Assembly (NCBI GenBank): GCA_004022145.1
Contig: RCNU01000005.1
Origin: Paecilomyces variotii
Lineage: Eukaryota
Length of the DNA stretch: 64,000 nucleotides
Strand: one strand, 5' to 3'
Shown: one piece after another, positions 1 through 64,000 of the stretch
Numbering within the stretch: position 1 is the stretch's first letter
Layout of the letters: each line of letters starts with the position of its first letter
Notes under the pieces: generated by a model
What the model was told of the DNA's origin: nothing
What the model saw: only the letters and a program-made list of their open reading frames with translations
Databases searched by the model: none
Program-made: the position numbers and the translations under genes

Positions 1-981
1 TACGAAGGTGGCATCTTTATGCATCAGGGTGAGAAGTACATCGTGAAGGAGTTGAATCCCGAACGGCGTTTCGCGCGTGTTGTTCGTGTTCACGTCGACT
101 GGAGTACACAACAGCGCGACTTCACAGATATAGATCCTATCGAAACCGAAGCCATCCGCTCCATCAACGATGCATCCCGCGCCTTCTTTGGTTCTATCCA
201 GATTCATTCCGTGGTTTACGGGTTCTTCAAGATCGACAAGCGCGGCCGCGTGCTCGATGCCGTCGCCGTGGACAATCCCCCAATCGACATCCTCAGCAAG
301 GGTATGTGGCTCGACGTGCCCAAACGCGCCATGGAAATCCTCGAGTCCAGGAGACTCAACATCGCAGCCGCCATCCATGCTGCTGAACACGCGATTCTCT
401 CTTTGATGCCCACATTCGTGATCTCTACCCCCGGTGATGTCCGCACAGAGTGCAAAGTCTCCAAGAAGGAACTAGGCAAGAATCTCAAGCGAGCAAACGA
501 GTCTCGTCATCGGTCGTCCAAACCAGACCCCATCGACCTGCGACCTCCAGCGCGCCAAAGACCTGCGCGTCTCACATTCTATGATGCCAAAGGCGGTTCC
601 TCCGGCTCCGGTATCGCGAGTAAAGCCTTCGAGTTCATCGACCTCCTCCTTCGCCGTGCGCTCTCTCGCATCGAGACATGCACCTGTGTCACGCCGCAAG
701 GCTGTATCGAGTGCGTCTGCGATGAGCGCTGTAAAGAGCAGAACGTGGTGATGAGCAAAGCTGGCGCGGGTGTCGTGCTGCGATGTCTCCTCGGTTATGA
801 TGTCGATGTCGACTCTCTCCCCTGGGGAGAGGACTTTGAAGGGGAGGAAGGAAGTGGTGAGTTGGCGGGTGGTTATGAGACGGTTGTCGAAGCGAGAGAG
901 GTCCCCCTCCGTCCTGACGCGAGGATAATCGGAGAACGCACGAATGATGACCAAGCATTAGGGCAAAGGGAAATGGACTGA
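1..981 (+). CDS. HRQ1: RecQ4-like DEAH helicase Hrq1, C-terminal part (DUF1998/MrfA-type Zn-binding domain); 5' end outside the window
   Basis: Frame open from base 1 (YEGGIFMHQG...). Motifs WSTQQRDFTDIDP, AAAIHAAEHA, RPARLTFYDAKGG and the Cys cluster CTC...GCIECV are typical of the Hrq1 C-terminus. Confidence 0.85.
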   Translation, partial: YEGGIFMHQGEKYIVKELNPERRFARVVRVHVDWSTQQRDFTDIDPIETEAIRSINDASRAFFGSIQIHSVVYGFFKIDKRGRVLDAVAVDNPPIDILSKGMWLDVPKRAMEILESRRLNIAAAIHAAEHAILSLMPTFVISTPGDVRTECKVSKKELGKNLKRANESRHRSSKPDPIDLRPPARQRPARLTFYDAKGGSSGSGIASKAFEFIDLLLRRALSRIETCTCVTPQGCIECVCDERCKEQNVVMSKAGAGVVLRCLLGYDVDVDSLPWGEDFEGEEGSGELAGGYETVVEAREVPLRPDARIIGERTNDDQALGQREMD

Positions 982-2183
982 CCGATAGATTTTGATACCA
1001 ATGACGCCTTTAGATGAAAATAATGCATTCATGAGAGATATATATATATATACTCGAACCGTTTCGCGAGTATTGACTAATGAAACCCGCAGACTCATCT
1101 GTTATCCCCCGTCTTGGTAGGCTACCAATCAAGTGAAAGGTTCCATTTAATACGTTTAAAGACATACATATATCTCAAGACGGACATATCAAGTAAGCCG
1201 CCAGAATTAATATTATTTCATGTTTCCCTTGATACCCCAAGGCAAGTCTGCTATTACGAATCTAATGTACACTGAAATATGCAATATTGCGCAAAGCCGG
1301 ATACCACGACTGATAGCAAATGCTCCGTGTATACTTCTCAAACAGAAAGATCCTCGAAAACCCAATGTAGAATTACCGCGATAATGGGTATATATCAAAA
1401 TAGTGTACTGTATAGGGGTAAACTTTAAAGTATCAATCGTCGTGGGGTGGATGATAGGGATATTAACAGAGGAACTGGAAAATAGGCTGTTGTCAATCTT
1501 AGGAAAATAGTGGGGGGCAAAATTGTTTATTAGAGCATAATACAAAAGGTAACACCGACAGCCATGCAGCAACAAAAGCTAGGTATCACATGTCGATAGG
1601 GATGTGAGAAATGTAAATCAAAGATACAGGAATTAGAAAGGTGTATAGATAGACGCCAAGTTCGCACGAGGAAATGCGAGAAAAATATCATAATGTAATG
1701 GTATCCGCTTTCGAAACACAACTGCATGGAAGAATGAAGGGTAATATTACATGGAAACATGAAGGGCTTGACAAGGTCAGAAGCGCACAGGCGACCGGTC
1801 ATACCAATGACTTCTGAAACATGCATAACTAGCCGCGCGGGGATTGGAAGTCAATCAAGACTCCTATCTCCACAGGTGGGTTTTCATCATGATACTTCGA
1901 TTTATCATTGGCCACCTGAATAGTAGAAGGCTAAGGAGGGTGAAATCCTCGCTGCAGCCTCAAAATGCACGAGGAAAGGATCTGGCGGGGATCTCGGATC
2001 TGAGGGAGGATTCCTTGCGTGTGATACGGGTTCTTCCGCTCCTGCTTCTTTCAGAAAGGTGCAAGTAGAGGCATTATTCAGCTTCATCAGTCAAGTCCAG
2101 ATGTCCGATGAGCTTATCCACGTGGCTGCAATGCCAATGTCCTGATGCTTTCCCTAACTGGGCATTCTACTCCTAGAATACCT

Positions 2184-4540
2184 CTAAACCGGGCTGTCAT
2201 CGACATTCATTTTGCCAAACAATGTTTTCATTTCACGAACATCTTCACGGAAATTATCCCGTGGATTTGTCGTGCGCTCTTCGGTCATTTTTCGGATCTC
2301 CCGAACTATGTCGGGATATCCTTCGTCGTTCGGGAGCCACCAGTGCTTGACCTCTGGGATACCCCATATCTGTGCCATGCTCATCCTAAACTTTGGTGGA
2401 TATATGTACCTATATTTAACAATACCGTGTCAGTGTTACGAGGCTTGATATTCAACGAATAGGCTGGGATACGCGTATAAAGTCAGTTAGGAAGGTAGTG
2501 TACTCACCCGTCCTGCTCGGCACGTGCCAGTTTCCTTCTGATCCACATGGTGTGCCTCGCATCTTTGGGAATGAACATACTCGCAAGGCCCAGACTTGAA
2601 TGGAAGGCAATTACTGTCCCGTTCTCCTTCTCCGGCCACCGTTCAATAGTTTCAATGAGGCGACACTGTTCCAAAGCAGAGTGCTGCAACTCGGAGGAAG
2701 ATTCTTGCCTCAGGACAAGGGATGACTGATACTCGAACATCAAAGACGTAGCCAGAAAATCTATCCAGGAAAAGTTGACATCCCATAGAGGGCCCTCAAA
2801 AAAGCGACCTGGCATATAAGGGTCGACAATGTCATTTTCCGTGAGTGGCACCTTGTGAGGATACGAAGTCACAGTATGCTCAGACGCATCAAATTGAGTG
2901 AGTAAAGTGCGTAGTTCCTCCTTGGTTAACGAGAGCTGCTCATTCTGTGCAACAAATTGGTCCATTGGTATCATTCCGCGGGAGAGTTTGGCGTAAAGAG
3001 ACGCCATGTCCATGGCGAATCTGCGGTTGCGTGAGTTAAACAGTGACAATTGCTTCTGTACATCGCTTGGATCCTCAGCTGCCTCTTTTGCATCATACTC
3101 TTCGCGTGATGTATACCATTCTCGGGTGAGAATTGTCTCATTTCCAGCCAAGAGACCGGCAACGAGATCAAAACGAGCGTACCAGACGAAAATATGTCGA
3201 TGTAGTTCGTTCTCGTTCGCCGTTTCGGGTGTTAACAACTCGAGGATCAGAGTATGTGCTGCTTGATGATGGTCAACAAGGTTGACCCAATCACCAGTGA
3301 ATTCCTAGTTTATTGTCAGCAGGAGGTAGGGCAAGAGAGGCAATATCTGTTTGTTATACCTCGAACGTCGTAAGCAAGAGGATCGTAATCAAGGTTGCCT
3401 CGCTGTGCGGCTCTGCTGACGCAAGAGATTTCCTTAATAATATCAAGGATTTGTTATAATACCGCAGGAAAGTGTACAGCTTTCCACCTGGTTGTCTCAG
3501 GCAGTAATGATAAGCTGAGAATCCAACTACGGCATAGAGCAGAGGTTCGTATTTCAAGCACAATTCCACAATCGTCCTATGGATGAATTCCCCGGATCGA
3601 GACTTCAACATGTAATGATGATGTGTGATCTCTTTCTGGTGGTAGTCTAAGAAGAAGAGTATGTCGTCCGGTAACTGTGCGGTCTCGGGGAGATTGGAGA
3701 TTTCTTGCCCGTAGAGCGGATCGAAGCCGACTGAGGGAGTATTGCTGGCCGGGCTATGTGACTCTGACCTTGTAGCAGTGTCTGTGAATGGCGACAGGCT
3801 CTTTTCTTTGCTTAGCGTTGAGCTGTCTGGTGTCTGCTTGATCTTTCTCTTGGCTATTGAGTGTGCGCTGCGTGTCTTGGAAACGGCCGGCCGGTGCTTT
3901 GTCGTACTTATAGTTGAAGAAGTACGCCCACTCTGCTCTGAGCCTTCTTCATCCTGGATAGTTTCTAATCCACTGGCGTCATCACCCTCATTGTTGTCTG
4001 AGGAGTCGCCCTGTGACGTAGATCTGGTGCCCGCGCGACTGCCAGACTTCTGGGATGGCGGCGGTGGGTAAACACATTCTCGTTTACCTTTCCTACACCC
4101 TGCGAGGTCCAAGTAGTTAATATTCGTCCGGATACGCGGTTAATACGATATGGCCACTTACTTTCACAGATAGGACGAGTTTCATCGCACTGTATCGGCC
4201 ATTCTCTGTTAGATAACTCGATTGGGCCGTAGAGAGAGAATAGACTGACCTTTACTCGACGCGACCGACAAGTAAAACAGCCACTTCTCGTTCTTTTGTG
4301 TTTTTTCTGATCAACTGCCGATTGCGCTGGTTGCGGGGTTGACATTGGTAGACCCCCAAACGCGGACATTCCGTGCTGTTGGACGGGAGGATCATGCCAG
4401 AAGGCCACGCTCTCCGGATAGGTAGCCGGGGCAAATATTGCATAAAAGGGTATTTGGCTGGAGTCATTGAGTTGCGCCAGAGATGCTTCCGCCGAATAAC
4501 CTGGCAGTGATGCGCCTGGAGGGAGGTACGAGTGCTCCAT
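2184..4540 (-). CDS. Zn(II)2Cys6 transcription factor with a fungal-specific TF C-terminal domain
   Basis: Exons 4540-4250, 4189-4162, 4099-3360, 3304-2508 and 2409-2184, joined by GT-AG introns, rebuild RTRSGCFTCRSRRVKCDETRPICERCRKGKRECVYP and one continuous frame. Start and stop are less certain. Confidence 0.88.
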
Positions 4541-7500
4541 GACGGTGCGACAGTGCTCACAGATATCACAAATAAGACAGGAACAAAGCCGGCCAGGGTC
4601 TCAATTGCCGGTCAACACTCGGAGAAAGGTTTAGATCCGCAAAGGAAGTAATACTCGTATACGCGGAGTCCAGGGAAGGTTCGCCGTCATCGAGCTAGGA
4701 ATCACTGTCGCGTTGGCTCTTGGCCGGCAGTGTATGGAGAACGTGCTAATCGCCGTCAAGCTCGAGCCAGCAGCGCTCCCACCTGAATTATGGCCCCACC
4801 AATCCCCCGTCGATTTGAAGCGTTGCGGTCGTTCTAGCAGCCTTCTGCAGTTATCGTTGACGGGGGTGAGCCTCCAGAAGGGGGTTGAAGTGGGACAGGT
4901 CAAGATGGTCCCAGCGCAATAATCGTTGACCGTTCCACAAGGAATAATAATAGCTTGCGGTAAAGAGCAATGCCGACAACACCATCTGATTCGGAAAGCA
5001 CTCAAGTTCCGCTTATTATTATTAGAGTGAATGGTATCTACGGAGCACACTGTACGGTTCGACCGCCGATGATAGATATCAAGCGCGGAGATCAGCAGTA
5101 GTGGCCGTTCGGGGGACAGTAGTAGTACCAGGATCAGGATCGAACAGCAAACAGCTTGTGGATGTCAGATTCAGGCAACGATCGGTCACTCCAGGATGCA
5201 GCCAAGATCGATCACCTATCTATCGCCGCTGACTCCGGATTATTATTATTATTTTCAGTTTTGGCGGAAGAATAAATAGGGGCCCCACTGACCACTCTGG
5301 ATCCACTCAGAAAACTGCCGGCTTTAGTAGACTATAATAAGTTGCCCCAAATATAACTGACGTTTCGGAGGGACGGGAAAAGGGGGAGGTGGAAACCAGA
5401 TCAAATATCGGCTTCAAATCTTCCGAATGATGAGGAGATTTAGCAGCCAAAAAGCATCGGCGGGAAAGTGCCGGCCTCTGGGGGGTGCGAAACGGCACGC
5501 CGTCGATCTGCTTCGGACAAAACTACTAGCAACCGCCCGAACCCTAGGTCGCTGTAGAGTTTTGATCGAAAGGTAAAAACACTCAGATTTGGGACAACGT
5601 CCGCGACGATGCATCTCCCTGTGGCTGGATGCTGCGGCATTGGGGCTCTGCCGGCGCCATCCGTTAAAATCCCGTTCAACTCCTTCTACTAACTCTCAAA
5701 AACGGGATGACGATTCGAAACGTCCCTGATCGACAGCGAGGTTTGGCAGCAGGCCGTGTTTTCCTACTTCCGCCGCAGCTGGCGGAACGATACAGCTCGG
5801 CCAAAGTCCTGAGACCCAAAGTAACATGCCAAGGCTGATTTAGAGCTCTGGGATTCAGGTTACTCTGTAAGAACTGGCGCTCATGCACAATACAAGCACA
5901 CCATCAAGTGATGGCTTGCTCCAAAGCTTGGACACCATACGGAGTACCATAAATCACAGCACATTCCCAGTGCTCGCCCAGATCGATGTCATTGGAGGGG
6001 GACGTCAGAAAATCGATTGGCGTCTACTGGTTGCTGATGGGCGGCGTGCAGACCCAGATTCCATTTCGAGATATATCAGAGCAATCCTGGATCTTAACAT
6101 ACTTCATGGGGAGAAAGAGAGACGCCCTTGTTCTCCACGGGCCACGTTCCGGTGCTTTTGTCGGGGGTTCTAGCGTCCTTCCGTTAGCAATAGACTCATG
6201 ATCAGTCAGGATGGCGCGCTGCAGCTCCAAGAGGGCTTGAACTCTGAGAGCCATCAAGCGGGGCATTCTTGAACACTCACTGAACCATGTCGACACATAC
6301 TGCGAAACTCCGGGGTCCGGTGTTCGATTGTCCGCACGATCCGGTCGACGGTGTTCGTTAGCGCAAGAGACGGAAGGATTGAGGCGCATAGGGCACAGCC
6401 TGCCATGCTCACGAATTGACTTCTTCTCAGCGGATACGAACTGAGGATAAGAGTCAGTGGAGCTGCGACCCACGACTCATACCTGGGAACTTCGGAAGCA
6501 TCGATAGATAGACATCGCACTTAACAGCCATCAGCGGGCGGGGCAGCTGGATTATTAAATGTGGCTTGCATTCAGCTCTTGGAGAGCGAAGCGCACACAC
6601 CAGAATTGGGGTTCGAAAGAGAGGTTGTTAATGTGGTCAAAACTTCACACAGATGGGGCAGAAAGAGCTGTTACCGCCTTGCCAGGCATCACATTACCAA
6701 CTACTACTACGACTCCATACCCTACTAGCATCAGTCCTTTCCACGGGTCTAGGATACTCAGGTTGTCATTTCCACCCACATTGAATGGGGGCCTTTTTCT
6801 AGTTCGTTTCCTGTCGAAGGTACTACTAACTACTACGGAGTCCGGAACTATCAGGTATCAGTCATGCGGCTGACTCGACTCTGTGAGCATACCGGAATCG
6901 GCGGCCAAGGAGAAAATCGAGTTTGAAGCCTCATGTGAGCAGCTTCTCAATAACTCAGGAATAGGACGAAATAGCTCTCGCCACCCCTGTAGAGCGTTGC
7001 AAACAGTGCCCTGTATCTAGTGGCATATCTTTTCCAGTATGCTGCATGGAGGTGACATTGAACACACTCGCACGGCCTATTTAGTCTAGCAAAAACTGAC
7101 ATCCTGCAAGAAGATGCACATATCATCAATCAACCACCTAGGCTACTTACTACTGGGTCGGCTGCACTAACTCACGGTCCTGTGATAGCCTGTGTCTTCA
7201 CTCAGCATCGCCACTACTACTCCGTCCATAACCCCACTAACTAGTTGAGTCCCTACAGCGCCCAGCCAGACCTTGTTGGAAAGTTCCACGTCCTTGCGGC
7301 TTGTAACTTGCCTCTAGGCCAGAGTTGGTCACTCCCGGACAGGCACCTGGTCGACAGTTAGACAGTTGGATAGTGACTCGACTTTGTCTCACTGCCGGGA
7401 CCAGCAGCTGCGATCACCCAGGCATGGCGGATCCCCGAGCTCAGGGAGCCAGGATCATCAAAGAGATCATGCTTGGATTTACTCGAACAGAAGTTCTAAC

Positions 7501-9072
7501 TATGGATTAACTCCGACTACCCTCGAGCAAGTTTAGCGACTACTCCATAGATGGTTAGCTGGTTAACTAGTTGGTTTATTTACTACCTAGCATTACATAA
7601 CTTACCATATCTACCTACGTTAGGTAAGTAGGTAGTCAACTAACTAACTACTTATGTAGTTAATATGTGTTAGTTAACTTGATAAGTTTATCCTCCGAAC
7701 TTTGACAGCTGCTAGTGAACCTACTAGGCGCTTAAAGGCCAGCCACCAACCGTGATAATCGAAATTCACCAGCGGCAGTAACCTAACCCTTTCCATCTAC
7801 ATCGACATTTCAATTATCAGAACCCAGCAAGGCTTATCAGGTAGTTCCTGATAAGCTACACAATTGAGATGCAGTACGCACCCAGAAATTCACGTTTCGA
7901 TATATCGGACGACAACGGATTTTGTTGCCGCGCTATTTTTTTCCAGGGAGTCTTACTTAACGCCAACCCTTCATCGCCAGGGGTCTGGAGAGGCATTATT
8001 GTTTTATCACGAACTATTGAAAGGTGACAACTACTCAATATGGACATACGTCCGAAGTTCACGTCGTAAGATGCGTATTACTATCACCTTAACTCCAGAC
8101 TCCAGAAGCATCTTGTATGTAGCCTTCCAATTAACCCTTGTCCTCTAGTGCCCTGAAGGAAAATAGAACGAAAGCATCGATTACAAATAGGAATAAACAA
8201 ATTAACTAACCTCCGCGCGAACCCCAGTTCTCAACTATGCACAACAACAGCTCTATACCTCGATGAGGATAGGGCATTATCACACTCGTAGGTGAGACCT
8301 GCCGTCTACTCTCGTACCTATTTTCCCAATAAAAGAAGAACCAGGTCCCCGACTCGCAATATCTTCCATTATGTTTGGAGGTTCAATAGATAAATAAGTA
8401 CAGTAGGTACAGTACTTTGCCTCACTTTCTTCGTCGAAATAAGCATATGCAGGTTCGGATGCGGTTCGCTCAAACCCTGATCCCTGTCAGGGAATCAGGT
8501 TGAAACTGCAGGCGATGCACGGATCATGACTGTGTTGAGATCGGCGTAGAACTTTCGGAACATTTTCCTATGTCTCCGCGCTGGCACTAATTGCAGTATG
8601 AAGTAGTGGTTAGCAGCTTGGACACTAATGATGATCCTGCGTCGCGAGTCATGCTAGTCAAGGCTCGAGCTCTCATACGAATCGGTGATGCATTTTCGTT
8701 AAAAGATCAGGTAGCAAGGTCAAATAAAAAATCAAATGTTTTTGAACTGCTTGTGTGAGCTCTTTCTGTGTTTCGTTTTGAGCTTAGGAGGTTTGAAATG
8801 CTTGGTTATCTCTGCATTTTGAGTGGACTCAGAAAGACTTCTTGCTGAGCTATCACCACTATGTAGTTATCACAGAAGTGGGAAATTTGCTCTAGAAATC
8901 GAATGTAGTTGAATATCATTTCAAGACTCTATATACATGTTGGGAATCGGATTTCGACATGCAGTGTCGAAGTTTTTTTTTGGTATGCACTATCGTATGC
9001 GCCATGCGTGATCTGGCGCCCATTCAATGCAGTCCGCCACACTGCATCTCTCTTTGCAGATGTCTCCAGGAC

Positions 9073-9827
9073 TTATTGGCTGCGCTTTTCTTTGATTTCC
9101 TTGAGAGCAATCTCCAATCCCTCGATGACAACGCCCCATTCGACCTCATGCACTTTCTTCTCAAACGCATCCAGATCTTCGTCTTGACCCTTGATAAAAG
9201 GGATCTCGCGGACTAGAATGGGTTTTCCCATGTCGACTTCCGAAATGACATTGTGAATCATAACGCCAGTCTTGTCAATCTTGCCTTCTAGCCAGGCAGC
9301 GTGAGCACGCTCAATGGCATGCTTTCATAGAGGTTAGCGAGTTTCATCGAAAGGGAATACAATATTATATAAGTAAGACAAAGTCGCAAAAGAAGAAGGA
9401 AATAAGTACTCACAGCCCCATTAAACTGCCCCGGCAGCGCAGGATGCAGATTAATAATCTTAATCTTCTTCTCCTCCAACGGTCCCAAAAACCGCGGCGA
9501 CAGCACATGCATGAAACCCAAACAATAGACCAGATCCGGCTTGTCCTCCAAGACTAGTCGAGCCAATTCAGCATCATATTCCTCGCGCGCTTTTTGTACG
9601 CCCTCGGGGGTCGCGGGATGCTGCTTCTTGTACTTGACCAGGTTGTGGTACGTCGTGGGGATATTGGCTTTGCGGGCACGCTCCAGTCCAAAGGCATCCT
9701 TGCGGTTGGAGAGAACGCGCACGATAGATACCTCGGGGAATTGCCCCGCGCTCAATTTGTCAATCACGGCTTGGAGATTGGATCCGTTGCCGGATATAAG
9801 GACTGTGAGGCGGACGGAGTCGGTCAT
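9073..9827 (-). CDS. ADE8: Phosphoribosylglycinamide formyltransferase (GAR transformylase)
   Basis: VLISGNGSNLQA, INLHPALPGQFNGA and GVMIHNVISEVDMG motifs. One intron at 9413-9322 (GTGAGT...CTAAC...AAG). Confidence 0.95.
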
Positions 9828-10204
9828 TTTGGATTTGGGGATCTTGTATATCTCCTCTTTCTCTTCTCGGATGGTCGTATGTTTGAGGGGTTCAGACTTT
9901 ATCTGCCCCTTATCGATCTCCTTTCTCCGTACCTATTCCACTAGAGATTGAATTTCGTGGGTATCTTATCACGATTTCACGACAAAAAAAGTGTGCCTTT
10001 AAATTTCTGTCTTTTCCCTTAACCGCGGGGAAGCTCCCCCAGTATGAAGACACAAATCTTCCAAAACAGACAAATCTGATGAGAATGAGAAAAGGATCAC
10101 AGAAGATAATTGTCTACAGATCCAGCAAAATTATTAGTGATGCACGACAATTGCCAGAGAGCTGTTACGCTCTTTCGGGAAGGCGGGGTGGAAAGCTCTC
10201 TGGC

Positions 10205-10211
10205 TGAGTCA
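10205..10211. promoter_or_regulatory. Perfect TGAGTCA site (Gcn4/CpcA type; contains the Bas1-type TGACTC core on the - strand) about 380 bp upstream of ADE8
   Basis: Exact motif upstream of a purine biosynthesis gene, a class regulated by Gcn4/Bas1 in yeast. A single 7-mer can be chance. Confidence 0.4.
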
Positions 10212-10539
10212 TCAGGTCCGATGCGGGGCGGAGTCTGGAGTAAAAACTGCTGGGTCTACGAACACGTCCGCCTACAAGTGACAGTTATATCCTCCTTATC
10301 ATACAAATCATTCAGGGAAATAAAATATTTCCTGATTTATCTGTCAATTGCTCTATTCATGGAAAGCACAACTCTGTCCAATATCTTATCACCTACCAAT
10401 CACCTACCAGAACAGAAATGTACTGTATACCTATTCAAAACATAGACCAAACTTATTATAATAATAACCACAGAAATCCAATTCAAGATGGGCTCTATCA
10501 GCCAGCCATGCAGACAAGAAATCGGTACTAGATATGAAT

Positions 10540-11631
10540 TCACTCGACCCTAGTGACTGTGAAAATCAAATAATTCACCTGCCGCTGCTTACGCTCGGCA
10601 TCAGCCGAAGGGAACATTTGCTTTACCTCTTCCAGCAACTTCAGATTGTGTTCATCCAGCTTGATGAAATCGACATCCACATCCCACTTAGTGCCCGTCT
10701 TCTCACCGACCTCCACCCACATTTGTCGGAATGTCTCCGGTGAGTGCCAGTATCTGGTCCCGGAATTGCGTTTTAGTTCCGGGGCAGAAAAGGCCCTCGA
10801 GACCTCCCGAGGATTTGTGCTCCCTACTTGTCTTCCGATGACCATGGCACCGGGCTTTGTGGCCATGAGCCGCGTAATGACGCAGCAGATCTGGAGTTGG
10901 CGCTCGTAGTCGAAGAGATGCAAGAAGTTTGCAATCTGAACGATCGTGAACTTGCTCATCATCTCGTTCCAGATGCCGGCGTTTTCAGGCGAGTCGGCAT
11001 CAAGGATATCAGCCACGAAGAATTGTCGTTCTGGGTCCGGAAACTTGTCTTCGTCCTTGAAGAGCTCGAATCCCAATTCCAAGAACTCGCGTTTGATATC
11101 TGTTCCATAGACGGCGGAGGCCGGTACGCCGTCGCGGACTAGCTTGCGGATATCCTGTCCAAAGCAGCAAGCAAGGTCGAGGAAAAGGGCTTGGTCTTCT
11201 GGTGCATTCGGGTTTGGTTTGAGAATTTCAAGAATCTTGCTGTAGGCCGGAACCTGGTTGGTTGAAAGATCAAGGAAAGAGAATACACCGATGCATGGGT
11301 ATGGATGTACGTCCCAAGCACGGTCTCTCTGTTTTAAGTAGTTAGTAAATGGCCGGTATAATAGGAGGGAAGACCTAAGCGATAGAATGCCACGACACAG
11401 CGCACATAAATAACAAGTGCCAGAATACTACTATGAAATAAACATCAGATAACTCACCAATTCATAAACATGCCTTTCAACCTCATCGGATGGAATCCCA
11501 CTATAATTCTCCAGGATATCCTTCATAGGACCTGTCAATTTATCACCCACAGTTTTGAGGTAGTACGGTGAGTTTTTGGAGCGTCCGTCCTCATTCCCGG
11601 AGGCCTTAACAGGGGGGAAAGTCTCGTCCAT
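10540..11631 (-). CDS. SAM-dependent methyltransferase (fungal AusD/Trt5-like family)
   Basis: Exons 11631-11458 and 11328-10540. Motifs LENYSGIP, RAWDVHPYPCIG, FLDLACCFGQDIRKLVRDG, GFELFKD, FLHLFDY and YWHSPETF. Confidence 0.85.
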
Positions 11632-12957
11632 GGCTCCGAATTGAAAGAAGGTGCACTCCCAATGTATGTATATATATATAGCTCTACTATTCGAGTACAA
11701 GAGAGGCCCAATGGCAACAGCAGGGAAGGCTGCGGACGTGAATTGTCCGAATTGAACCAAAAAGAGTGTTTTTTTTTTTCAAAAGAAAACGAAAAAGAAA
11801 AAGTGTCCGACTCACCAGCGTTATATATCTGTTATTGTGTCACAGTATTTGCGCGGGGTCGGACGGACACGGAGCACGCGTACCTCCGTATCACCCAGGC
11901 CGATACAACCAGTGCTACCTAATAGGTAAGTAGTAGCAGTCCGAGTCGACGGCTCCCGCAATTTTCTTCTACTGGGAATGCTTTTTAAGAGATAGTTCCC
12001 TTTTCGGGAGGGCCCAAACAAAGTGTGCTGAGAGCTCATATCTGGGACGTATCAGAAAGTCCGACGGCTCTAAGCTGATGGCATTAAAGTAATGCCGTCT
12101 CTTCCCAGGGGGATTTCCTCTATTCGGCAGCTTAAAAGTACTGCAATTGCTTGTGCTACCCAAATCTCGCGGGTTCGGGATATACAGACTATGAATAATC
12201 ATTGACACTACGCTAGTATTCGTGAACTGGGCGGAAAGATATGGAGTGGAATCGACTCATCATACATACTTCAGATTCTATTAGCGTTATCAACATTGCA
12301 GGCTAGAAAACATGGGGCGAGACCGAGAGATCACCTGAACAAATCCAGGTTCTCGTTTCTCGAGTAAGATAAGACAGTTTGATGGGGAAACAGTAGGGAA
12401 TACAGTGCTGCGAAGTGATAAAAAAGGGGGTCAGTCGGCCAATCACTGCAAAAGCGCCCCTCCTTAATACGTGAACAACCGGAACTATGCAAAGGTATCT
12501 CCAATGATGTGCGCACGCCAGGCCAGAAAATGATCCTCCAGAACACCGTCTCCGGACAAGCACTAATTGCTCGAGTCTAAATGGAATCGCAGATTGCAAG
12601 CACAAGACTGAATTTGTCGCTGCCAGTTTCATATGACCTCCCACTGAAGCCAACGAAGATAAACAACGATGCTCTCTTTCCATTTCCGTACGTTTCCAAC
12701 TCTCGACATGCTGCCGTTCCCCGATATCAGGTGGGAAATGCCTCAGAATATGGTGCTGCTGGAGGAGATCGCTAAACTCAAATTGGGATCCGATTTGGAT
12801 GCTTAGGAAAGAAATTCGTCAATGACTGCTGCGTGATAAGGTATGTAGGACAAAAGAGAAAAGAAATTAGTCGTAGTCGTCTGGGTAATGACCAAAAAGG
12901 ATAACCGACTGAGGCGAATATGGCGGCTCCTGAGCCGTTCGACCATTGGTGATTGGC

Positions 12958-15612
12958 CTAAGCAGCAGCTTCCTGCACTGGATTACTGTGAGCGCCATTA
13001 GAGGACTCAGAGACTCCCTGACCTCTGCAGAGAGGACATGAATTTCGCCCGGTTGTCAACCACTATAGTTGATGTCAGCAGCTGCTTGACTAGCCCATCA
13101 GGATCAGGTGTACAACTTACCTCGTCAATGCAATCTTTGTGATAGAGATGTTTGCAAGACGTGAGCTGTCTGAGCTCCTCTGCTGCTTCATAATCACTCA
13201 GGCAGATCAGGCATCGCTCATTCTCAGCAATCGGAATGCTCGGAGCGCCGCTACCTCCTTCCGCCTCAGCCATCAGGGTGCCGCCGTACTCAACTAGGCG
13301 GAACAATCCGCCTGCTGAGGAGACGTCTTCTTGAGAAGCAACAGGTGGCTTCGCCGGACCCAACAGAGAAGAGAGCAGAATCATGTCTTCATAGGTGGGA
13401 TTCTGTGTGGTTTTTCGTCGTTAGCCGCTGGGGGAAATCCATGGTGCAGGGTGACGGATGTGGATAAACTTACATCAGTGAAAAGGCTTGGTGTTGCAAA
13501 AGCCGGATGGTTTTCAGACAGATTCGTCCCCACTACATATATCAGCCAGCTGCGGCCGCCCGATGGCGCCGCTGCATTGTCAGGCTCAACAACACCGTTG
13601 CGTCTTGCAGCACCTGAACCTAGGTCACGGTGACGAGCAAATTCGGAATCGCTGCGACGTCGTTGACGGGCAGAATTGACCGTGCTCTCTTCTGCAGATT
13701 CTGATGTAGGCTGGGTAGCCGGACTCCCCTGACTTTGAGATGCGACATAAGGAGACATGGCAGATGCAGAAGAGGGACGTCGACTGGGGGTCGAAGTCCC
13801 TGAGGAGACAGCAGACAGGCCGGCGGGAGTCGATGGCGGTGGGTGAGGTCCAGGAGGACTTTCAGACAGGACAGTAGGCAGAGATGATGACAGGTTGGCG
13901 GAGGGTCCCACATCAGATGGCCTACGGGACGCATCAGATCTGTGACGCTGACTATCGTTATTCACAGGCACCGGGTTTGCGCTTCCCATCAAATGGCGAT
14001 GGGGTGAGAACCTGGACCGCGCATCAGCACGTCGAAGAAGATCGCGACCGCCGTTTTGATTTCGCAATAGGTCGCTCGGAGGAAGAAGTGGTAGACCAAG
14101 CAATGTATCTAAGCCCGGACCGGTGGTGTTTTGTTGTTGTTGTTGATCACCTCCGATGTTATTGCTTGAGGGAACTGACCTTACTCCCACGACCACCAGT
14201 GTCACAGTCCGTCCATCGGAACCTTCGGGAGCTGGCTCATCCATGTCCATGCGATCGGTACGCTCAGAAGGGGTTTCGCCAGCAGATCCAGAATTCCCTG
14301 ACGTTTCCGGATTGACAAAACGGAATACTCTGAGAAAGTTGACTGGAGGCAAACTCCCATCACTAGCTTGGTCTGACGCTCCCTCCGGCCCTGACGGATT
14401 TGTCTGCGCAGATGTCGCATTCTGTAAGCTCTGTATAAAGTTCTCGAGTGATCCGTCCAAACCATCATTGCCCAGAGACTGCACGTTTGGTAACACCGGG
14501 CCAGCTGTTCCAGATAGTTGAGCCGCAATAGCAGCGGCGGCCAGCTGCAGAACTCTCGACAGAGGGGTCTGTTCCTCGCGCCGTAACATCCGTGAGGAAC
14601 GGGCTCGCAGAACACCAGGGAAGCGGCGAATTCCAGTCATTCCTTGAGAAGGCCGCGACGAAGAGGTTGGAGAGAGAGGAAGTGGGTTCCTGACAGAGGG
14701 CTCAACTGAGTCGAGCTCATGGGGTGGCTCATCGAAACTCATCCGGGTATCCATAGCTCCCAGGGGAGGGAGAAGATGATCTGCGTCGTCGGTTAATGCA
14801 GAGCGTGAGGGTCGCCGCGGCGGTGTACTAGGCGGCTGGCTAGAGAGCGGGGGAGATTGTTGGCCAAATATCTGAGATATCGGAGCAGATATGGAGTTTC
14901 GAACGCGGCTTAATCGGGCGCTTCGACGCCACGACGTGCGACTGGATTCTGGTGTCTGTTCAGCAGACGAGTCAAAGTAGGCTGGGTTCGGAGGCGAGTC
15001 GGGTAGGAGAGCTGCATCGGCACGGGAAAGGGCATATGGCCCACGGATGGAGCGTCGTCTGGTGATACCTCTCGAGCTGAGGGAGCTGAAGGGAGTGAAC
15101 CGACCGGTACTGTGAGCCGTTTCTACTCTCGGGCTTGACCTCGATACAAGGCCGTTGCGATGCGCACGCCCTTCTGCAGGCGTTTCTTCTTCACTATTGA
15201 GCAGGCCTCGTATGACGGAGTTGGGAAGAAATCTCGATCCAAGCCTTGACATGGTCGACTGTCTCCTCGCAGCCAAGCGGGCGAGGGACGCGGCCCGACT
15301 CTCTCTGCGATCCTCCTCTCCCAACGGTCTCGTATCTCGCTCGTAGTTTATCTCCTGTTCCGATCCTGCATGATCAGCCGTCGACATACCGGCTGATGGC
15401 CATCCAGTCTGCTGCGGGTCCGATCCCTCTATGCTGTTCTCATTCATCGTGTCGTCCTCCCCGATGGGACGAATGTGGCGCGTTCCAGACTGTCCCGACA
15501 TATTGTTGCTCACAACGCGTTCATGTCCATTGCGTGACGACGCTGTCGGCAAAGAAAATTGCAGAGAGCTGTTTCGACGGGATTCTCGTTGCGTCGAAGA
15601 AGTCTGTCCCAT
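12958..15612 (-). CDS. RING-H2 finger protein (putative E3 ligase) with a long disordered N-terminus
   Basis: Exons 15612-13474, 13402-13121 and 13062-12958 give CLICLSDY...CKHLYHKDCIDEWLTTGRNSCPLC. The N-terminal MGQTSS fits a myristoylation motif. Confidence 0.9.
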
Positions 15613-17146
15613 AGCTGGTTCGTTCAGTTGACAGCACGAGAAGGATGAGTCACGAGGTCAGGCACTATTCCAGGCCATGGACTCGGAAGGCGGCAACACA
15701 GGCTGGACACACAGTCACCCTCAGAACTCCCAGGATGGCAGATACCGTCAGGCGTCTGAATAAACCTGGTGGCGATCCAGCTCACCAAACGCACCCAGCA
15801 AGGAGAGAACCAGGACGCGATTACCAATACACACGGGTTCCCCCACGTTTCGCTTCTGCCACCGGAGTCAAGCCACTAATGAAGCTGATTTGTGGCGAAT
15901 GGTGGCAGCAGATTTCCGGATGAGGTTATTAGGACGGCGGTAGGAAGTTCGCTATCAGGCAGCTGATAACTAATTAGTTACACGCGAGTGCTGCGTCAGC
16001 AGAAGGGTCGAGTCCTGGATGCTCGTCCGTTGACAGCGCTGAGAGTAGACAACGACTGAAGAAAGACCACGCGTAACTCCGCCTCAGTCGTAGCAATCTT
16101 AAAAAACGATATCAGCGGTGTCGTGGGAAGAAGGGAAGCTCGGACCTGGCGAAAGGACGTCGGAAAGATGAGAGCCAAACAGGGTTGGCGCTCCCCGGGG
16201 GAAGATGAAACTCGTCAAAGGGGATCCGCAACCCGTTCAGCCTGGGTCTTGAAAGAGAGACGGAGAGCAGCAGCCTACAGAACGGCCTCCGACGATGGCA
16301 CGCAGCAGACAAAGAAAGTGGTGGGGAAGAGGTGAGATGGAGATTCAGACGATGATGGTCAGGCAGTAAGTTACCGATCGGGGGGGATTACTTAGCCACT
16401 GCGGAGGATCTTCTGTCTGGATGGCGAGGATGGCTGCCAGCAAGCCCGACGGCGCTGTCCCACCAGAGGTCGCTAGACTCTTCCAGTCGCTAGTCAGACG
16501 GCAGCTAGCTTTGTCCCTTTGATGTTTGATTTGAACACGCTTATGGTAAAGATTATTATTAATGTTCACAGAGCAGTTCAGGATCCAATCAATAATAATA
16601 ATAATAATAGCGTCCTCTGGATGACTGCCGCCGTCAACTGGTCGAGTTTCCGCGGATCCCCTGCGGGTCATGGCGGCAGCCTCAGGCGGCGATCCTGCGG
16701 CGATTAATGGAATCTTTTTATCATCATCCATCCACCAGTCGGTCTGCTCTCTCTCTCTGTTCTACGCACTCTCTTCTGAGCCCAACTGCGTCTTATTCAA
16801 TTTGCTCTGAACCGCACAGCTTGCGGGTGCCAATCAGCAACAAGCGTCTCAATGCCGTTTGCCAGCACGGCTTGATTGCCTGTTGTCTCAGGCCCTTGTC
16901 GTTCAGGCTGTTTGTCAGGCTTTTGGATCGGTGAGTGTTGGGGATCAGAGCGGTATGAAAAGGATACCTAGTCTGTGATCGGGTGCCAATACTAAAAGGA
17001 ACTATCATAGCTTCTAATGACCGCCTATTTTGCCGATCATCGCTTATGCCGTCTTTTGCTACAGTGCACTATCAGAGTCGTCCACTACCCGGTTAGGGAA
17101 AACACTACCTGAGGCAGCTTTCTGTTGAGACACTTGGGAACTGCAC

Positions 17147-18466
17147 ATGAAGACACCAACCCCTTCCGCATCATTCTTCTCGTTGCCTCTCGCCCCATGG
17201 CAGCAGCCCCAGAGTGTACGGGCGGCTAGATATGAGCCCAGGAAACGAAGGAGAGGATTGGATGATTGGGGCGATGAAGATGATCGCGATGGAGAGACCA
17301 CCGATGCGGGGTCAGTATCAGAGGCGCCTGCAACAGGGCCATCGTTAGTCCTCTCGCCAGATGAGGCTCATCAGTACCGGATCGCTGGCCTCTCGTTCGA
17401 TAGAGAACTTCCCGGGGGCAATTTCCCTCATGCGCCGGCGAAGGAAGAGCCTCTCGAACGGACCACGGAGAAAAGCGTCCTCAAGGAATTGGCAGCTATG
17501 TCACCCCCGCTTTACATTCCACAGTCTCCAGCACAGCGGGGTAATCTGCGGTTTCAACATCTGGCAGTCATGACGGCCATATTGCACCGATGTCTGCTAG
17601 AAGGCGATTTCGTACGCGCCGGAAGGGCATGGGGTCTACTTCTTCGAGAGGAGGTTGGAGGGCATCCGGTCGATGTGCGCCAAGAAGGTAGATGGGGAAT
17701 CGGTGCAGAGATACTTCTTCGTCGCGATCTGCAGATATCTCAACGAGCTCCTGGTGTCGCTGACGGGGAGGAGAATCAGACTGCCAGAGGAGGCCCTAAG
17801 GCTCTGTTTACGAGGAAAGGGTTCGAGGATGCCAAGAAGTACTATGAACGGCTTATACTCCAATATCCATATCGGAAAGCCGCCCCCAATGCCATCAGCT
17901 CGATAACTTTCTATCCCGCCATGTTTGGTCTCTGGATCTATGTGGTACAGGAAGAGAGCAATGTGGCTAGGGAAACGTTGCAGCTCGCGGACGAAAATTC
18001 ATCTGAAAGCTTATCTGATGATGAGGATACCGTGTCAAGATCCGATCTCGCAAAGTCCGGTGAGGGGAGACAGAAGCGTGTTCTCGCTGCCAGGGCCAGT
18101 GAGCTGGAGGAAGCGAAACAAATTGCGGCACGCATGGATGAACTTATGGTGTCTCCCCCCTACTCAGATAGCCCGGAGCTTTTGAGACTACGTGGAATGG
18201 TGTCCCTCTGGATTGGCGATTTGTTCGTCGCGTCCGTATCACATGAGGAGAGGGAAAGGGATGTCTCTACTGATAGGGAATCCGTCCCGATCGACGAATC
18301 GCCCGAGGCAATCCTTGCCAGACGTGAGATGAGATTGGCAATGGAGAAGAGAGATACAGAAGTGGAAAAATCGAAGGAGTGGTTTGAGAAGGCTAGGCTA
18401 CGGAGCAAGGGTGTAACAAGTTCGCTTGCTGATTTCCATATTCGTGATACCCCGCCGTTAGGCTAA
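17147..18466 (+). CDS. RRN11: Probable RNA polymerase I core factor subunit (Rrn11-like)
   Basis: Single-exon 439-aa ORF. HLAVMTAILHRCLLEGDFVRAGRAWGLLLR followed by WGIGAEIL and ERLILQYPY resembles fungal Rrn11. Confidence 0.65.
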   Translation: MKTPTPSASFFSLPLAPWQQPQSVRAARYEPRKRRRGLDDWGDEDDRDGETTDAGSVSEAPATGPSLVLSPDEAHQYRIAGLSFDRELPGGNFPHAPAKEEPLERTTEKSVLKELAAMSPPLYIPQSPAQRGNLRFQHLAVMTAILHRCLLEGDFVRAGRAWGLLLREEVGGHPVDVRQEGRWGIGAEILLRRDLQISQRAPGVADGEENQTARGGPKALFTRKGFEDAKKYYERLILQYPYRKAAPNAISSITFYPAMFGLWIYVVQEESNVARETLQLADENSSESLSDDEDTVSRSDLAKSGEGRQKRVLAARASELEEAKQIAARMDELMVSPPYSDSPELLRLRGMVSLWIGDLFVASVSHEERERDVSTDRESVPIDESPEAILARREMRLAMEKRDTEVEKSKEWFEKARLRSKGVTSSLADFHIRDTPPLG

Positions 18467-18750
18467 CACGCCAAGGCATTGTTTTGTTTTTCTTATACAC
18501 AGCCTGGAATCTAAGTGAAGAGCCTTGTGGGTTCAACCTAGGCTCCGATCGTGTGTCTTCGTGATACGGATAAATTCGTGATTAGAAGCGCTCAAACTGC
18601 AATCGGAGCGTAGAAAATATACCCTTTTGACGAAAGCCCGTCGACATAGCAACGTAGATTAAACCTGGCGAAATAGATATGCGTACACCAACTAGGAATG
18701 TCTTGAGATAATAAGCTGTTGCATCTGTTGAGCAGGTCTACTTCAGAGTC

Positions 18751-18764
18751 CACGTGACCACGTG
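18751..18764. promoter_or_regulatory. Two adjacent CACGTG E-boxes (bHLH, Cbf1-like) about 190 bp upstream of the ECM11-like gene
   Basis: CACGTGACCACGTG; the first box reads GTCACGTG on the - strand. Confidence 0.3.
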
Positions 18765-18955
18765 AAACGCTCGCGTTCTCCATTTTCGGGAAGTGCGAGA
18801 AATGTAGCGGTAGACGACGTCGACCTGTGCTTTTTTTTTTTGTCTTTTCACTCTCACTCAACATGCGTAAAAGCCCACTCTAATTCTCATTTGTCTTTAT
18901 GCGACGCTTCTAATAATTTCTTTCGGTATTAATCTTAATTAACCCAAAACCCGCC

Positions 18956-20530
18956 ATGGCGGTTGGCGATTATATCCACGCAAAGGAAGCCGGCCAGGCT
19001 CGTGCCGACACGGCAGAGAGGACCCATCAACATCAACGTCTGCCCCGACAACTGCTTGCACAACAGGCAAGAGTGCCTGTTCCATCACCTAAACTGCCAG
19101 GCTTTGCTGCCATCAGGCCTAGCAGGAGCACCTCGATCGAAAGTCGAGGGCCATCCGCACCTAATGGGATCCAGCAGCCAGAACACCAAGTGGCACAGAA
19201 TGGGGTTGACAGTCACCGAGATCCGTTCGATACGGATGTGGAGGGAGTAGATGACTCGACCATTGCTGGAACGAGTGTTATGGGAGCTGAAGATAGTCAT
19301 GCTAATGCCCCTCTGTACTCGAATGGCTATCGTTTCCAGCGACCGCCTGTGAATCCTTCATACGACTATGCCAAGCCCGAAGGTCTGGGTAACAGAGCCG
19401 TGAAAGCTTCAGGGTTTGATACAGATGAAGCTGAAGCTGATTCGAGCCATGCGGGTTCATCTCTTCAGGAAGATGATGATGATGACGAAGACGACGCAGA
19501 CGATGCGGACGGGGAACAGACTCAGACAATTCACTGGGATCAGAGACAGAATTACCATCCACCAGAATCATCGATGAAGCGCGTAGAAGATTTCTGGCTA
19601 GCTAGCAGCAGACGCGCGGCGCTTTCCAAAGCTCCTAACCCATTAGCTGGTGAATCATCTTCTGCGCGTGTTACTATCTCAGACGCAGTTAAGATAAACA
19701 GACCGCCCTATGCCAACGGTGCAAGGACAGAGGCCCTTCCACCACGCACAGTGGCTGTTACTCCAAAAGGTCGATTCAGCCCTCCCAAACAGCCTGCATA
19801 CGCACGATATCTTCTGTCTCCCACCCGCCGGACTGGAGGTCCACGGCCTCCTCCGGCCCGTCCAGCATCAGCAGCGGATCTTCATTTGAAAGAAGTGACA
19901 GAACCGGAGCTCCGTTCGAGTGGCCTTGAAAGGAGACACAGTGCTAGGTCCCCTGGTGTTTTTGATGCCACGAATCTGGAGTGTCTAGATGACGACACTA
20001 TGGACGCCCATTCATCCTCATCAGAGTCATCCGGACCAGCTTCAGTGATCCACAGCAAAGAACCGACAACCTCGAGCAAAAAGCGTCAATTCGAATTAGA
20101 CTATCCTCCGGAAGTCCTCGACCAGAAATCATTTGAAGACCTTGAATCGGAGTCCTTCGACTACGTCCCTGCAAGTAATCCACCAGCTCCACCACCAACA
20201 TCTCCGCCGCCGCAACCCAAGGAGGCCCGAACTGCCGCAGAAAGAGTGGATCTCCTCCTAAAATTGTCTGACACTGAACGCCGCAATTACCTCTCCAGTC
20301 TGGCCATAGATGAATGGGAAGAATGCGGAGACGAGCTGATGTCACAATTCGGCAACATCCTCATCAAAATGAAAGAAGCGCGACAGGCACGGCGGAAAAC
20401 TGCCGCTGCGTTCGAGGCAGAGATCAAAAGAAGACACAACGACGTCCAGAACGAGGAGAAAGATCTGGCATCAAAACTCGCTGAGATGAGAGAGGGCGGG
20501 CTGGGAGTATTGAGAAGACGAAGCCCATGA
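18956..20530 (+). CDS. ECM11: ECM11-domain protein (C-terminal Ecm11 domain plus coiled coil)
   Basis: 524-aa ORF with a strong start context (GCCATGG). C-terminal LDYPPEVL...SFEDLESESFD and EWEECGDELMSQF...KMKEAR match the ECM11 domain pattern. Confidence 0.7.
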   Translation: MAVGDYIHAKEAGQARADTAERTHQHQRLPRQLLAQQARVPVPSPKLPGFAAIRPSRSTSIESRGPSAPNGIQQPEHQVAQNGVDSHRDPFDTDVEGVDDSTIAGTSVMGAEDSHANAPLYSNGYRFQRPPVNPSYDYAKPEGLGNRAVKASGFDTDEAEADSSHAGSSLQEDDDDDEDDADDADGEQTQTIHWDQRQNYHPPESSMKRVEDFWLASSRRAALSKAPNPLAGESSSARVTISDAVKINRPPYANGARTEALPPRTVAVTPKGRFSPPKQPAYARYLLSPTRRTGGPRPPPARPASAADLHLKEVTEPELRSSGLERRHSARSPGVFDATNLECLDDDTMDAHSSSSESSGPASVIHSKEPTTSSKKRQFELDYPPEVLDQKSFEDLESESFDYVPASNPPAPPPTSPPPQPKEARTAAERVDLLLKLSDTERRNYLSSLAIDEWEECGDELMSQFGNILIKMKEARQARRKTAAAFEAEIKRRHNDVQNEEKDLASKLAEMREGGLGVLRRRSP

Positions 20531-21210
20531 AATGCTGAATCTTAACAATCAAAATCCGTTTGCATATCTTTAGGCGAATATCGGGGTACATTTCTATTAT
20601 TCATCAGCCTATATCCCATGTCATTTACTTTTCCCTTCGAGGCCCACCTTGTCCCACTTTCCACGCATTATTATGGTTTGTTCCCCTCCGTTGCATTATA
20701 TCGGTCAGTGATTATTATTTTCCCGCAGCGCGGGTAATATGGTCCAAATCTGGAATATCTTATGAAGTTATGAGAGCGCGGCACTACATAGAATGCATAT
20801 AAATATACCCCCAATCTGCCTATCTGATATTCATTGACCGTTTGTCCTTCCTTGCATCTTGAACCAATACTCATCTTTCTTGCCTAGAGAGAATAAATGA
20901 CTACAGATAATAGAACTCTTAAGTAGTGGAATCAATGGAAGTACTTTTCCGAGTCCCATTGTCTTTCCTTTCTTCTTCCCATGGGAAAGAAATCATAAGT
21001 CCATGTCCTCACCGTTGCGCCAGACACACCATCTATAATTCAGATCCACGGCCTAATAATAACGAACAAAGGCGAAGCCCCAAGGAAACAATGAAGAGCG
21101 AATGGGAAACCAGACCGGAACGGTATCACTATCTATACATACAGCCTTTATATAGCCGACAGGGAAAGAAAGTTCACTAAAACGAAAGCAGGGATAAATG
21201 AGGCGAAAAC

Positions 21211-23499
21211 TTAGTGAGATCCACCGAGACTCGCTAATGCTGCTGCAAGCCTCTTGTAGTCTTGTAGTAACTCCGCCACGTCGCGGAGTTTGAGATCACC
21301 AGCATCTTCTGTCTCCAGGAATCGCCTGAGAGGCGGGTCGATCCTGGAAAGGGTTGCAGATACGTCTGCTGAGCCGTCCGTTGAAAGAGTAGGTTGAGTT
21401 TTGTTGTCTATAGGAGAGGGCACTGCTGGTGCTGGTGTTGCTGGGGTAGTTACTCCTGTTCCTGGGTCGGGCGTTGTTGCGGAGCGGCCAAAGCCACGGA
21501 TCATGCCAGGGATGTGATTTAGTGGGTTGAACGTGTTTCCGAAGTTCTTCATGGACTCGAGAGGCGTTGATGCGGAACTTGAAGAGAAGATCGATCCACC
21601 CGGAGTCGGGCTTGGATTGGCTTCTTCTTTCTGGGAGCGAGAAGGTATGGTAGGGTTTCTCGTGCTACTGCTGCGGCTTTGAGCACTGTCCGTACTGCGT
21701 TCACGGGGCGTTTTATTTCCGCCAACGATGGCCAGAAGCCTATCCTCTGTACGGGCACGAGTGGGCCTCGGTGCAGGATCTGGTGTTGAAAGTGCTTTTA
21801 TCGATCCATCGTCGTTCAAATCCGTGCCATTCTCGAGCTTGGAAGGAGAAGTGACCAGGCGGCGTGCCTCGTCCAAGGTCTTTGGGAGTACCGAACGCTG
21901 ATCAGGTCCCTGGTTTTGCATTTCTTTCAGACGCCCAAAAAGGAAATTGAAGCTGTTATCGAGGGTATTCCCGATATTCTTTAATCCCTGGTCGGCAGTA
22001 TTGCGAACAGCATCATTTGCAGCTCCAAGAACCTTCGCCGGTGGTTGGAAAAGATTGCTCAGGCGGCGTTGCTGGCTTTGAGGGGCTGCGAGTTGTGGTC
22101 TGGGCAACGTCGCAGATATGCTGTCTTTGGTGGGAGTACTAGGTTTGGAGAACTCTGGAGCTGCTGATGCAGATGTTACAGAGGATGATGGTATCTCCTT
22201 AGGTGGTCGAAAAGGATCGGTCTTTTCACTAGCAGGCGTGACACTCCCGCTTGGTGCTTTCTGCTGGCCCTCGGGCAACTCATCAGCACGCAAGCTTGAG
22301 AGATCTACATTTTCCAAGAAGCTAATTGCAGCTTCAAGGTTTGTTAGACAATACGCAGTCTCCCCATCAACCTTGCTGGAAGATCTGAACCGTTGTATGA
22401 AGAGAAGGTTGCTGATCGCATTCAGCCCATCTGGCGGACATGTGATTAGTGAATATATTAACGTAGGTAGGATCTCATCGGCCGAGGAGGACGAGGGTAG
22501 AAGATTCGTGAGAGTGTCAACGATCGCCTTATGTGCTGCCGTCAGATGACGCAGCTTCCCAAGGGGATACTTCTCGTCGTTCATTTTCATAAGACTCTCT
22601 CGAGCAGCGGCGAGCCATTCATCAGCTTCTTCCTGTTTCTTTCCATCCCCGCTGAACGCCTCGATACCGAGATCTTTGAGATCAATTCCCACCACTGATA
22701 GGGCTGCGGTCTTGGATCGGAGCTTTTCATCTCTAACTTCGTCCAAAGTACTCTTATGGCGCCAGATCTTGTCATAAATGCTCTCACAGGCTCTGCGCTC
22801 TACCGCCTCTTCCAGTGCGACACGCTTGTAAGCCAGCAATTTCCGCGCCTTTCTTTTTTCAGCGACTTCAGAAACAGTCAGCATTTGATGATCCACAAGC
22901 ACCTTCTCAGTACCGGCTGTTGTACCACCCTTGACGGATTTCGAAGAAGCAGGCGGTGCTTCCCGGTTCAGCCTGGAAGCTAGAGTCGAAATGTGTGTAG
23001 CTATATGCGTCTCTGCACGGTCATAAAATTCTTGAAACATATCGGAAATCTTGTCTATCGACGGAGGCGTAGTATATACTTTGGCGCTGAGAGAATAGAC
23101 GAATCTGCACACGTGATCTATCAGTAACTGTTTTGTGCGCAACGACTCTGGCACATACCGGTCTGTCAAGCTCATCAATTCAATGGGCAGTTCATCGAAT
23201 CCTTCCTCAGGCTCCAGTAAAGGCTCCCCGTCCTCTGCAAGGTTCCCGTTGTCAGAATCGCTTGATCCCCGTTTTTCGAAGACATCCAGCTGACCCTCCG
23301 TGCCATCATCCTGCGGAGATAACGGCAACGGAAGAGCATCTGAACTAACGCTTTCGGGGACCGTTATATTCTGCATTGTCTTTGACCTCGTTCTCGCGAA
23401 AGGGTTTGCTGTTGTCGAAGTCTCCATTCTGGTGAACGATCGTGCCGGATGAAGTCCGCTCGGCCTTCTGGGCACCTCTTCAGAAGCGTTAGAGGACAT
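21211..23499 (-). CDS. VPS9-domain Rab5-family GEF (Muk1-like)
   Basis: SADEILPTLIY and GETAYCLTNLEAAISFLE are VPS9 motifs. First in-frame ATG at 23499. A 54-nt intron lies at 23158-23105. Confidence 0.88.
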   Translation of the reverse strand: MSSNASEEVPRRPSGLHPARSFTRMETSTTANPFARTRSKTMQNITVPESVSSDALPLPLSPQDDGTEGQLDVFEKRGSSDSDNGNLAEDGEPLLEPEEGFDELPIELMSLTDRYVPESLRTKQLLIDHVCRFVYSLSAKVYTTPPSIDKISDMFQEFYDRAETHIATHISTLASRLNREAPPASSKSVKGGTTAGTEKVLVDHQMLTVSEVAEKRKARKLLAYKRVALEEAVERRACESIYDKIWRHKSTLDEVRDEKLRSKTAALSVVGIDLKDLGIEAFSGDGKKQEEADEWLAAARESLMKMNDEKYPLGKLRHLTAAHKAIVDTLTNLLPSSSSADEILPTLIYSLITCPPDGLNAISNLLFIQRFRSSSKVDGETAYCLTNLEAAISFLENVDLSSLRADELPEGQQKAPSGSVTPASEKTDPFRPPKEIPSSSVTSASAAPEFSKPSTPTKDSISATLPRPQLAAPQSQQRRLSNLFQPPAKVLGAANDAVRNTADQGLKNIGNTLDNSFNFLFGRLKEMQNQGPDQRSVLPKTLDEARRLVTSPSKLENGTDLNDDGSIKALSTPDPAPRPTRARTEDRLLAIVGGNKTPRERSTDSAQSRSSSTRNPTIPSRSQKEEANPSPTPGGSIFSSSSASTPLESMKNFGNTFNPLNHIPGMIRGFGRSATTPDPGTGVTTPATPAPAVPSPIDNKTQPTLSTDGSADVSATLSRIDPPLRRFLETEDAGDLKLRDVAELLQDYKRLAAALASLGGSH

Positions 23500-24027
23500 T
23501 CCCACGCCGTTCCAGTGTTGGCTATGCTCTGATAGAGACTCCACACTGGTGGTCTTCAACGGTTGCGGGGTGACTGCGGGATATCAACAGATCGCCGCAT
23601 AGTCGGGACGTTGGTAACACCGCTTCGGTACTGAGCGGAGACAGCACGGACGATGCTTCGGGACGGATGTCGAGGGCTGTGGAATAAGGCAAAAAGCCGA
23701 GTCTCCTCCAATAATGCATGCACACCGCAAGACCTCCTGATATGTCATCAAGGCATCAGCATTATTATGATTGTTATTGTTATTATTGCGATCCCTGAAG
23801 CTCAGGTGAAACTGCGATGGAGGAGCTCTCGACTGTCCTGAATCTGATAGGGCTGCGCGGGCGGTCAGCTGATGTGGCACGTGCACGATAGTCTCTCCGC
23901 CTCACTGCGTCACCGCCTTGACTGATAAGTTAGTTAATTCACCCTTTGGTACTGCAGCAACTCCTGTTTGACTATTAACTAGTTAACTAGTCGACATCAA
24001 CTTAATCATCGATGCTCATCCGTTGTT

Positions 24028-26039
24028 ATGTCTGTTCGTGAACGGAGACGTCGGAGATCCTGTCTGCAAGTCATGTTCGCAATAGGCTTCCTGTCTCTCC
24101 TCGCTCTTCTCTCCAGCCCGGCTGCCGCCTACAGTCCGCTATACTTCGGAGCCCCCTCGCCCGATGAGATCCCTATCGTACCGCCACGGATTCCGGAAGT
24201 TGATCATCCTACGCCCTCAGGCAAACATGAATTTGTAAGTCAGACTAGGTGCTCATCCATCTCGTGCGTTTGATGTTGACCGGATATTAGACCCTTCGCC
24301 ATATCTTCCACCGCGGCACCTACCGGCACCCCAATCTCCACAAGAAGCTCGATATCCGACCAGATACCCGCCTCTGGGAAGTGTCAGAAGATGGCAGCGA
24401 AATAAGACCTGTTCAGGAGCCTTTGGCTCCCTTGACAGCTCTATCGCACCCCTTGATGATCGAGAGATTGGCCGATCGACGCTTATCGGTTATCGAGAAC
24501 CACCTATCCGCGGCAAGATCGCGGGGATCGCCGGTCGCACTCTCCGGATCGGACTGGGTCATGGACGAAGTGGCCGGGCCAAACATAACGGATAAAGAGA
24601 CCGTCTTGACTTTCGCGAAGATGACTGCGAATGATTATGTTGAAGAACCCGGGACTGTCGATTGGGAGGAGATCCACGGCGGATGGAACTACTCTCAAGG
24701 CTTCGGATGGGAGGGTGACGGGCTGAGGGGTCATATCTACACAGATCAGACGAACAGCACTATTGTGATCTCGCTGAAAGGCACATCTCCGGCACTCTTT
24801 GATGGTGCGGGTACGACGACCAACGACAAGGTTAACGACAACCTCTACTTCAGCTGTTGCTGTGGACAGGGAGGTTCTTATCTCTGGCGACAGGTGTGCG
24901 ACTGCTACTCGTCAGCATACACAGGTAACCTGACCTGTATCGTTGAGGCAATGATGGATGAGAACCGCTACTATCGTGCTGCTATCGACCTGTACTCGAA
25001 CGTTACCGCCATCTACCCCGGTGCGGATGTCTGGCTCACAGGTCACTCACTGGGCGGCGCGATGACAAGCTTACTGGGACTGACATTCGGTCTACCCGTT
25101 GTCACATTTGAGGCAGTTCCAGAGGCACTACCCGCAGCTCGACTGGGGCTTCCGGCCCCCCCTGGACACGATCCCAGACTCCCACAGCAGCGTAAATACA
25201 CGGGTGCGTATCATTTCGGGCACACCGCAGACCCTGTCTACATGGGAACATGCAACGGAGCTAGCTCTGTTTGCACCTGGGGCGGGTATGCCATGGAGTC
25301 TGCATGCCACACTGGCCAAATGTGTGTATATGACACAGTTGAAGACAAGGGCTGGCGAGTCGGCATAGGTACTCACCGTATCAAAGAGGTGATCTCCGAC
25401 GTTATCGAAGCGTACGAAGACGTACCTAAATGCGCACCCGAAGAGGAATGCTACGATTGCAATCTCTGGAAGTTCTTCAAAAGCAATGGTTCAGAGATCA
25501 CGACAACCACCACAACCTCCACCTCGACATCTTCTACGAGAACAAGGACGTCCACCTGCAAGACACCCGGCTGGTGGGGTTGTCTGGATGAGACGACTAC
25601 GACCACCTCTACAACTTCATCTAGCAGCTCTACCGCGAGCACGACATCAACCTGTAAGACTCCGGGCTGGTTCGGATGCAAGGACCCGACAACCACCTCA
25701 ACAACCGCACGTGCGACTCCAGCGCCATCAATTACAACCACTGCCGCGCCGACTCCGACTTCGACAACGTCCTGTAAGACTCCAGGGTGGTTTGGTTGTC
25801 GGGATCCTACCAGCACCTCGACACCTAAACCATCTTCTCTAACTTCGACGAACTGTGAATTCCCAGGCCGCTTCTGGGGTTGTCTAGACGAGTCGACTAC
25901 AGCCACAACGAGCTTTCCTATCACACCAGGTCCAACTCACGAACCGACAAGGCTACCGTCCACAACAGGACACACATGTACATCTTCGGCGTGGTTTGGA
26001 TTCGTCTGTCTTGACCCGTCTCCAACAGCAGCTTTGTAA
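24028..26039 (+). CDS. ATG15: Autophagy lipase Atg15
   Basis: N-terminal hydrophobic segment; intron 24235-24290 giving [35 protein letters not shown] and the lipase motif GHSLGG. Confidence 0.95.
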
Positions 26040-26844
26040 TTGCGGATATAACATTTACAGACTACAGAAACTGTGTTCTGCGAGTAGGGCTTTTTCAAGG
26101 ACGCTGATTTGATGACTCTTCAGTATTTGTCTTTTTGTCTCGTCTTCTGGTTATTCGCGATACGGCGTACACGACATCATTATCCTTGCAACGGCGCGAT
26201 TCTGGTTATGGTTCACGGGCAGGTTGATCTACGTTGGTTTAGACAGGCAGTCCTACTGCCCTCTTTTAGTTCTGCTTCTAGCGCTTATCACATCTATATC
26301 ATGGTCATCGCATTGGAGTATCTAGAGCATTCTGAGCATTATCGATTTTGGAGATACCAGACCATATATAAGCCAATAAATTTGTTATGATTTATTTCCA
26401 TTGTACGGATGGCCATTATACAACGAATTGTCATATTTCTCACGTTATTTGCCTGCGGTCCCAGGCTGGATAGTTACGGAGAAGGCTCTATCAAGAGGCG
26501 GCAATAGTTTGAGTACGGAGAGGAAAATAAATTGTCAGATTAATGAAACATTTCCCTCATGTCTAATATATCGAAAGGTATAGATTCAGTCATAATACGA
26601 ATATTCCTTGGTTCAATGTACCGCAGTGCCATAGTTGCGCGTGTTCTCGAGATGTAAACCACTCCTGGGTGAGAATAATCGTTGCGTAGAAGCTCGTCAT
26701 TGAGCGGGGAATATGTTGCATCATAGTCTATAATAAAGGGTGTATGTATATACTCTTGCGTTTCCATTCTAGAAAAGCTAGATAGCTTCTTTTCAATCTA
26801 CTTTATTCTCAATCTCCTTCTATCCTAAAAGGTAGAAATTCGAC

Positions 26845-27846
26845 ATGTTGGAAGAAGGACTTTGCTCATTCCCGCACGGAACCGTGCTTAAGAAAAAGGA
26901 GGGAACTACTTTAAATATCGCTAGCCGCGATTATATTCTGAAGAGATTACTGCATGAGCATTATTCAAGAGATACAGATACGCGAACTGCCGTGTTTGAG
27001 GCTGAGGATCCGGAAAATAAAGTCGTCATTGTGAAGTTTCGAGTTCAGTATGTTGCATCCTACAACTTGTTTTCTTTCTCTCTCTCTTGTTCATAAGAAC
27101 ATTCTCTAGGTGCATTTATACTGAATTCTCATGCTAGAATGTACCCGGTCCACGTTACAGAAGAAGACTACAGCTGGGAACCGATTATATCCGAGAATTT
27201 CGCCAAAGAAATTGATGTTCTCCAGAAATGCGAATCAATCGGATGCACTCCATCGTACATTGCACATGATGAACGGACTCAGGATATTACGGATCCTCTT
27301 CCAAATGGAAATTTGCGTATTCTTGTGATGTCAAAGGTTCCTGGGGAATGGGCCCGCGGTATATCTAGGCAGTTAAGCTTTGAAAAAGATATTCTAGTAA
27401 TTCGAGATCAGGTGCTATATGTATTCGAGTAAGTGTTGAGGCTTCTTTTTATTTTTTCTTGTGTTCCCACCATATATCTTTGGATCACAATTCATTACGG
27501 CCTCTTTAACAAATATACGGCCTCTTTAACAAATACTAATCTGGTAACAGGCAGATGCGCCTCCGGAATTTTGACTTCAGTTCCCTTAATGCTGCGCGTG
27601 ATCTCAAATATGACCGGCAGAGCAAAAGGATGTGAGTATTTGCTTCTTTTCTTTTCTGTTATTAATTTAAGCTTATCCTGTTGTTTATCTGTGCTAGAGA
27701 GTTCTAACAGTTTTCTGAACACAAGCTATTGGACCGGGTTATCGGCGCTCGCATTTCGTAGTGACTATATGAGACCGGTCACTGAATCAAGTACCTATTT
27801 TAAACATACTATGGTAGCTCTAGGTAGACACGATTGGGGGTGGTAG
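26845..27846 (+). CDS. Small protein-kinase-fold-like protein, probable pseudokinase (231 aa, 4 exons)
   Basis: Exons 26845-27047, 27138-27428, 27551-27631 and 27726-27846 total 696 nt. Donors GTATGT, GTAAGT and GTGAGT are canonical and all junctions stay in frame. Contains VIVK, KEIDVL and LVMSKVPG. Confidence 0.7.
27496..27535. repeat. Perfect 20-bp tandem duplication inside intron 2 of the kinase-like gene
   Basis: TACGGCCTCTTTAACAAATA x2. Confidence 0.95.
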
Positions 27847-29053
27847 CTGCCGTCTCTATATGTGGGAATCTAAGACTACGAAAAGACTTTGAAAGGGCAT
27901 TTGATGCGGGGATTGAATCTGAATTGTTTAAAGAACTAGAGAGTACTAAAATCTATTTGCTATTTATGCTTACAGACTCTATTCTGAATTCTTGCTGCCT
28001 AAAATAAGTTCTAAGCCACTATTTCTAATTATCTGTATTTTTATTCTTATCTTTTTAATTTAAATTAGAGTAGCTTTTTATTGCTTATTTGATTCTTTTT
28101 AAATAGAGTAATATAAGCTATTTATAGCTTATTTCCTTTAGAATTATAATTAACAGCTTAATATTTCTTGTTTTATATGCATGACACAAATAGTTTTACA
28201 AGCACTACTTTATAAGAGTTGCCGGTAACCTGTCTAGATTACAGTGCGATCAGGACCTTGGCCTATTTCGCTATGCGCTATAGCGTTACTGACAAGCAAG
28301 CACCAGCGCCAAGTGCTGACTCGACCTACCAGAGCATACGTAAAGTACAGGATCTGCAGAACAAATCAAAGATCGCCTGTTATATATATCACGATGGAGG
28401 TCGTTAACGTGTTATTCGGCTATATACAATATTTCAAGGGCCATAAGCAGCCAATTTGCCAAACCGAGATTTGATATCAACCTGCTAAAAGACACAGTCG
28501 CAAGACTTCCAAGGAACAAACACGAGGGCCAACACCCAACTGTTTGAATTTGATTTCCAGTTAGCTTCTGCAGAAATTATCGATTACGTTATAGAATGTC
28601 CTTAGCACGTATGATTCTAGTGGACGTAGTGACGGTTGCCTATATCTAGCATCGGAGTCAGAATCCCATCAATACAGTCATTATCACTATCGCAGTCCCG
28701 GTTATCGCAAGCATATCAGCTATTAGTCTCAGAGAGGCTTCTATCATTCTTGTGGAAAATTGTTATTATTCGACTACGCTAATGCTGGCTATTCTAAATG
28801 TGCAAAATGTTGGTTACAAAGACCCGAGCCTTTCCCAACTATACCAAGTGTATAACCCTTCTCTAGGTTCTGGATAGAATCAGATCGGGACGTCTAGACA
28901 CATCTGTGAGTCTTCCATGGCCTCTACGAAGACTTGGAAGCCGGGTCCAGATCATACGGCGCTCTCGCTCCCGCTGCTGCTGTTGGATATTCTGTTGCTG
29001 CTGGTGTTGGGAAGCCATGGATACGATATTAAGAGGAGTTCTTCACAATATTG

Positions 29054-29602
29054 TCAGACTTGAGTCGATTGTTCAAAGACTGTTTGGATATTGACAGATG
29101 ATTTTCTGTTAGTGATGGATTTCTGAATAAAGTCCAACTTGAATTCTCTAGCAACTAGCTCAACCTATTTATCTCTGTGGGTGAAGCTAGAAGGCGTGGG
29201 AGAAACCCGACAGGAGGCAGGTTCCGACATATTCTGCTGTCGGGCATTGTTATCCCCATGCTGATTCTTGCCTTGTGAAAGATCAATGCCATTGTTACTA
29301 CGGCTGCCCTTAGATCCGTTGGCTATATCCGTGCAACTGGTATCTTGTCTATCGCTGCCATCGGCCCTCTCATTATTTCTTCTATGTCCCTCCTATAACA
29401 ATAGTAACGGCGGCAGCACCGAGGGATCTCCAGTGGCCTCATGATAAGACAAGCAATACGGCTTCTACACTTCTCAACACTGACAATTTGGATGCTCAGA
29501 CATATTGCAGCACTATATCAGAAAATACCGACACCGACATGTTGCAGATTCCATAGATATTTGACACAAGCAATCACTATCATACTGAATTCCCACCTCC
29601 AT
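29054..29602 (-). pseudogene. Possible decayed gene with a Cys-rich N-terminal region
   Basis: One frame reads CLCQISMESATCRCRYFLI*CCNMSEHPNCQC*EV*KPYCLSYH (9 Cys in 44 codons), followed by a 75-codon open stretch. All six stops are TAG or TGA. Confidence 0.35.
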
Positions 29603-30111
29603 GCGGTCCTTAGGGAGTGAAATAATCTTGTCGCCAAAGGAATTGCAACTAAACTACACGGTGGATGTTTAAGATCTGCAGGGACGGGCTTCCTAGGTGT
29701 ATTAACACACTCCTTTGCTCCAATTCAGGATGTTACATACTACATTGGAATAATATACATATAAAAGAGGACAGGAAGATAGAATATTCATCCTTCGTTT
29801 CTTTCCAATTTTCTATCACAAACGTAATTTAGATAAACAATAGCGCTATAGAAAATAAGAGAAAATAATACGTAAATATGAACTAAAGAGGTAATATAGA
29901 ATATTGCAAGTTAGTCAGCTACCTTTAGCGGGTAGTTAAACAGTTATTTACCTTTATGTATTAAGCTACTACAGTTGTTAAGAATAAGAGGACAACTTCT
30001 TTCTAATTTACCTAAGGACACTGTGTTCGTGTTATAGCAGATAGATATCAGTACCCTATTTCTTTAAGCAATCCAGATTCAATTTCTATATCAGATGTTC
30101 TTCCAAAGGTT

Positions 30112-30612
30112 TTGCTTCTGTGGTCTCAGATTTCCACACTATTATCGGCCGCATATATTATCGCGGGAGTCTTTTGCAGATTATTCGTAAACTGGACCAG
30201 TCTCCTAGCGTCTATTCTGCAAGAAATCCAGGCTGTCCGCGACAACGTGGTGTTGCGGAAGTATCCTGCTCGTCCTGCGAAGTATAAAGATGCATTAAAC
30301 GCCCACCTTGCTTGGCTCTCTTTCTTCGCTACTATGTCGCACGAGCTCCCCGTTCTCATGGTTAAAGAGTGTTTGTATCACTCTCCTGGCAGAAAGAAGA
30401 TGAGCTGAGGGCATAGTAGTTGTTTACACGTGAAGTTAGGTTCTTTCAGTTCGAAATTTGAGCTATACTTAGCTCGCGAGACAAAGGATGAAGGGCTCAT
30501 CTTTGGCAAAGGGCTCATCTTTGGCGCTCCTTCCGTTGAGCAAGTGCAGGATGATCTGGCAAGTACAAACACGCTAATTATAACAACATTTGCATGGACA
30601 CAAGACAAATGA
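30112..30612 (+). pseudogene. Possible gene fragment of unknown family
   Basis: Two same-frame ORFs (30112-30408 and 30430-30612) separated by one TGA. The sequence is protein-like and helical with no ATG start, and has an in-frame 18-bp duplication at 30491-30525. Confidence 0.25.
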
Positions 30613-32048
30613 ATAATAATCATTTATTGTATTTAGATCCATCATCTTGTCTTATTCCAAATCATCTACAGGAACTAATGTTGAAGATCAGGCCGCTTTT
30701 GACCGTCGGCGTACCTAGTCCCCCGTTGGGGCCATACATGAAGGAAAAAGGACACCGCGTCAAGAGCGGGTCTATTATTGTCTTTTAGTTTTGACAGAAT
30801 CATCGGATAGATTCTCCGGGGACCAAAAGGTCAATTCGTGGATCAGTCCACATAGTGCAGGTATTTGGTATGTGACAAGTCACTATTTGTCGACTGCGAG
30901 ATACATGACTGACTCCTCGATATTTTCAGATGTTCCATACTGGATAGTCAGTCATACAGCTGTATAACTTGCATCATGACAGATTCTACGCTGGCTCTTG
31001 TCCAGTCGCTTGCTTTTCTCTTGCCTCCGTGGCTGGTTTTGGTCCTGGCACAGTTTTTCTTCGATCAATCAACGATTAGTCTCTCGTACCGCCAACCGCG
31101 CATTGCGTCCGTTTCTGCATTGGTCTGGAGCAGCTACGGGCCGCGATGGATACTATCCGCCAATTCCGGGACGCGCTTCTGACACCAGACAGGAAGATGC
31201 AGTAGAAACCAAGGCAGACGGTCGATAGGGTGAAAAGACTCGACCATTTGGCTTCTACCCGGGAAGCCAGACTATATTACCTTACATCCAGCATTCTAGA
31301 GAGGACTACTATGCTCAGGTAGCCCGGTCTTCGGATTCGATTGGTGTGGTTGGAGATGATAGCGACGTACTTGGCTCAGATATCTCGATCCAGACGGAAG
31401 GATCAAGATGCCTGTAACTTAGTCCGGTCTTATGCACTCTGGATCTCGATATGCTATGTGCTCATGCGTCATCGCCTTTTTTCTCTTATTTTTTTTTTTT
31501 TTCCTGGACGGATTGATATCATCGGGGCTCCAAATAACGGCGTTGGCAGTGGGGGAGGGACCCCGCTGGCTAAAGCAGGCCTCCACGTTGTCGACGGATC
31601 CCAGGGACTTCATTGCGCGTGGACTTGACTCGGAATAAGGCGCATCATTCGCCGCCGACATTGACGCCAAGGGTCTTATAGGCCGCATCATGGCCATGTT
31701 CACGGAGATCAGACTTCTCGCCGGTGTTCTTTTAGCCAGAGCCACCTGGTGCGCCGGCCGGTACCCACCAGAGCAGCGGCACATGGCGTCGCCAGACTAT
31801 CTTCTGCCCGCCGCAACTCTGCTTACTCCAGGATACGTTTCTCAGACCTCAAAAAGAGGCCTTTGGGGGTCGTGGAGATCTGCTACTACGGAACATAAGA
31901 TGTTAGTTCTGTGCTGAAGCTGAAAGGAAACCTCCTTTCTTTCTCAGGCTGGTATTAGCCTGGCGTGTTTACAACAGCCGGCATTCGCCGATGAAAACGG
32001 CTGCTGCTCTTACGAGCCTCAATAATCCGTACATAGGTCAATGGCACT

Positions 32049-33637
32049 ATGGAAAAGACATTCATCACCATCCATGGTGAGTACTATGTAGAGATAGAAA
32101 TCGACCGTTGGCGAGTTTTCTGGTGAAAGCTAATAGGGTTATTCCAGACTTGACGCAAGACGCACGCATCCGATATGCTTCAGATACTATAGAAGACATT
32201 CTGGGGTATCAACCTCAGGAGGTGGTGAACAAGTCCTGTTGGGACTATCTTCATCCAGATGAGATTCCCTTTGCAAGAACAGTCCATGGGCGCGGAGTGA
32301 AGCTTGACAAGGCCGCAGTTCTCAAGTACTGCCAGGTGAAGCATAGGAATGGCTCCTGGGTCGGGTGTGAATGTGTCTTTACCGTCGTATATGATGTGCT
32401 TGTTGCAAGCATAAGTATATACCGAAGAGGTAGTCGCAGTGAAAGTAAGTGGCCACGCGAAGCAGCCAACTCCTGGAAACAGGCTTTTAACTGACGCCAA
32501 TTCACAGAAAGGGCGGCCGATGCTCCTGTCGTCCGGAGCTTGTTTACGTCCTCGCCGCGAGATCCTCGCTACCACATGCTGACTTGTATGTCGAGCCGAT
32601 TTTCTCAACAACCGAGAAATCTTCCTCATGAGCCACGAGCCGCTCTGTTCCTTAATCGGTTCACGAGGACATCTACCATTATGTTCGCAACAAATGGTGT
32701 CACGGAAATCTTGGGAGTGACGCCCCAACAGCTTGTCTCCAAAAGCTTCTATTATTGTATTCAGGAACGTTGCCTCCGCGACGCAGTCTGTTGCATTGAG
32801 AGCGCTAAAACGAATGATTCTATAGCCTATCTCCGGTTCTGGTACCGGAACCCACTCCAAGGTGATGGACCTTCGGGTGAAGATGAAGATGTGCAAATGA
32901 CCGAGGCAAATGATGCGCACGGAAACGGTAGTGAGCCAGGTACAGACGGCCTCCCCTCTTCAGGCACAGGAGCTGCGACCGATCCGGCCAGACGAGATAG
33001 GATTGCAAGCGCACGACTCCAAATCGAAGTCGAAGCTGTTGTTTCTTGCTCCTCTGACGGGCTCGTGGTTGTGCTCCGCCGGGCCCGTCCTCCGATCCCG
33101 CTCAATATCAACCAAACGCCGGACAGGCGAGTCTACGCCAATGGGCTTTTTGCATCCCCATGGGCTGCTGACCCAATATTCTCACACTCTGATAGTACTG
33201 ATGTAGTAGGCGCCAGTGGTGGTCCTGGAACAGTTGCCGCTGTGCCCACAACCTCCAGTAGCAGCTGTTCGCACTCACAGCTCCTGTTCGATACCATTCG
33301 CGATGTGGCTGTCTTCGCATGGGGTATAATTGGGATCAACGGTTCACTAGAGAAGTATAAACGAGGAACTCCAACGGGCGAATCCCAACCACCAGGCGGC
33401 CCACAAGTTTTTCCTCAACGCTCGAGCTCAAGTCGGAGGCTGGCGGGCGATATGGGAACGAACAGTTTCGGGGAGGACAACAGGAGTAACAGCGGATGTT
33501 CAACTTATCATCAAAATCCCCCTAGAGAGGCCAGCTCCTGTCGACGTGCACCTTCAGATGAACCACATGAGACTGGAGTGAGAGAGCGTTGTGATCCTGC
33601 ACCTCCGTGGGAAGGCGCAGGTAGTCCAGGGCCATGA
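32049..33637 (+). CDS. Tandem PAS-domain protein with no recognisable output domain
   Basis: Exons 32049-32076, 32148-32444 and 32508-33637. PAS1: YASDTIEDILGYQPQEVVNKSCWDYLHPDE. PAS2: FATNGVTEILGVTPQQLVSKSFYYCI. Confidence 0.85.
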
Positions 33638-33897
33638 AGATTGCTTTTCGCAGTACATTGTGTAATGAAGCTTTATGTATGTAGATCTATCAGAGATACC
33701 AAAATGTTCGTGTGTTTTGACGTCATATGATCCCTTTTTCCCCAAACCATCCAGTCAATCGTCTATATAAGAATCTATTATTGTACAGGGAGAGAAAATG
33801 CAGCCCTATACATCTGACAACGCCTGTAAATGCATTGAAAAGTAGAGATTTGATGCACAGATATATGGATAAGGGGGGCCAAAGCAGAAACGCAGCA

Positions 33898-36665
33898 CTA
33901 GAAAACCTCGGGTTTAGTCTCCTTTGACCTCTCACCCTCTTTCTGCTGCTCCTTCGGTGCATGTTCTTCATGAGCAGTCACTTTCTCCTCGCCTCCCTTC
34001 TGCTCCTCTGTGTTCTCCTGTTCAGTGTGTCTTGACTCTTCCTTGCTTTCCTCAGGTGATTTCACTTGCTCGCCTTGTTTCACATCCTCAGGTTGCTTCT
34101 TCTCCATCTCCTCCCGAGCGGACTCCTGCTTATCTTCAGCCTTCTGAGGCGCAGTTTCCTTACTATTCTTCCTCTTTCTCTTCGTGTCGACATCTTTCCG
34201 CCCCGACTTCTCCGGCTCATGTCTCTCCTCCATATTATCCTCCGCTTCGAGCCTTCTCTGCTGAAACTCCAACACCTGCTCGCGCGTCGGGGTGACCTTC
34301 GTCTCCTCGAACCTCTCCACCATCGTGGCGGCAGAGTACTTTCTCAACCGCTTCGTTTCCTGCTCGAGCAGCTCACGATCAGATTTGGATAGTTCTGCTT
34401 CGTACTGCGGACCGAGAAGGTCATCAATCAATGCTCGAGTGCGAACAAGGGCCTTGAGCGCGAGGAATCCGACGACGGAGCCATCGCGAAAGACGCTGGA
34501 GCTGCGACCTTTACTGGAGACTTTGGAGATTTTGCTATTTTCCATAGCGGTGAGAAGTTTGGAGATGTGAGGACGGAGTTGGGATATGGCTTGGAGTTGT
34601 AGCTGGAAGCGGAGGGTGCGTGTGTTTGCGAGCATGTTCTGGGATTTCTGCTGTGATTGAGGAACGTTGAGGCCGTTGAGGGAGGAGAGTTCGAGAGGTT
34701 GAGAGGCAAGCCCGTCGACCAGTCGCACGTAGGCCTCCAGGACATTGGGGTCTGGGAGGATGAATTGCGATGCCATGAGATCCAGCATCTCGTTGGCGAT
34801 CTGGAAGACATTGGGATTCTTCCGGTCACGACGACAGGTGCTGAGTGCGATCCGGAAGGTTTTGCCCTCCACTGCGTCTGCGGGGATCATTTGGTCACGG
34901 ATGATTTCAAGTGCGAGTCTGCTCGAGCGGCCAACTCTCAGCAGACGCAGGTACTCGTGGAATGAATGAGAGTCCGGCTGGATCCGGCGTTCGTGACTTT
35001 CCTCGGTGAAACACTGCCAGTATCGCTTGGCGGGACCGATTCCTTGTGTCATGAGCCGGCAGGCTGTGAGGACGAGGGTCAAGACACTGTTATGGAGCTC
35101 GGCGTAGCTTGGGACAGGAGAGACGTTCTTCGTATTGCTAGTGGTTTCGGGGACGACAGCGTCGAAGAGCCCTTCGAAGCTTTCCTCTTCCTCTTCTTCG
35201 GCCAGATTCTCCTCCTGAGACTCGCTCAGTGGCTCCCCTTCTTCTCCCTCAAAAGGGATATCAGAGTCATCAGTTTGGAAACTCTCGGTTGCCCTGTTCC
35301 TTGCATGAGATGCGCGTTGCTTGATTTCATTGAATGCCTCCTCAGACAGCGCCGAAGCTTTGCCCTGCGGGACATCAGGCGGCTTGGGAGCGTAAATAGG
35401 AACCCCCATAGTTTGGTTCACCAGCGCCAGCACATCGTAGCAGTCACGCTCACTCGATCCTTCAACAAGCAGAGAGGCCATTGCGCTGACTAGAACCCGA
35501 TCCATTTGCAGATCTCCCCTCTTCCACTGCAGGACGATGTCAGACCAGATTTTCTTGCCTTCTCGCACCGCAGCGGCCTTTCTTTTCAGGATGTCGTCCA
35601 CTCTGCTAGGGTTTATATTAGAAACATCGCGCTGAGAGATCGCCTTAATGGCATGGAGAATGATCGTGTAGGTCCTCTGGTCAGGTGCTCCGAACCCTTC
35701 TTCAGGAAGGTTACCGGCGACTTCCCACAGAGTATCCATGTCTCCGTGGTGGGCACACACGTTCAGCATGGCGTTGCTGTGCGTGATATTGGGGCTCCTG
35801 ATAGATTTGTATATGGAGAGCGCGGTGTCGACGGGCTTGAATCCTCGGGTCTTACTCGTATGGCCCAGCCCATTGAGCATGATGGTGTAGGTTCGATCGT
35901 CAGGTTTTCGCCCTCTCTTCTTCATCTGTCGAAGATGTCAGTATATGATGCATCGCAAGCTTGAAGACAAGATAGGATATCCCCACGAACCTCATTATAG
36001 AACCTGAACGCTGCCTGTGGCGCATCCCTATCCATACAATGATGCAAAAGATGATTCCAAGCAACCTGACACCGCACCCCATCCGTCTGCGCTCTACGCA
36101 CCAACGCCACCGCCAGAGCCGGTTCTCGACCCTTCAGCAGCCGCGCAACACGATCCGCAAGCTCCTTCGGATCCTGCAACCACTTGATCTCCATATCCAC
36201 GACCTTTTTCGAAACCACGCCCGCGCTACCAATCCCATCTGCTTCGCGCTTTGTCCTAGGCGCCGTCGCCGCCTTCGCGATATCGAGAAGAATCTCCGCT
36301 TCACCATCATGATTTTGCGCGCGCGTTTCATTTCGATATCGATTATTATTCCGAACCTTGAAATCCTCCCATCCCTTTCTATCACGGATGCGATTCTGAT
36401 TTCGACTTTCTTCTTCTTCTGGCTCTAGCTCTGACGCCTCCGTCGCCATCCGTCTGATACCCAGGTTATGAATCCACGTCGCGACAGGCACAGGCTGTCT
36501 ACCAAGTTCAGGCAGTGGGTTCAACAAAAGAGACGCGACACGAGCTCGCATCAGCATACTACTGCTTCTGCTTCTGCTGCTCGTGCTCATCATGCGCATT
36601 GCTGCCATTCTGCGCTCTGCGCTAATCCCAGCGCCGCGGACGCAGGCATTGCTGCACCGGAGCAT
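33898..36665 (-). CDS. Pentatricopeptide-repeat protein, probably mitochondrial
   Basis: Exons 36665-35991 and 35925-33898 give AWNHLL...AFRFYNE|MKKRGRKPDDRTYTIMLNG. Further PPR-like units (HSNAMLNVC, PDQRTYTIIL). The Arg/Ser-rich N-terminus is presequence-like. Confidence 0.85.
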
Positions 36666-36689
36666 CTCAATGGTTTCCTGAAGCTCCGC

Positions 36690-36722
<33 letters not shown>

Positions 36723-37893
36723 CTTGTCTGGTATTGTTCCTCCACCACACGACAATCCTAACCGTAGGTTATATAGCCGGAATCGTTCGGAATAACTAAT
36801 CAAGGCAGGAAATCCGATCGTCTCTCGTTCGTTCGTCCTCCGCGAGTGGAAAAAGAAGAAAAAGGAAATCGGGACAAATTTCTGCGCAAGCAGAGAAAAT
36901 CTTCCACCACCACAATTCCTCCTCCTCAGTAAGCAAAGTGAGAATAACGAAATAATAAATTCCAGGCCCAGAAAAAGCCCAACTCGTGGGGGAAAAAAAA
37001 TAAAAAATAAAAAGAGCTCGAGATTTGCGCGGACAAGACAACGTTCTATTATTTCCGCCGCCGGAGCTTCTCGATAACTAATTTGACCGCCTAGATACAG
37101 CTTTTCTTTTACTATCGCGGAAAGTAACTCCGTTCCGGCCGGACTACTACTTACCTATTCCTTTATTGTATTGCAAAAAAATTATGAAGGTAAATTGAGT
37201 AAATTAAATAGAGTAGAATAATAAGTAAAAAAAAAAGCACTCTCGATTCCTAGAGTCTCACATAACACTTGTTATCTCGCATCTTTTACTCCTCTTGGAA
37301 TTCCAAAATCTTGCGCTTATTAAGGACCGCATCACGTGATCCATCCCCAACATCGCTATATCCGAGACATCTTCTTCACTCCACAGGTCTTCAAGTATAT
37401 CCTGTCTATATTGCGAACGGAGCAATAGTGAATCATGCGCAGACCAAGTCGATTTCACCCTGCGACAAATTCCTCGGGGGAAGAGACAAGGGAACAACGA
37501 AAAGCGCCAAGAGATTATCAAAACGACGCCGGGCAATAACTACCATATGGTCTTACTATTTAATATAGTACTGCTTTCATCAAATACAGCTATCTTGAGG
37601 AATGTTCTATATAACCCCTCTAAATTTACTCTTGTCTACAGCTGAAATGAACTCACGAGAGGATAATATTCTGCGCTAAACCACGTGATCGCGTGATAAT
37701 CATCGATGTACTAACTACTACATACTAACTACAGATATAGATGTACAGGTAGTATAGACTAGATAAAATACCAAACCTCCCGAATCTAAACCAAGTAGAT
37801 ACATAGTCTAGAAAGACAGAAACCGTCTTTCAAGGAAGTCTCTTCGCGCTAAAACCCCGCATAGATAGTTCTAAGTCTATCTACTCGTCAGGG

Positions 37894-37915
37894 AAAAAAA
37901 AAAAAAAAAAAAAAA
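37894..37915. repeat. Poly(A) tract, 22 nt
   Basis: Direct reading. Confidence 0.9.
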
Positions 37916-39370
37916 GGCGTGCGTAACCATCGTGGCTGTGCAAATATGCAAAAAGAAAAAATACAGTCCAGGGATGGCGAAAACCGGGGAGAAGGTTTCC
38001 TTGTTTTTTCCTACTCTAATTTTTTCCCCCTAGAGTAGTCCTTATTTTATTTTTTCTTACCAGAACTCTGGAACACTAAATTAGTTTTATCTCATTGTTA
38101 ACCAAACGGACGGCTAGATACATTCCTTCTAATTTTAACCTTACCTATAGCCAAGACCATTAGGGGACCGTTGTCGTCTGGTCGCGGGCTACTAAATCTT
38201 AGGGACATGACTGGATCGGACACCATCTCGGATACTGCCGCTGGTTCTGACACTACTACACCACACTTCGCCCCCTTGCTTAAGCTCGAGGCCATGGCTG
38301 GGCCGGTCCCATTCTTAAATTCTGTGGAACGGAGCGATCGGGCCCTAAGTGACGCGCTTGTGGAAAAATCAAGTTAATATCTCGCATATCGTACATGGTA
38401 TAAAGTGCTTAAGAGGAGGACCATATATCAAACCAGGCCTGAAGTGGCCACCAAACTCTGTGGGAACGAAGACCGTTGTTCTCAAAACATGTTATATAGG
38501 TATGGCAGTATTAAGTCAGTATGAGAGGAGACCATCCTAGGATACGAACATATTGTTGATTTCGGGAAGACGTGTCTTTCCGCGACATCTGAATCCTTGC
38601 ATTTCATGTGTACGCACGCAAATTTGGTAGAAAGACAACATCAATACGATGCGCCTCATCATGACATCCCCATATGTAGACCTGCATGATGACCTCCGGT
38701 CCCATTATGTGCATGGGAGGTTCCCCAAGTCAAGCCAGCAAGAGCCAAAGAAAAGCTAGAACGCGACACCTGAACTGACAAAGTGAAATCGCAAGGCCAC
38801 GTCTGGAGGAGAGAGAAAATAAGACGGGACTCGAAAGAGAAACCGCGTGCAGGGAATCCCAAGGTTAAACAGACATATTGAGCGATAAGATCAAGCGAAG
38901 ACAATGGACATAGCGCGAAGAGACATACACACACAGCGAATCATTGGAGTAGGACATTCGGGGAAAGGGAAAAGAAGGAAACACGGCAAGAAAAAAATGA
39001 CACGATGCTCAGATGATGCAATGATAAGATTGTGCCCGCCAAAGACCCCCCTCCAAAATCAGATTCACCAGCTACGTCCACAGGAAAACGTCATATAGTT
39101 TCCTTCCCTTTTTGTTTTTTGTTCCATGAGCTCTCTAAGTCCAAAACCAAAGCGAGAAGAGAGACACCCTGAATGATAAGAAAAGAAGATAGGACCTAGT
39201 AAGTGGAGAACTCTCGCTCTCGTTTGACTGGGCCAATCGAGGACTGAAGATAGTATCACGGTCGAAAGAGTTTCGGATTATAATTCGGAGTCACTGACGC
39301 GGGGAATGGTGGATCAGGAGAGGTTTGTAATTAAGGTATGCACACGGATATTAACACAGATGGATGCCAT

Positions 39371-41261
39371 CTATTGGTAGTTGCTGGATTGGTTGTCTGG
39401 GGCTAAAGGATCAGCCGTCAGCACCACAATGCGAAACGAGATCGTTCTGTATCCGAATCCATGCGATGCTAATCCGAGTCCCGAGGGAACGAGAGAAAAG
39501 TAAGGTGGTAAGATGGCAGCAGCTACTTACGTTGCTGGTACACCTGGTTGCTCTGTCCATAAGGGGAGTGAGGATAGTTGGCCGGGTAAGCCATCTGTCC
39601 GTTGCCCTGAGGGTAGACCATACCAGCGCCAGCGGCGCCGTACTGGCCAGGCACCTGACCATCGGCCGGTTGGTAGCCGATGGGAGGCAGCTGAGGGCGG
39701 ACACCACCAGGGTAGGACGGTGGCTGACCACCCTGAGATGGATCAGGAGCAGCACCGCTGTCCACCTGCTGCTGGGCCTGAGCGGCGGCGGCAGCACGCT
39801 CGCGCTCCTCAGCAGCCTTGCGCTGGTTCTCCTCTTCCTTCTTGCGGGCCTTCCATTCCTTGCGGATCTCTTTGAATTCTGTGTTGGAGAAAAAAAAGCG
39901 ATCCGAGTCAGCACTCACGTGGTCTGGGGTAAGATAAAATACAGAAACGGGAAATCTGATAGATGACGATTATAGCTGATCTCGCATGTGGTTAACCTTC
40001 GGCGCCGGCGTTGGCGCTACTGCGGTCCCGCGTGGGAGGAACGCCAGTGTTGTGTAACGCGACTAGTCCACGCACCAACTGAGACTAACCACATCGAGAC
40101 CAGCTACGGGCACCAAAACAACGCGACAGACGCGTCGAATGGTATACGATGAAGAAGAAGGAATTAAATCAGGCGCACAACTTACCTTCAGGAGTACGCT
40201 TAGATCCGTGAGACTGCATGGTGACGTGCGCATTGAGGTGGTTCAATGTTCCGTATGCCTTCTCACAGCCATTCCATCCGCACTTGTACATACGCTCAAT
40301 CTCCTCGTAACGGCGACGCGGTCGCTTGTGCTGCTGGGCACCGGGGATCGGCACGAAAGAGTAGACCTACAGTAAAAGAATCGGATCAGCTTCCATGACT
40401 TGGTGAACAAATGGTGGGCCCATTTGACTGCGCGTGTTCGAATCAAGAGCTCTCCGTGATAAAGGAGCATCCCATGATGAGAGAAGTCCCTTATCGACCG
40501 GGGTAGCTGCTTCGATTCTTTCTTTTTTTTTTGCCTTTTAACGAGCGACAGGCGCCGTTCCTTAACCTTTATATATGTGTTTTGAATCGTAACACACGTA
40601 CCTGGCCAGGACGCGGCCCCGCGGTCACAGCAGGGGAGGCGGAACCAACCGTTGTGGCAGGGGAACTATAGGGCCCCGGCAGACCATGCTGATGTTGTCC
40701 ATATCCATGCGACCAGTCTGGACGCGCATACATCTGAGGAGGCGGGGGGTGGCCCTGATACTGGGCCATGTCATGGCCCTGGGGCTGGTAGGGCGAGTAG
40801 GGAGGCGGATAGTTGGGGCTGGATGCCGCGATCGAGGGATCTATAGGAACGTCGGGGTCAGACTTGATGTTCGATTGAGAGTGATGGCCATTTTGTTGCC
40901 CATCGTGGAGGGTCATGGACGGACTTGTTGCTTGAGCCATACCTGCCGCGCCGCCGGCTTGGGTGTTAGGCGCGTGATGGTATTGAGGCTGACGGGCCAA
41001 GTAGTCCGGATAAGGCTGCGAGCGTCCTGCGGGAGGGTTCAGACCGTAGTCCGACTGCGGCGTGTTGGAGGAGGAAATGTTGGCGGATCGCACTTCAGGC
41101 TGGGGAGTGTACTGGGCGGCGGGACGGACGTCGGGTTGCGGCGTGTACTGAGCAGCAGCAGAAGCCTGGTCTGCAGCTGAGGGTTCAGAATGCGCGTCGG
41201 TCAAAAATGAATACGGTGAATGCAAACCTGACTGCGCGTAATCAGATGCAGGCCTGTCCAT
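39371..41261 (-). CDS. con7: C2H2 zinc-finger developmental transcription factor Con7 (Vta2-like)
   Basis: Exons 41261-40602, 40366-40186, 39878-39531 and about 39396-39371 give VYSFVPIPGAQQHKRPRRRYEEIERMYKCGWNGCEKAYGTLNHLNAHVTMQSHGSKRTPEEFKEIRKEWKARK, the Con7 signature. Confidence 0.92.
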
Positions 41262-44200
41262 ATAATGATCGGTCGCGATGGCGCGCGCGGTTTAGCGTTC
41301 CCAAGAATTCCTCCGAACAATTACCCTTCGAGAAACCTGTTGAGACGCGTGACGGACGATGAGCTTGGATTCCCCTCAGTAGAAAAGAAGCGGTATTCTC
41401 GAGATCAAGCCGACCAACGTTGGAATCGCCTGCGACTGCAACAGTTGACTCCAACGAGGTGTTCCTGCGGACGAATCGCGCTTGTGGCAACGCCTTTCTT
41501 TCCTCCTTGATTATTTTTTCTTTTTTTCTTTTGGGACGTACTAGGAGCAATGCAACTGACAGACTAGCAGTCGATGCTTTTTTTTTTTCTTTCCTTCTTC
41601 TTGATGTCCCTCTTTTTTTTCTTTTTCTTTTGGGTGTTTGTTGGTGGACTTAGGATTGAAGAGGATCAAACTGCACCTGAGCAAGAACGAAGATGAGAAA
41701 CCAAGCTGGTTGGCGAGCTGTATGTTTCCGAAGCGGAGCTCCGCGACACAACGAGATGGTGTTGTGTTCGAGGGGAAGTTCAACGGTGCTTAATCGTTTT
41801 AGTGAGCTTTTAGGGCGGAGGATGCCTTGCAGGTGGCGGTGGACAAGCACGAGGAACCAGCGGGAAGCGACTGTCTGAGCTTTTCGGGAAGTGGGAGGGG
41901 GGAACGAAGGGTTTAGAGGCCAGGACAGGGCAAGTAAGGTGCCTGGACAAACGTTCCCAGCTCGACGGTTGTAGTGCAGAGACGATGCTGCGATCGTGGC
42001 AACGCGGTTGGTTTTGACCCTAAAATCGAGAAAAGAAGCGCGACGGGTAGTAGCGCAGAAGGGGGGGAAAGAAGACCGTGGGCAGAGGCGGCGGCCTAAA
42101 AGTCTTCGGACGGGAGCCCCAAGAGACTTTCGGCAGGAGACTTCGTTTAGGGCACCTCGTGGGCTCCGTGGGTAGAGTGGAGCCTGCGTGGAGCTCCGTA
42201 TTTTTTCGCCTGTGGTTTGGCAAGGGAGGCGATCGCAAAAAGGGAAAAAGGGAAAAGAAGAGAAGAAGCGAGTAGAGAAAGAGGATACTCTTCTTCTTCC
42301 TCTTCTTTTTATTTTTCAATTAAAAGGGCGGAGGAATTCGATAATAATCCCTCTTCTTTTTTTTTTTTTCTCTTTTGCGTTGTTCAAACTGAGAGCGGAG
42401 CACTGTCTCTTTGCGGTGACGGTGTTCGAAGTTGCGCTGTATTTTTGCGTACCAATCTGGACCCACTCTGATGAAATATCAGGACTGTTTTGAAAGCTCT
42501 CTCTCTCTCTCTTTTTTTTCTTGCTTCCTTCCCCCTCTCTCTGGTGTTCGATTCGTTGTCTTTCTAATTGAATCTGTCCAGGTGATTGATGGCTCACGTA
42601 AAAACAGGGGAGAAACCAGCCCCGGAGCTTCTCCGTGACAGGGTGTGTGGCAACAGCTGAGACCCTTTTTTCCTGATTATTTTCTTTTCCTTCCTTCCTT
42701 CTCTGGCCAGTTTTCTTTTCTGTGTGCTCTTTCTCCCCCCCAGCAGGATTCAAGATGTGAAGGGGGGTTTTGGTAGTAGCAGGAGTAGGTGTCGTGACCA
42801 GGGGTGGTTTAGTCTCCCACAGGAGATTTAGCCAAGAACGCTCTTGTCGCGATAGAGAGATAGACTCTGATAGCCTGTCCGGGACGGATAGCGTGAACGT
42901 AGAGCGTAAAAAAGAGCGTAGCGCTGGAGAGAGAGGGAGGGGTGTGTTATGGGGGGTGGAGGAGAAAGCGTAGTCGGAAACTGGAGTCGCAGTGGACTAG
43001 CGCGGATGACCAGTGGTTCGAAAAAAGCACCAGGATCGTGGACAGCCTCGTTGCGAGCAGACACAGTCGCAGGGTCGGAAAAAGAGGGTGCTGCGTCGAC
43101 TGGAAAGGGACCCGTTGGACGGCTTGAACGGTCTGAGAAAGGCTTAGGGGAAGAGAAGCAAGAGGGGAGACCCTAGGCAGGAAGAGGTCGTAGCGCAGGT
43201 CGGGGGAAGCGGTGACGGCGCGTGCAGGGTGGTCTGGGTGGAGGCGACGAGGGGGGCGCAGTGGCAACACTGGTTGGTCGAGAGGGCAAGACAGGTCGAA
43301 ACTTTCGGAGGATGGGCGGGTGGGGCTGCTGCTGGATGGGGGATGGTTGGATGGCTGCTCGATGGGTTTGCGGCGGCGGTGATTGGGGAGGAGGCAAAGA
43401 CGCACATTCACCACTGGCTGGGGAGGCAAAAGGCGAGCAAGCGCAGCATCGCATCACCGCCAGCGCCCCACGCGCCAAAGTCCAGGGTACGACCGTCACC
43501 CGGCAAACCTCCAGCCGAGTCCAGGTACTGGGTACCATACGGTCACTAGCAACTGCGGCTGACTAGCGCCCACTTAGTGGCCTTCTGCGAGCTTCGAGAT
43601 AAGTATCGTGCTCCAAACGTCGCTAACCCTTTCTACGCACGCTAGTCTTACCGTACGGATGGTGTACCGGCGCGCAAGTCAGGAACGCGTGGGTGGGGAG
43701 GCAAGTAGAAACAACAACCAGCAAGAAGAAAAAAAAGGTAAAATCTACGGCGCAGAGCGTAAAAAAAAACCACAATGCAGAAAACATGGAACACCCTACA
43801 ATCAGAAGGGGAATCTTGCAAGTCAAAAAAAAAAAAAGATATCATTCCTATCTCGCAGTTCCTGCCACGCAGCTCTCGAAACGTGAAAAGAATGCAAAAG
43901 GGTGGTCGGGGAAAGTGAGCTCAAGCGATAACGATCCGACGTCAATGCCAGACCCCGAGCTGCCTCTGCATACTCCGGAGCCCATAGGCGAACTGTGTGG
44001 TGTCCGGAGCAAGTACACCGACTTATGGTACGCCAACCCCACGAGCAAATCTGAATTATGGAGCAGGAGAAAGAACACTTTCCCTACAGGGGGAGTTGCT
44101 GCATTCTAGTTATCTATTCTGTATTATTATGTATTTATCTCTTGTACTCAACTCCTTTTCTTTTTTTTTCTTCTGAGTACCACGGTTCACGATTGTCTCG

Positions 44201-44726
44201 GAACTTGACCCCTACGGCGTGGTATGTTCACGATATACTCCTGCTCTTGCCTGTCCACATCGGAGAATCCATATACTCTAGGATAAACCCCGTAATATCG
44301 CAATGAGCGCACTAGGCAGAAAGGAATGATAGCGCCGCAACCTAGCAGTAGTACGGAGCATGGGTGGTGTTCTCCGGTACACCGTTCCAGTGCAGGGGCG
44401 ATGTCAGATGTCAGGGATGAACGAACCTCCCCGGCCACAGGTAGGGGCAGAAAGGGGGCGGGTCTCCCGTCCTGTTGGTCGGGTCGATGGGCAGGCGTGC
44501 AGCGCCGTTGCTCGGATGCCAGACGGTCACTGGATCGTTGACCGACTCGGAATGATTCATTGGCCAGGATCCCCGACCGCTCCATGACGCCAGGGCCAAT
44601 CGGGCACAGCCAGCGGAGGCCGAGCATCCGGTCAAGAGAGCCCCGGAGACGCTCTGGTATCGGTATGTATGGGAAGGATCGGATGTATCCAGCTTACCGG
44701 CACATGGTAAAACTTATGCTCCGTCC

Positions 44727-44729
<3 letters not shown>

Positions 44730-44763
<34 letters not shown>
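44730..44763. repeat. (GA)n microsatellite
   Basis: 17 units. Confidence 0.95.
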
Positions 44764-44766
<3 letters not shown>

Positions 44767-45798
44767 ATTATTAATTAATAATAATCCTCTAGATATGGCC
44801 ACAAAAACGGTCATCCTTCAAGATCACGTCGATGTAGAGTGGTATAGATAACTAAATAGATCATTCGAATTACTCTAATAAGACCAGAGTGGATCTTGCT
44901 GCAACATGAGTACATACATATTATTACTCTACAACCGGTACGAGGTATACGGGGTTCGCAATTAAAAGTCTCTTGTCGACGCTCCATGGAACTCTGCTGC
45001 GGATATGGATGCAAACCGTTGTTGCCCAGTTTGTGTACCGGGTGAACAACAGTTCAGATGGATCCTGCTGTAATGTAAAAATACATGGAGGTTTAAAACT
45101 GGGAGGTCATGTGCACAGGCGTCGATCTAAATATCTCTGTCCCAGCATCAGTAGTAGTTCTGCTGGAGTAATTTTTTATTTTATTTTTTTTGTGGCATTC
45201 CGGCTGGCAAAGTAACCGAATAACAATCATCCCAGCCTCCACGTCGCATCCTTTCTGGCACCGAGTGTTGCTCTTCTGGGACTCCTGCAGTCCGTAACTG
45301 CCCGAGGGAACTGCAGGATGGTTCGCAGTCCACGGTAACGTGCTGTGAACAGTCCACACGGTGGGAGAAAAGGAAAAGGAAAAAAAGCATCAATCATTTG
45401 GCCCAACCCACATGCCGCCGATACCGACACCCTTCTTGCAAATCCCGCAGGCTCATAGGCAAACCCATCTTCCGGATCAAGCGCCATGCATTGCGGCCAC
45501 AACGCCATCTCTGGTGTCTGCTGTGCGCTGTAAGGCACAGCACCACCGCCAGCGGGCCATCAAGGTTGACGCGCCGTACGGGATGCATTAGGGAGATCTC
45601 TCCTGACTGCTGGAGTGTTCGCGAGAAACGACACACGCTTTCCGTCCAATCGCCGGCTCAGGGTCCACTTCTCTCCACCCACCCCCCAAAGACCACTCCT
45701 CAAATGCCGCGTTTCCTCGAAGGAGTAGCAGTGTACGACCGAGGGTATCTTTGCGTATGCCCAGCTTCAAGCGGTTGCCAGTAATCTCTCGAGGCTGG

Positions 45799-45825
45799 TA
45801 GATAGATAGATAGATAGATAGATAG
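45799..45825. repeat. (TAGA)n microsatellite
   Basis: More than 6 units. Confidence 0.9.
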
Positions 45826-48800
45826 GCTTCTTTTTTCCAACAATTATTACATCACAAAGAAGTTCATCTCCTTTCTTCCGGGTAGATCTATCTATGGAGT
45901 GATCGTTGACAAAACTGTCGAGTAAGCATTGGGGGGCCAAAGAACGCATAGTGTGTGATTCGCTGTTTTCTCCGTTTTTGGACGTACAGTATTATTTATT
46001 GCACACCGGCATCGTTGCATCCTTCCCTATGCGACTCTTGAGAGATCTGATTCGAGCAGACGGATCAATCTGTACGATCATTGTTGATCCATCGCTGATA
46101 GCGGTTTACTTCTGGGTAAATAAACCCCACAGGACCATTAGGCGTCAACAGACCATCTGTACCAGCTGTAGTGTATGATCTGCTCATGGCTTGTTGGGCA
46201 TACAAATAATATCGTTCTCAGAGCAAACGATTATTATGATTATTGCTTCACAACATCAGCATACCTACAAGCACTCTCTACTCGTGATAATCAATCTTGC
46301 GGAGCGATTTCTCTCTCGGTTCTGCTCCACAAGCCCCTAAGAATATATATCCTTAACTCCGAAGAGAGCCTCAGATCAAAATACAGCACAATAATACGTG
46401 ACCTGTTAAGACTTGGGAGTAACCAAGACACATTCCACAAGCAAAATATCCGAGGCTATGAATTTCTGCAGCGTTTCTTTGGAAGCATGTACCAGAATAC
46501 CGGTTCTCCGCAGCTACGGTAACATTTTTTTCCCGCTTCACCCGTGAAAATGGGGTAATCAATTGCGAGTGGCAGTGGCCCCCCAAGGAATAATAATACT
46601 GCACCATACATACAGCATGTGGCTTGCTCAACCTCAAGACAGTAAGGGTGAAACTGTTGGCGTAGATAGCGGTATTTTTTTTCCCTATTGTTATTCCGCA
46701 ATAAATTCGAGTTTATACTTGTCGATAAAAACAAAAAAAAATGACGGTCAGGAAAAGTATCCCTAATTCCTCAAAAGGGCAAGAATAGCCGCACTATTCT
46801 TTTGTTTGGCGGCGTTTGGCAGCACAACGGCAAAGAGAGTCCATAATAATAAGGACAATAACAAGGACTGAGCGGTGGGAGATAACGTTAACAACGGCCA
46901 TTGTGATCCGCGAGGCCAATTGGTCCTTTTGTTCGGATCCGAAGAACTAGATAAACGATCTAAATAACTAAACTGCCTGTCTTTTTTTAAAAACTTTTGG
47001 GTGCTACCGCGTCTAGCGTTTGGTATCCGCTCCGCAGTCAAGTAACAATAATAATCAATCATAGATAACTAGATACTATATGGGATCTACGGAGTACAAG
47101 TACGTAGACTTAGGGACATCATATCCTAAAGGTCCTCGGACCCTTCTACATGCCAGGGAAAGCGCGCATCGCTAATTACATGTTCCATGCATGTTCTACG
47201 GTCGCTCGACGGAGAGACCGTTGACTCTTGAGCATATGTTTGTTCGTATCCGTATAGGTATTTTTGCAGTATAACGTATGTATGTATGTACCAGCACTAC
47301 TACTAACTTACTCTGTATCTATCTACGGAGTACGGAGTAAGGAGGACTCCAAGACCCGCCAAGCGGACAGATTATTTGATCCTTACCGGCCGAAAACTGC
47401 ATGTGCTCTCTGAGAGCGTGCTCCCTTTTTTCGCGCGAGTTGTTTTGGAAAGTGGATTCCGAGTTTAGATTGTCGGAAGTTGGTGCGCTCCCGAGGGCCG
47501 ATCTGGTAAAAAAGCGATTATTCTGTCAATGTTAATAAAAATAACCTAACAGAATCTCCGTAGAGTTTACGTATCATATCAGATCATTATTATGTACGTA
47601 TTATTGATTGATGATGCCACAACTTCGCCGACCTACGTGTCAGGATAACAGAAGCGGGTAATAATAATAGATAAATGGTAGAGCAACAAGTCGCAATGGA
47701 GACTTTTTTTCAATGAGCCTCCAATAAGATGCAAGCTTACTTGTAATTATTGCCGCATATTCATGCCGTGTCCCCCGGTGAAGGTTCAAAAAGATCGGTG
47801 ATTCCTTCTCATATTCCCCGCGACGAGAAGCGGTGTGAGACTGTGAGTATTATTATTATTATCTTTCTCCCGAGCCAACGAACCGTGGTACGTACAGACA
47901 TGCGAATGTGGGCTGTACCAAATTTTGAAAGATAATAAATGCCCGAAAAAAATAGAAACAGAAAATTTTCGAGCAACAACTCAGTCCGGAGCAGGTAAAA
48001 TCCGATGTGCGTCCCAAGATACAAGTGGGGTTTCTGTAGCACGTGAGCAGGTAGACGCACCAACTGCAATTAGAAGGTAAATAGTTTACCGTCCGGAGTA
48101 AAAGATAGTTACCTACAATAAGATTATTAACGAATAATAATAATAAGAGACTTAAGAGGATACAAGCTTAGCCCAAATAGAGACCCTTGCGCTCAGGCTA
48201 ATCTCGGTTCCGTTCCGAGAAGCACGGAATACTCCGTGTCGCGCGACTGCAACCGGTCGTCAAGCCGCCTCAATTTCCGACAAACCAAGGATCTCCAGAA
48301 GTATGCATCGCAGGATACAGGGATGAATAATGTGACCTTCGCCAGAGCAAACACTCTGTAAATGCTTCTGGAATGGCAGTGGTAGGTGAGAAATGTTGGC
48401 CACGCCTGTTGTTTTCTTGAGGACCAAGTGGATGCGTATTTTTCTGGTACTTACTGTATCGGAAGAATGCGACACCACTCCCAAGAATTATAGCGTTAAT
48501 AATAATACTGAGACTGAAATATGCGGTCTCTTGAGCATCCTAATGTACTGAGTATATATTTGATAGTTAGTTATAGAGCTAGCCTTGTAAGCCCCTGTGT
48601 ATTAACTAGTTCACAGTTGTTCCTTTCGGGTCAGTGATATTTCGGCGGCGCACGATAAATATACCCAAGGTAACCTGTCATACCACTATCCGTGGCAGCT
48701 TCTCTAATCCGATGCTATAGAACCTACGAAACCCCTAGGATCTAGATTCTTCGTATGCTATAGAGAATAAGTATGGGATCAGCTTTCCCCCTAGATCTAG

Positions 48801-50362
48801 AGTTAAGCAAGCAGCTGGGCTGATTGCCAGCTATGAGGTTTAAGCCATATCCTTGCTTCCGTGCATTTGAGGATGCGATAATATATAGTTGTAGAGTTCC
48901 CTATCGATTTAATCCAAGCAACTAGCTACTCAATATCTATAAATTCTTGTTTATTTCTGTGCCGCTCTAGCAACGTATAACTATATAATTCGGGGCTAAC
49001 AGAAACTGTTCCGAATTTGGCTAAGCACCGTGTGGGAAGGGCCATGGTATAGGACGTTCCTTGATAGACAAGTTATCTCTTACTGGCTAGATCTTGTAGT
49101 ATGTCTAAAATAAAAGGTATTCACGGTGTTCTGCATACTAGATATAAGTATGATAGTAATTCCTTTATTCCTTTAGAGATGCAACGGGATATGGAACTGG
49201 TACTCTTTTATTAAGAGGGGTTATTCTGGTCAATCTACAGTTGAATTGAAGCATGTATGTGATTACGTCAAGAAACCATAGCATCTAAATAAACATACAA
49301 ACGGCCTAGTAGTCATAGAGTATCGTGCTGGATTGTATAACATATTTCGGCTTCTCCTTGGAGGAAGAGAGAGACAGAAACGTTCTACCATATGGATCGC
49401 CAGTTTCTGGCAAATGTTGACACTGATAATTGTATAAAACCGAGTAGATATATTTTCTATGTCCTCTAGCATAACAGCGTGACAACCGCAGCTTCTGAAA
49501 CGCTTGGATCTTCATTTATATCCAGTTAAACAGCAATTGCTGTGAGATTACGGCAATACGAAAAAAGCCCTGCATATTGATACTGAAACTGTTGCGCCCT
49601 CAATCCCACCTGTACGCAGCATTACAGATAATGAATGCATGATACGCGCAATAACCAACACTGTCCAACGTGTGAGTCCTGTCTCAGTAGAAAAAAGCAT
49701 TCGGAACCATGTACCCGGTACCCGGTACCCGCCATTTTTGTCTCGTTAAAACACCACCTCGCCTACATTAGAGCACTCGCCATATACAGCAGTGCTGCGC
49801 CGTAGGAATGGATTTCACGTCTCTCTACTGATCGGCCAAGATAGTACAGTAGACTCGAGTAGAGTAGAGCGCAGATCGCAGGGCGGAAGGCGCGATACTA
49901 GAGCCGCGGAACTGGATCCAGCTACTCCGTAAACTGTTCCAGCTACCTAGGTATACTACTATCCGGCGGTTCAGGATAGATATGGTTAGAGATTCCTAAA
50001 GTGGTTGGACAACAATAATGGAAAGCTTCTCCTGCTTCTTCCTCCTCCCGGTCGCTAGCCGAGAAGGACCCTAGTTTATGTGCTAGTTATCTAGTTATCT
50101 AGTAGATAGCTGAATCTACTAGCGGCCATCATAATTATATTACATCGCCCCTCCGTTCGTATAGTCGTAACCGTATGCAAGCGCGTTATACTGTGACAAT
50201 ATAATACGGAACTAACTCCACCTCCTCCCCCATTATTATTGTCGCGATCATCGTCCAGTCAGGACTTCGTTCGCCATCTTGCGGGATTTGTAGCATTGAT
50301 GTTTTATTATTATTCTTGTACGCGGGTTTCATGCTCATCTCAATATTTCCCCAGCAGAGAAA

Positions 50363-50365
<3 letters not shown>

Positions 50366-50405
<40 letters not shown>

Positions 50406-50446
50406 AGGAGGCAAGGATTGGTTATTATTATTATTATTATTATTAT
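50366..50446. repeat. Compound microsatellite: (CT)18 then (TTA)8
   Basis: (CT)n at 50366-50401 and (TTA)n at 50422-50446. Confidence 0.9.
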
Positions 50447-52702
50447 GCCTCCTGCGCGGACCATCGGAGATCCGAAAACAGAGTAAAACGAGGGGCCTGA
50501 TCACCTTCGATAGTAATTCCGGTTCAGTGGTCTTGGGTGACGATGAAACAATAATCTACTGTAATAAATAGCCTAGCATCACTAGATAGACAAGATCCTT
50601 TTTTTCCCCCTAGACACGGATTTCGATCCGCGATGGCGGGAATGGACCTCCGAGATGTTTTTTTCTCCTCCTTCTCTTCGTGGTTTCCCCATTTTTATTA
50701 TGTGGCCCCCGTCTGCTTGTCCGGTAAATGTCATCAATAATTTAGAGCCACCTCATCGATACCGCGGCTATGGGAAAAAAAAGAAAAGGGAGAAGCACTG
50801 ACCACCGGGGGGGGGGGGCGAAAAGTCGCTGCAAATCCTTGCTGGAATAGGTATTCAGTGATTGCCAGTCGGCCGCATGATTGCGGAGTACTGTTACCTG
50901 TAGATGTTGGACGACCAGTTCATTAGGATTGCACGGAGTACTGTACGATAGGTCCGGGAAAAAAAGTAAAAAAGTAAAAAAGAAAGAACGAAACCTGATA
51001 TTCAATCGGGATCTGCAATGAAACGTCTTGTCGGTATTTCGTGTGCCCCTGTCTTGGTCTTGCTTTACCCGGGCTTTCGTCTCTGCCATTGTTGGGTACT
51101 CTATTATAATCCCCAAAGCGGTTGTCCTAGACTAGGTATGTAACTATGTGCTTAATTATCAACTAGGACTTTTAAAGTATAGTCTTCTCAGCTAAAGTCT
51201 AGTATTTCCTATTGCTAGATATAGTAAGATAATAATAATATAACCCTGCGTAAATATAGTCCAATCAACCTCTAGTTACTATACGCCTGGATATATCATC
51301 CAGTCTCCGGCTCCGGCACCGGTTACTTTCCCGAGCTCAGAGCGGCTCTACGTAGAGTCTTACGATATAATGGCCAAAGGCGCTTTATTAAGGTGCAATA
51401 TAAGTAACTATTGAATTAAAGGCCAATAATCTTCTAACTTTATGCAGTGATTTCCAGTGCGAAAAGCGAAAACTAGAAATAAGAAAAAGCAACCACGCGG
51501 GATTGACGCGGACCTTGATATAATTATGTGGAAATATATAAATCTTAGCCAGATTATATCCTTCAAACGCCTATAAAAATTCAGAGAGACCAAGTAACTT
51601 CCTTATGAAGTCTTTCTAATAATACTGTTATACGCACGATCTTCGCAGGAACCTAGTCATCTGGACCGAGACTAGGTAGCTACTATCTTCTCCCGCTCTC
51701 CCAGTCTTGCACGAATTACCATTATACGGACATTTATATAGTTACCTACAATTGATTCATAGGCAGAATAATTCAATAACGTCGAAACCGGAATAATACT
51801 AGCACATCCAGGTATAGTCTTCCTGGATTTGAGTAGCAGCAGAATCCTTACCTATCGAGGAACCCCCTGCAGTATGCTCTTCCACATAGTATTTATTGTG
51901 CCTGCTTTACTTTTCCTAGTCTTCGCAGTTATATCTTTATGCTCCGTGGGGTCTTATTACCGTCTGCTCTTGTCTAAATTCTCAGGCAAGGGTCTTATAG
52001 TAGTATTCACTCTACTGCGTGCTGCTGCTACGAATCGCAAGTGGGACACAAGAGTCTTTACAGGCCTCGATTTGCCCCAGGGAAAGCGGAGAGTCTATAG
52101 TGAAGGACCGGAAACTTATGGGACTCAGGTCTTAATGGCTAAATCACGGAAAGTTCACTGCAATAATAATTCGTGGTAGGTCTAGCGTTATAGAACACCT
52201 GCGAGACCTAGCAGCTCCAGCAGCCTATATCTACACCTATTGACATACATGCTAAACGTGAAACGACTACATTAGTTTTGCGATGCACGCGAAACATTAA
52301 TTTGTTTCCCTTCGAATAACTTTTTGTTCGAATAACATGTTAACCGAGTCTACTGTCTAAGACAAATATCGACTCCGTTACCGACGAGTGCAAAAGCTTC
52401 AGAAATAGAATCGCAATCAGATACAGACATAAGGAATATGCCCACCATAAGCTGGGAATTCTAACATTAGCGGAATCACCGTGACATCACCGCCACCCGC
52501 GCATGAACGATCTGTGACACATGAAGGCCCTTGTAAAACCTCGCAAAACTGTCGGGAATAAAGACACTCTATCGTGAAATCGACGAACGCCGCCTGTGCC
52601 CAATGAAAAGAAAAAAAAAAGAATCAAGCACTACCGATTTAAGCAAAAATGAGTCGAGGGGGTGCGTCACGGAAGACGCCCTACTCGTGAATCGAGGCTA
52701 TT

Positions 52703-55209
<2,507 letters not shown>

Positions 55210-55732
55210 GATTCAAGATCGAGTCGTTACCTGAAATCTGATCTGATCGAAAATATGATCAACGGTCCAAGGAGCGACAGAGACCGTGAAAATGTCAAGA
55301 CCTGGTCAAAGAAGAGAGAAAGACTGGTCGCAAAGCACACAGCTTGCGTCCACCAGGCACGAAGAGGTTAATAAAGAGATGAAGAGAGGAGGGGAAACAA
55401 AGGATGAGGGATGAGAAGAAGGAAGAGATGATGAGACAAGTTTTTGAAAAAAAAGAGGCGAGGGAAGGCGCTTGGAGGCGAGCCAGAAAAGTTGTTCTGA
55501 TTGGGTTTAGCGTAGAAAAACTCGGCGGTGTCGGCCGGTCCTTTTTTCCCCTTCACTGCTCGAGCCACAGCTTAGGTAGTAGTGCTGGATAAACATGGAG
55601 TAAAACTTTTCATATTCTGCTTTCTATTGGGCTTGCCACTCTTGGCTGACTTTATCCTCTAATCATCGCTTCTAGCCCTTCTGGAAGCTTTCGGTCCAGG
55701 GTCGTGGCGTCTGGATCTGCTCTATATCATTA

Positions 55733-57849
55733 TTATTTGCCACCAAGTCCCATGTCCCAGAACCCGATCTCCAATTCAGTCGCGCGGATGAAAATCTTGA
55801 TTAGATCCTCCAGTCGACTGGGCGAGACCTCCCTCATATGTTTCTCCAAAAGCGCTATGATAAATGTCAGCTTTTGTAGCCAGTTTTGCGGATGCAGTTC
55901 AGAAAACGTACCAGAACCGATCTCGACCGCTTCAGAGTAGTCCTCCGCGACATAATTCTCAATCCATTTCCAGTACGGGTTTCCCTCCTTCTTACTACTG
56001 TGTTCCTTATAGAGGCGCTTTGCTATCTCGCCGTATCCAATTAGGCACGGTGCGAGGGCCACTTGAAGCGCAAGCCAGTCATCTGATTGGCCCACGTCAA
56101 GGATGTATCTGCTATAAGCAGTGCATGCTGTCGTCGTAGAAGAACTCCAATTAGCATTGATCCAACATATGGACCTTTGTCGGGTAGTAGATTCATCGGA
56201 CGTACCTTGTGTCTCTGGGGTGCTTTCTATCTGTTCCTTGGTAATCCCAAAGGATTCGCAGTAGCTCAGATGTAGAGCCATCTCTTCCTCGATGTGAAGC
56301 ACGATCCTAGAGGACTGGAGGCCATGTTAGGAACGTGTCAGCACCGTATTCATCTGGGAGTTTCAAAGTCACATCCTTACCGCTGCGACAGCCTCCATGG
56401 TTCTTGCCTTGTATGCAGCTAATGCGTTGCTACGAGCAAAGTGGACCTATAAGCCATTAGTCTCTGCATCGAATTGGATGTTGGATAATCAATCCTTCGT
56501 ACAAGGTAGAGATAGTCCTGAATTAGATATTCCTTGAATCTCTCGAGCGGAAGGGTGCCAGTGCCTAGGCCAGTAACAAACTCGTGCTGAGTGAAATCCT
56601 TCCATACTGCCTTCACGTCTGGTCGCTCTAGGGCATACTCCAAGAATCGACCGCTGCAGTCCTAATCAGTAACCCTATGATATAACTGGAAGAGACAAAG
56701 GGGGAAACGTACGGCGCAAATGGCAGCGAGTAGACAGAATGGAAATGATTAATTGGCCCACTGCCTTTGCCAATATCCACACTGGTCTTGATTCCCGCTT
56801 CGACAAACCTCACAGCACCACGAACCGCTCGTTCCAGATCCTGTCCAGATGCTAGGTTTGCGGCAATGGCAGATGCGAGGGAGCAACCTGTTCCGTGGGT
56901 ATTCTTCGAGATGAGGAAATCAGTCTCGAAAAGTGCCACCTTTTCCCCGTCATACAGCACATCTATCACGATCGAGGCTTCCTCTGACTTTTGAGCCGTC
57001 TTGCGTTCTTTCGTCAGGGGTAGATGGCCACCCTTGATCAGGACACATTTTGGCCCCAATTTCCGAATCTGCTTAGCCAGTTTAATCATTCCCTCTACAT
57101 TCTGAGGATCTTCGTAATCAACGCCAGCATCTTTCAATAGAAGCAAAGCTTCTGGGATGTTAGGCGTGACAACAGTTGTCAGAGGAAGCAACTTTGTTCG
57201 CACCCCCTCTACTGCATCTTGCGGCAACAACTGCGAACCACTGGTAGATACCATAACCTAGGACAAGAGTTAGACAAAACAGGAAATTGTCAACCACTGG
57301 AGAAGATAGGAGAAATACAGGATCCAAAACCACCGTAGGAATGGCATGCGTCACAAGCGCCTCTGCAATGACCTCAACTGTTTCCGCCGAAGAAAGCATG
57401 CCTGAAACGCACTAGGTTAGATAACCATACCATCTTCTGTTGAACGAAAATCTACAATTCAAAAAGGATATTGAAGAAATCAATATAAACAATAAAGCAT
57501 TCCTTACCCAGTTTGACCACATCGGCTCCGATATCCTCTAGGGCCGCTTTGATCTGTTTTCTGACAAACTGCGCCGGGACGACGAAAATATCCTGCACAC
57601 CCAGGGTATTCTGTGCCGTCAGGCCTGTCGTGGCAGTCAGTGCATAGCATCCATGTGCTGCAAGCACTCGCTGATCAGCCTCGAGGCCTCTGTGTCCGGA
57701 GAGAATTGATCGTCAGCGTTTCGCGCTCTTTGGTTCCAGCGAATTTTCGCTCAACGCGGGGGGCATGGAGGGGCTTGCAGAAGGGGAAGAACACACGCGC
57801 CACCAGAGCTATCTGATCCTGCTATTACCAGGACTCGCTTTACAGACAT
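55733..57849 (-). CDS. THI20: Hydroxymethylpyrimidine(-phosphate) kinase fused to a TenA/thiaminase II domain (Thi20-like)
   Basis: VLVIAGSDSSGGA|GLEAD, TPNIPEA, IKGGH and THGTGCSLASAIA, then TenA motifs YLIQDYLYL, LAPCLIGY and ELEIGFWDM. Multiple GT-AG introns, the first at 57796-57690. Confidence 0.9.
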
Positions 57850-58198
57850 CTTGGGTATGTCTTGATGGAACTGAACTTGACATATGCTAGCTTTAGTTGG
57901 AAGTTCCTACTTAGTACTGTACGGGCCGCAAGCACTGCTCGATCGCGCGGCCATTCGATGAGCGGGTCCAAATTATCATATCCTGCCGGTGAAGTGGGAC
58001 GGCATTATTATTTGCGGCCAGTTACGATTTCAGTAGAAAACATCATAGATCCAATAGTTCAATAAATATTATCCGCGCCGTGTCCATCGATAACAACGCT
58101 ATGTACATACATTATATGCCAGTTAGACTTCCGATTCCAACGCCGATGAATACATGCGCTTTCATAACGACGTCAACCCAATTAGCGCCGCCCGCAGA

Positions 58199-61100
58199 CT
58201 AAGCCGACATGAAACTAAACAGACTATCCATCTCGACCCATTGTCGTCCACACTTCTTCAGGTAGCCATTGACGACCTCTTTAACAGTCTCGAAGCGAAC
58301 CCTGTTCCATTCAGCCAAAGCCATGACGCTATCTTTCTTTTCACCCCCTTGCTCTTTTCCAGCAGCAACCTTAGCCTTGTCAACATCCCACAGACCAGCG
58401 AAATAGAGAAGCTGGTTGTACATTTGCTTCTCGGAGTATTCATACGTCATACGGCCAAGGCACCCTTCAGCGCGTCCACGAGGACCTAAGCAGCGGTGAC
58501 CGTAGACACTGATCTGCCGTGTTCGGTTGCCACAAGAGGGGTCATCACACACAAGCCATCCTTCGTAGTATTTGGCTGTTTGAGCTCGAATCTGACTCTC
58601 AACCTGAGCAACTACGGATAGCGTCGAAAAGGGCTTGGCGCAACTTGGGTTAGGACAGACGAGTCCGTTGGGCGTGCACATGTGGGAGGATGTGGCGAGC
58701 CCTTCGAACATTGAGCGCTCCTGACAGAATCGGCAGCGGAGCGTCAATCGAGCCACATTCTGGAACCGTACAGCATCCGGAATCTGCGATTCCAATGGGA
58801 AGATCTCATTATTCTGCTGTTGATTCGAAATAGATGAATTGATCTGGTATTTGCGCACGTCGAGACCGAGACACTCAGCGAGACGGACGGCGTCTGTTCC
58901 AGGAATAGGGGCACAAAGACGCTCGATAGGTGGGAAGATCTGCTTGAGAAGATAATACTCGACGTCGGGTTTCAGACCCGAGTCGGGCTTAATAACATCT
59001 TGAAGGGTATATGAGCGTTTCGCAGGGGGGAGAGCCGCTGTTTCAGAATCGCCATTGGTGACAATATATGAGATAACGTCGTTCGGGCGCACAGTCTTTC
59101 CACGAGCGATTTCGCGGAGAGCGACCTGCGCCGGAGGCATCGTTTCTTTGTTGGGATATTCATCGGGCCGCTTAGACAGTTTCTGTGTCTCTGATTAGCC
59201 TTGCCTGGGAGAGCTACTGAAACAGATACATACCGTGTAGATGACATATTTCTGGACAGGGATTGTGTACTCCCTCATCTTGGCAGCGATGTCTTGCAGG
59301 TAGTCATGCACTTTATTGAGGACAATCTCTTGGTCTTCTCCAGAGAGGACCTCATTCAAGAGTCTCGACGAAACCTCCTTGGACAGCGCACAGTACTCAC
59401 GTCTCTTCATATCCAATCCCTTCACCTCGAGCTTGTCGACATACTTGCCGTCAACCTCTGTCATGTTGATCGCTGCATACTTTTTCTTTGCATGCAACAG
59501 GAGACGACGGAAGATGTTGTCGATATCGATCTCCAGGAGCCTGTATCGCTCGTTGACCGACTTCTTGAAGTCTTCACCGACCTTGAGCGCATCGCTGACG
59601 TTGTCCATGTTGGTGTTAATCATGACGGAATCAGTATCACCATAGATGACCCTCAGCTGCTTGCTCTCGGCGAGATCCTTCGTACTCCTAAGAATCTCAC
59701 GTCCCTTAAAGGTGGTGAGCATAGCTAGAGGACGCGCGTAGAAACGTGACTGAGTATATCCCAAACATCCGTACATGGAGTTAGCAGTCAGCTTCAAAGC
59801 CAGCTGTTTCGTGTCCCACAGTGCAAGTTCTTCTGCAGTAGCGCGCTTGTCCTTCATCAACTTCTTCACCTCTCGTCGACGATTGACTAGGGTTGCAATC
59901 AGACGAGGCAAGATACCCTGTGGTTGATCCGATGACGGCACTTCAGGCACCTTCTCCTCATTCTCGTTCTGGGCCTGGAACCACCAGTTAGCGCAATTGA
60001 TGAGGGGACGAGGGGATATGGCATAGATATACAGTTTCTGTTCGATCCACAGTTGTGAAGCAAATGTTGAACTCTTGAATAATACTGGGATACAAACTAT
60101 TGAAGTCCATGACCAAGATAAACTTGTCGTAGAGACCCTTTTCTGGTTCGAACACGAGACCACCCTTGTACTTATCCTTTTTCTTCTTGTCGACGGTGTC
60201 ATCTTCACCGTCCAAGAGCTTCTCCTCATTTTTCTGCTGCTGCCTGTTCGAGTACTTGTCAGGGCAGATATATTTGTTGCGGTGAAACTCGTGGAGCAGA
60301 ATGTACTCGTTTCTTTCTGCCCTAGTACCGCTAAGGGTCCTGGCCCAGGAATTACCCGCCAGATTGGTAAGGACTTTGGTCAGCGAAAGCATTTGCAGGC
60401 GTAGAACCAGAGCAGAGATGAAATAAGTATCCGCTTCGCAGTGGCTGAGAAAGTTCATGAGACCTTCCTTTGTGGTTGCCCAAGTCTTCAGCGCTGCATC
60501 GCTATCCAAGTCCCGACGGACATCGCCTTCTCCCAGATAGAGTTGGCACATTTCAGTCAAACTCCAGGATTGACACTTCATCATCAGGGACTATCGATTG
60601 TCAGAACTTGAAACAGAGCTCAATTTTTCGGGCAGCTTACCTTTCCCATGTCGTTTGCAAGGTCACACATCAGTCGACCAGCAATCAAGTGTCTTTCTGC
60701 AAAGAAGCCTCCGCCTCTATTGAAGTTCTTCGGCCAGTCACCGCGCTTCAAGCGACCAATACGGTGCCAACCAGGAGTCTTCTTTTCCCGAAGTCGATTC
60801 AGTAAAATGCTGAGATCGACCTCCTGAAGTTGGTGACCCATCAGAACATCAGGATCCATTCTCTCGAATAAAGCGAGGAATTTGCTCAGAAGGAATTGTT
60901 CGCTCTTCTCTAGCATATAAGTTCCTCGCTGTTTGCGCGTTTCCGCCTCGAAGCCAAGTGGATACGCGGACCCAGCAGGACGCATCACGGTGAATGTTTT
61001 GCAAGGGAGTTTCTCTGGGGGTGTTGTGTCGCTGAGCGATACATTTTCATACACTCTGGCACTTGCCACGATGATCTCCTGCTTGTTCTCCTTGACATTA

Positions 61101-62822
61101 AGCTGGGTCCTGAAGGCAAGACTCATAAGCGTCAGGCCGGGTGTCTCCATGCTCTCGGAGTCGGGAAGAGGATTGATAAGTGCTGGCTTAGAAACTAGAC
61201 ATTCAAATTTGCACCAGGAAGCGTTGTTGACAGCCGAGAAGTCTGCCCCTTCGAGTTTAAGCCAGCAAGGGCCCATAATGTTTTTCCAGAGCACAAACTG
61301 TTCGAAAAGGGCAGTATTTGTACCGAAGACATGGGAAAATGTTTCACCCTTGAAGTCCATGGGCAAAGCAGGCTTGTCATACGGGTATAACAACTTCAGA
61401 TAGTCTGCTTCCTTCGGAATGCCAGGAAGTTCGAATGCGTATTTTCGCGTGCACGGCTTGATCTTATGCATGCCGACTTTCAGCCTGGACATCGTCTGAT
61501 CGACTTCCTGATAGACGTCCTCCATATCGACTTCTTCATCCGTGTCCTTGCCGTTTTTTTGTCTGTATTCACGCGGCAGGAAGAAAAGCTTGCGCAGGAT
61601 GTTGTCTACCTTCACGAAGGAACTGACATATTGGCCCGTACGCTTATTCTTGACCTTTCCGAAGAGACACAGGCTACCATTGACCTCCGTATAATCTAGC
61701 CAGAACATTCGCACACTTCCATCCTCTTCGACAACATCCTCAGATCGGACTTTCCCGAAAGTACGGGCTTCCGTTGCGGGGCTACTGAGCACATTAAGTT
61801 TGCTCGTGACATTGTTCCATGATGCATCAACAACGTCGGATGTTACTCTAGGGGGAGAAGAGCTGGTAGGCGACGGGTAGGCTTCTTTCTTGATCTTCGG
61901 AGGGGGTCGACTTCCGGTCATATTCACGTTGGTGACCTTAGCGTCACTGTTGGCGGTAGCTTGGGCGATGTCCATCAAATCGTCATCCTCTTCCTCCTCT
62001 TCAACCTTCACGGGAACCGTGATCTTCCTTTCGACTGCCTTGACCACGGGAGAGGAAGGCATTGCGTCGCTCATTGGGACGTCGCTAACGGGGATGTTCT
62101 CGTCGTCTTCTCCGCCGGCCGGAAGAGGTCCATCGTCATCGTCAAAATCCAAGCTGGGCTGTTCTTTGACCGCTGGATAAGGAGTACCGTTTCCATTTCT
62201 TTTGGTTGGCTTGTTCGAATGTGGCGTCGCTGATAAGGGCGGAGAAAGGATTCTCACTTTCCGTCGCGCCTCAGACTTGAGCACACTTTTACTCGGCACA
62301 TGCTTGGGGACGACGTTGGTGTCGACTTCGCCAAGGAGATCAGCCATGAAAGCTTCATCTTCAGCTGTGACAACAGGCTGTGTAGAGTAGCTAGTTAGTT
62401 GATGGGTTCAGGTATTCGGGCCCGAACGCGCAGAAACTCACTTTCGGCTTGGGAGCAGACGCTGCAGCGCCGCTATTGAAATATTTGGATATGCCATTAT
62501 TCTGTCTCTCCTTCCTCTGCTTCTCCTCTTCTCGTTTCCTTTTGGCGGCCTTGCTTGTCGGCGGTAGGTCGTCTTCGCTGCCGCTGTCTACCATGCGATC
62601 ATCGTTCCATTCTTCGCGGCCATCATCCGCGTATCCAGCACCATTGTCGTCGACGACAAAATCATCCTGGTCTAGGCGCTGCCTGACAACCTTCTTGTAA
62701 CCCTCATCGTCGACTTCTTCGTAGATATCTCCTTGATCTTCGACTTCATATGTCGACAAACGTTTCTTTCCCGCAGCACGAAGAGCTCTTAGCTCTGCCA
62801 ATTTCGCACGTGCAGAAGCCAT
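58199..62822 (-). CDS. POL1: DNA polymerase alpha catalytic subunit
   Basis: Exons 62822-62442, 62377-60641, 60590-60033, 59974-59234 and 59182-58199. N-terminal [39 protein letters not shown] and C-terminal Zn-finger cysteines. Confidence 0.97.
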
Positions 62823-62967
62823 TGCGAGAACAGATGAAGTGGGAATTCACTCCATGTATTCGAAATAGGTATATCAAAAAGTGGTTTGAATGACCTCAAT
62901 TTGATGAGGTCTGGCCTGTGGACTTGAGATGGAAGGGAGAACTTGACGGGGGCGCTTGTCCTGGGAT

Positions 62968-63074
62968 ACGCGAAGGAATGTGGACGCGCTGCGGGCCGTA
63001 ATCCGTATCGAGACGCGACCACAACGCGTTTCTCCGCCGAGCTTCTTAAGTGGTTTTTTACCCGCAATACGCGA
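62968..63074. promoter_or_regulatory. Cluster of MCB-like (MBF) elements upstream of POL1
   Basis: ACGCG cores at 62968, 62984, 63013, 63024 (perfect ACGCGT) and 63069, 150-250 bp before the ATG. POL1 is a classic G1/S MBF target in yeasts. Confidence 0.65.
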
Positions 63075-63242
63075 TATTACCCGTTTAGTCCAATCTACTC
63101 GACACCGAGTTTGTATTCTGACAGATTACACGACTCAAGATAACACAGAATTTCTAGGTATGCTGATGGACACAGACTAGACTAAGATTGTACCTAGCTG
63201 TCTAGGTGGTAGGTGAAACCCCAAGTTCTGTAGACAAAAGCA

Positions 63243-64000
63243 TTAATCTTCTTCCGACTCGGAGTCCGTGTACTCCTCTAGAAACCGTATTAGCTCCACA
63301 TCAGATTTGCACTGGATAGGAATTCTTACCTTGGGCAAGGCCAAAATCAAAAGTCCCACCCAAATTCTGTGCTAATGTCTCGCCTATTACTGTTTGTGCT
63401 TCCTCTGTGATATTGGCATCTGACAGTGCGTTTAGTATCGACAAGTGCAGACCTCTATTGCCGGGTCCCAACTGCGATATAAAGTCCAGGATGCCTTCAG
63501 CCGTAAAGTCACTTAGAGCATGAATAATTAAGACGCGTAGCTTAGGCAGGGCTAAGAATGCATTCCACACTTCGTCATCGAAGTCGTGTCCACTTATCCA
63601 GAGACGTTCCAGTTGGGGAAGGTATGGTGTGAGCGTTATTACGTGATCTGGGGTGAAATTCTCCGAGATATCTTTTAATTCGAGCTCGCGGAGGTTGCTG
63701 AGTTGTCCCAGAGCTTGGACAAGGATCGCCTGATCATCAGGAAACTCGGAAGAATCACCTTGAAGGTACAGGCTCTGCAAGGAAGTCTGAGAAGCCAAAG
63801 CCTCGTGGAACGCACGGCTTGTTTGCATCGTGTATCCTTCCACTGAGAGTTTTGTCAACCGCAACCTATCATCGCTGAGCGCCTGCGATAAGAGGGCCGG
63901 GTCATCAAGAAATCTTCGAAGTGCTAGCAGCCTTAGATTTTTGCAGGAGCACATCCATTCCGCGACATCTCTCACAATTGAATAAAACTTTTCGTCCCTT
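63243..64000 (-). CDS. Leucine-rich-repeat (RNI-like) protein, 3' part; 5' end outside the window
   Basis: LxxLxL repeats (LTKLSV, LQSLYL, LRELEL, LERLWI). Intron 63329-63278, then EEYTDSESEED*. Confidence 0.75.

Follow-up and report, generated by a model that had tools for sequence, protein, structure and literature searches.

The 2143 nt upstream of the con7 start codon in Paecilomyces variotii (positions 41262-43404, minus strand) are the 5' leader of the con7 mRNA and hold no ATG on the con7 strand; the Con7 protein is a C2H2 regulator of morphogenesis in Pezizomycotina. Positions refer to the window, by which we mean the whole 64,000-nt stretch of contig RCNU01000005.1 (assembly GCA_004022145.1) that was analysed. 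The most upstream ~100 nt of the ATG-free stretch may lie before the transcription start. The AUG-free leader is common to many distantly related fungi, a pattern that points to translational control of Con7, and the best reading of the sequences, which we consider likely, is a long scanned leader that would feed two in-frame start codons. Features are listed in Table 1.

Table 1. Features of the con7 locus, in window coordinates.
Feature	Position	Strand	Basis or remarks
ATG-free stretch, con7 5' leader	41262..43404	-	ATG count, shuffles, RNA contigs
Four copies of GTTGCCAC (plus-strand reading GTGGCAAC at 41484, 41996, 42647, 43261)	41484..43268	-	
Optional 340-nt leader intron	41337..41676	-	GT..AG; spliced in X1, retained in X5 record 19 and X9 record 27
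con7 coding region including introns	39371..41261	-	stop codon 39371-39373
AUG1, first con7 start codon (MDRPASDY...)	41259..41261	-	weak context, U at -3 (cattatATGg)
AUG1-AUG2 coding interval, 318 nt, ATG-free in every frame	40941..41258	-	0 ATG against 2.3 expected
Optional in-frame 57-nt intron right after AUG1	41171..41227	-	junctions in X1, X5
AUG2, conserved in-frame Met108 (MAQATS...)	40938..40940	-	strong context, G at -3 and G at +4
Optional in-frame 84-nt intron right after AUG2	40841..40924	-	junctions in X1, X5
Intron preceding zinc-finger exon	40367..40649	-	283-nt form in X1
Same intron, alternative donor 48 nt downstream	40367..40601	-	235-nt form in X5
Exon with single C2H2 zinc finger (KRPRRRYEEIERMYKCGWNGCEKAYGTLNHLNAHV)	40186..40366	-	Pfam Zap1_zf1 and protein comparison
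Further con7 introns	39879..40185, 39403..39530	-	RNA contigs

An ATG-free stretch upstream of con7

Counting CAT on the plus strand, we found one at 41259, which is the con7 start codon, and the next only at 43405, bearing out an earlier sequence-only reading that had reported no sense ATG from 41262 to 43404. Dinucleotide-preserving shuffles of the stretch held 10.7 ± 2.8 CAT; the lowest count among 5000 was 1, so none reached zero. That reading had expected ~30 ATG, a figure that agrees with flank composition, whereas the local dinucleotide estimate is ~11 because C is plentiful (0.32) and G scarce (0.20) on the sense strand, where A-runs and GA repeats also occur; the ~11 is itself lowered by the ATG depletion. 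At 2146 nt, this CAT gap exceeds every other gap in the 64-kb window, whichever of the 64 trinucleotides is considered; the next longest is a TAA gap of 1523 nt, and the next CAT gap measures 993 nt.

The depletion was restricted to one strand and one interval. On the plus strand, where ~20 ATG had been claimed for 41262-43404, we counted 21 against 17.5 expected from dinucleotide shuffles. Sense ATGs were present at the expected frequency in the adjoining 2143 nt upstream of 43404 (36 against 36.4 expected) and in a second 2143-nt block further upstream (36 against 39.3), and the con7 3' UTR held 32 in 1331 nt against 22.8 expected. The 22 strain substitutions listed inside 41262-43404, next to 13 further unlisted differences, create no new ATG, a comparison of low power because only ~4% of possible substitutions would make an ATG and fewer than one was expected.

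Transcription and splicing of the leader

RNA contigs show that the stretch 41262-43404 is transcribed, with cover up to about 43295, and that it is linked physically to the exons coding for Con7. Our RNA evidence consists of assembled contigs, which carry no 5' ends, strand or relative amounts, and strand was taken from the orientation of splice sites. Record 19 of X5 runs unbroken from the 41170/41228 splice junction to 42272, 1011 nt upstream of AUG1 (cover 41228-42272), and record 27 of X9 covers 40929-42340. In X1 the 41334/41675 splice (GT..AG, minus strand) joins a contig that extends to 42340 (cover 41675-42340). The leader attached to spliced con7 coding exons in these contigs is at least 1011-1079 nt long.

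Further upstream, contigs cover 42383-43295 (X1), 42383-43274 (X5) and 42383-43060 (X9), and the gap between the two sets, 42341-42382, is a skipped A-run. The contigs break at this A-run, so the distal kilobase could sit on RNA molecules other than those that carry the coding sequence. The distal ends of X1 and X5 come from two studies and lie 21 nt apart, a weak hint of a 5' end. Contig depth in X1, X5 and X9 drops around 42340/42383 and beyond ~43300 and is not usable for starts or isoform ratios, and missing RNA cover upstream of 43295 was not taken as evidence.

Several transcript forms were observed. The sequence-only reading had placed a possible leader intron at a GTACGT donor at 41541; an optional 340-nt intron does exist and spans that position (41676..41337), but the proposed donor is unused in the RNA contigs. 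For the 57-nt intron, both spliced and retained forms occur in mRNA-like contigs of other lineages. An intronic poly(A) end in con7 was also present among the window RNA contigs. One unspliced record, X2 (37809-44718), was set aside as evidence of transcription, being DNA-like or from another strain.

Con7 and its orthologous leaders

In several filamentous fungi, Con7 governs the formation of spores and infection structures as well as cell-wall programmes, and its regulation has so far been studied at the level of transcription and splicing. The zinc-finger exon of the window gene encodes a single C2H2 finger with conserved flanks (KRPRRRYEEIERMYKC...HLNAHV). Pfam Zap1_zf1 matched this exon at 27.6 bits against a cut-off of 27.2, compared with just 23.3 bits for the whole protein, and Pfam found no family in the N-terminal 220 residues or the C-terminal exon. 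Across its full 60 residues the exon is 97-100% identical in 115 of the 120 proteins listed, some of them named Con7; orthologues assigned by similarity include P0117 ('putative C2H2 transcription factor (Con7)') and P0081 and P0119 ('transcription factor CON7'). The isoform that starts at AUG1 is identical to P0070 (406 aa), and the window Con7 protein is identical to one labelled Paecilomyces variotii. The Con7 subfamily is single-copy in most Dikarya, according to an excerpt of a preprint (bioRxiv 10.1101/2025.09.11.675558).

We kept 80 orthologous loci from 312 relatives; these are related to each other, so pooled counts do not represent independent events. Their nearest named relatives belong to Eurotiomycetes, Dothideomycetes and Leotiomycetes, and no locus was assigned to Sordariomycetes (Pyricularia, Fusarium, Neurospora). 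Leaders were compared in 14 distinct con7 loci whose upstream sequence reached 1200 nt or more, and 11 of these had no ATG in -1200..-1, so that the depletion proposed for the window recurs in orthologous regions; the remaining three had 1 (L079), 2 (L068) and 15 (L063). Pooled over the 14 loci, 18 ATG were seen against 128.6 expected, 15 of the 18 coming from one lineage, and antisense CAT in the same intervals matched expectation. Among trinucleotides the depletion was limited to ATG, with an observed/expected ratio of 0.14 compared with 0.76 for the next lowest.

ATG-free runs before the start measured 2143 nt (window), 2137, 1958, 1759, 1739, 1732, 1457, 1431, 1207 and 738 nt, and in most orthologues the kilobase-scale run stops at the con7 start codon. 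A spliced mRNA-type contig (L061), whose protein is 99% identical to P0088 of Epicoccum nigrum, has an ATG-free leader of at least 1440 nt. Upstream ATG was absent from 35 of 37 mRNA-type and 26 of 31 unspliced loci, counts that include redundant loci. An ATG-free leader is not universal: 15 ATG fall within 1200 nt upstream of the start in the L063/L067 lineage, and in L068 the run extends for just 738 nt. Two smaller departures are a 7-codon uORF at -116 in the L079/L058 lineage and 1-2 upstream ATG in the mRNA-type contig L002, whose N-terminus is related.

The leader sequences themselves have diverged. No leader sequence could be aligned between the window and the orthologues, and blastn of the window leader against the 80 loci returned three short matches only, the best spanning 56 nt at 80% identity (L001). 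These sequence comparisons show an ATG-free con7 leader kept across classes in spite of unalignable sequence. Together with the RNA contigs, the orthologous loci support the earlier proposal that the leaders of con7 are very long and that selection keeps upstream AUGs out of them.

Two in-frame AUGs, a weak and a strong one

In the window, AUG2 follows AUG1 in frame after 321 nt. The base at -3 of AUG1 is a pyrimidine in all 40 non-redundant loci compared (T in 34, including the window, and C in 6); in lineages with an additional start this is not free evidence, since the pyrimidine there belongs to a conserved Ser codon. At AUG2, a purine at -3 is combined with G at +4 in 42 of 42 loci. The additional start of those lineages is an upstream in-frame Met (AUG0) that gives an N-terminal extension, relics of which persist without the ATG in a close relative (L034 compared with L030).

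ATG scarcity extends beyond AUG1. Pooled over 42 non-redundant loci, the interval between AUG1 and AUG2 held 11 ATG where 68 were expected; nine of these are an ATG at +4 that overlaps AUG1 in some lineages (ATGGATGG). The first 300 nt after AUG2 held 253 ATG against 179 expected in the same loci. Permuting synonymous codons in 40 loci gave 36.9 ± 4.1 out-of-frame ATG between AUG1 and AUG2, compared with 9 observed, and none of 500 permutations was as low; after AUG2 the observed count was 98 against 93.9. Transcription that starts internally, downstream of AUG1 but upstream of AUG2, is another possible cause of this AUG-free coding interval.

Judged from sequence, the weak AUG1 followed by a strong in-frame AUG2 is the classic layout of leaky scanning. 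Databases hold con7 gene models from either Met, and the model for P0030 starts at the MAQ Met, an annotation only. An excerpt of one study reports that start-codon context matters in a Pezizomycotina species (PMC7049704).

A proposed scanned leader and its alternatives

In the likely reading, ribosomes would load at the cap and scan the entire con7 leader; each upstream AUG would divert them and would be removed by selection. The AUG desert runs on past AUG1 to AUG2; here the statistics are observed and a function is suggested by them. Given the weak context of AUG1, the AUG-free interval and the strong AUG2, some ribosomes should pass AUG1 and start at AUG2, and the outcome would be a long and a short Con7. 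By analogy with other long fungal leaders, this leader probably throttles or tunes con7 translation, and, again by analogy, it may contain more than one transcription start.

A more specific version of the scanned leader is one that we advance tentatively, since we would sooner doubt it than accept it. The con7 mRNA would be a ~2.4-kb AUG-free runway whose only AUGs are graded in-frame starts, namely an optional strong AUG0 in some lineages, the weak AUG1 and the strong AUG2, kept in at least three classes of Pezizomycotina. Start-codon stringency would set the ratio of long to short Con7, and the transcription start or the leader splice form might also shift it.

The most serious competitor, which we regard as unlikely, sees in the stretch a broad or multiple promoter covered by an ATG desert. 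Transcription starts would be scattered over the 2 kb, most leaders would be much shorter, ATG would be excluded so that every start yields the same protein, and no control by long scanning would operate. ATG deserts are a described class over dispersed promoters (Lee et al. 2005, Genome Res 15:1189, cited via an excerpt of PMC5580651): in dispersed mammalian promoters, whose starts are spread over ~50-100 nt, the sequence around the starts is ATG-poor, and several starts still give one protein. CT-rich tracts, typical of fungal start regions, are indeed present near 43170, 42280 and 41900 on the minus strand, as had been claimed, and the RNA contigs are interrupted at 42341-42382, though by a skipped repeat. 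In contrast to the mammalian deserts, the con7 desert is 2.1 kb long, strand-specific, lies within mature mRNA and reaches 318 nt into the coding sequence. Moreover, the leaders on spliced exons in the window and in L061 indicate long leaders on mature mRNA, and selection on the distal kilobase requires that mRNAs with distal starts be translated. This explanation overlaps with a long scanned leader and does not exclude it.

We consider it very improbable that the stretch is a separate sense non-coding transcript or distal read-through acting by transcriptional interference, with Con7 made by internal entry. Some transcription does occur further upstream, where a low-depth minus-strand intron (43651..43585) and contigs 43652-44522 and 44824-45783 were found. 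The con7 leader also contains A-rich tracts, and in yeast A-rich leaders are tied to cap-independent initiation. However, the contigs run continuously from the leader into spliced coding exons, and neither a non-coding transcript nor internal entry predicts a full, strand-specific loss of ATG over 2 kb that stops exactly at the start codon and is repeated across lineages.

Marginally less credible still is control by near-cognate translation in the leader, through the TTG frame 41550-41242 that the sequence-only reading had singled out or through a non-AUG N-terminal extension. The in-frame AUG0 extension of some lineages, with its ATG-less relics, argues in its favour. The window gene has a stop codon in frame 10 codons upstream of AUG1, and the leader lacks the conservation expected of a conserved peptide. 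In the 14 loci, near-cognate codons are at no deficit and show no other special signal (observed/expected CTG 1.17, TTG 1.25, ATC 1.34), which leaves the proposed TTG frame unsupported. Finally, chance or base composition has a negligible probability: in a C-rich tract of low complexity, interspersed with A-runs and GA repeats, just ~11 ATG are expected locally, but no shuffle reached zero, the other strand and both flanks are normal, and the run stops exactly at the start codon and recurs in 11 of 14 distinct loci with unalignable leaders.

Relation to known systems

With its long AUG-free leader and two in-frame AUGs, con7 would be a fresh case of known kinds, namely the WOR1-type leader, the ATG desert and Kozak-controlled leaky scanning, and what is new is that the AUG desert is carried on into the coding sequence up to AUG2. 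The 5' UTR of Candida albicans WOR1 is 1997 nt long, has no AUG-initiated uORF, and reduces translational efficiency and polysome loading; UME6, EFG1 and CZF1 leaders are also long, and long leaders are limited to a few morphogenetic regulators (PMC4552353, in excerpt). Like WOR1, con7 encodes a fungal morphogenesis transcription factor and has a ~2-kb leader on its mRNA without an AUG-initiated uORF. Unlike WOR1, it belongs to another gene family and subphylum, and an effect of its leader on translation is suggested by analogy. It goes beyond WOR1 in that the AUG-free state is conserved across classes and goes together with a weak AUG1 that is followed in frame by a strong AUG2. As in Kozak-controlled leaky scanning, where the -3 purine is key, a first AUG predicted to be leaky is followed by an in-frame AUG in strong context. 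Known cases are mostly enzymes with dual localisation, whose two AUGs flank a targeting peptide, whereas con7 encodes a transcription factor with a conserved low-complexity N-terminal region in that interval, and its dual forms are predicted from sequence.

CON7 is extensively alternatively spliced in Pyricularia oryzae (PMC8475275) and Cladosporium fulvum (PMC11694984), and the window gene likewise has several transcript forms (the 340-, 57- and 84-nt introns, the alternative donor and the intronic poly(A) end). The available excerpts of these two papers make no mention of the leader or of start-codon choice, and among the papers listed by our search, which covered the main text of non-subscription journals, none dealt with either for con7. 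In P. oryzae, an excerpt reports, the mutant was rescued by a genomic copy of the gene but not by the annotated cDNA driven from the CON7 promoter (PMC8475275).

A leader of 1.2-2.1 kb that stays AUG-free across classes while its sequence drifts indicates scanning and a fitness value of con7 translation. The weak-AUG1/strong-AUG2 arrangement predicts an unrecognised short Con7 that lacks ~107 N-terminal residues. These predictions matter for the design of con7 constructs, in promoter length, in the use of cDNA or genomic copy and in the choice of ATG. If the tentative version with graded starts is true, the translational state of the cell would be directly coupled to a developmental choice (conidiation, infection structures), and it could help to explain why the annotated CON7 cDNA failed to rescue the rice-blast mutant.

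Minor features of the leader

Leader structure had been suggested as a means of control, but folding of the leader in 120-nt windows was no stronger than that of 20 shuffles (mean z -0.37 sense, -0.25 antisense), giving no excess RNA structure. Rfam returned 8 matches with E up to 1, every one far under its gathering score. A purine/pyrimidine hairpin lies at ~42245-42312 (z -2.4). The motif GTTGCCAC was not found in the orthologous con7 leaders examined; in the 64-kb window it occurs 6 times, both orientations counted, and 4 of these copies lie in the leader in the same orientation.

An ATG-free leader upstream of con7

A trinucleotide scan of the con7 strand counted no ATG in the 2143 nt upstream of the start codon (see the table); the complementary CAT occurred on the + strand at 41259, within the start codon, and then not again until 43405. 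Using 5000 dinucleotide-preserving shuffles of the same 2143 nt, we expected 10.7 ± 2.8 sense ATG, with a minimum of 1, while the opposite strand carried 21 ATG in this interval versus 17.5 expected. The gap was the longest of any trinucleotide in the window, the runner-up being TAA at 1523 nt. Its borders were sharp: the adjoining 2143 nt upstream on the same strand held 36 ATG versus 36.4 expected, the second such block upstream also held 36, and density was normal in the con7 3' UTR (32 ATG in 1331 nt). The ATG-free stretch that the sequence-only reading had reported was therefore confirmed by the count, by the flanks, and by its suggested shuffle comparison, in which 0 of 5000 reached zero. 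Its estimate of ~30 expected ATG agrees with the flanks, but the local shuffle estimate is lower (~11), partly because the depletion itself takes out AT and TG dinucleotides.

The gene comprises six exons and its product has a single C2H2 finger. Hundreds of fungal proteins, including some source-named Con7, match the finger exon at 97-100% identity, and one splice form in the window matches database protein P0070 (406 aa; source label Paecilomyces variotii, order Eurotiales) letter for letter, supporting the labels "con7" and "Eurotiales" in the sequence-only reading.

Features of the con7 locus and of other ATG-poor tracts in the window
Feature	Coordinates	Strand	Description
ATG-free stretch	41262-43404	-	ATG count 0
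AUG1	41261..41259	-	con7 start codon
AUG2	40940	-	Met108 codon
Optional leader intron, 340 nt	41676..41337	-	Borders read; removed in some molecules, kept in others
Optional in-frame introns, 57 and 84 nt		-	Adjoin AUG1 and AUG2; RNA contigs
GTTGCCAC, four copies	41484-41491, 41996-42003, 42647-42654, 43261-43268	-	All sense; spacing 512-651 nt
Hairpin	~42245-42312	-	Purine-rich arm pairs with CT-rich tract
Low-depth RNA upstream of leader	43585-45783		Contigs 43652-44522 and 44824-45783
Upstream intron, 67 nt	43651..43585	-	GT..AG; X1, depth 7
RNA beyond con7 stop codon	38040-39370	-	~1.33 kb, no other ORF; X1, X5, X9
Both-strand depletion	36663-37261		CAT gap 598, ATG gap 514; both absent over about 500-600 nt
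Second-longest ATG-free run on - strand	15679-16668	-	993-nt gap, upstream of ORF
ORF	13381..15612	-	743 aa (MGQTSSTQ...); single ATG 66 nt before its start

The leader is transcribed with con7

Contigs from four sequencing runs of four studies were aligned to 37500-48500; one run, X2, was unspliced throughout and was left out. The remaining runs (X1, X5 and X9) contain con7 splice junctions, every one GT..AG on the - strand, and thus represent con7-strand RNA. One X5 contig (record 19) continued unbroken from the 41170/41228 junction to 42272, one from X9 (record 27) covered 40929-42340, and X1 joined 41334 to 41675 and ran on to 42340. It follows that con7 mRNA includes 1.0 kb or more of the ATG-free sequence. 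The donor proposed at 41541 in the sequence-only reading was not the one used, and falls within the 340-nt optional intron. Past a skipped A-run (42341-42382), contigs reached 43295 (X1), 43274 (X5) and 43060 (X9). Our RNA evidence is all from assembled contigs, from which starts and amounts are not readable; the X1 and X5 ends, which come from different studies and differ by 21 nt, hint weakly at a 5' end ~110 nt downstream of the desert's upstream border.

Low-depth RNA was also present upstream of the leader and included a spliced 67-nt intron. There, 25 non-templated A follow the end of an X9 contig at 44219, suggesting polyadenylation of a + strand RNA; infrequent starts at distal sites, a divergent transcript, or both could account for this upstream signal. 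At the other end of the gene, the contigs running beyond the stop codon suggest that the 3' UTR of con7 is long too. Within the 307-nt intron after the zinc-finger exon, an X9 contig ended at 39920 (-) with 23 non-templated T (+ strand), suggesting an intronic poly(A) site and a truncated con7 mRNA; a low-depth X5 contig keeps this intron.

Lack of ATG in related leaders

A scan of metagenome contigs with the finger exon (312 relatives) left 80 loci, mutually related and partly redundant, none of them identifiable as Sordariomycete. The start Met was assigned in 68, the other 12 beginning inside the gene or having an N-terminus missed by the pattern. With duplicates L042, L058 and L067 dropped (98.7-100% identical to L034, L079 and L063), 14 distinct loci, window included, had at least 1200 nt upstream. 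ATG was absent from the 1200 nt before the start in 11 of the 14 (L079 had 1, L068 had 2 and L063 had 15), so that the depletion was found in relatives, where the sequence-only reading had proposed to test for it; pooled, there were 18 ATG versus 128.6 expected from shuffles, and antisense CAT was as expected. ATG-bounded free runs ending at the start codon measured 2137, 1958, 1759, 1739, 1732, 1457, 1431, 1207 and 738 nt, and others extended to the contig edge (L061, at least 1440 nt; L049, at least 1213 nt). The full, redundant set of 68 loci gave a similar picture: 35 of 37 mRNA-type and 26 of 31 unspliced loci had no upstream ATG within up to 1200 nt.

A Dothideomycete also has a leader of 1.4 kb or more on mature mRNA: L061, a spliced contig of mRNA type, encodes a protein with 99% identity to that of Epicoccum nigrum. 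The other nearest named relatives were Elaphomyces, Knufia (Chaetothyriales), Venturia and Acephala (Leotiomycetes), at 71-88% identity. Leaders were unalignable between lineages, and that of the window had no match beyond 56 nt; judged by these alignments, it is the lack of ATG, rather than the leader sequence, that is conserved.

The desert extends into the coding sequence

After AUG1, the window has no further ATG in any frame until the in-frame AUG2, 321 nt downstream, which is the Met of the conserved motif MAQ; the 300 nt that follow are dense in ATG (10). We took AUG1 as the Met of MD..Y.QSGL and AUG2 as that of MAQ in 42 non-redundant loci. The interval between them held 11 ATG versus 68 expected, nine of the 11 overlapping AUG1 at +4 (ATGGATGG), and the 300 nt after AUG2 held 253 versus 179. 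When synonymous codons were permuted with each protein fixed (40 of 42 loci, two with the interval out of frame or containing a stop being dropped), out-of-frame ATG in the interval numbered 9 versus 36.9 ± 4.1 (0 of 500 permutations as low), and after AUG2 98 versus 93.9. Met itself, AUG2 codons aside, occurred once in ~3600 interval residues and 112 times in 3318 residues after AUG2.

AUG1 had a pyrimidine at -3 in all 40 loci with that position on the contig, and AUG2 a purine at -3 and G at +4 in 42 of 42. Many lineages have a further in-frame Met, AUG0, ~100-190 nt upstream, with a purine at -3, the N-terminus MS..Y.TSP...SLSAILAS and the conserved context YGTRRYATGT. It comes and goes among close relatives (L030/L026 versus L034; L051 versus L046), and those that lost it retain homologous sequence without the ATG. 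In AUG0 lineages the -3 pyrimidine of AUG1 belongs to a Ser codon; loci whose first AUG is AUG1 (the window, L001, L046, L058, L061 and L068) keep it as well.

Several lineages depart from the upstream pattern. L063 and its duplicate L067 (98.7% identical) showed no upstream depletion (15 ATG in 1200 nt versus 14.2 expected) and still had an AUG-free AUG1-AUG2 interval; their transcription may start nearby, or their leader may contain a large intron. The ATG-free run of L068 was shorter. The L079/L058 lineage (N-terminus MERGAPEY) carries a 7-codon uORF (MKTAFTR) at -116 (1257-1280 in L079), upstream of which L079 is ATG-free to the contig edge (at least 1255 nt), the run ending 116 nt before the start. 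Upstream ATG (1 or 2 by analysis) were likewise present in L002, an mRNA-type locus whose N-terminus is related.

A possible mode of con7 translation

A weak first AUG followed by an AUG-free stretch and a strong in-frame AUG is the textbook layout for leaky scanning. The simplest account of our data would be a scanning model in which ribosomes traverse the entire leader, beginning at the cap; an AUG anywhere along it would capture them and be purged. Weak AUG1, the AUG-free sequence and strong AUG2 would then permit leaky scanning. Start-codon context acts in this manner in Neurospora, also of the Pezizomycotina, as described in PMC7049704, and from this together with the layout we infer that Con7 may be made in two N-terminal forms. 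The optional in-frame introns by the two starts could add further variety; CON7 is described as heavily alternatively spliced (PMC8475275, PMC11694984). By analogy, the long leader may act like that of Candida WOR1, a 1997-nt leader free of AUG uORFs, which reduces translational efficiency (PMC4552353).

The contigs are also compatible with a broad multi-start promoter, as in "ATG deserts" (PMC5580651), which partly coincides with the scanned-leader reading. The pattern is not what a separate upstream RNA or internal ribosome entry would predict. The near-cognate-start uORFs proposed in the sequence-only reading find no support: pooled over the 14 loci, CTG, TTG and ATC stood at or above expectation (1.17, 1.25 and 1.34 observed/expected). 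Chance or base composition is excluded; in the same pool ATG was at 0.14 of expectation and the next lowest trinucleotide at 0.76.

Already known are leaky scanning, ATG deserts, the depletion of upstream AUG, extensive alternative splicing of CON7 and, in fungal morphogenetic regulators, long leaders free of AUG; a literature search without supplements and subscription journals found no paper on the con7 leader or start layout. The new findings, on these sequence comparisons, are the presence of this layout at con7 and its conservation across classes.

Other features of the leader and window

The window leader showed no unusual RNA structure and matched no Rfam family. Weak Rfam hairpin-type matches on both strands cluster at its hairpin, where a 176-nt fold gave -41.5 kcal/mol (z -2.4; 2 of 200 shuffles as good). 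Of six GTTGCCAC copies in the whole 64-kb window, both orientations counted, four are in the con7 leader; the motif was absent from the orthologous leaders examined and might serve as a DNA or RNA binding site specific to this lineage. Elsewhere in the window, the tract depleted on both strands, unlike the con7 leader, is probably compositional, and another long AUG-poor leader may underlie the second-longest run without ATG on the - strand.
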